DNA of 32,000 nucleotides, taken from Candidatus Pelagibacter ubique HTCC1062 (GTDB taxonomy: Bacteria; Pseudomonadota; Alphaproteobacteria; Pelagibacterales; Pelagibacteraceae). Position numbers and translations under genes: made by a program. Below the pieces are notes generated by a model. The model saw only the letters and a program-made list of their open reading frames with translations. It was not told the origin of the DNA and searched no databases. This document shows, piece by piece, positions 1 through 32,000 of the stretch (positions within the stretch are counted from its first letter, which is position 1; each line of letters opens with the position of its first letter). The stretch covers positions 120,001 to 152,000 of the forward strand of contig NC_007205.1 of NCBI RefSeq assembly GCF_000012345.1. The letters are read 5' to 3'.

Positions 1-1
1 T

Positions 2-94
2 TATGGAACCAAAGAGCATTTAAAAGCAATTAAGCAATTTGGTATTACCAAATATCACCGTAAAACATTTTCACCTATTAGTGATCTTCTATAA
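2..94 (+). CDS. rnhB: Ribonuclease HII, C-terminal fragment (gene starts upstream of window)
   Basis: Frame 2 reads YGTKEHLKAIKQFGITKYHRKTFSPISDLL then TAA at 92-94. The YGTKEH...HRKSF-type tail is the conserved RNase HII C-terminus as I recall it. Only 30 aa are visible. Confidence 0.7.
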   Translation, partial: YGTKEHLKAIKQFGITKYHRKTFSPISDLL

Positions 95-146
95 ATTATA
101 ATAATTACAACACAAGATCTGGTTGTTTAAGAAATAACAAACACAA

Positions 147-198
147 ATTGAATCCATTTAATTCAATCACAGGTTGACCGTGGAATCCGTTTGGAGTC
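147..198. promoter_or_regulatory. Cluster of three GANTC (CcrM target) sites plus a 7-bp inverted repeat in the 121-nt ccrM leader/promoter region
   Basis: GAATC at 150-154 and 183-187; GAGTC at 194-198. ATTGAAT (147-153) and ATTCAAT (161-167) form an inverted repeat with a 7-nt spacer. All lie 18-70 nt upstream of the ccrM ATG at 216. Confidence 0.5.
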
Positions 199-215
199 TA
201 ATTGTTTTATAGAAA

Positions 216-1286
216 ATGGAAAACAATTTTAAAAATAAGATTATTAATGGTGACAGCCTTGAAGAATTAAAAAAAATTCCAAGCGAAACATTTGATCTTG
301 TTTTTGCTGATCCACCATACAATTTACAATTAAAAAATTCCCTTACAAGACCAGATAGAAGCAAAGTCAATGCTGTTAATGATAAATGGGATCATTTTGA
401 AAGCTTTAAAAAGTATGACGAGTTTACAGTTGCTTGGCTTTCTGAATGTAAAAGAATATTAAAAAAAGATGGAGCTATATGGGTCATTGGAAGTTATCAT
501 AATATTTTTAGAGTAGGCACTGCAATACAAAACTTAGGTTTTTGGATTTTAAATGATGTTATCTGGAATAAGAATAACCCAATGCCTAATTTTAGAGGAA
601 CAAGATTTACTAATGCTCATGAAACTTTAATTTGGGCATCTAAAAGTGAGAAGTCAAAATATACTTTTAACTACCAATCTTTGAAATGTTTAAATGATGA
701 CCTTCAAATGAGATCTGATTGGAATTTACCTATTTGTAATGGCGCAGAAAGACTTAAGAAAAATGGTAAAAAAGTTCACTCTACTCAAAAACCTGAATCT
801 TTATTGCATAGAGTTTTATTAGCATCATCAAATAAAGGAGACATGATTTTAGATCCATTCTTAGGGTCTGGAACAACTGCAACAGTTGCTAAAAAACTTG
901 GTAGAAAATATTATGGTATAGAAAAAGAGAAAGTCTATTTTAAAGCAGCAGAAGAAAGGTTAAAAAATACAAAACCTTTGGAGGATAATTTCTTAGACAC
1001 TTTAAAAAATAATAGATCTAAACCTAGAATACCTTTTGGATCACTGGTAGAGCTTGGAATAATAAAGCCTGGAACAAGTATTTTTGATCAAAAGAAAAAA
1101 ATAGTTGCTAAGATTATGGCAGATGGAAGTATCAAACATAATCAAGCTGAAGGATCAATTCATAAGGTTGCTGCAACGATACTTGGCTCAGAAAGCTGTA
1201 ATGGATGGACTTATTGGCATTGCACAGTAAATGGTGTTTCTGTGCCAATTGATAATTTAAGACAAAGATTAATTTCTAAAAATTAG
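216..1286 (+). CDS. ccrM: CcrM-type N6-adenine DNA methyltransferase (beta class, GANTC-specific family)
   Basis: 356 aa. DPPY catalytic motif sits near the N-terminus (FADPPYNL) and the AdoMet motif later (DPFLGSGTT), which is the beta-class order. The ~80-aa C-terminal extension and the length match CcrM. No restriction enzyme gene is adjacent. Confidence 0.9.
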   Translation: MENNFKNKIINGDSLEELKKIPSETFDLVFADPPYNLQLKNSLTRPDRSKVNAVNDKWDHFESFKKYDEFTVAWLSECKRILKKDGAIWVIGSYHNIFRVGTAIQNLGFWILNDVIWNKNNPMPNFRGTRFTNAHETLIWASKSEKSKYTFNYQSLKCLNDDLQMRSDWNLPICNGAERLKKNGKKVHSTQKPESLLHRVLLASSNKGDMILDPFLGSGTTATVAKKLGRKYYGIEKEKVYFKAAEERLKNTKPLEDNFLDTLKNNRSKPRIPFGSLVELGIIKPGTSIFDQKKKIVAKIMADGSIKHNQAEGSIHKVAATILGSESCNGWTYWHCTVNGVSVPIDNLRQRLISKN

Positions 1287-2434
1287 TCTTTATAAATTTT
1301 ACCAAGATAGCTGTTAATAAATTTTTCATTTTTAACTAATTTTTGCATTATTAAGTTTCTAATCCAAATTATTAATGGATTGGATAAATGAAAAGCAAAA
1401 TAATTAAGTTTTGATTTCATATTAATCATCCTTACTCTTTTAATTCTTTCAGAGTTAAATTGAGTTTTTTCATTTTCTAAATTTTTATAAAGTTCATGAG
1501 CAACCTCTATTGATTGAGAGGCACCTTGAGCAAAAGTTGGGGGTAAAGCAAAAAAGGCATCTCCAATAATAAAGGTATCTTTATTTTTTGGTTCATTGAC
1601 ATCGGAACTCACAAATATTGGAAAACATTTAATACTTTTTAGATTGTTTATTGTTTCGGTGGGTACTTGCTTTGATATTTCAGACATAATAGATGCAGCA
1701 AAATCCTTGTTCTCAAATAAAGAATAATCAGACAACTCTTTAGTGCTAAGCTTTTTTCTAAAAATGGTAATAAAATTAAACTGTCCTTTACTATTAACTG
1801 GATAAAGAACTGAGTGTAAATTAGACCCTAAAAACAAAGATATATTATCTGGGTTAATGCCCTTAAGGGCATCCTGGTCAATTGTTGCTCTTAAGGCAAT
1901 AGAGTTAAAATACTTTGGCTTAGTTTCTTTATTGGCAATTAATGATTTTGTTTTTGAAAAAGTTCCATCGGAGATAATTAAGTAATCACATTTAACAGAT
2001 AAACCATCCTCAAAAGATACTTCTTTATTTTCAGCTTCTTCATTAATTTTTATAACTTTTTTATTATAATAGATAATATTTTCATGAAGCCCATCTTTTA
2101 AGAAATTAATCAAAGTAGATCGCTGTAAGGTCGTATATTTTCTATCCGTGCTGTTAAACATGGATATATCTAAATCACATATTTTCTTATTATTTTTTAA
2201 AGAATAGAAGTCTAGTTTATGGGGGTGAAATTTATCTTTTACACTAATTTTTTGAAAATTTATTTGATTTAATAGTTTAATACTATTCACTGAAAGTTGA
2301 ATTCCGTATCCTTTTTCTAAGTTAACAGAACTATTTTTCTCATAAATTGTAATTTTATAATTTGAGTTTTGACTTAAAAGATTTGCAATATACAGACCTG
2401 AAATACCCGCCCCTATTATTGCTATATTTTTCAT
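1283..2434 (-). CDS. FAD-dependent monooxygenase (salicylate-hydroxylase/UbiH-like class A flavoprotein)
   Basis: 383 aa. N-terminal Rossmann motif IAIIGAGISGL and C-terminal FAD motif GDAFFALPPTFAQGASQSIE. Substrate is not inferable. Confidence 0.8.
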   Translation of the reverse strand: MKNIAIIGAGISGLYIANLLSQNSNYKITIYEKNSSVNLEKGYGIQLSVNSIKLLNQINFQKISVKDKFHPHKLDFYSLKNNKKICDLDISMFNSTDRKYTTLQRSTLINFLKDGLHENIIYYNKKVIKINEEAENKEVSFEDGLSVKCDYLIISDGTFSKTKSLIANKETKPKYFNSIALRATIDQDALKGINPDNISLFLGSNLHSVLYPVNSKGQFNFITIFRKKLSTKELSDYSLFENKDFAASIMSEISKQVPTETINNLKSIKCFPIFVSSDVNEPKNKDTFIIGDAFFALPPTFAQGASQSIEVAHELYKNLENEKTQFNSERIKRVRMINMKSKLNYFAFHLSNPLIIWIRNLIMQKLVKNEKFINSYLGKIYKD

Positions 2435-3414
2435 TAATTTTTTTTTAAATAGTTAAAAATTTTTTTAGTAAATGTGGGCAAAGTATAATCTTCAAGCTTA
2501 GAGCTATCAATCCAAGAAGAGTTAGAAATTGTACCCTTTAACTTGGAAAACTTGATTATTACATTCATATTCATATTTGATATCTTGAAGTTTAAAGCTT
2601 TTGCTAAATTATCAGGTTTAGATATTTGCTTCATGGGAAATATTTGTAAATTCTTTAAAAAATTAAATTTAGTATTTTTTATCAGTAAAAATTTATTATT
2701 CTTTTTATAAACTTCTAACAAATAAAATTTATCAATCTTTTTTTTTCTTTCTTTTATTGTTTCAAAATCTTTTTTTTTAAAAGACTTACAATTTTTAATT
2801 AAAGGGCATTGGTAACATAGGGGATTTTTAGGTCGACAAATCAATGCACCTAACTCCATTAGTGCTTGAGCATAATCACTTGCTCTAGTTGAATTACCTA
2901 ATATTTTTTTACTCTTAACAAGATTATCTTTTGTAATTTCTTTAGGTAATTTTAAATTTAATAATCTTTTAATTACTCTTTCAATATTTCCATCTAAGGG
3001 AATAAATGGCTTGTTAAAGGCAATTGCCATTATTGCATTAGAAGTGTAGTCACCTATTCCAGGTAATAATTTTAATTCATCAATCGTGTTTGGTAACCTT
3101 CTGTTAAAATTTTTTTCTAATATTTGTGCAGTTTTTTTTAAGTTTTTTACTCTTGAATAATAACCAAGGCCCTCCCAATATTTTAAAAGCTTATGTTCCT
3201 TAATTTTTGATAGAGATTTAATATCTGGAATATCTTTTATAAAATTATTAAAGTATGGAATTACAGTTGCAACCTGCGTTTGCTGTAACATAAATTCACT
3301 CACTAACGTATAATATTCTCGCTTAACTTGTGATAGCTCTTTTCTCCATGGGAGTGATCTTTTATTATTATCGTACCAATAAAGAATTTTTTTTGTTAGT
3401 ATGGATTTGGTCAT
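2434..3414 (-). CDS. mutY: A/G-specific adenine DNA glycosylase MutY
   Basis: LPWR motif, HhH-GPD region (LPGIGDYTSNAI) and 4Fe-4S loop CRPKNPLCYQCPLIKNC. The ORF track extends to 3459. I prefer the ATG at 3412-3414 (MTKSILTKKILYWY...), which abuts the divergent gene's ATG. The start is uncertain. Confidence 0.88.
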   Translation of the reverse strand: MTKSILTKKILYWYDNNKRSLPWRKELSQVKREYYTLVSEFMLQQTQVATVIPYFNNFIKDIPDIKSLSKIKEHKLLKYWEGLGYYSRVKNLKKTAQILEKNFNRRLPNTIDELKLLPGIGDYTSNAIMAIAFNKPFIPLDGNIERVIKRLLNLKLPKEITKDNLVKSKKILGNSTRASDYAQALMELGALICRPKNPLCYQCPLIKNCKSFKKKDFETIKERKKKIDKFYLLEVYKKNNKFLLIKNTKFNFLKNLQIFPMKQISKPDNLAKALNFKISNMNMNVIIKFSKLKGTISNSSWIDSSKLEDYTLPTFTKKIFNYLKKN

Positions 3415-3903
3415 ATGCAATTTAAAAATAATACTAAGCAGAGGTTTAAAACTATTCAAGGCTTAAGGTCTTTTAAAGACACTTTGCCAAAAAACATTAA
3501 AAAAATAATCAAAAAAAAGGGTCATATATTTTCTGAAACACTTAATAACTGGAAGTACATAGTTGGAGATGATCTTTTTCAAATATGCTATCCCAAATCC
3601 TTTAAAAATTCGAATAAATTTGGAGTAAGCACTCTTCAAATAATGGTAAAGAGAGGACATGAGATTGATTTAGAGTATTCTAAAAAAATAATAATGGATA
3701 AAATGAATAGTTTTTTTGGCTATGCCGTTGTTGAGAAATTGAAATTCATAAGCTTTGATGACGCCCAAACAAAGTTCAAAAAATTAGACACTAATGAAAA
3801 TCATGTGACAAATATTAAATATGCAGATAGGATAAATAGTATTAAGAATGATAAAATTAAAAAATCATTACTTGAATTAACAAAACTATTTAAACAACGA
3901 TGA
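3415..3903 (+). CDS. DUF721-family protein (conserved alphaproteobacterial neighbour of mutY/dsbA/smc)
   Basis: 162 aa. The pattern ...LPKNIKKIIKKKGHIFSETLNNWKYIVGDDL...P resembles the DUF721 N-terminal pattern (G...W..ivG). Synteny mutY<>DUF721-dsbA-smc is typical of alphaproteobacteria (recall, not searched). Confidence 0.65.
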   Translation: MQFKNNTKQRFKTIQGLRSFKDTLPKNIKKIIKKKGHIFSETLNNWKYIVGDDLFQICYPKSFKNSNKFGVSTLQIMVKRGHEIDLEYSKKIIMDKMNSFFGYAVVEKLKFISFDDAQTKFKKLDTNENHVTNIKYADRINSIKNDKIKKSLLELTKLFKQR

Positions 3904-4490
3904 AAAAATTCACCTCAACATTATTTATAATATTTTTAATCTTCTCCACTAAAGCGCTTGCTGCAGATAATGAAATGGTCAAAAGAATTTCTGAAGGAAA
4001 AGAAAGTGCGAAAATAACAATAATTGCATACGAGTCATTGACTTGTGGTCACTGTGCAAATTTTCATAAAGATGTATTACCTGAACTTAAAAAGGACTTC
4101 ATTGATAAAGGATTAGTAAAAATAGAATTTAGACATTTTCCATTAGATTTAGCAGCTTTTAATGCATCAAAAATTGCTCAGTGTAATAACGATGGTAATT
4201 CAAATATTTTGCATATTTTATACTCTGGGCAAAAAAAATGGGCTAGAGGAAAAACTCCAGAAGAAGCAACGGGTTATTTAAAAAAATTCTTAGAAAGTGA
4301 AAGTGTAAACTTAGATTTTGAAAAATGCTTAAGTGATAAAGCTATAGAAGATTTTGTTTTAAATGATCGAATCGATGGGGTAAAAAAATTTGAAGTTAAT
4401 GCTACTCCTACGATAATAATTAATGATAAAAAGTTTGATAAAGCCCTAAATTATAAGAATTTAAAAAAATATCTGGAAAAACTGATATAA
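3900..4490 (+). CDS. DsbA-family periplasmic thiol:disulfide oxidoreductase
   Basis: 196 aa. Signal peptide (MKKFTSTLFIIFLIFSTKALA), CGHC active site and thioredoxin-fold length. The start overlaps the upstream stop (ATGA). Confidence 0.85.
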   Translation: MKKFTSTLFIIFLIFSTKALAADNEMVKRISEGKESAKITIIAYESLTCGHCANFHKDVLPELKKDFIDKGLVKIEFRHFPLDLAAFNASKIAQCNNDGNSNILHILYSGQKKWARGKTPEEATGYLKKFLESESVNLDFEKCLSDKAIEDFVLNDRIDGVKKFEVNATPTIIINDKKFDKALNYKNLKKYLEKLI

Positions 4491-4498
4491 GTTAGTCC

Positions 4499-7072
4499 AT
4501 GGAGTTTAAAAAAATCCAATTAAACGGATTTAAATCATTTGCTGAAAAAACAAATTTTCTTATAGAGCACGGCTTAACCGGCATCGTTGGTCCAAACGGT
4601 TGTGGGAAATCTAATATTGTGGAATCCTTAAGATGGGTTATGGGTGAAACCTCAGCTAAGAGTATGCGTGGTTCAGGTATGGAAGATGTTATCTTTAATG
4701 GCACATCTAATAAATCTTCTAAAAATATAGCAGAGGTTTCTATTAGTGTAGATAATGCAAGTCATGATGGTCCAATGCAATATAAAGATTTAGATCATAT
4801 TGAAGTTAGAAGAAAGATTGAAAAAGATAAGGGTTCAAAATTTTATATAAATGACAAAGAAGTTAGAGCTAGAGACGCTCAAATGTTTTTTGCAGATTTA
4901 TCTACGGGTGCTCATTCACCATCAATGATTAGTCAGGGACGAATTGGAGCTTTAGTAACTGCTAAGCCTACTGACAGGCGTGCAATCTTGGAGGAAGCAG
5001 CTAATATTTCAGGGTTACATGTGAGAAGACATGAGGCTGAACTTAGATTAAATGCTGCAGAGACAAACTTAAAAAGAGCTGATGAATTAAGAAGACAACA
5101 AGAAAAACAATTAGCAAACCTTCAGAAACAAGCTGAAGAGGCAACGAAATATAAACTTATATCTGAAGAAATAAAAAAAATTGAAGCGGGGCTATATTAT
5201 TTAAAATTATTAGACATTGATAATGAGATTAGAATAGAAAATGAAATTAACAATGAAGCTGAAGGAGAGGTAAGTAACTTCAATCAACAGATTGCTCAAT
5301 TTGAAAATTTAATTAAAACTGAAACAGATAAAGTTTCTCCCTTAAGAGAAAAAAATATAGAAAATCTATCCAAAATTCAAAGATTGAATTTAGAGCTACA
5401 AAATTTAGATGAAGAAAATGTTAGAACTCAAGATGAAATTGAAAATATTAAAAAATCCTTAAAAACTATCGAGGAAGATATAGACAGAGAAAAGGGGATT
5501 GTAATTGATGCTAACTCAAATGAAAGACGCCTAAAAGAAGAGAAAGCTGAATTAATAGAAATAGATTCTAAATATTTTGAAACAGAAAAATTATCAAACG
5601 AAGATCTTGAGAAGGCAAAAAACCTATTAAAAGATGAACAAAAATCTGTTGATGAAATTATTAATATTTTTGCTGATGGAAATATAAATATTGCTATTGG
5701 GCCAATTAAAAATGTTAAAAATACAATCACCAGAGCTAAAGAATTGATTAATAACAATGAAATTAATCAAGCGCTTACTTTACTTGATAGATGTCAAATT
5801 GAAATAGATGGTTTTTTAGATAATCTTGAAGATGAAGAGAGTAAGAAAAAGCTTTCTAATATTAATGAAAAAAATGAAAATATAAAATTATTGCAAGAAA
5901 AATATGCTGATAGTTTTAGTAAAAATCAATCAATAAAAAAAGAGTCTGTAAAAAGAAATGAAAGAATTAAAGCTATAGAATCAGAAGTTGAAAGTTGGAA
6001 AAACTTACTCTCTAATTCTGAAAAAATGGTAACAGAATTAACTGAAAGAAAAAATAAATTACTATCACAGTTAAATGAGCGTGATCAACAACCCAAAGCC
6101 CAAGCAGAAAGAAAAGGGCAAATTACTGAGGGTCTAAGAATTTCACAAAATGAAAAAATTGAAAATGAAAAAATAATTGAAGAAACAGATAAAAAGATAA
6201 ACTCTTTAAGACTTGAGTTAAATGACGTTCAAGAAAGATCTATTCAAATCAGAGAAAGAAAAGCAAGCTCAGGAGCAACTGTCGAAGGTTTAAAAAAACG
6301 TAAAGAAGATCTGTTAGAAAGAGTTAGTTCTGAACTTAATCTTGAAGAAAATGATATTCTAGAAAATTCTAATTTAAATGGTGTTGAAGAGCTACCTGAC
6401 TCTGTTGCACAAGAAGATGCTTTAGATAAAAAAAAAAATGAAAGAGAAAAATTGGGATCAGTTAACCTTAGAGCTGATGAAGAAACCAGTAAATATGAAA
6501 TAGAAATTAAAAAGATGGAACAAGATAGAGAAGATCTTGTATCTGCTATTATAAAATTAAAAGAAAGTATTAATGAATTAAATCAAAAAGGAAGAGAAAG
6601 ACTGTTAGAAGCTTTTGAAAAAGTTAATAGAAAATTTAATGAAGTTTATACAAAACTATTTAACGGTGGAAATGCAAAACTAGAGTTAGTAGATTCTGAT
6701 GACCCACTTGAAGCTGGTTTAGAAATGCTGGTAAGTCCTCCTGGTAAAAGACTTCAGTCTATAACTTTATTATCTGGTGGTGAACAAGCTTTAACAGCCT
6801 TGTCTCTTATTTTTGCAGTGTTCCTTACTAACCCATCTCCAATCTGTGTTTTAGATGAGGTTGATGCTCCACTAGATGATGCTAACGTAACAAGATTTTG
6901 TGGACTTCTTGATGATTTAACTAAAATAACTGACACTAAATTTATTATCGTAACTCACCATGCTCTAACTATGTCAAAAATGAATAGACTTTATGGAGTT
7001 ACAATGCCTGAAAAAGGTATTAGCCAACTTGTTGCTGTTGATTTACAAAAAGCAGAGAGCATGGTTGCTTAA
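4499..7072 (+). CDS. smc: SMC-type chromosome partition ATPase, unusually short (857 aa) with no obvious hinge
   Basis: Walker A GPNGCGKSN; RWVMGE; the EEAANISG segment that ends the N-head; C-head with LSGGEQALTALSLIFA signature and Walker B CVLDEVDAPLD. The middle ~460 aa is Lys/Glu-rich coiled-coil-like sequence. Confidence 0.85.
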   Translation: MEFKKIQLNGFKSFAEKTNFLIEHGLTGIVGPNGCGKSNIVESLRWVMGETSAKSMRGSGMEDVIFNGTSNKSSKNIAEVSISVDNASHDGPMQYKDLDHIEVRRKIEKDKGSKFYINDKEVRARDAQMFFADLSTGAHSPSMISQGRIGALVTAKPTDRRAILEEAANISGLHVRRHEAELRLNAAETNLKRADELRRQQEKQLANLQKQAEEATKYKLISEEIKKIEAGLYYLKLLDIDNEIRIENEINNEAEGEVSNFNQQIAQFENLIKTETDKVSPLREKNIENLSKIQRLNLELQNLDEENVRTQDEIENIKKSLKTIEEDIDREKGIVIDANSNERRLKEEKAELIEIDSKYFETEKLSNEDLEKAKNLLKDEQKSVDEIINIFADGNINIAIGPIKNVKNTITRAKELINNNEINQALTLLDRCQIEIDGFLDNLEDEESKKKLSNINEKNENIKLLQEKYADSFSKNQSIKKESVKRNERIKAIESEVESWKNLLSNSEKMVTELTERKNKLLSQLNERDQQPKAQAERKGQITEGLRISQNEKIENEKIIEETDKKINSLRLELNDVQERSIQIRERKASSGATVEGLKKRKEDLLERVSSELNLEENDILENSNLNGVEELPDSVAQEDALDKKKNEREKLGSVNLRADEETSKYEIEIKKMEQDREDLVSAIIKLKESINELNQKGRERLLEAFEKVNRKFNEVYTKLFNGGNAKLELVDSDDPLEAGLEMLVSPPGKRLQSITLLSGGEQALTALSLIFAVFLTNPSPICVLDEVDAPLDDANVTRFCGLLDDLTKITDTKFIIVTHHALTMSKMNRLYGVTMPEKGISQLVAVDLQKAESMVA

Positions 7073-7080
7073 TAATTTGA

Positions 7081-7356
7081 ATGCCAAAAGATAGCCTTAA
7101 AACTCGCTTGGAGATTGCAAAAAATAAGCTTTCTAAGAAAAATCTGTATAAAAATGAAGAGGCACCCTCTTCTATTGGAACTGCCTTTAAATTAAGTACA
7201 GAATTAGTGTCTGCAGTGGCAGTTGGGACAATTATAGGGTTTATTTTAGACAAGACCTTTGGTACTAAGCCCTGGTTAATATTAATATTTTTTTTTGTAG
7301 GTGTTGTTGCTGGAATTATAAACGTATTCAGATCTGCAAAAAATATGCAAAAATAG
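7081..7356 (+). CDS. atpI: ATP synthase protein I (AtpI/AtpZ-like small membrane protein)
   Basis: 91 aa with two predicted TM segments. It is the first gene of the F0 operon directly upstream of atpB, as in alphaproteobacterial atpIBEF'F operons. Confidence 0.7.
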   Translation: MPKDSLKTRLEIAKNKLSKKNLYKNEEAPSSIGTAFKLSTELVSAVAVGTIIGFILDKTFGTKPWLILIFFFVGVVAGIINVFRSAKNMQK

Positions 7357-7368
7357 ATTTAAAAAATT

Positions 7369-8103
7369 ATGGCTACAAACCCGATGAACCAATTCGAAGT
7401 TTATAGAATTGGACCAGAAATTAAATTAGGCGCAATAGATATTTCTTTCACAAATGCAAGCTTGTTTATGGTGATTAGTTCTCTTGCAATCTTACTAATT
7501 TTTAATTTAGGGTCAAAAAAAAATTCTTTACTACCAAGCAAGATGCAACTTCTTTCTGAATTAAGTTATACTTTTGTTTCCAAAATGATTAGTGATACCG
7601 CAGGATCAAAAGCAAAACCCTACTTTGCGTTTATCTTCTCAATATTTATGTTTGTGCTATTTTGTAATATGTTTGGGATGATCCCTTATGCCTTTACAGT
7701 AACTAGCCATATCATTGTTACTTTTATCTTGGCTTCATTTATTTTTGTGGGTGTAACAATTATTGGCTTTATGAAACATGGATTAGGATATTTAAAACTA
7801 TTTGTACCTAGCGGAGTACCTGCTGTACTATTACCACTAATAGTTGTTATAGAAATAATTTCTTACTTAAGTAGACCAGTTAGTCTTTCAGTTCGTTTAT
7901 TTGCAAACATGATGGCTGGTCATACAATGATGAAAGTTTTCGGAGGCTTTGTAATAAGCCTTGGAATAGTTGGTGGATGGCTTCCACTGAGTTTTTCGGT
8001 TGCATTAACTGGCTTGGAAATACTAGTTGCTTTTCTTCAAGCATATGTTTTCGCAATCTTAACCTGCATCTACTTGAATGATGCATTAAATTTACACCAT
8101 TAA
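7369..8103 (+). CDS. atpB: F0F1 ATP synthase subunit a
   Basis: 244 aa polytopic protein with the conserved SLSVRLFANMMAGH motif (essential Arg). Confidence 0.95.
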   Translation: MATNPMNQFEVYRIGPEIKLGAIDISFTNASLFMVISSLAILLIFNLGSKKNSLLPSKMQLLSELSYTFVSKMISDTAGSKAKPYFAFIFSIFMFVLFCNMFGMIPYAFTVTSHIIVTFILASFIFVGVTIIGFMKHGLGYLKLFVPSGVPAVLLPLIVVIEIISYLSRPVSLSVRLFANMMAGHTMMKVFGGFVISLGIVGGWLPLSFSVALTGLEILVAFLQAYVFAILTCIYLNDALNLHH

Positions 8104-8122
8104 CTAACATAAGGAGGATATA

Positions 8123-8350
8123 ATGGAATTAGAAGCAGCAAAAATGATCGGAGCAGGACTAGCAGCAATAGCTCTAGCGGGTGCCGGTGTTGGGATCGGA
8201 ATTATCTTTGGTAATTACCTTTCTGGCGCGATGAGAAACCCATCTGCAGCTCAAAAACAATTTCCTAATCTTTTATTAGGTTTTGCTTTAGCTGAAGCAA
8301 CTGGCCTATTTGGATTAGTTGTAGCGTTAATTATTTTATTTGCATTTTAA
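8123..8350 (+). CDS. atpE: F0F1 ATP synthase subunit c
   Basis: 75 aa hairpin protein with a GAGxGxG-type helix 1 and the carboxylate in LAEATGLFG. A strong Shine-Dalgarno AAGGAGG at 8111-8117 precedes it. Confidence 0.95.
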   Translation: MELEAAKMIGAGLAAIALAGAGVGIGIIFGNYLSGAMRNPSAAQKQFPNLLLGFALAEATGLFGLVVALIILFAF

Positions 8351-8355
8351 ATTTA

Positions 8356-8946
8356 ATGATTAAAAAAATATTTTTTCAGTCGATATTTTTAAGCTTCCTG
8401 TTTTTTATGGAAGCTTTTGCAGCTGAAAGCGGTGGAATGCCTCAATTAAATCCAGAGTTTTGGGTTTCTCAAATTTTTTGGTTAATTATTACTTTTGGGA
8501 TTTTATATGTTGTTTTATCTAAACTTATACTTCCAAAAATAAGTGCCAATCTAGAAAATAGAAAATCTCAAATTTTAGAAAATATTGAGGCTGCGGAAAA
8601 GCAAAGAGAAGAAAGTGAACAAAAAATTGAAGAATACGAAAAGATAGTACAATCTAGCAAGAATGAAGCAAAAAACTATTTTAAACAAGCTAGAGAAAAA
8701 GTACTGAAAGATATTGGTGTAAAGAGGGAAATACTGGAAAAAGAGCTTGATGAAGAAGTTAATAAAGCTGAGATTGAGATAAAAACTTTTAGAGATAATG
8801 CACCAGAAAAAATCAAAAAAATTGCTGTAGAGACCTCTTCGGACTTACTGCAGGAACTAATAGGGGCTGAAGTTAACAGTAGTAGTATTTCTGCAATAGT
8901 AGAAGATCTTTCAAGAAAAAAAATGGATGAATATTATGGTAATTGA
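8356..8946 (+). CDS. atpF2: F0F1 ATP synthase subunit b' (second b-type subunit)
   Basis: 196 aa. One N-terminal TM segment followed by a long charged helix. Its position between atpE and atpF is typical of alphaproteobacteria. Confidence 0.8.
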   Translation: MIKKIFFQSIFLSFLFFMEAFAAESGGMPQLNPEFWVSQIFWLIITFGILYVVLSKLILPKISANLENRKSQILENIEAAEKQREESEQKIEEYEKIVQSSKNEAKNYFKQAREKVLKDIGVKREILEKELDEEVNKAEIEIKTFRDNAPEKIKKIAVETSSDLLQELIGAEVNSSSISAIVEDLSRKKMDEYYGN

Positions 8947-9433
8947 TGCAACTTTTTGGGTAGCTATATCCTTTTTAATATTTATTGGAGCTTTAGTTTA
9001 TTTAAAAATACCTCAAAAGATTAATGAACTTTTAAATAAGCTTATCCTTGATATTAAAAATGAAATAGATGAAAGTGAAAAACTAAGACAAGAGGCAAAG
9101 GTTTTATTAGATAATGCTCAAAATAAACTTGATACCGCACAAACTGTGAGCAATGATATTTTACAACAAGCCAAAAAAGATAGCGATCATCTTATAATCG
9201 AAATGAATGATAAATTTCATAAATCTTCAGAAATTAAAAAAAGCTTAGCAGAAAATAAAATTTCACAAATGAAAGAAGCTGCACTTAAAGAAATAAAAGA
9301 TGTTTCAATTAAAATTGCTGTTGATTCTGTTAAAAAAATTATTAACACATCTGTTGATAAATCAAAACTTGATGGTCTTTTTGAAAAAAACCTTGAAGAA
9401 ACAAAAATAGCTTTAAAAAAAATAAGCTCATAA
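8927..9433 (+). CDS. atpF: F0F1 ATP synthase subunit b
   Basis: 168 aa. N-terminal TM (DATFWVAISFLIFIGALV) plus a charged helix. The start could be the ATG at 8936 rather than 8927; both overlap the b' stop at 8944-8946. Confidence 0.8.
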   Translation: MNIMVIDATFWVAISFLIFIGALVYLKIPQKINELLNKLILDIKNEIDESEKLRQEAKVLLDNAQNKLDTAQTVSNDILQQAKKDSDHLIIEMNDKFHKSSEIKKSLAENKISQMKEAALKEIKDVSIKIAVDSVKKIINTSVDKSKLDGLFEKNLEETKIALKKISS

Positions 9434-9472
9434 TTACCTTACAATTTTTTAAAAAAACTATAAATTAACCCA

Positions 9473-10930
9473 ATGAAATCTATTGTCATTGGTTCTGGAT
9501 TTGGTGGTATAGCTGCAGCATTAAGATTAAGAGCTAAAAATCATAAAGTAACTCTAATTGAAAAACATCCTGATTTAGGGGGAAGAGCCAGGGTATTTAA
9601 AAAAAATGGTTTTACTTTTGATGCTGGTCCAACAGTTATTACTGCACCCTATCTAATTGAAGAGCTTTTCACTTTATTTAATAAGAAGTCTCAGGATTAT
9701 ATAAAACTCACTCCCTTAAAAACTTGGTATAGATTTATTTATGAGGATGGAGGTGTATTTGATTATTCTGGAAATGAAGATCAAATGAAAAAACAAATTG
9801 AAAAAATAAATAAAGAAGATGTTAAAGGCTATGAACAACTTGTAAAATTTACAAAAAAAATATTTGATAAAGGCTTCACAGAACTGGCTGATGTGCCATT
9901 TGATAAACCCCTTGTGATGATGAAGCAATTACCTTCTTTACTAAAGCTTAAAAGCTATAAATCAGTTTATTCATTAGTTTCATCATATATAAAAAATGAA
10001 AAATTAAGACGTATGCTAAGTATGCATCCTCTTTTAGTTGGTGGAAACCCTTTTACAACAACTTCTATATATGGATTAATTCTATATCTAGAAAAAAAAT
10101 GGGGTATTCATTACTCAATGGGTGGAACTGGTAACATAATTAATGGCTTAGAAAAATTAATGATTGAACAAGAAATTGAAGTGATCAAAGGACATGAGGT
10201 TACTAAGATAATTTCTGATAATGGGAAAATTAGTGGAGTAAAATTGGATAATCAGAAAGAAATGCTTTCGAATAATGTGATATGTAATGCTGATCCTCCT
10301 GCCGTATATGAAAAACTTCTAAGTCTAAATAAAACAAGCCCTCTATTTAAATGGAAACAAAATCGAATGCAGTATTCTATGGGTCTATTTGTTTACTATT
10401 TTGGAACAAAAAAAACATACCCAGATGTTGAACATCACACAATCAAATTTGGTGATAAATATAAAGAACACCTGAGTGATATTTTTGATAATAAAAAATT
10501 AAATGATGACATAAGCTATTACCTTCATAGACCATCAGCTACAGATAAATCAATGGCGCCTGAAGGAAATGATTGCTTTTATGTTCTTGTACCCGTCCCA
10601 AACAATCAATCCAAAATTGATTGGAAAATTGAAGGTGAAAAAATGAAGAATTTAGTAATAGATAAAATGGAAAAAGCATTACTACCAAATCTTAGAGAAA
10701 ATATTATTGAAGATTTTTACTTAACGCCAGATTATTTTGAAAATGAATTGAATACCAAATTTGGATCAGGTTTTTCGATCCAGCCAAAATTTACTCAATC
10801 TGCATATTTTAGATTTCATAATAAATCAGAAATTTATGATGGATTATACTTTGTTGGAGCAGGAACGCACCCAGGTGCAGGAGTTCCAGGTGTGCTCTCT
10901 TCAGCAAAAGTTTTAGATAAAATATTATAA
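9473..10930 (+). CDS. crtI: Phytoene desaturase
   Basis: 485 aa. N-terminal GSGFGGIAAALRL dinucleotide fold and C-terminal FVGAGTHPGAGVPGV signature of CrtI-type desaturases. Confidence 0.9.
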   Translation: MKSIVIGSGFGGIAAALRLRAKNHKVTLIEKHPDLGGRARVFKKNGFTFDAGPTVITAPYLIEELFTLFNKKSQDYIKLTPLKTWYRFIYEDGGVFDYSGNEDQMKKQIEKINKEDVKGYEQLVKFTKKIFDKGFTELADVPFDKPLVMMKQLPSLLKLKSYKSVYSLVSSYIKNEKLRRMLSMHPLLVGGNPFTTTSIYGLILYLEKKWGIHYSMGGTGNIINGLEKLMIEQEIEVIKGHEVTKIISDNGKISGVKLDNQKEMLSNNVICNADPPAVYEKLLSLNKTSPLFKWKQNRMQYSMGLFVYYFGTKKTYPDVEHHTIKFGDKYKEHLSDIFDNKKLNDDISYYLHRPSATDKSMAPEGNDCFYVLVPVPNNQSKIDWKIEGEKMKNLVIDKMEKALLPNLRENIIEDFYLTPDYFENELNTKFGSGFSIQPKFTQSAYFRFHNKSEIYDGLYFVGAGTHPGAGVPGVLSSAKVLDKIL

Positions 10931-11781
10931 TGTCAAAAAATAATTATTTATCTATTTATGCCAAATCTTTTAACTGGGCAGGTTTTTTTTTACCAAAAAA
11001 TATTTATGAAAAATGCTCATCTCTTTATGATTTTTGCCGAACAATAGATGATATTGCTGATGATAAGAATGAACTAAATATTAAAAAGAAAAATTTATTA
11101 ATTTTTAAGAATAATTTTATAAATAAAAATTTTGATAATTTGATAATAAAAAATATGTGGATCCTTATGGAAGAAAATAAAATTTCAATCAAGATTGTTG
11201 AAGATTTATTTGATGGTATTGAGTCTGATTTAAATGAAGTAGTTAAATTTAACAAAAAAAAAGAATTGTTAATATACTCTTATAGAGTTGCTGGTACTGT
11301 AGGCTTAATGATGGCAAAAATTTTAGGGGTACAAAATAAAAACTCCATGAAATCAGCAATAGATCTTGGTATTGCAATGCAATTAACAAATATTTCAAGA
11401 GATGTAATTGAGGATATGAATAATAATAGATTTTATATTAATCATGACTTCGAGACTATAAAGAATACATTAAGTATGGCTGATTTGTTCTACGAAAGCT
11501 CCTTTGCCTCTATAAAAGAAATTCCTTTTAGGTTTAGGTTTGCAATACTTGTTGCTAGAAGAATTTATAGAAAAATTGGTGCTAAAATTTTACAAAAAGA
11601 AAATATATACAATTACAATAGAAGCGGAAAAATCTATGTAGCTAATTTAGGTAAGTTGTACCAAACATTTCTATCTATATTAGACTTGATAAAACTCATA
11701 TTTATAAATGAAAAAAACCACCTTAGAAATAAAGAGCATCTTTTAATCAATGAAGAAATAGATTTAAATGAAAGAATTTGA
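10930..11781 (+). CDS. crtB: Phytoene synthase
   Basis: 283 aa. Asp-rich motifs FCRTIDDIADD and NISRDVIEDM, and YRVAGTVG, typical of the squalene/phytoene synthase family. TAATG overlap with crtI. Confidence 0.85.
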   Translation: MSKNNYLSIYAKSFNWAGFFLPKNIYEKCSSLYDFCRTIDDIADDKNELNIKKKNLLIFKNNFINKNFDNLIIKNMWILMEENKISIKIVEDLFDGIESDLNEVVKFNKKKELLIYSYRVAGTVGLMMAKILGVQNKNSMKSAIDLGIAMQLTNISRDVIEDMNNNRFYINHDFETIKNTLSMADLFYESSFASIKEIPFRFRFAILVARRIYRKIGAKILQKENIYNYNRSGKIYVANLGKLYQTFLSILDLIKLIFINEKNHLRNKEHLLINEEIDLNERI

Positions 11782-12844
11782 TTATATCATAATTGGAGGT
11801 GGATGTGCAGGATTGTCACTTGCGTATGAGCTAGACCTTCATAACAAACTAAAAGATGCAACTTTAGCAATCATAGAGCCACGATTAGAATACAAAAGAG
11901 ATAAGACTTGGTCTTATTGGAAGACCATAGATCATAACTTTCAAGATTGTGTTCAGAAAAGTTGGAATAATTTTTCAATAAATATACCTGGAAAAACAAA
12001 ATTTTTAGAGTGCAACGGATTACCTTATGAAGCTATAGATAGTGGTTTATTTTATGAAAAAATAAATACACGATTAAAAAAAAATAAAAATATTAGCTTT
12101 TACAAAAATACTAATGAAATAGACCTAAATAGTGCTTTTATCTTTAATAGCGTTCCCCTACTGGATTCTAAAGAGGATAAGCTCTGGCAACATTTTAAAG
12201 GTATTGAGATTGAAACTAAAAAAAATGTATTTGATGATGAAATTTTTAATTTGATGGATTTTGATTGTGATCAACGTGATAGTGTTCATTTTTTTTACAC
12301 ATTGCCTTATACAAAAAATAAAGCTTTAATTGAAACTACATGGTTATCTAAGATAAAAAATGATTCTTTAAAAGATTATGATGAACAATTAAAAAATTAT
12401 ATAAGAAATCATCTTAATATTAGAGATTATAAGGTTACCTATAGCGAAGTAGGTGCAATCCCATTATTTCATCCCACAATTTCTAATGAAAGAAATAAAA
12501 TGAACATTGGTACTGCTGGGGGAATGACTCGATTGAGTACTGGTTATACCTTTTTAAATATACAAGAGCACAGCAAATACATAAGAAAAAATATTCACAC
12601 TATCAAAGAGAGTAAAAGATATGAAATTAATAAAAAATATAAATTTTTGGACAAAATATTTTTAAAAGTTCTTAATTACCATCCTGAAAAAATGGCAAAT
12701 ATATTTTTTGATATGTTTAACAATTCGCCTGAGACAATTATTAAATTTTTGTCTAATAAAAGTACTTTATTACAAGATTTATTTATAATACTTAAAATGC
12801 CTAAATGGCTTTTTATCAAAATATTTTTTAAAAATGATAAATAA
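11768..12844 (+). CDS. crtY: Lycopene beta-cyclase (CrtY type)
   Basis: 358 aa. N-terminal FDYIIIGGGCAGLSLA FAD fold. Length and position after crtIB fit. 14-nt overlap with crtB. Confidence 0.8.
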   Translation: MKEFDYIIIGGGCAGLSLAYELDLHNKLKDATLAIIEPRLEYKRDKTWSYWKTIDHNFQDCVQKSWNNFSINIPGKTKFLECNGLPYEAIDSGLFYEKINTRLKKNKNISFYKNTNEIDLNSAFIFNSVPLLDSKEDKLWQHFKGIEIETKKNVFDDEIFNLMDFDCDQRDSVHFFYTLPYTKNKALIETTWLSKIKNDSLKDYDEQLKNYIRNHLNIRDYKVTYSEVGAIPLFHPTISNERNKMNIGTAGGMTRLSTGYTFLNIQEHSKYIRKNIHTIKESKRYEINKKYKFLDKIFLKVLNYHPEKMANIFFDMFNNSPETIIKFLSNKSTLLQDLFIILKMPKWLFIKIFFKNDK

Positions 12845-13772
12845 TCAAATTAAAAAAATTAATTTCTTTCATTCTATTATTTTTTTATTTTTTTCTACTT
12901 CACTTGCTCTTATTTTTGATCAATTTAAAAGTCTGTCTATATCTCCAATTATTTGTCTATTACTAATCCTATCAATTGGAATCTCACATGGTGCATTGGA
13001 TAATCAAAAAGGTAAAAGGCTGATAAAATTATATAATATTAATAATATTTATTATTTTTACTTAATTTATTTAATAATTGCTGCTACTATAATTATTATT
13101 TGGCTGCTTGCGCCAACTTTATCACTGATTATTTTTTTAGTTGTTGCTGCCTATCATTTTGGTAAAGAAGATACAGAATTTCTAATAACTAAAAAATCTA
13201 ACATAGATATAATTCTTTATTTTCTGAAAGGAATATTAATTATTATTGCACCCTTAATGTTTCATTTTGTTGAAACAATCAATATTTTTAAATTATTATT
13301 AATACAAAATGAAAGTTTTTATTTATTTTTAAATTTTATAGAAAATAATTATATAATTTCTTTTATTTTTTTAATCTCCTTACTCACAAATATTTATTTT
13401 TTTTTAAAAGATTTTAAACTAGTTAACTTATTAATATTTTTTGACTTCACTTCAATTTTAATTTTAAATTACTTCTTTACACCTTTGGTCGCCTTCACAT
13501 TATATTTTTGCTTTTTGCATTCTTTTAGGCACTCTCTCTCATTAATTACTGAATTAGATAAATATAATTTTAAAAATGGGCTATTAATTTTTATCAAAAA
13601 AGCTGCGCCCTTGACGATTTTGACTGCTATTTTCTATTTGTTAAGCTTATATTATCTTTCAAATCACTACCTAGTAAACGAGGCAATATATAAAGTTATA
13701 TTTATTGGTTTGGCGTCCTTAACCTTTCCACATATATTGCTTGAATACTTTCTAGAAAAAAATGAAAAATAA
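12834..13772 (+). CDS. blh: Brp/Blh-family beta-carotene 15,15'-dioxygenase (retinal-forming)
   Basis: 312 aa polytopic membrane protein. Candidate iron-ligand histidines lie in GISHGALD, AAYHFGKED and FLHSFRH (H-x3-H). Position after crtIBY fits. Confidence 0.8.
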   Translation: MINNQIKKINFFHSIIFLFFSTSLALIFDQFKSLSISPIICLLLILSIGISHGALDNQKGKRLIKLYNINNIYYFYLIYLIIAATIIIIWLLAPTLSLIIFLVVAAYHFGKEDTEFLITKKSNIDIILYFLKGILIIIAPLMFHFVETINIFKLLLIQNESFYLFLNFIENNYIISFIFLISLLTNIYFFLKDFKLVNLLIFFDFTSILILNYFFTPLVAFTLYFCFLHSFRHSLSLITELDKYNFKNGLLIFIKKAAPLTILTAIFYLLSLYYLSNHYLVNEAIYKVIFIGLASLTFPHILLEYFLEKNEK

Positions 13773-14706
13773 AGAAATTAAAATATTATTATCAGCACCA
13801 CGTGGCTTTTGCGCTGGTGTTGAGCGAGCTATAGAAATTGTCAAAAAAAGTATTACAAAATATGGAGCTCCAGTTTATGTGCGTCATGAAATAGTCCATA
13901 ACAAACATGTTGTGGATAGTCTTAAGGCAATTGGTGCAATATTTGTAGAAGAACTTGATGAGATTAAAGATAAAAGTAGGCCAGTAATATTTTCCGCTCA
14001 TGGTGTTCCAAAGTCAGTACCACAACAAGCAAATGGCTATAAAATGGAATATATAGATGCTACTTGTCCACTTGTATCCAAAGTACATAGAGAAGCAGAA
14101 AATCTTTATAAAGCTGGATACCATATTGTCCTTATAGGACATATTAATCATCCCGAAGTTATAGGAACTATGGGGCAATTGCCTGAAGGCTCAATTGATT
14201 TAATTCAGGATGAGCATGATGTTGAGACTTATGAACTAGATGATAATAAAAAAATTGCTTATGTTACCCAGACAACACTCTCAGTTGATGACACAAAAAA
14301 TATAATTAAAGCTTTAAAAAAAAAGTTTCCTAAAATTAAAGAACCATTTAAAGAGGATATTTGTTACGCAACTACTAATCGTCAATCTGCTGTAAAAAAT
14401 ATAGCTAAAAAATGTGACATGTTTTTTGTTTTAGGAAGCAGAAATTCTTCAAATTCTGTGCGCCTAGTTGAGGTAGCTGAACAATCAGGGTGTCCTCATT
14501 CTGAATTGATACACTCCGATAGTGAAATTCCATTTGAAAAATTAGAAAATTGTAAAGTTATTGGTATTTCCTCTGGAGCTTCTGCACCAGAAATTTTAGT
14601 TGAAAACTTTATTAACGAAATTAAAAGTAAATTTAAAGTAAAAATTGAAACAGTTGAGATCATAAAAGAAAACATTGTATTTAAAGTTCCAGGAAAATTG
14701 AATTAA
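13762..14706 (+). CDS. ispH: 4-hydroxy-3-methylbut-2-enyl diphosphate reductase
   Basis: 314 aa. RGFCAGVERAI, VRHEIVHN, SAHGV, ATCPLV.KVH and TTNRQ motifs of IspH/LytB. Confidence 0.95.
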   Translation: MKNKEIKILLSAPRGFCAGVERAIEIVKKSITKYGAPVYVRHEIVHNKHVVDSLKAIGAIFVEELDEIKDKSRPVIFSAHGVPKSVPQQANGYKMEYIDATCPLVSKVHREAENLYKAGYHIVLIGHINHPEVIGTMGQLPEGSIDLIQDEHDVETYELDDNKKIAYVTQTTLSVDDTKNIIKALKKKFPKIKEPFKEDICYATTNRQSAVKNIAKKCDMFFVLGSRNSSNSVRLVEVAEQSGCPHSELIHSDSEIPFEKLENCKVIGISSGASAPEILVENFINEIKSKFKVKIETVEIIKENIVFKVPGKLN

Positions 14707-15675
14707 ATGGCTGTATACACGAAGTTAATTAAAAAAGATATTTCATCATTAATTAACAATTATCAAATTAATAAAATAGAAAAATTCCAAGGTATAAAAA
14801 AAGGAATTGAAAATACAAATTATTTATTAAAAACAAAACAGAATAAATTTATTTTAACAATTTTTGAAAAGCGGGTTAAAAAAAAGGATCTACCTTTTTT
14901 TATGAATTTAATGGAGAAGTTAAATCATAAAAAAATTATTTGTCCTAAACCTTTAAGAACTAAAAAAGGAACACATATAACCAATATTAAAACAAAATCA
15001 GCCTGTATTGTAACTTTTTTAGAAGGCAAAGATAAAACAATCCTTAACAATAAAAACTGTTTTGATGTGGGAAAAAATATTGCAAAATTTCATAAAGTTA
15101 CTACAAAATTAAAATTATATAGGCAAAATTCTATGTCAATACATAGACTTAATGGTTTGTTGAAAACTATAAAATTTAAATCTAATCAAATTACACCTAA
15201 TCTTAAAAACACGCTCAACCTGTGTCTAAAAGATATCAAAAATAAATGGCCCAAAAATCTACCTCAAGGAATTATTCATGGTGATCTTTTTATAGATAAT
15301 ATTTTTTTTAATAAAAATAAATTTTCAGGTTTTATTGATTTTTATTTTTCATCTAATGACTATTTGATATATGAAATTGCAATCTGCATTAATGCTTTAT
15401 GTTTCGATAAAAAAAAAAATAAGTTTGTAATGAATAGTAGTAAGATTAAAAACTTAATTAATGGATATGAAAGTATAAGAACTTTATCTAAAAAAGAAAA
15501 AGATGCACTAAATGTAATGTGTAGAGGCGCTGCGTTACGATATCTTTTAACAAGGATATATGATTATTTTAACACTCCAAAAACTGCTTTGATTAAAATA
15601 AAAGACCCTATTGAATATCTACAAAAATTAATTATTCACAATAATCTTGGTCACTATAAAGATTATTATAAGTAA
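14707..15675 (+). CDS. thrB: Homoserine kinase, type II (phosphotransferase/APH-fold ThrB)
   Basis: 322 aa. MAVYT...GIENTNYLL.T....FILTIFEKR N-terminus and the HGDLFIDN catalytic loop typical of alphaproteobacterial ThrB. ispH-thrB-rnhA synteny fits. Confidence 0.85.
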   Translation: MAVYTKLIKKDISSLINNYQINKIEKFQGIKKGIENTNYLLKTKQNKFILTIFEKRVKKKDLPFFMNLMEKLNHKKIICPKPLRTKKGTHITNIKTKSACIVTFLEGKDKTILNNKNCFDVGKNIAKFHKVTTKLKLYRQNSMSIHRLNGLLKTIKFKSNQITPNLKNTLNLCLKDIKNKWPKNLPQGIIHGDLFIDNIFFNKNKFSGFIDFYFSSNDYLIYEIAICINALCFDKKKNKFVMNSSKIKNLINGYESIRTLSKKEKDALNVMCRGAALRYLLTRIYDYFNTPKTALIKIKDPIEYLQKLIIHNNLGHYKDYYK

Positions 15676-16100
15676 TGATTAAAATTTATACAGATGGATC
15701 ATGTTTAAATAACCCCGGTAATGGTGGTTGGGCTGCAATTATAAACCAAAATGGTGAAGTCAAAGAAATTAGTGGGAGCGTAAAAGACACTACTAATAAT
15801 AAAATGGAATTGATGGCTCCTATTATGGCTCTAAAACAAATTAAACAAAATGATCAAATTGAAATCTATACCGACTCACAATATGTAAGATTAGGAATTA
15901 CTGAATGGGTGCATAAATGGATAAAAAATAATTGGCAAACTTCAAAGAAAGAACCTGTTAAGAATAAAGAACTTTGGATACAACTATACGAGCTAACAAA
16001 TCAATTTGAAATAAAATGGATTTGGGTTAAAGCACATGCAGGTAATGCCCTAAATGAAGAAGTAGATTTACTCGCAAAAAAAGCTGCTGAATTAAACTAA
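15675..16100 (+). CDS. rnhA: Ribonuclease HI
   Basis: 141 aa. IYTDGSCLNNPGNGGWA, NNKMEL and TDSQYV motifs, plus the C-terminal NEEVDLLAK. Confidence 0.95.
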   Translation: MIKIYTDGSCLNNPGNGGWAAIINQNGEVKEISGSVKDTTNNKMELMAPIMALKQIKQNDQIEIYTDSQYVRLGITEWVHKWIKNNWQTSKKEPVKNKELWIQLYELTNQFEIKWIWVKAHAGNALNEEVDLLAKKAAELN

Positions 16101-16577
16101 TGATAGAAAATTTTGTGCTGCTGAAATTTCACAAGCACCAGCGTCTTCCTCTTCTTGTAATTTAATAACTTTAAGATTATCAATTAACATTGTGTATCTA
16201 TTAGATCTAATTCCCAATCCTCTGGCACTTTTATCTACATCTGCACCTATTGCTTTTGTAAATTCTAAGAAAGGATCTGCCATCATTATAATTTTATTTT
16301 CTACATTTTGGCTTTTCCCCCAAGAGTCCATTACAAACGGATCATTTACAGAAATACAGACGATGTGATCTATGCCTTTTTCTTTATATTTTTCATAGTT
16401 ATTTACGTATCCAGGCAAGTGTTTAGCTGAACAAACGGATGTATATGCTCCTGGTAAACCAAAAAGAACAATTTTTTTATCCTTATAAAATTCATGCGTA
16501 TTTTTTTTAGTAGGATTACCATCTTCCATAATAAAAAATTCTGAATTTGGTATGTTATCGTTCTCTTTTAATTTCAT
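16092..16577 (-). CDS. Peroxiredoxin, Prx5/PrxD-like (atypical 2-Cys)
   Basis: 161 aa. The LPGAYTSVCS..HLPGY peroxidatic-Cys motif and length are typical of Prx5-type enzymes. ATGA overlap with the thrC stop. Confidence 0.88.
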   Translation of the reverse strand: MKLKENDNIPNSEFFIMEDGNPTKKNTHEFYKDKKIVLFGLPGAYTSVCSAKHLPGYVNNYEKYKEKGIDHIVCISVNDPFVMDSWGKSQNVENKIIMMADPFLEFTKAIGADVDKSARGLGIRSNRYTMLIDNLKVIKLQEEEDAGACEISAAQNFLSLV

Positions 16578-17953
16578 TGTAATTTTTCCTTAATATATTT
16601 TTGAGTTTCATTTATATTATTTGAAATTATATCATAATTTTCTTTTTCATTCATTATATATTGTAATTCATTTGGAAGACTTGACTTGATACCAATTGAT
16701 TTGTCAATTGCGTCTGGAAACTTACAGGGGTGTGCTGTTGCTAAAACAATATTGTTACCTTCTATGTTAATTTTTTTTAATGCACCAAAGCCTATTGCAC
16801 TGTGGGGGTCTAATATAACATTATATCTATTATGAACATCTTTAATAATATTTAAAACTTCAGTTTCACTCATATTTTCTGAAAGAAAATCTTTACTAAT
16901 TTTTTGTAATTTATCTTTTGGAATAATATATTTTCCCTCTTCTTTAATTTTTTTCATAACATTGCCAGTTTCAACATCATTAAAATCATTTAAATCATAA
17001 ATTAATCTTTCAAAATTACTTGCAATTTGAATATCCATACTTGGCGAATTTGTTTCAATCACTGTTTCAGCTTCATATTTTCCATTTGTGATTGCTCTAT
17101 GCAAAATATCATTTTGATTTGTTGCTACTATAAGTTTATTTATTGGTAGACCCATTTTTTTAGAAAGATAACCAGCATAAACATCGCCAAAATTACCAGT
17201 TGGAACTGAAAAATTAACAAGCCTGTCATCCCGTATTTGAAAATATGTATAAAAATAATAAACAGCTTGTGCAATAATTCTTGCCCAATTTATTGAATTT
17301 ACACCAGACATGTTTATTGAATTAGAGAATTCTTTATCTGCAAACATTGCCTTAACTAAATTTTGACAATCATCAAAATTACCATTTATAGCAATATTAA
17401 ATACATTTTTTTCTTTAACTGTAGACATTATTTTTCTCTGAACCTGTGAAACTTTATTGTGTGGGTGTAGAACAAATATATTTATATTCTCTTTACCCTT
17501 AATTGCATCTATAGCAGCAGCACCAGTATCTCCTGATGTTGCAACTATAATATTAATTTGTTTACTATTTTTACTTAGATAATATTCATAAAAATTACCA
17601 AGTAACTGCATTGCTATATCCTTAAAAGCAAGTGTTGGACCATGAAATAATTCTAAAATCTTAGCATCACCAATTTTTATCAAATCTACGACGTTATCTT
17701 TTCGAAATGAAGAATATGACTTGTCTACAATTAATGACAGCTCTGCTTCTGTCATGAAATCACCAATAAATGGGAAAATTATTTTTTTTGCTAAGTCTTG
17801 ATAGCTTAAATTACTTAAAGAGTTTAATTCTTCAGTAGTGTATTTTTTTATTTTTTTTGGGATAAATAGACCACCATCATCTGCTAGTCCTTTGATAAAT
17901 ACCTCCTCAAAACTGTACTCTTTTGAGTTATCTCTAGTGCTTATATATTTCAT
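16574..17953 (-). CDS. thrC: Threonine synthase
   Basis: 459 aa. MKYISTR N-terminus, PLP-lysine motif HGPTLAFKD and the SGDTGAAA loop. Confidence 0.95.
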   Translation of the reverse strand: MKYISTRDNSKEYSFEEVFIKGLADDGGLFIPKKIKKYTTEELNSLSNLSYQDLAKKIIFPFIGDFMTEAELSLIVDKSYSSFRKDNVVDLIKIGDAKILELFHGPTLAFKDIAMQLLGNFYEYYLSKNSKQINIIVATSGDTGAAAIDAIKGKENINIFVLHPHNKVSQVQRKIMSTVKEKNVFNIAINGNFDDCQNLVKAMFADKEFSNSINMSGVNSINWARIIAQAVYYFYTYFQIRDDRLVNFSVPTGNFGDVYAGYLSKKMGLPINKLIVATNQNDILHRAITNGKYEAETVIETNSPSMDIQIASNFERLIYDLNDFNDVETGNVMKKIKEEGKYIIPKDKLQKISKDFLSENMSETEVLNIIKDVHNRYNVILDPHSAIGFGALKKINIEGNNIVLATAHPCKFPDAIDKSIGIKSSLPNELQYIMNEKENYDIISNNINETQKYIKEKLQ

Positions 17954-18607
17954 CTAATAATTTTTTTTTCTCAAATATAAATATATTAAAAGAATTGAAA
18001 TCGCTAACGAAAACCAAGTTAATGCATATTTTTTATGATTATTTGAAATATTTGCTGTAATTGATTTTGGTTTAGGAAATTCATTATTTCCAGAAAGATA
18101 AATTACATAAGGAGAAAAATTTTTACCTGTGAATTTAAAAATATCATCTCTATCTAATGTAAACCAGTAATTTTCAGATAGATCGTTTTCAGGCTTAAAT
18201 ATATTGGGTTTGATTTGTTTTCTCAAAACTCCATTAATATAGTTTTCATCTATTACGTTTATAGTTTCATCTTCTTTTTTATTAAATGGTATCCAGCCTC
18301 TATTTAATAAATAGTTATTATTGCCAACTTTTAATGGGTTAATAACTTCAAAGCCCGGTTTCCCTTTTTCATTTAAGTTATAAAGATAAATTTGTTTTTC
18401 AAAATCAATTGATCCTCTAGTTTTAACTCTAAGATAATTTTTATGTTTACTGTTTGATAAATTGACAGGTATGTCTTTCAGAGATGTCTCTATTTGATTA
18501 ATTAATTCTAATTTCCAATTAAGTCTAATAATTTGCCAACTCCCTAATGCTAGAAAGACAGAAATGAAGAAAAATACAAAAATAGAAAATAAAAATTTAT
18601 ATCTCAA
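17954..18607 (-). CDS. SURF1-family cytochrome oxidase biogenesis protein
   Basis: 217 aa. N-terminal TM with the LGSWQIIRLNWK motif, a C-terminal TM, and position after coxC. The only available start is TTG (18605-18607). Confidence 0.85.
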   Translation of the reverse strand: MRYKFLFSIFVFFFISVFLALGSWQIIRLNWKLELINQIETSLKDIPVNLSNSKHKNYLRVKTRGSIDFEKQIYLYNLNEKGKPGFEVINPLKVGNNNYLLNRGWIPFNKKEDETINVIDENYINGVLRKQIKPNIFKPENDLSENYWFTLDRDDIFKFTGKNFSPYVIYLSGNNEFPKPKSITANISNNHKKYALTWFSLAISILLIYLYLRKKNY

Positions 18608-18617
18608 GAGCTAAAAA

Positions 18618-19406
18618 TTAACTTCCCCAAATATAAATGGCAGCAAATAAAAATAGCCACACAACATCTACAAAGTGCCAATACCAAGCAGCTGCTTCAA
18701 ATCCAAAGTGATGCTTTTCAGTAAAGTGACCTTTTCTTGCTCTCATTAAACATACCGCTAAAAATATAGTACCAATGATAACGTGAAAACCATGAAAGCC
18801 TGTTGCCATATAAAATACTGAGCCATATATATTTCCTGCAAAATCAAAAGTTGCATGCTGATATTCATAAACTTGCAGTAGTGAAAAAGAAAAACCAAGT
18901 ATCACTGTTAGAACTAGTCCTTGAATAAAGCTTTTTCTATCACCTTCTAACAATGCGTGGTGTGACCATGTTACTGTCGTTCCTGATAATAATAAAATTA
19001 ATGTATTGATTAGTGGGATATCCCATGGATCAAAAGTTACAATATCTTTGGGTGGCCATATTCCTCCTATTGCTAAAGATGGAAATAAACTTGCATCAAA
19101 ATAAGCCCAAAACCATGCAACAAAGAACATAACTTCTGAAGCAATGAACAATGTCATTCCATATCTGTGGTGAATTTGTACTACTGGTGTGTGATGACCT
19201 TGGTGCTCTGCTTCGATAACAACATCTCTAAACCACATGTATGTTCCATATAATAGTAGTGCTAATCCCAAATACATTCCCCAAGAAACTTCGCTATGTA
19301 GATAATAAACTGAACCTATTGCTAAAATTAAGCATGAAAATGAAACGTAGATAGGCCATGGACTTGGGTCTACTAAATGATAGTCATGTTTTTTTTCTGC
19401 GGACAT
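18618..19406 (-). CDS. ctaE: Cytochrome c oxidase subunit III
   Basis: 262 aa. HDYHLVDPSPWP N-terminus, 7-TM pattern and WYWHFVDVVWLFL C-terminal motif. Confidence 0.95.
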   Translation of the reverse strand: MSAEKKHDYHLVDPSPWPIYVSFSCLILAIGSVYYLHSEVSWGMYLGLALLLYGTYMWFRDVVIEAEHQGHHTPVVQIHHRYGMTLFIASEVMFFVAWFWAYFDASLFPSLAIGGIWPPKDIVTFDPWDIPLINTLILLLSGTTVTWSHHALLEGDRKSFIQGLVLTVILGFSFSLLQVYEYQHATFDFAGNIYGSVFYMATGFHGFHVIIGTIFLAVCLMRARKGHFTEKHHFGFEAAAWYWHFVDVVWLFLFAAIYIWGS

Positions 19407-19408
19407 TT

Positions 19409-19945
19409 TTATAATTTTGATTGGTTATAGTAATCTGATGAAAAAAAAGTATAGGACATAGTTACATCTTTAATATTTTTAGTATTGGGATCATTTACCA
19501 TTTCTGGATCCAAATAAAAAGTCATAATATAAGTGGCCTTTTCGCCTGCTTTTAAGGCCTGTTTTTCAAAACAAAAACATCCCAATTTGCTATAATATTT
19601 ACCAAATGATGATGGGGAAACATTGAAAGATGCAACTCCATAAGTCGTTTCATTGCCATAGTTTTCAACTTCAAATTCGATTCGGTTCACTTGACCAATT
19701 TTAACATCCATAACATTTGTTTTTGCTTTAAAATTCCAAGGAAGTTTATTTACATTTGTATCAAAACGAACGCTAACTTTTTGGTTTAAAATTATATCTG
19801 GCGCTTCTCTTGATATTTGTGTTGTTCCACCAAACCCAGTTACTCTACAAAATAAATCATACAAGGGTACTGCAGCAAATGAGAGTCCTAACATTAAAAA
19901 AAATATTCCAGCTAAAAGAATTGGAGTTAAGGTTTTATTTTTCAC
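19409..19945 (-). CDS. ctaG: Cytochrome c oxidase assembly protein CtaG/Cox11 (CuB insertion)
   Basis: 178 aa. N-terminal TM, FCRVTGFGGTT and the CFCF copper motif. GTG start at 19943-19945. Confidence 0.9.
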   Translation of the reverse strand: MKNKTLTPILLAGIFFLMLGLSFAAVPLYDLFCRVTGFGGTTQISREAPDIILNQKVSVRFDTNVNKLPWNFKAKTNVMDVKIGQVNRIEFEVENYGNETTYGVASFNVSPSSFGKYYSKLGCFCFEKQALKAGEKATYIMTFYLDPEMVNDPNTKNIKDVTMSYTFFSSDYYNQSKL

Positions 19946-20070
19946 TATATTGATCTATCAAAAACACCCGTATTATAAAGTGTAAAAAAAAACAGAAATA
20001 TCATAAATCCTATTATTGCTACTGCTGTTAAAATATTTTTTCGCTTAGTTTTTTTGTCTGGTATCATCAT
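19945..20070 (-). CDS. Small single-TM membrane protein (41 aa), not in the supplied ORF track
   Basis: My manual translation is MMIPDKKTKRKNILTAVAIIGFMIFLFFFTLYNTGVFDRSI. Its ATG overlaps the ctaB TGA (ATGA, 20067-20070) and its TAG shares a G with the ctaG GTG start (19943-19947). It fills what would otherwise be a 121-nt gap in a cluster whose other gaps are at most 29 nt. Confidence 0.5.
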   Translation of the reverse strand: MMIPDKKTKRKNILTAVAIIGFMIFLFFFTLYNTGVFDRSI

Positions 20071-20981
20071 AATATCTTATCTATCAAAAAAATAACGAAT
20101 ATCAAAAACAAATATAAAATTGAATATCCAAATATTGTTTTTGCTTTCTTGGGGTTAAATTTATTTATTTTAAACTTATAAAGCTCAAAACATAAAATGT
20201 TATAATACAATGTAAGCATTAGGGCTGGTACTAGAAATACTAATCCAACAAAATCTATTGCGTAGGGTAAAATAACCATTGGCAACATTAATAATGAATA
20301 AACTAAAATATTTATTTTAGTGCTCTCTATCCCATTAGTTAATGGAAGCATTGGAATTTTTGCCTTTTTATAATCATCTGATTTATAAAGACTTAACGCC
20401 CAAAAATGCGATGGTGTCCAAAAAAATATAATCAGAAAAAAGGTTATTGGCTCAAGAGATAATGAGTTAGTTGCTATAGTCCATCCAATTACTGGCGGTA
20501 ATGCTCCTGCAGCACCTCCAATGACAATGTTTTGTGGAGTTTTTCTCTTTAACCAGATTGTATAAACAAAAACATAAAATAAAATTGTAAACAGCAGTAA
20601 TACTGCTGAAATTGTATTAGCAAAATAATCTAATGCGATTACTGAAAAAAATGAAAGTGATGTTCCAAAAATTAAGGCTTGGTTTTTATTAACCTTTCCC
20701 ATTGGAATTGGTCTCAAGCAAGTTCTTGTCATTAATGCATCAAGATCAGATTCGTACCACATATTTAGAGCACCAGCGGCTCCTGCACCAATTGATACTA
20801 AAAGAATTGCAATCATTGCATCTTTTGTAGAAACTGTAGAAGGCGCCATTAACAAACCCACAGCACACGTGAAGATTACCAAAGACATTACCCTTGGTTT
20901 CATTAGCTTGAATAATTCAGAAAAATTAAACACATTCACTTGGTTTAAATTTCTATTTTTTAATTTAGAGTTAATCATCAA
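20067..20981 (-). CDS. ctaB: Protoheme IX farnesyltransferase (heme O synthase)
   Basis: 304 aa UbiA-superfamily polytopic protein. LMKPRV N-terminal motif, YESDLDALMTRTCLRPIP, and position between coxA and ctaG. Confidence 0.93.
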   Translation of the reverse strand: MMINSKLKNRNLNQVNVFNFSELFKLMKPRVMSLVIFTCAVGLLMAPSTVSTKDAMIAILLVSIGAGAAGALNMWYESDLDALMTRTCLRPIPMGKVNKNQALIFGTSLSFFSVIALDYFANTISAVLLLFTILFYVFVYTIWLKRKTPQNIVIGGAAGALPPVIGWTIATNSLSLEPITFFLIIFFWTPSHFWALSLYKSDDYKKAKIPMLPLTNGIESTKINILVYSLLMLPMVILPYAIDFVGLVFLVPALMLTLYYNILCFELYKFKINKFNPKKAKTIFGYSILYLFLIFVIFLIDKIL

Positions 20982-21010
20982 TATTTAATATAGAAAAAGC
21001 TGTAACTTTA

Positions 21011-23463
<2,453 letters not shown>

Positions 23464-23478
23464 TTGTTACACACTATA

Positions 23479-23507
23479 TAAAGTGTCTTTTAAAAAATTA
23501 CACTTTA
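23479..23507. promoter_or_regulatory. 8-bp inverted repeat with 13-nt spacer in the rsmE-coxB spacer (cox promoter region)
   Basis: TAAAGTGT (23479-23486) and ACACTTTA (23500-23507). It is preceded by TATATAAAGTGTCTT, which resembles TATATAAGTGTCTT at 26009-26022. Confidence 0.3.
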
Positions 23508-23524
23508 GTTTTCGCGACAAAATA

Positions 23525-24226
23525 TCAATTAATTAGGTAATTAACAATTGATAAGGCTGAAATTACAGCAGTTTCTGATCTAAGTATATTTTCGTTTATT
23601 TTAATTGGCTGAACCCCTTTAAAGGCAAGAATCTCCCCCCTTTCTTCTTCAGAAAAATCTCCCTCTGGACCAATAATTACACAAGTTGGATTATGAGCTA
23701 ATTTATTAAAATCTAATTTTTTATTTTCAGAATTTAAATCTGTGAATATTAAGTCCATCTTTTCATGATTTAAAAAACTTTTTAATGATTGGGGATCTTC
23801 AATAAGCGGAACATTAATACGATTAGATTGCTCAGCAGCTTCTATGATTACTTTTTCTAATCTTTCTTTATTTATTTTTCTAACAATTGTTCTATCAAAT
23901 ATTATTGGTAAAAATTTTGTAACACCAAGCTCTGTTGCTTTTTGAATCATAAAATTAAAATAATTTGATTTAATGGGTGAAAAAGCTAACCACAAATCTT
24001 TTACATTTTCTTTTTGTCTTAATTGTTTTGTAATATTAAATTCAACTATACTTTTTGAAATAGTTAAAATTTTTGCTTCCCACTCTCCACTGTTATTAAA
24101 TAAAGAAAAAACCTCGCCCACTTTGATTCTCATTACTTTATTCACATAGTGAGATTGAGATTTATCAAGCTTAGCAGTTAAATTAAGTGATAAACTTTCT
24201 TTAAAAAATAATCTAATATTACTCAT
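23525..24226 (-). CDS. rsmE: 16S rRNA (uracil1498-N3)-methyltransferase RsmE
   Basis: 233 aa. N-terminal PUA-like region (HYVNKVMRIKVGEVFSLFNNSGEWEAKI) and C-terminal SPOUT knot (IGPEGDFSEEE...LRSETA). Confidence 0.88.
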   Translation of the reverse strand: MSNIRLFFKESLSLNLTAKLDKSQSHYVNKVMRIKVGEVFSLFNNSGEWEAKILTISKSIVEFNITKQLRQKENVKDLWLAFSPIKSNYFNFMIQKATELGVTKFLPIIFDRTIVRKINKERLEKVIIEAAEQSNRINVPLIEDPQSLKSFLNHEKMDLIFTDLNSENKKLDFNKLAHNPTCVIIGPEGDFSEEERGEILAFKGVQPIKINENILRSETAVISALSIVNYLIN

Positions 24227-24243
24227 TAATGTTAAGTTAATTT

Positions 24244-24906
24244 ATGAAAAATATTAAAGCAATAATTTTTGATGCATATGGCACTTTATTTGATGTCAAT
24301 TCAGCAGCAGAAAAATGTAAAGATAAAATTGGTGATAAGTGGGAAGGTTTTGCAAATTACTGGCGAACTACTCAATTAGAATACACTTGGCTCAGAAGTC
24401 TAATGAATAGACATAAAGACTTTTGGCAGGTGACAGAAGATAGTTTGGATAAATCTATGAAGGCTTACGAAATAGATTTATCAATGAAAAATGAATTATT
24501 AAATCTTTATAAGGTGCTCTCACCTTTTCCTGAAGTACCTGAAATTTTAAAAAGATTAAAAGAAAAAAATTATAAATTAGGTATTCTTTCAAATGGAACA
24601 CCCTCACTTCTTGATGAATTAGTTAAGAGTAATAATTTAGATAATATATTTGATGATATTTTTTCAATTGAAGAAGTTGGAATTTATAAACCAGACTCAA
24701 AAGTTTATGACATGCCAATTAAAAAATACAAAATACAAAAAGAAGAAGTCGCATTTTTAAGTGCTAATACTTGGGATGTTTCTGGTGGTGGAAATTATGG
24801 TTACAATTCTATTTGGGTAAACAGAAATAATAATATTTTTGATAACCTTGATTATAAACCTGAAGATGAGGTTAAGAACTTAAAACAATTGCTTGATATT
24901 ATCTAA
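24244..24906 (+). CDS. Type II haloacid dehalogenase (L-2-haloacid dehalogenase-like HAD hydrolase)
   Basis: 220 aa. Nucleophile motif IIFDAYGTLFD, then LSNG, YKPD and SANTWDVSGG motifs in HAD order. The DAYGTL plus cap pattern is typical of L-2-haloacid dehalogenases. Confidence 0.8.
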   Translation: MKNIKAIIFDAYGTLFDVNSAAEKCKDKIGDKWEGFANYWRTTQLEYTWLRSLMNRHKDFWQVTEDSLDKSMKAYEIDLSMKNELLNLYKVLSPFPEVPEILKRLKEKNYKLGILSNGTPSLLDELVKSNNLDNIFDDIFSIEEVGIYKPDSKVYDMPIKKYKIQKEEVAFLSANTWDVSGGGNYGYNSIWVNRNNNIFDNLDYKPEDEVKNLKQLLDII

Positions 24907-25258
24907 TTCTATTTTCTTCAAAATTCTTATTTAGTTTTACTGAAATAGTTCGAGTATTTCTTTTATTCCACTCTGAAAAGGATCTTAAGATAGGCATAAC
25001 CGAAAGCCCAAATTCTGTAAGTGAATACTCAACTTTTGGGGGCATTATTCGAATTACTTTTCTATTAATTATTCCATCTCCTTCTAGTTCCTTAAGCTGC
25101 TTGGATAACATTTGTTGTGTAATGGTTTTTAATCCTTTTTTGAGCTCACCAAATCTAATTTTTTTACTTTGCAGCAAACTAAACAAAATTCTAATTTTCC
25201 ATTTACCTCCAAGAAAGTAAACGGCTCTTTCAGCTGGACAATCTATTAAATTTTTCAT
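24899..25258 (-). CDS. HxlR-family winged-helix transcriptional regulator
   Basis: 119 aa. CPAERAVYFLGGKWKIRILFSL N-terminus, recognition-helix region ITQQMLSKQLKELEGDGII and the wing PPKVEYSLTEFG. Confidence 0.9.
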   Translation of the reverse strand: MKNLIDCPAERAVYFLGGKWKIRILFSLLQSKKIRFGELKKGLKTITQQMLSKQLKELEGDGIINRKVIRIMPPKVEYSLTEFGLSVMPILRSFSEWNKRNTRTISVKLNKNFEENRIR

Positions 25259-25352
25259 GGTATGTTTTTGTATACTAGTATGTTTACTTTGCGTTATTGC
25301 TTTATTAATACCAAAGCACTAAATAGAAGTCAAATAAATTGAAAGGATCAAT
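25259..25352. promoter_or_regulatory. Divergent promoter/operator region between the HxlR-type regulator and the CDGSH gene
   Basis: Perfect 10-bp palindrome ATACTAGTAT at 25272-25281. Direct repeat GTATGTTT at 25260-25267 and 25278-25285. Sigma70-like TTGCTT (25297-25302), 17-nt spacer, TAAATA (25320-25325). AAAGGA ribosome-binding site at 25342-25347. At 94 nt this is one of the longest spacers in the window. Confidence 0.4.
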
Positions 25353-25589
25353 ATGACTAAAGGACAAAACGCAGGTAACGGACCAATTGCAGTAGATGTA
25401 GAGAAAGATAAATCTTACTACTGGTGTTCATGTGGAAAGAGTTCAAAGCAACCATTTTGTGATGGATCTCATCAAGGTTCAGAATTCACTCCTCTGGCTT
25501 ACAAAGCAGAAGAAACAAAAAAAGTATTTTTTTGTGCTTGTAAACAAACTAACAACCAGCCTCTTTGCGATGGTTCACACAGTAAGTAA
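25353..25589 (+). CDS. CDGSH-type iron-sulfur protein with two [2Fe-2S] motifs (mitoNEET/Miner-like)
   Basis: 78 aa. CSCGKSSKQPFCDGSH and CACKQTNNQPLCDGSH both fit C-x-C-x2-(S/T)-x3-P-x-C-D-G-S-H. Confidence 0.9.
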   Translation: MTKGQNAGNGPIAVDVEKDKSYYWCSCGKSSKQPFCDGSHQGSEFTPLAYKAEETKKVFFCACKQTNNQPLCDGSHSK

Positions 25590-25999
25590 TGATTAAAGCA
25601 AGTAAAAGAACTAAAAATATGAACAATATCTTAGATCTGACTGGTAGAATACTTATCTCTCTAATTTTTTTGTTAAGTGGAATTAATAAAATTGGAAACT
25701 ATGAAGGAACAGTTGGTTGGATGGAGTCTTTAGGTGTGCCTGGCATTTTTTTAATACCAGCTATCATACTTGAGATAGGTGCACCGATATTAATTATGAT
25801 TGGATATAAAGTAAAAGTTTCAGCAGCTTTATTAAGTATATTTTGTATCGCCACAGCGGTTATTTTTCATAATAATCTTTCTGATCAAATGCAGTTTATA
25901 TCTTTTATGAAAAATATTGCTCTTGCTGGGGGTTTTTTATTCTTAGTTGTTAATGAAACAAAAGATTTCAGTCTAGATAAAAAATTAAATAATCGTTAA
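25589..25999 (+). CDS. DoxX-family integral membrane protein
   Basis: 136 aa with 4 TM segments. The pattern LTGRILISLIFLLSGINKI...FHN...NIALAGGFL is typical of DoxX/DoxD-like proteins. The start overlaps the CDGSH stop (TAATG, 25587-25591). Confidence 0.85.
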   Translation: MIKASKRTKNMNNILDLTGRILISLIFLLSGINKIGNYEGTVGWMESLGVPGIFLIPAIILEIGAPILIMIGYKVKVSAALLSIFCIATAVIFHNNLSDQMQFISFMKNIALAGGFLFLVVNETKDFSLDKKLNNR

Positions 26000-26010
26000 T
26001 TAACTAAATA

Positions 26011-26047
26011 TATAAGTGTCTTGATGCTTTAAATTAAGACACTTATA
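26011..26047 (+). terminator. Perfect 12-bp inverted repeat (13-nt loop): candidate terminator, attenuator or processing hairpin between doxX and the CDGSH::GltS-like gene
   Basis: TATAAGTGTCTT (26011-26022) and AAGACACTTATA (26036-26047), 12 nt after the DoxX stop. It is followed by AAAAATT rather than a T-tract, so it is not a canonical intrinsic terminator on the plus strand. Confidence 0.35.
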
Positions 26048-26095
26048 AAAATTACATATTATTTTAAGATTTAATTTATTAGAGTAAGGGTATTA

Positions 26096-27634
26096 ATGGA
26101 CAAGCCAACTATAGCAGATAACAAACCTAAAAAAGTAGAACTAGTACAAAATGAAGAATACATGTTTTGTACTTGTGGAAAATCTAAAAACCAACCATTT
26201 TGTGATTGGTCTCATGCTGGTACTTCATTTGAGCCTATAAATTTTAAAGCTGAAGAAACTGGTGATGCTTATCTTTGTATGTGTAAACATAGTAGTACCA
26301 AACCTTATTGTGACGGTACGCATAAAAATTTTACCTCTGATCAAATTAATAAATCAGAAGAAGTTTCAGGCACTAATGAAACAAAGAGTACAGAAGAAGA
26401 GCCACATCTTGCATACATTCATGAGCTTGCAAAAAATGGCTTAACAAAACTTGGTCATCATGGAGAAATGGGAGCAATGGGTGTTCCCTCAAAAGACTTG
26501 CCAAAGTGGGAAGATATTCAAATACTTACAGCCCAACTAGCAAAAAAACCTCTTCTAGATAATGATAAAGTTGAGACAGATATAATTATAGGTAAAAACT
26601 CAAATAAACCTCTAACGTTAAAGATTCCAATTTTTGTATCTGACATGAGCTTTGGTGCGCTATCAGAGGAGGCAAAAATTGCTCTAGCAAAAGGTGCTGA
26701 GGGAGCTGGTACAGGAATTTGCTCCGGAGAAGGTGGAATGCTTTTAGAAGAGCAAAAAAATAATTCAAAGTATTTTTATGAACTTGCTTCTGCTAAATTT
26801 GGTTATTCAGAAGATAAGTTAAAAAATATTCAAGCTTTTCATTTTAAAGGTGGTCAAGCTGCAAAAACTGGAACAGGTGGACATTTACCAGGGAACAAAG
26901 TTAAAGGTAAAATATCTGAGGTAAGACAAATTCCAGAAGGTGAAGATGCTATCTCCCCTTCTACTTTCAAAGACCTGACAACAGTTGATGATTTTTTAAA
27001 ATTCTCAAACAGAGTTAGAGAGTTAACTGGTGGTATTCCAATAGGATTTAAATTATCTGCTCAACATATAGAAGATGACATTGAATTTGCCGTAAGTGCT
27101 AGTGCTGATTATATTATTCTTGATGGGCGTGGTGGTGGAACTGGGGCTGCTCCTTTAATATTTAGAGATAATATTTCTGTTCCCACAATTCCAGCCTTAG
27201 CAAGAGCTAGAAATTATTTAGATAAAAAAGGTTATGACCATGTATCATTAATTGTAACAGGTGGATTAAGAACTTCTGCAGATTTTGTAAAAGCACTTGC
27301 TCTTGGAGCAGATGGTATTGCAATCTCTAACTCAGCCATGCAAGCAATAGGATGCGTTGGTGCTAGAATGTGTAATACAAATAATTGCCCCGCTGGTATT
27401 GCCACTCAAAGACCAGAACTTAGAAAAAAATTAAATATTGACGAATCTTCTGCAAGATTAACTAGATTTTTTAATGCATCTGTAGATCTAATGAAGATAT
27501 TAGCAAGAGCATGCGGACATGATCATCTTAATAAACTTTCTATAAATGATTTAACAACTTGGAAGAAGGAAATGAGCGAACTATCTGGTGTGTCATTTGG
27601 TGGAATTATAAATAATAAGCAAAACAATAAATAG
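26096..27634 (+). CDS. Fusion protein: N-terminal double-CDGSH [2Fe-2S] module plus glutamate-synthase-type FMN/Fe-S domain (GltB central-domain-like, no amidotransferase domain)
   Basis: 512 aa. CTCGKSKNQPFCDWSH and CMCKHSSTKPYCDGTH in aa 25-76, then an acidic linker. The rest carries GltS FMN-domain motifs: GQAAKTGTGGHLPGNKV, LDGRGGGTGAAP, TGGLRTSADFVKALALGADGI, and the Fe-S motif C-x5-C-x4-CP (CVGARMCNTNNCP). Confidence 0.85.
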   Translation: MDKPTIADNKPKKVELVQNEEYMFCTCGKSKNQPFCDWSHAGTSFEPINFKAEETGDAYLCMCKHSSTKPYCDGTHKNFTSDQINKSEEVSGTNETKSTEEEPHLAYIHELAKNGLTKLGHHGEMGAMGVPSKDLPKWEDIQILTAQLAKKPLLDNDKVETDIIIGKNSNKPLTLKIPIFVSDMSFGALSEEAKIALAKGAEGAGTGICSGEGGMLLEEQKNNSKYFYELASAKFGYSEDKLKNIQAFHFKGGQAAKTGTGGHLPGNKVKGKISEVRQIPEGEDAISPSTFKDLTTVDDFLKFSNRVRELTGGIPIGFKLSAQHIEDDIEFAVSASADYIILDGRGGGTGAAPLIFRDNISVPTIPALARARNYLDKKGYDHVSLIVTGGLRTSADFVKALALGADGIAISNSAMQAIGCVGARMCNTNNCPAGIATQRPELRKKLNIDESSARLTRFFNASVDLMKILARACGHDHLNKLSINDLTTWKKEMSELSGVSFGGIINNKQNNK

Positions 27635-27643
27635 AGGATAGAA

Positions 27644-28483
27644 ATGAGTAATATTGAAGTAGAAAAAATTATAGAACCAGTTGCAGCGTCAGATGGTGCT
27701 GGTGTTAAATTAAAAAGAAGTATTGGCACTCACCTTATTGATTACCACGATCCCTTTTTAATGTTGGATGAATTTGGTTCTGAAAATAAAGATGATTACA
27801 TTGGTGGTTTCCCTCCTCATCCTCACAGAGGAATTGAAACAGTAACATATATGCTTGCTGGCGACTTTGAACATAAAGACAGTACAGGTGGCGAAGGAAT
27901 AATGACTGCTGGAGATGTTCAGTGGATGAAAACTGGAAGTGGTATCATTCATTCAGAAATGCCTGCAATGAAAGAAGGTAAGCTTCATGGATTTCAATTA
28001 TGGGTAAACATGCCTGCTAAATTGAAAATGACTAAACCTGAATATATTTATATTGATGCAGATAAAATGAGCACTCATAAAGATGATGATAAAACTGTCA
28101 AAGTGATTGCTGGAAAATTTCAAGATGCAGAAGGACCTGTTAAAGGTCACAATGTTGAACCTGTTTATTTTGATGTAGAGCTTGAAAAAGGAAAAGAATT
28201 TAATTTTGATCTTCCCTCAACTCACAATTCATTAATATATTTAGTTGAGGGTGAAATTAAAGTTGGCAATCAAGATCATGATGCCGTTAAAGATTCTACT
28301 TTAATTATTCTAACTAGAGGTGAAAAATTAAAAGTATCTAGCTTAACTAAAGCCAAGTTTTTATTGATATCTGGAAAGCCAATTGGTGAGCCTATTGCTA
28401 GAGGGGGTCCATTTGTAATGAATACTAAAGCAGAGATCTTGCAAGCAGTTCAAGATTATCATAATGATACATTTGTAAAATAA
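27644..28483 (+). CDS. Pirin-family bicupin protein
   Basis: 279 aa. The metal-binding motif FPPHPHRGIETVTYMLAG..EHKDS.G, then IHSE and FQLWVN, is typical of pirins. Confidence 0.9.
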   Translation: MSNIEVEKIIEPVAASDGAGVKLKRSIGTHLIDYHDPFLMLDEFGSENKDDYIGGFPPHPHRGIETVTYMLAGDFEHKDSTGGEGIMTAGDVQWMKTGSGIIHSEMPAMKEGKLHGFQLWVNMPAKLKMTKPEYIYIDADKMSTHKDDDKTVKVIAGKFQDAEGPVKGHNVEPVYFDVELEKGKEFNFDLPSTHNSLIYLVEGEIKVGNQDHDAVKDSTLIILTRGEKLKVSSLTKAKFLLISGKPIGEPIARGGPFVMNTKAEILQAVQDYHNDTFVK

Positions 28484-29457
28484 TGAAAACTATTAAAATA
28501 GAAAGATTTGGTGGTCCTGAAGTCTTAGAAGTTAAAGATATTGAAATTGGTAAACCAGGTCCAAAAGAAGTTGTGATAAAAAATTTATCAATTGGACTTA
28601 ACTATATTGACGTTTATCACCGAACAGGTTTGTATCCTATTCCTCTTCCAAGTGGAATTGGCCTAGAGGCATGTGGAATAATTGAAGAAGTTGGTTCAGA
28701 AGTTGATCTGTTTAAAGTTGGAGATAGAGTGGCTCACTCTTCAATGCCAATTGGAAGTTATTCAGAAAAACAATTGTTTCCTCAAGAAAAATTAGTTTTA
28801 GTTCCAGAGGGTATCTCTGATGAAATAGCATCTTGTATTATGCTTAAAGGGATTACTGCTGAATATTTATTACACAGAGCTTATCCAATTAAAAAAGGTG
28901 ACAAAGTATTATACCACGCAGCAGCTGGTGGTGTTGGCCAAATATTATGCCAGTGGGCTAATGCATTAGGAGCTGAAGTTATTGGAACTGTTGGCTCTAA
29001 AGAAAAAGAAGCTATTGCTAAAAAAAATGGTTGTCATCATGTAATAAATTATACTGATACAAACTTTGTTGAAGAGGTGGAAAAAATTGCAGGTAAAAAT
29101 GGAGTTGATGTTGTCTATGATGGTGTTGGTATTAAAACATTCGATGGATCAATTGAAACCTTAAAGGTTAGAGGTATGATGGTCGCTTTTGGTAACGCAT
29201 CAGGTTACGTTGATACGATAGATGTTAAAAAACATATTAATGCAAAAGGATTATTTTTTACTCGTCCTTCTATTGCACATTATACAATGACAAGGGAAGA
29301 ATTAGTTGAGTCAGCTAAAAAAGTTTTTGATGCAATTTTGTCTGGAAAATTTAAAGTTGAAATTTCAAAAAAATACTCACTTGATGATGCTAAAAAAGCT
29401 CATGAAGAATTAGAAGCAAGACTATTAACCGGTCCTGCAGTTATTATTCCTAATTAA
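28483..29457 (+). CDS. qor: NADPH:quinone oxidoreductase (zeta-crystallin/Qor, MDR superfamily)
   Basis: 324 aa. GLNYIDVYHRTGLYP, EACGIIEEVGS and the cofactor loop HAAAGGVGQ, with no zinc ligand pattern. TAATG overlap with the pirin stop. Confidence 0.88.
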   Translation: MKTIKIERFGGPEVLEVKDIEIGKPGPKEVVIKNLSIGLNYIDVYHRTGLYPIPLPSGIGLEACGIIEEVGSEVDLFKVGDRVAHSSMPIGSYSEKQLFPQEKLVLVPEGISDEIASCIMLKGITAEYLLHRAYPIKKGDKVLYHAAAGGVGQILCQWANALGAEVIGTVGSKEKEAIAKKNGCHHVINYTDTNFVEEVEKIAGKNGVDVVYDGVGIKTFDGSIETLKVRGMMVAFGNASGYVDTIDVKKHINAKGLFFTRPSIAHYTMTREELVESAKKVFDAILSGKFKVEISKKYSLDDAKKAHEELEARLLTGPAVIIPN

Positions 29458-29858
29458 TCTAAATTAACATCCATATCAGACATATGCAATTTTAATGCAT
29501 TTGTTGATACTTGAATTTCTCTCATAAAAACAACAATTGAAATCATCATCGATAAACAACAAGATCCAAAGATTAATCTTGCAGCAAAAATTTCATTCAA
29601 ATAAAGGGCAAACACAGTCAACATATTAAATAAGAAACCAAATGCAGCAAACATAATAGTCCATTTTAAAAGAACAATTCTTCCACTTAAATTTATAAAC
29701 TGTTTTTTCCACTCAGGAGGAATATGATTTTCATACACATGTTCATCATGAAGCTGCCTAATAAGCTTGCTCAAAGAATGAAATCTGTTGCTATATACGC
29801 TCATCAATAAAGGAATGGCCGGAAACATCAATGCTGTAACTGTGTAATCTATATTCAT
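29454..29858 (-). CDS. Small 3-TM membrane protein, DUF2721-like
   Basis: 134 aa. An N-terminal TM is followed by NRFHSLSKLIRQLHDE and two more TM segments. The resemblance to DUF2721 is from memory only. Confidence 0.5.
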   Translation of the reverse strand: MNIDYTVTALMFPAIPLLMSVYSNRFHSLSKLIRQLHDEHVYENHIPPEWKKQFINLSGRIVLLKWTIMFAAFGFLFNMLTVFALYLNEIFAARLIFGSCCLSMMISIVVFMREIQVSTNALKLHMSDMDVNLD

Positions 29859-29910
29859 ACGAATCAGTTTGATTATGAAACTAGCCTTTGTTATTTACAA
29901 GTAAATTATT

Positions 29911-30774
29911 ATGAAACAATTAAATCTCTTTATTGAACTAACAAGATTGAAGAGACCTATTGGCTATATGTTATTATTTTGGCCTTGTGCATGGGGACTA
30001 ACTCTTGCTTATGATTTCTCAAAAAACTTAAATGATTATTTTTTTTACTTATTATTATTTTTTTTAGGATCAGTTCTAATGCGTTCTGCAGGATGCGTTG
30101 TAAATGATATCTCTGACAAAGAATTTGATAAAAAAGTTTCAAGAACAAAAAATAGACCTATTGCGTCTAATCAAGTTTCCATAAAATTAGGAATATTTTA
30201 TACTTTGATTTTATGTCTACTTGCGCTTTTGGTTTTAATTAACTTTAATAACTTAACAATCTTACTTGCACTTGGGTCTATGCCTCTAGCCTTCACTTAC
30301 CCTTTAATGAAAAGATTTACTTATTGGCCTCAATTATTTTTAGGAATAACATTTAATTATGGTCTAATTTTAGGATGGACTGCAATTCAGGGTGAAATAA
30401 ATGCTGTTGCTATTATTTTTTACTTTGGAGCCATATTTTGGACACTAGGATACGACACAATTTATGGGTTTCAAGATATTAAAGATGACGAAATTATAGG
30501 TGTAAAATCAACTTCAATAAAATTCAAAAATAAACCAAAAAATTTTGTATCCACATGTTATGTTTTTCTAATTTTTTCTATTTTAATTGTGGGCTATATG
30601 ATGAATTATAATTACTTTTTTTATGCAAGCTTGTTAATAACAATTGCCCACTTATTTTTTTACCAAATTAAATCTTTTAACCCAAAAAGCCCATCTATGT
30701 GCTTAAAAGTTTTTAAAAGTAATAATTTAGTTGGTCTTCTCATTTTTTGTAATATTTTAATCGGTAAATTTTAA
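29911..30774 (+). CDS. ubiA: 4-hydroxybenzoate polyprenyltransferase (ubiquinone biosynthesis)
   Basis: 287 aa polytopic protein. First Asp-rich motif NDISDKEFDKKVSRTKNRPIAS and second motif YGFQDIKDDEIIGVKST. Confidence 0.9.
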   Translation: MKQLNLFIELTRLKRPIGYMLLFWPCAWGLTLAYDFSKNLNDYFFYLLLFFLGSVLMRSAGCVVNDISDKEFDKKVSRTKNRPIASNQVSIKLGIFYTLILCLLALLVLINFNNLTILLALGSMPLAFTYPLMKRFTYWPQLFLGITFNYGLILGWTAIQGEINAVAIIFYFGAIFWTLGYDTIYGFQDIKDDEIIGVKSTSIKFKNKPKNFVSTCYVFLIFSILIVGYMMNYNYFFYASLLITIAHLFFYQIKSFNPKSPSMCLKVFKSNNLVGLLIFCNILIGKF

Positions 30775-32000
30775 TGAATAATTCAGAGATTTATAAAAGA
30801 CTTTATAAAGATTACTCAAAAAAATATATTAATAAAATATTAATATCAGTTTTTTTTGGAGTTCTTGTTGCAGCAAGCACTTCTGCTATAGCTTGGCTTT
30901 TGGATCCTGCTATTAAAAAAATATTTGTTGAAAAAGACCAATCTTTAATAATTGTAATTCCTCTATTAATAATTGTAGCGTTTACAATTAAAGGTTTTGC
31001 ACTCTATTTTGCAAAAGCAATTATGATTAAAGTTGCAGAAGAAATTAAAAAAATTCTCCAATCACAAATGGTAAAATCTCTAATTAAAGCAGATACTCAA
31101 TTAATTGATCAAAAACATTCTGGAAAATTCATCTCAAACCTAACATATGATGTAACTCATATTACAACATTGCTTAGTACTGCTGTTTTAAATTTATTTA
31201 AGGATAGCTTAACTCTATTTGGGTTGTTATTTGTGATGTTTTATCAGAACTGGAAATTATCATTGATTGCAATAATAATGATTCCTATTGCTGGTTTAGC
31301 TTCAAAAACTCTTGGTAAAAGAATGGGGAAAGTCGTTACAGAGGCTCAAGAAAAATCAGGTTTTTTAAACACACACTTAATTGAATTATTTAAAAACCAC
31401 AAATTAGTAAAAATATTTCAAAGAGAAGAATATGAAAGCAAAAGGACTGACGAACATTTGGACCAATTAAAAGATAAAAATATAAAAATAAATACAGTAT
31501 ATGTTAGAATGTCTCCAATCATGGAAACCTTAACAGGAATAATGATCGCAATTTTAATATTCTATTCAGGAAAATTGGCTCTTAAGAGTGAAATTGAAAT
31601 AGGTAATTTTTTTTCTTTTCTAGCAGCAATGATGCTCGCTTATCAGCCAGTTAGAGCTTTATCAACAATCAATATAACTTTAAAACAAGGGTTATCAGCA
31701 GCCAATAGAATTCTACCTATTATTGATCATAAAAATACAATTATAGATCTCGACGATTCTAAGGATTTAAATATCACCGATGCATCCATTAAATTTAATA
31801 AATTAAACTTTAAATACAATTCTAATGAAGAAAATGTCTTAAAGAATATTAATATTGATATAGCCGGTGGTAAAATGACATCTTTAGTTGGACACAGTGG
31901 TTCCGGAAAATCAACAATTTTAAACTTAATACCAAGATTTTATGATGCACAATCAGGAGATATCTTGATTGATAATCAATCTATATACAAAGTAAAAATT
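30774..32000 (+). CDS. ABC exporter, fused permease/ATPase, MsbA-like (5' part; continues beyond window)
   Basis: The ATG at 30774 overlaps the ubiA TAA (TAATG). The frame stays open for 409 codons to the window edge. It shows a 6-TM type I exporter domain, then the start of the NBD with Walker A GHSGSGKST (LIPRFYDAQSGDILIDNQSI). It is absent from the ORF track, apparently because no stop lies in the window. Confidence 0.85.
   Translation, partial: MNNSEIYKRLYKDYSKKYINKILISVFFGVLVAASTSAIAWLLDPAIKKIFVEKDQSLIIVIPLLIIVAFTIKGFALYFAKAIMIKVAEEIKKILQSQMVKSLIKADTQLIDQKHSGKFISNLTYDVTHITTLLSTAVLNLFKDSLTLFGLLFVMFYQNWKLSLIAIIMIPIAGLASKTLGKRMGKVVTEAQEKSGFLNTHLIELFKNHKLVKIFQREEYESKRTDEHLDQLKDKNIKINTVYVRMSPIMETLTGIMIAILIFYSGKLALKSEIEIGNFFSFLAAMMLAYQPVRALSTINITLKQGLSAANRILPIIDHKNTIIDLDDSKDLNITDASIKFNKLNFKYNSNEENVLKNINIDIAGGKMTSLVGHSGSGKSTILNLIPRFYDAQSGDILIDNQSIYKVKI

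Follow-up and report, generated by a model that had tools for sequence, protein, structure and literature searches.

A candidate oxidant- or electrophile-stress operon containing CDGSH iron-sulfur proteins in Candidatus Pelagibacter ubique HTCC1062

Five co-oriented genes for redox proteins lie divergent from an HxlR-type regulator in Candidatus Pelagibacter ubique HTCC1062, raising the question of whether they form one regulated system and, if so, for what chemistry. We analyzed the locus within a window of 32,000 nucleotides (contig NC_007205.1, positions 120,001 to 152,000; positions below count from the first letter of the window) and compared it with related loci in SAR11 and beyond.

Results

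Organization of the locus

All the open reading frames of the locus lie where an earlier note had placed them, and its domain calls (HxlR, CDGSH, DoxX, GltS-like, pirin, and Qor) are each confirmed by profile matches (Table 1). Direct reading of the sequence shows both TAATG overlaps (25587-25591 and 28481-28485) and a 9-nt gap between the fusion gene and pirin. The window is ≈98% coding, with a median intergenic gap of 0, and the two spacers of the locus are indeed unusually long: at 96 nt and 94 nt they rank second and third, the sole gap exceeding the 96-nt spacer containing a called 41-aa gene. The 3′ end of the HAD gene overlaps the convergent regulator by 8 nt, and in SAR11 loci without the HxlR gene, HAD lies 11 to 46 nt upstream of the CDGSH gene on the same strand. 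This gene is a neighbor whose membership in the operon is not proven. A HAD hydrolase neighbors CDGSH genes in Gloeothece as well.

Table 1. Features of the locus, in window coordinates
Feature	Position	Strand	Basis
HAD type II haloacid dehalogenase	24244..24906	+	TIGR01428, 205 bits, cut-off 125
Predicted one-Cys MarR/DUF24 (HxlR-family) regulator	24899..25258	-	PF01638, E 4e-29
Candidate operator	25260..25281	.	conservation in SAR11 spacers
Promoter-like pair and predicted ribosome-binding site, CDGSH operon	25297..25347	+	spacer alignment
78-aa tandem-CDGSH [2Fe-2S] protein, type 6 CISD	25353..25589	+	two zf-CDGSH stretches
Accessory cassette, ≈2.1 kb	25540..27640	.	identity and four-fold-site contrast with flanks
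DoxX-family membrane protein, cassette allele	25589..25999	+	PF07681, 3.6e-19
Stem-loop, 96-nt spacer	26011..26047	+	folding, shuffles, spacer comparison
CDGSH::GltS fusion, 512 aa, type 5 CISD	26096..27634	+	zf-CDGSH and Glu_synthase PF01645
[3Fe-4S] ligand motif inside fusion	27353..27391	+	C420-x5-C426-x4-C431-P
Pirin, iron bicupin, core gene	27644..28483	+	PF02678 and PF05726
QOR-type NADPH:quinone oxidoreductase, core position	28483..29457	+	NF008024, 349.6 bits, cut-off 348

A constant core and an accessory cassette

The earlier note read the five genes as one module, but neighborhood conservation in SAR11 shows that they are not inherited as a unit. Of the 71 informative SAR11-type loci from which core counts were taken, only 10 carry the CDGSH::GltS fusion; the other 61 keep CDGSH-pirin-Qor without it, and 19 yielded no DoxX-type gene. 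What is constant is a small tandem-CDGSH gene (present at every sampled locus, as the anchor gene of the sampling), usually a gene for a DoxX-type membrane protein, and then pirin and Qor. Pirin follows CDGSH or DoxX in 69 of the 71 loci, and Qor, of which SAR11 has two allele classes, comes after pirin wherever contigs reach. This CDGSH-(DoxX)-pirin-Qor order is kept by SAR11 lineages with differences at 36 to 72% of four-fold sites.

In SAR11 homologs of the small CDGSH protein (76-95% identity), most Cys3His ligands of both motifs are invariant, the first two cysteines of motif 2 being retained in at least 90% of them. The protein has the tandem-motif type 6 architecture of Lin et al. 2011, who defined the folds and assigned no function or genomic context (PMC3174974). 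Pirin matches human pirin (E 2e-54) and keeps the HxH...HxE metal ligands, and Qor matches the PDB entries 3jyl (8e-90), 1qor (2e-85), and the 2-haloacrylate reductase 1wly (1e-85).

The fusion gene travels in a cassette together with the 3′ end of CDGSH, a DoxX allele of its own, and the hairpin spacer. Cassette nucleotide identity is 95 to 99% in three of four lineages and 88 to 96% in the fourth, compared with 64 to 85% for the flanking genes, and it drops sharply at the cassette edge at 27640. Four-fold sites differ at 10 to 13% in the cassette (24% in one lineage) versus 36 to 72% in the flanks. One locus, L104, lacks the cassette, yet its pirin and Qor genes are 97% identical. DoxX identity is 96 to 100% among cassette loci and only 68 to 88% in fusion-less loci, whose DoxX homologs align from residue 10 or 11 onward only, so that the ATG at 25619 is a possible DoxX start. 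The start is ambiguous, and the genes are tightly linked with either one. Within SAR11 the cassette is polymorphic and has been exchanged between lineages by recent recombination, and the DoxX-spacer-fusion block has a separate and recent evolutionary history.

The perfect 12-bp hairpin described earlier in the 96-nt spacer is found at 26011-26047; it reaches 15 bp when extended with one G·T pair, has a 7-nt loop, and is followed by no U-tract. The 106-nt stretch 25995-26100 (the spacer and a few flanking bases) folds with a ΔG of −22.8 kcal/mol (z = −3.7), a stability matched by 0 of 200 shuffled sequences. A promoter-like TTAAGA-N17-TATTAT (26034-26062) overlaps the 3′ arm. The hairpin core, GTGTCTTrAT/ATTAAGACAC, is retained in 11 of 11 cassette spacers, the sole change being G·U to A-U, and the hairpin spacer is missing from fusion-less SAR11 loci.

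The fusion protein

Two zf-CDGSH stretches make up the tandem N-terminus of the fusion, the first motif being CDWSH instead of CDGSH, and a Glu_synthase domain (PF01645, 2.7e-94) spans aa 149-474. The FMN domain matches glutamate synthase at 1e-35 to 1e-31, although the protein scores only 144 bits against NF008730 (cut-off 1047). The cysteine motif C420-x5-C426-x4-C431-P aligns residue by residue with the GltS motif GCIMARVCHTNNCP and is invariant in the family alignment, and E212, Q254, K257, and R277 align to GltS E903, Q969, K972, and R992. As judged from these alignments, the fusion retains the glutamate-synthase [3Fe-4S] and substrate-site residues. It shares these and the FMN domain with the glutamate synthase alpha subunit and Fd-GltS, and electrons would enter it via an Fe-S protein, as they do in Fd-GltS. 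Unlike GltS, it lacks the amidotransferase, central, and C-terminal domains, and its electron carrier would be the fused CDGSH domain. The fusion is a type 5 CISD, a class already named, with a P. ubique protein as one of its two aligned examples (PMC3174974), and uncharacterized. Because its substrate site looks glutamate-like and not quinone-like, any tie to quinone stress is indirect.

The regulator and its candidate operator

The closest PDB relative of the regulator is HypR/YybR (8e-25), followed by HxlR, YdzF, YodB, and QsrR. Its single cysteine, Cys7 (codon 25238-25240), aligns with HypR Cys14 and HxlR Cys11, and the position of HypR Cys49 is occupied by Leu43. These matches predict a thiol-sensing MarR/DUF24 regulator that has one cysteine and HypR as its nearest relative. 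Members of this family sense diamide, quinones, HOCl, and aldehydes through the aligned N-terminal cysteine, and a quinone oxidoreductase is under QorR control (PMC3351151). Of 76 informative SAR11-type loci, 63 have the regulator and at least 10 lack it, so the core is apparently able to run without it.

The divergent spacer contains a candidate operator, GTAT-N8-ATAC (25260-25275), overlapping the palindrome ATACTAGTAT (25272-25281). The combined element is at least 90% conserved in an alignment of 53 distinct SAR11 spacers, occurs in exact form only once in the window, and is lost from most HxlR-less SAR11 loci. It abuts the regulator start codon, and the start site predicted for the operon follows ≈55-65 nt downstream. 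Its outer half-sites and spacing agree with the HypR operator GTATCAAAATTGATAC, and the HypR box likewise lies upstream of the target promoter within the regulator's own leader (PMC3351151). Upstream of CDGSH are promoter-like TTGCTT (25297-25302) and TAAATA (25320-25325), separated by 17 nt, and a predicted ribosome-binding site, GAAAGGA (25341-25347); the TTG, TA..TA, and GAAAGG patterns are conserved in the spacer alignment. A generic promoter scan performed at chance (34 found versus 34.5 expected), and conservation is the sole basis for calling the pair promoter-like. The earlier suggestion that the long spacers reflect real regulation is supported for the divergent spacer by its conserved operator-like element and promoter-like pair, but not for the 96-nt spacer, which belongs to the mobile cassette.

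Neighborhoods beyond SAR11

CDGSH, pirin, and quinone or electrophile reductases recur together in Cyanobacteriota, Zetaproteobacteria, and others, in differing gene orders and also with DoxX or cytochrome b561 in distant phyla. Examples are HxlR(-), CDGSH-pirin in Cyanobacteriota (L181); LysR(-), cyt b561-YceI-CDGSH-nitroreductase-OYE-YqjG-type GST-pirin (L179); and ArsR-CDGSH-peroxiredoxin-OYE (L182), with L068 and L061 as further cross-phylum cases. In 80 diverse genomes, 59 had none of the partner genes within 3 kb of the fusion; at least 11-13 loci had pirin nearby on the same strand, and 8 had a YqjG-type reductase. In other phyla, the genes most often found beside the fusion are LysR, pirin, and YqjG-type.

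Discussion

On balance, these data lean toward an oxidant/electrophile (quinone-type) stress operon under a thiol-sensing MarR/DUF24 regulator. Of the single redox or electrophile module proposed earlier, the regulated redox unit stands, given the conserved operator-like element, the sensing cysteine, cross-phylum recurrence, and a regulator (SAR11_0138) that rises 2.1-fold in light; the unity of the five genes does not. Pirin mRNA (SAR11_0142) rose 1.69-fold, together with trxB (3.0-fold) and glutaredoxin (1.8-fold), in a study in which no mRNA change reached q ≤ 0.05. Several findings count against the stress-operon reading: the light changes were small and did not extend to the downstream genes, the palindrome persists beside a different divergent gene at L134, and of the 12 non-SAR11 contexts sampled, only 4 pair pirin with a small CDGSH.

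Other readings must be weighed against it. An obligate linear chain, from NADPH through Qor/quinone, DoxX, and small CDGSH to the fusion as terminal catalyst, is the strict form of the earlier proposal, and the shared orientation, tight spacing, and uniformly redox character of the genes invite it, as does the co-occurrence of small CDGSH, DoxX or cytochrome b561, and the fusion in L061, L065, and L038. We consider it quite improbable, because the fusion is missing from 61 of the 71 SAR11 loci and 19 yielded no DoxX-type gene, the DoxX-fusion block has its own recent history (near-identical L104 lacks it), the regulator is absent from at least 10 of 76 loci, the fusion has none of the partners within 3 kb in 59 of 80 diverse genomes, and pirin, the most constant partner, has no role in the chain. 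A looser view, in which streamlining merely packed unrelated genes at a recombination-prone spot, is still less credible. The site is a hotspot, where genes have been inserted between HAD and the regulator, the regulator has been replaced, Qor occurs in two allele classes, and the cassette has been gained or lost, and in so coding-dense a window tight spacing is the norm; however, the core order withstands deep four-fold divergence, the control element is conserved, and CDGSH-pirin recurs with redox partners in varied orders across phyla.

The remaining alternatives concern the chemistry. The CDGSH proteins could be labile [2Fe-2S] donors or repair factors for oxidatively damaged iron enzymes, serving iron/Fe-S homeostasis and not quinone chemistry. 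A cluster-donor or repair role has been proposed for mitoNEET/CISD proteins. In PMC5859297, CDGSH clusters are presented as regulating iron and reactive-oxygen metabolism; the iron enzyme pirin has its ligands intact, B. subtilis catDE is controlled by Fur and iron as well as by the DUF24 regulators CatR and YodB, and CDGSH genes elsewhere have peroxiredoxin, or an AhpD-like protein together with an iron uptake porin, among their neighbors. This reading is nonetheless unlikely: the locus contains neither a Fur box nor an iron-uptake gene, the partners that keep recurring reduce quinones or electrophiles (Qor, YqjG-type GST, OYE, and nitroreductase), and the fusion hard-wires CDGSH beside a [3Fe-4S]/FMN domain, resembling an electron wire and not a cluster donor. 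Detoxification of activated alkenes or organohalogens, with Qor as a 2-haloacrylate/enone reductase acting beside HAD and the regulator sensing the electrophilic substrate, would fit the nearly equal match of Qor to 1wly, the dehalogenase assignment of HAD, its co-directional position next to CDGSH in HxlR-less SAR11 loci, and the HAD hydrolase near the CDGSH genes of Gloeothece. Yet Qor clears the cut-off of the NADPH:quinone reductase model and has its best matches among true QORs, HAD converges on the regulator in this window while inserted genes lie between the two in some lineages, and CDGSH, DoxX, and pirin are given no role, which makes this idea very doubtful.

The stress-operon reading has close parallels in characterized systems. 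HypR-hypO and YodB/CatR of B. subtilis, QorR-qor of C. glutamicum, and QsrR of S. aureus belong to the same Pfam family as the SAR11 regulator. HypR-type systems share with the locus a small divergent regulator, a sensing cysteine at the same aligned N-terminal position, and NAD(P)H/flavin or quinone oxidoreductases as targets, and the GTAT-N8-ATAC repeat appears HypR-like in form and position. Unlike HypR, the SAR11 regulator has one cysteine, without a partner for an intersubunit disulfide; its predicted targets include two CDGSH proteins and pirin, absent from these regulons, and its host is a streamlined alphaproteobacterium. The hydroquinone-induced YhaJ regulon of E. coli includes the pirin YhhW (PMC5031710). 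With the gene order yqjF (DoxX)-yqjG...yhaJ-yhaK, it similarly places a DoxX protein, a glutathionyl-hydroquinone reductase (YqjG), a bicupin (YhaK), and a pirin under one local redox-chemical sensor, although YhaJ is LysR-type and not DUF24, CDGSH is lacking, and the reductase is a GST and not Qor.

How the parts might work together can be outlined. Quinones, other oxidants, or species generated by light would oxidize or alkylate Cys7, altering how the regulator binds and inducing both the operon and the regulator's own gene. Qor would reduce quinones or activated alkenes with NADPH, the pirin iron center may oxidatively transform phenolic or quinol-type compounds, and a DoxX-type protein could link the system to the membrane or quinone pool. 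The small CDGSH protein would act as a one-electron [2Fe-2S] shuttle servicing a partner, most likely keeping the pirin iron reduced. XylT-type [2Fe-2S] ferredoxins reductively reactivate catechol 2,3-dioxygenase. By analogy, each system appears to place a small [2Fe-2S] gene just upstream of a co-transcribed non-heme-iron oxygenase gene, XylT pairing a plant-type ferredoxin with an extradiol dioxygenase and SAR11 pairing CDGSH with a pirin bicupin. The fusion would be a self-contained Fe-S flavoenzyme passing electrons between two CDGSH clusters, [3Fe-4S], and FMN; since its FMN site keeps 2-oxoglutarate/glutamate-binding residues, it probably couples a 2-oxoacid/amino-acid redox reaction to the electron pool, which it could optionally feed or drain.

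The earlier note knew of no characterized pathway that combines these parts. Regulons that place DoxX, pirin, and quinone reductases under thiol-sensing DUF24/LysR regulators are in fact known (PMC3351151, PMC5031710), and that claim survives for the CDGSH components alone. The SAR11 operon would therefore be a variation on a known stress-operon type and not a new pathway, with only its CDGSH components new.

Organization of the locus

Six open reading frames were found exactly where an earlier note on this DNA had placed them, and its domain assignments are right. They encode an HxlR-family regulator with a PF01638 winged-helix domain (E 4e-29; 100.8 bits, cut-off 20.8), a protein of 78 aa in which zf-CDGSH is matched twice, a DoxX protein (PF07681, 69.6 bits, cut-off 23.6), a 512-aa fusion of two CDGSH stretches to a glutamate-synthase FMN domain (PF01645, 2.7e-94, aa 149–474), a two-domain pirin and Qor, an MDR-family enzyme. 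The TAATG overlaps and the 9-nt gap can be read directly from the sequence. The start of DoxX is uncertain, since homologs at other loci align only from residue 10–11.

The window is ≈98% coding with a median gap of 0, and the spacers of 96 and 94 nt are its second and third longest gaps. The longest apparent gap (positions 3850–3975 of contig L081) lies in the cox operon between ctaG and ctaB and contains a 41-aa ORF without a Pfam match, for which every related contig has a gene call. The hairpin in the 96-nt spacer has 12 perfect pairs, or 15 when extended with one G·T, and a 106-nt stretch with this spacer folds at z = −3.7 relative to shuffled sequences.

The locus is flanked by the cox operon, rsmE and a type II haloacid dehalogenase gene (HAD) on one side and by DUF2721-ubiA-msbA-kdtA-lpxK on the other. 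NCBI assembly GCA_000472585.1 and many contigs from marine metagenomes share this gene order, and the locus also occurs in HIMB4-type SAR11. Published HTCC1062 locus tags fit the full arrangement, with cox1 as SAR11_0134 and pirin as SAR11_0142, which makes the regulator SAR11_0138. The DUF2721 gene, which encodes a membrane protein, is convergent with Qor and overlaps it by 4 nt; it is kept at this position in all SAR11 loci of sufficient length. On one contig otherwise identical to the window (L082, 11549–12543), pirin is interrupted (residues 1–86, a restart at residue 69 and ≈100 extra bases), which might reflect duplication within the gene or an error of assembly.

Features of the locus, with positions in the window
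Feature	Position	Strand	Remark
41-aa ORF	19946–20066		longest apparent gap
HAD	24244–24906	+	type II haloacid dehalogenase
Regulator	24899–25258	−	SAR11_0138
Divergent spacer	25259–25352		94 nt
GTAT-N8-ATAC	25260–25275		candidate operator
ATACTAGTAT	25272–25281		overlapping palindrome
Small CDGSH	25353–25589	+	78 aa
Cassette	25540–27640		≈2.1 kb
DoxX	25589–25999	+	
Hairpin	26011–26047		in 96-nt spacer
Fusion	26096–27634	+	512 aa
CDWSH, codon 38	about 26207–26209	+	in fusion
Operator-like site	26277–26298		rejected
Pirin	27644–28483	+	SAR11_0142
Qor	28483–29457	+	
DUF2721 gene	29454–29858		converges on Qor

A constant core and an exchangeable cassette

The five genes downstream of the regulator had been read as one set, and the neighborhood check within SAR11 did not bear this out. 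One metagenome scan anchored on the small CDGSH gene gave 84 SAR11-type loci, typed by tblastn, of which 71 are informative downstream and 76 upstream. The full order CDGSH-DoxX-fusion-pirin is present in only 10 of the 71; CDGSH-DoxX-pirin accounts for 17, CDGSH followed by a divergent 135–136-aa protein and pirin for 25, CDGSH directly followed by pirin for 17, and other arrangements for 2. The divergent protein is a SAR11 paralog that also passes PF07681, at 29–30 bits. Qor follows pirin wherever the contig reaches. This leaves CDGSH-(DoxX-type)-pirin-Qor as the constant core and makes the fusion accessory. The regulator is found in 63 of the 76 upstream-informative loci; in 10 loci it is gone and the HAD gene abuts CDGSH.

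The hairpin spacer, which had been taken as a second sign of operon regulation, is present only together with the cassette (the 3′ end of CDGSH, DoxX, the spacer and the fusion). Where the fusion is missing, the stop codon of DoxX usually overlaps or adjoins the start codon of pirin (as TAATG or TAAATG, or with 2–10 nt between them; 39 nt in two loci). The spacer therefore arrived with the ≈2.1-kb mobile block and is not native regulation of the operon. A search of 24700–29900 against Rfam at permissive thresholds gave no match, so neither spacer is a known riboswitch or small RNA. We did not adopt a terminator reading of the hairpin because no terminator is called there and neither strand has a T-run.

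Comparison of the window with four lineages of full architecture delimits the cassette. DoxX is 96–97% identical at the nucleotide level in all four, and in three of them the hairpin spacer is 95–99% and the fusion 95–96% identical (88.5% and 91.6% in the fourth, L113), whereas the flanks fall to 77–79% for the regulator, 78–83% for pirin, 64–80% for Qor and 66–69% for ubiA. On the right, high identity ends sharply at the fusion stop codon; on the left it fades more gradually within the 3′ part of the CDGSH gene. Of the four-fold degenerate sites, only 10–13% differ in DoxX and the fusion (24% in the L113 fusion) versus 36–72% in the flanks, so that the pattern reflects recent shared ancestry and not constraint alone. 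One locus (L104) has pirin and Qor 97% identical to those of the window but lacks both DoxX and the fusion. In protein searches the fusion finds a single cluster at 98% and then nothing down to 79% (SAR324, Bacteriovoracaceae and others), and the small CDGSH protein gives a smooth gradient from 95% to 76%. Composition carries no foreign signature for the cassette: GC content is 34.8% in the fusion, 33–34% in pirin and Qor and 29.4% over the window as a whole.

Other positions at the locus vary as well. The junction between HAD and the regulator holds 0.6–1.9 kb of inserted DNA in some lineages (L095, L110, L115, L119, L139, L146, L155 and L167), for example an S-methyltransferase gene (PF02574) in L095. 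Across SAR11 the position after pirin is occupied by two allele classes of Qor, 83–98% and 52–63% identical to that of the window (loci noted: L108, L114, L115, L121, L122, L139–L141, L147, L150, L158, L164 and L166); because the adjacent pirin and DUF2721 genes stay at 80–90%, Qor appears to have been replaced in situ. A published report (PMC12972064) may bear on how abundant SAR11 CDGSH genes are in cold-water contigs.

The regulator and its candidate operator

The closest solved relatives of the regulator are Bacillus subtilis HypR/YybR (8e-25), HxlR, YdzF and YodB and Staphylococcus aureus QsrR. Its sole cysteine, Cys7, aligns with HypR Cys14 and HxlR Cys11 at the N-terminus of helix α1 (the HypR Cys14 context is GCPVE, and the C14S structure shows SP there), the position of the family's sensing residue (PMC3351151). 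Two modes of sensing known from these relatives were weighed. The regulator might be an HxlR in the strict sense, the formaldehyde activator of hxlAB; we rejected this reading because the position of Lys13 in the Cys11-x-Lys13 methylene-bridge pair aligns with Ala9 and no hxlAB-type genes adjoin the regulator. A second cysteine for an intersubunit disulfide, as in HypR (C49) or YodB (C101/C108), is likewise absent, with Leu43 at the position of HypR Cys49. Without the +2 lysine and the second cysteine, the regulator is of the one-Cys type and not a formaldehyde sensor.

The divergent spacer holds a candidate operator, GTAT-N8-ATAC with an overlapping palindrome; this element, GGTATGnTTTTnTATACTAGTATG, is common to 53 distinct SAR11 spacers at ≥90%. 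The outer half-sites and their spacing are the same as in the footprinted HypR operator, GTATCAAAATTGATAC, which is similarly located upstream of the target promoter and within the regulator's own leader (PMC3351151). The element is lost in most regulator-less loci. One locus (L134) retains the palindrome next to a different divergent gene that replaces the regulator (DUF924-like by eye). A generic promoter scan performed at chance level (34 found versus 34.5 expected), so the promoter assignment is based instead on conservation; in the spacer alignment a TTGc-N17-TAnnTA pair and a ribosome-binding site, GAAAGG, are conserved as well. We rejected a second operator-like site inside the fusion gene: it contains two mismatches and is no better than chance, since 9 of 100 shuffled sequences yield two or more hits.

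In HTCC1062, SAR11_0138 is 2.1× higher in light than in dark, and the genes downstream of it are absent from the light-responsive list. Pirin mRNA is 1.69× up together with trxB and glutaredoxin in N-limited stationary phase, in a study in which no mRNA change reached q ≤ 0.05.

Properties of the encoded proteins

The 78-aa protein is a type 6 CISD protein, with two CDGSH motifs, Cys3His ligands for each and a length of ≈80 aa. Its ligands C25, C27, C36, H40, C72 and H76 are invariant, and C61 and C63 are at least 90% conserved. The fusion belongs to the type 5 class that was defined by Lin et al. 2011 (PMC3174974), who aligned a P. ubique example and assigned no function; the architecture is also listed by Sengupta et al. 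2018. In every SAR11 fusion the first motif reads CDWSH with the cluster ligands intact; in the wider fusion family, Gly38 is conserved at 90% or more.

The fusion has only the FMN domain of a GltS large subunit, with no amidotransferase, central or C-terminal domain, and scores 144 bits on NF008730 against a cut-off of 1047. Its C420-x5-C426-x4-C431-P lines up with the residues that ligate the [3Fe-4S] cluster in glutamate synthases, and E212, Q254, K257 and R277, invariant in the fusion family, align with E903, Q969, K972 and R992 of the Synechocystis enzyme, positions with roles in 2-oxoglutarate binding. The simplest reading of this architecture would be a self-contained wire from two CDGSH clusters through [3Fe-4S] to FMN, with the fused CDGSH module in place of the ferredoxin of Fd-GltS and a substrate that may be 2-oxoacid- or amino-acid-like. 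Some homologs carry the JGI label "methylamine-glutamate N-methyltransferase subunit C" or N-methylglutamate synthase subunit C, which we regard as annotation transfer because no mgsA or mgsB neighbors occur in the window or in any sampled locus.

The pirin has both PF02678 and PF05726 and matches human pirin at E 2e-54; its HPH...HSE aligns with the human HPH...HAE (3His-1Glu metal site), so that the HxH...HxE metal ligands are kept. Qor passes the NCBI NADPH:quinone reductase model (NF008024) only just, at 349.6 versus 348 bits, and matches solved quinone oxidoreductases (3jyl, 8e-90; 1qor, 2e-85). It matches 2-haloacrylate reductase (PDB 1wly, 1e-85) almost as well, and the haloacid dehalogenase gene adjoins the operon whose last enzyme is Qor. 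HAD is co-directional with and abuts CDGSH in the regulator-less SAR11 loci, and a HAD hydrolase is also found near CDGSH genes on a Gloeothece plasmid (L184).

Gene neighborhoods beyond SAR11

Highly conserved at 63–79% identity, the fusion is also widespread: species-representative genomes from many phyla contain at least 588 stretches that match it. Among 80 diverse fusion loci, a LysR regulator lies within 3 kb in 15, pirin in at least 11–13, a YqjG-type glutathionyl-hydroquinone reductase (GST) in 8, cytochrome b561, DoxX and a small CDGSH gene in 4 each, a Qor-like gene in 3 and HxlR in one or two. At 59 of the 80, none of seven partner types (pirin, YqjG-type GST, nitroreductase, cytochrome b561, DoxX, small CDGSH, Qor-like) occurs within 3 kb; where present, all seven share the strand of the fusion, bar one Qor-like gene. 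Close relatives of the fusion stand alone next to a MarR or LysR gene.

Where the fusion or the small CDGSH gene has partners, the theme is consistent. The orders are CDGSH-nitroreductase-YqjG-fusion-pirin in Mariprofundus (L068), YqjG-CDGSH-cytochrome b561-YceI-...-fusion-nitroreductase-pirin-MerR in L061, LysR(−) divergent from cytochrome b561-YceI-CDGSH-nitroreductase-OYE-GST-pirin in L179, and ArsR-CDGSH-peroxiredoxin-OYE in L182. A cyanobacterial contig (L181) has HxlR(−) divergent from CDGSH-pirin and is the SAR11 core in miniature. Its HxlR-CDGSH spacer lacks the SAR11-type motif, so the operator sequence is not confirmed across phyla; six tandem copies of GAGAACGCC lie at 1790–1850 of this contig, directly upstream of the CDGSH ribosome-binding site. 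At L178 a type III PKS, a monooxygenase and a methyltransferase precede CDGSH, a context that we read as phenolic-lipid or alkylquinone-like. The other small-CDGSH contexts sampled outside SAR11 show no such redox-partner link. A deltaproteobacterial contig (L180) encodes a 539-aa Glu_synthase-domain protein without CDGSH (467–2086), 3 kb from a free-standing small CDGSH gene; this may represent the type 5 architecture in unfused form.

Pirin accompanies the small CDGSH gene in 4 of 12 non-SAR11 contexts, which is far above chance for one or two pirin genes per genome and is not universal. No pirin lies near the small CDGSH genes that are carried on plasmids (Gloeothece, Leptospira, Brevibacillus), which limits the generality of the pairing.

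Relation to known systems and significance

The earlier note had proposed one regulated electron-transfer or electrophile-handling module, for example from NADPH through Qor, DoxX and CDGSH to the fusion, and knew of no characterised pathway combining these parts. A regulated module, probably for oxidant or quinone stress, is what survives of the first proposal; the locus is modular and polymorphic rather than a five-step chain. The second needs qualifying, since the general type is known. Thiol-sensing DUF24 regulators control quinone, nitro and flavin reductases (YodB/CatR, HypR and QsrR, and QorR with a quinone oxidoreductase; PMC3351151). In Escherichia coli, DoxX (yqjF), glutathionyl-hydroquinone reductase (yqjG), the LysR regulator YhaJ and the bicupin YhaK are neighbors, and the pirin YhhW belongs to the regulon that YhaJ drives upon induction by hydroquinone (PMC5031710). 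In the bacterial literature we found no link of CDGSH to pirin or DoxX. What is new is the presence of CDGSH proteins within a probable regulon of this type, the recurring CDGSH-pirin pairing and the dynamics of the cassette.

A broader proposal, which we consider rather unlikely, is that CISD3-type CDGSH proteins and pirins are conserved partners across bacteria. The tandem-CDGSH [2Fe-2S] protein would then be a dedicated one-electron partner that sets the redox state of the pirin iron in a quinone or oxidant response, and the type 5 fusion, as an Fe-S flavoenzyme linked to glutamate/2-oxoglutarate, would feed or drain the same electron pool. Both the CDGSH and the pirin families have human homologs, and an operon link would, if true, point each of them to a biochemical role that can be tested.

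As an instance of gene-specific transfer, or cassette exchange, the DoxX-fusion cassette stands out cleanly in a streamlined genome that otherwise keeps its synteny. Bacterial CDGSH proteins and pirins are both widespread families, and their recurring linkage provides a first lead to function for each. SAR11 has very few regulators, and this locus gives one of them, the light-induced SAR11_0138, a candidate operator and a probable target operon, which makes oxidant or quinone sensing testable in the ocean's most abundant heterotroph.
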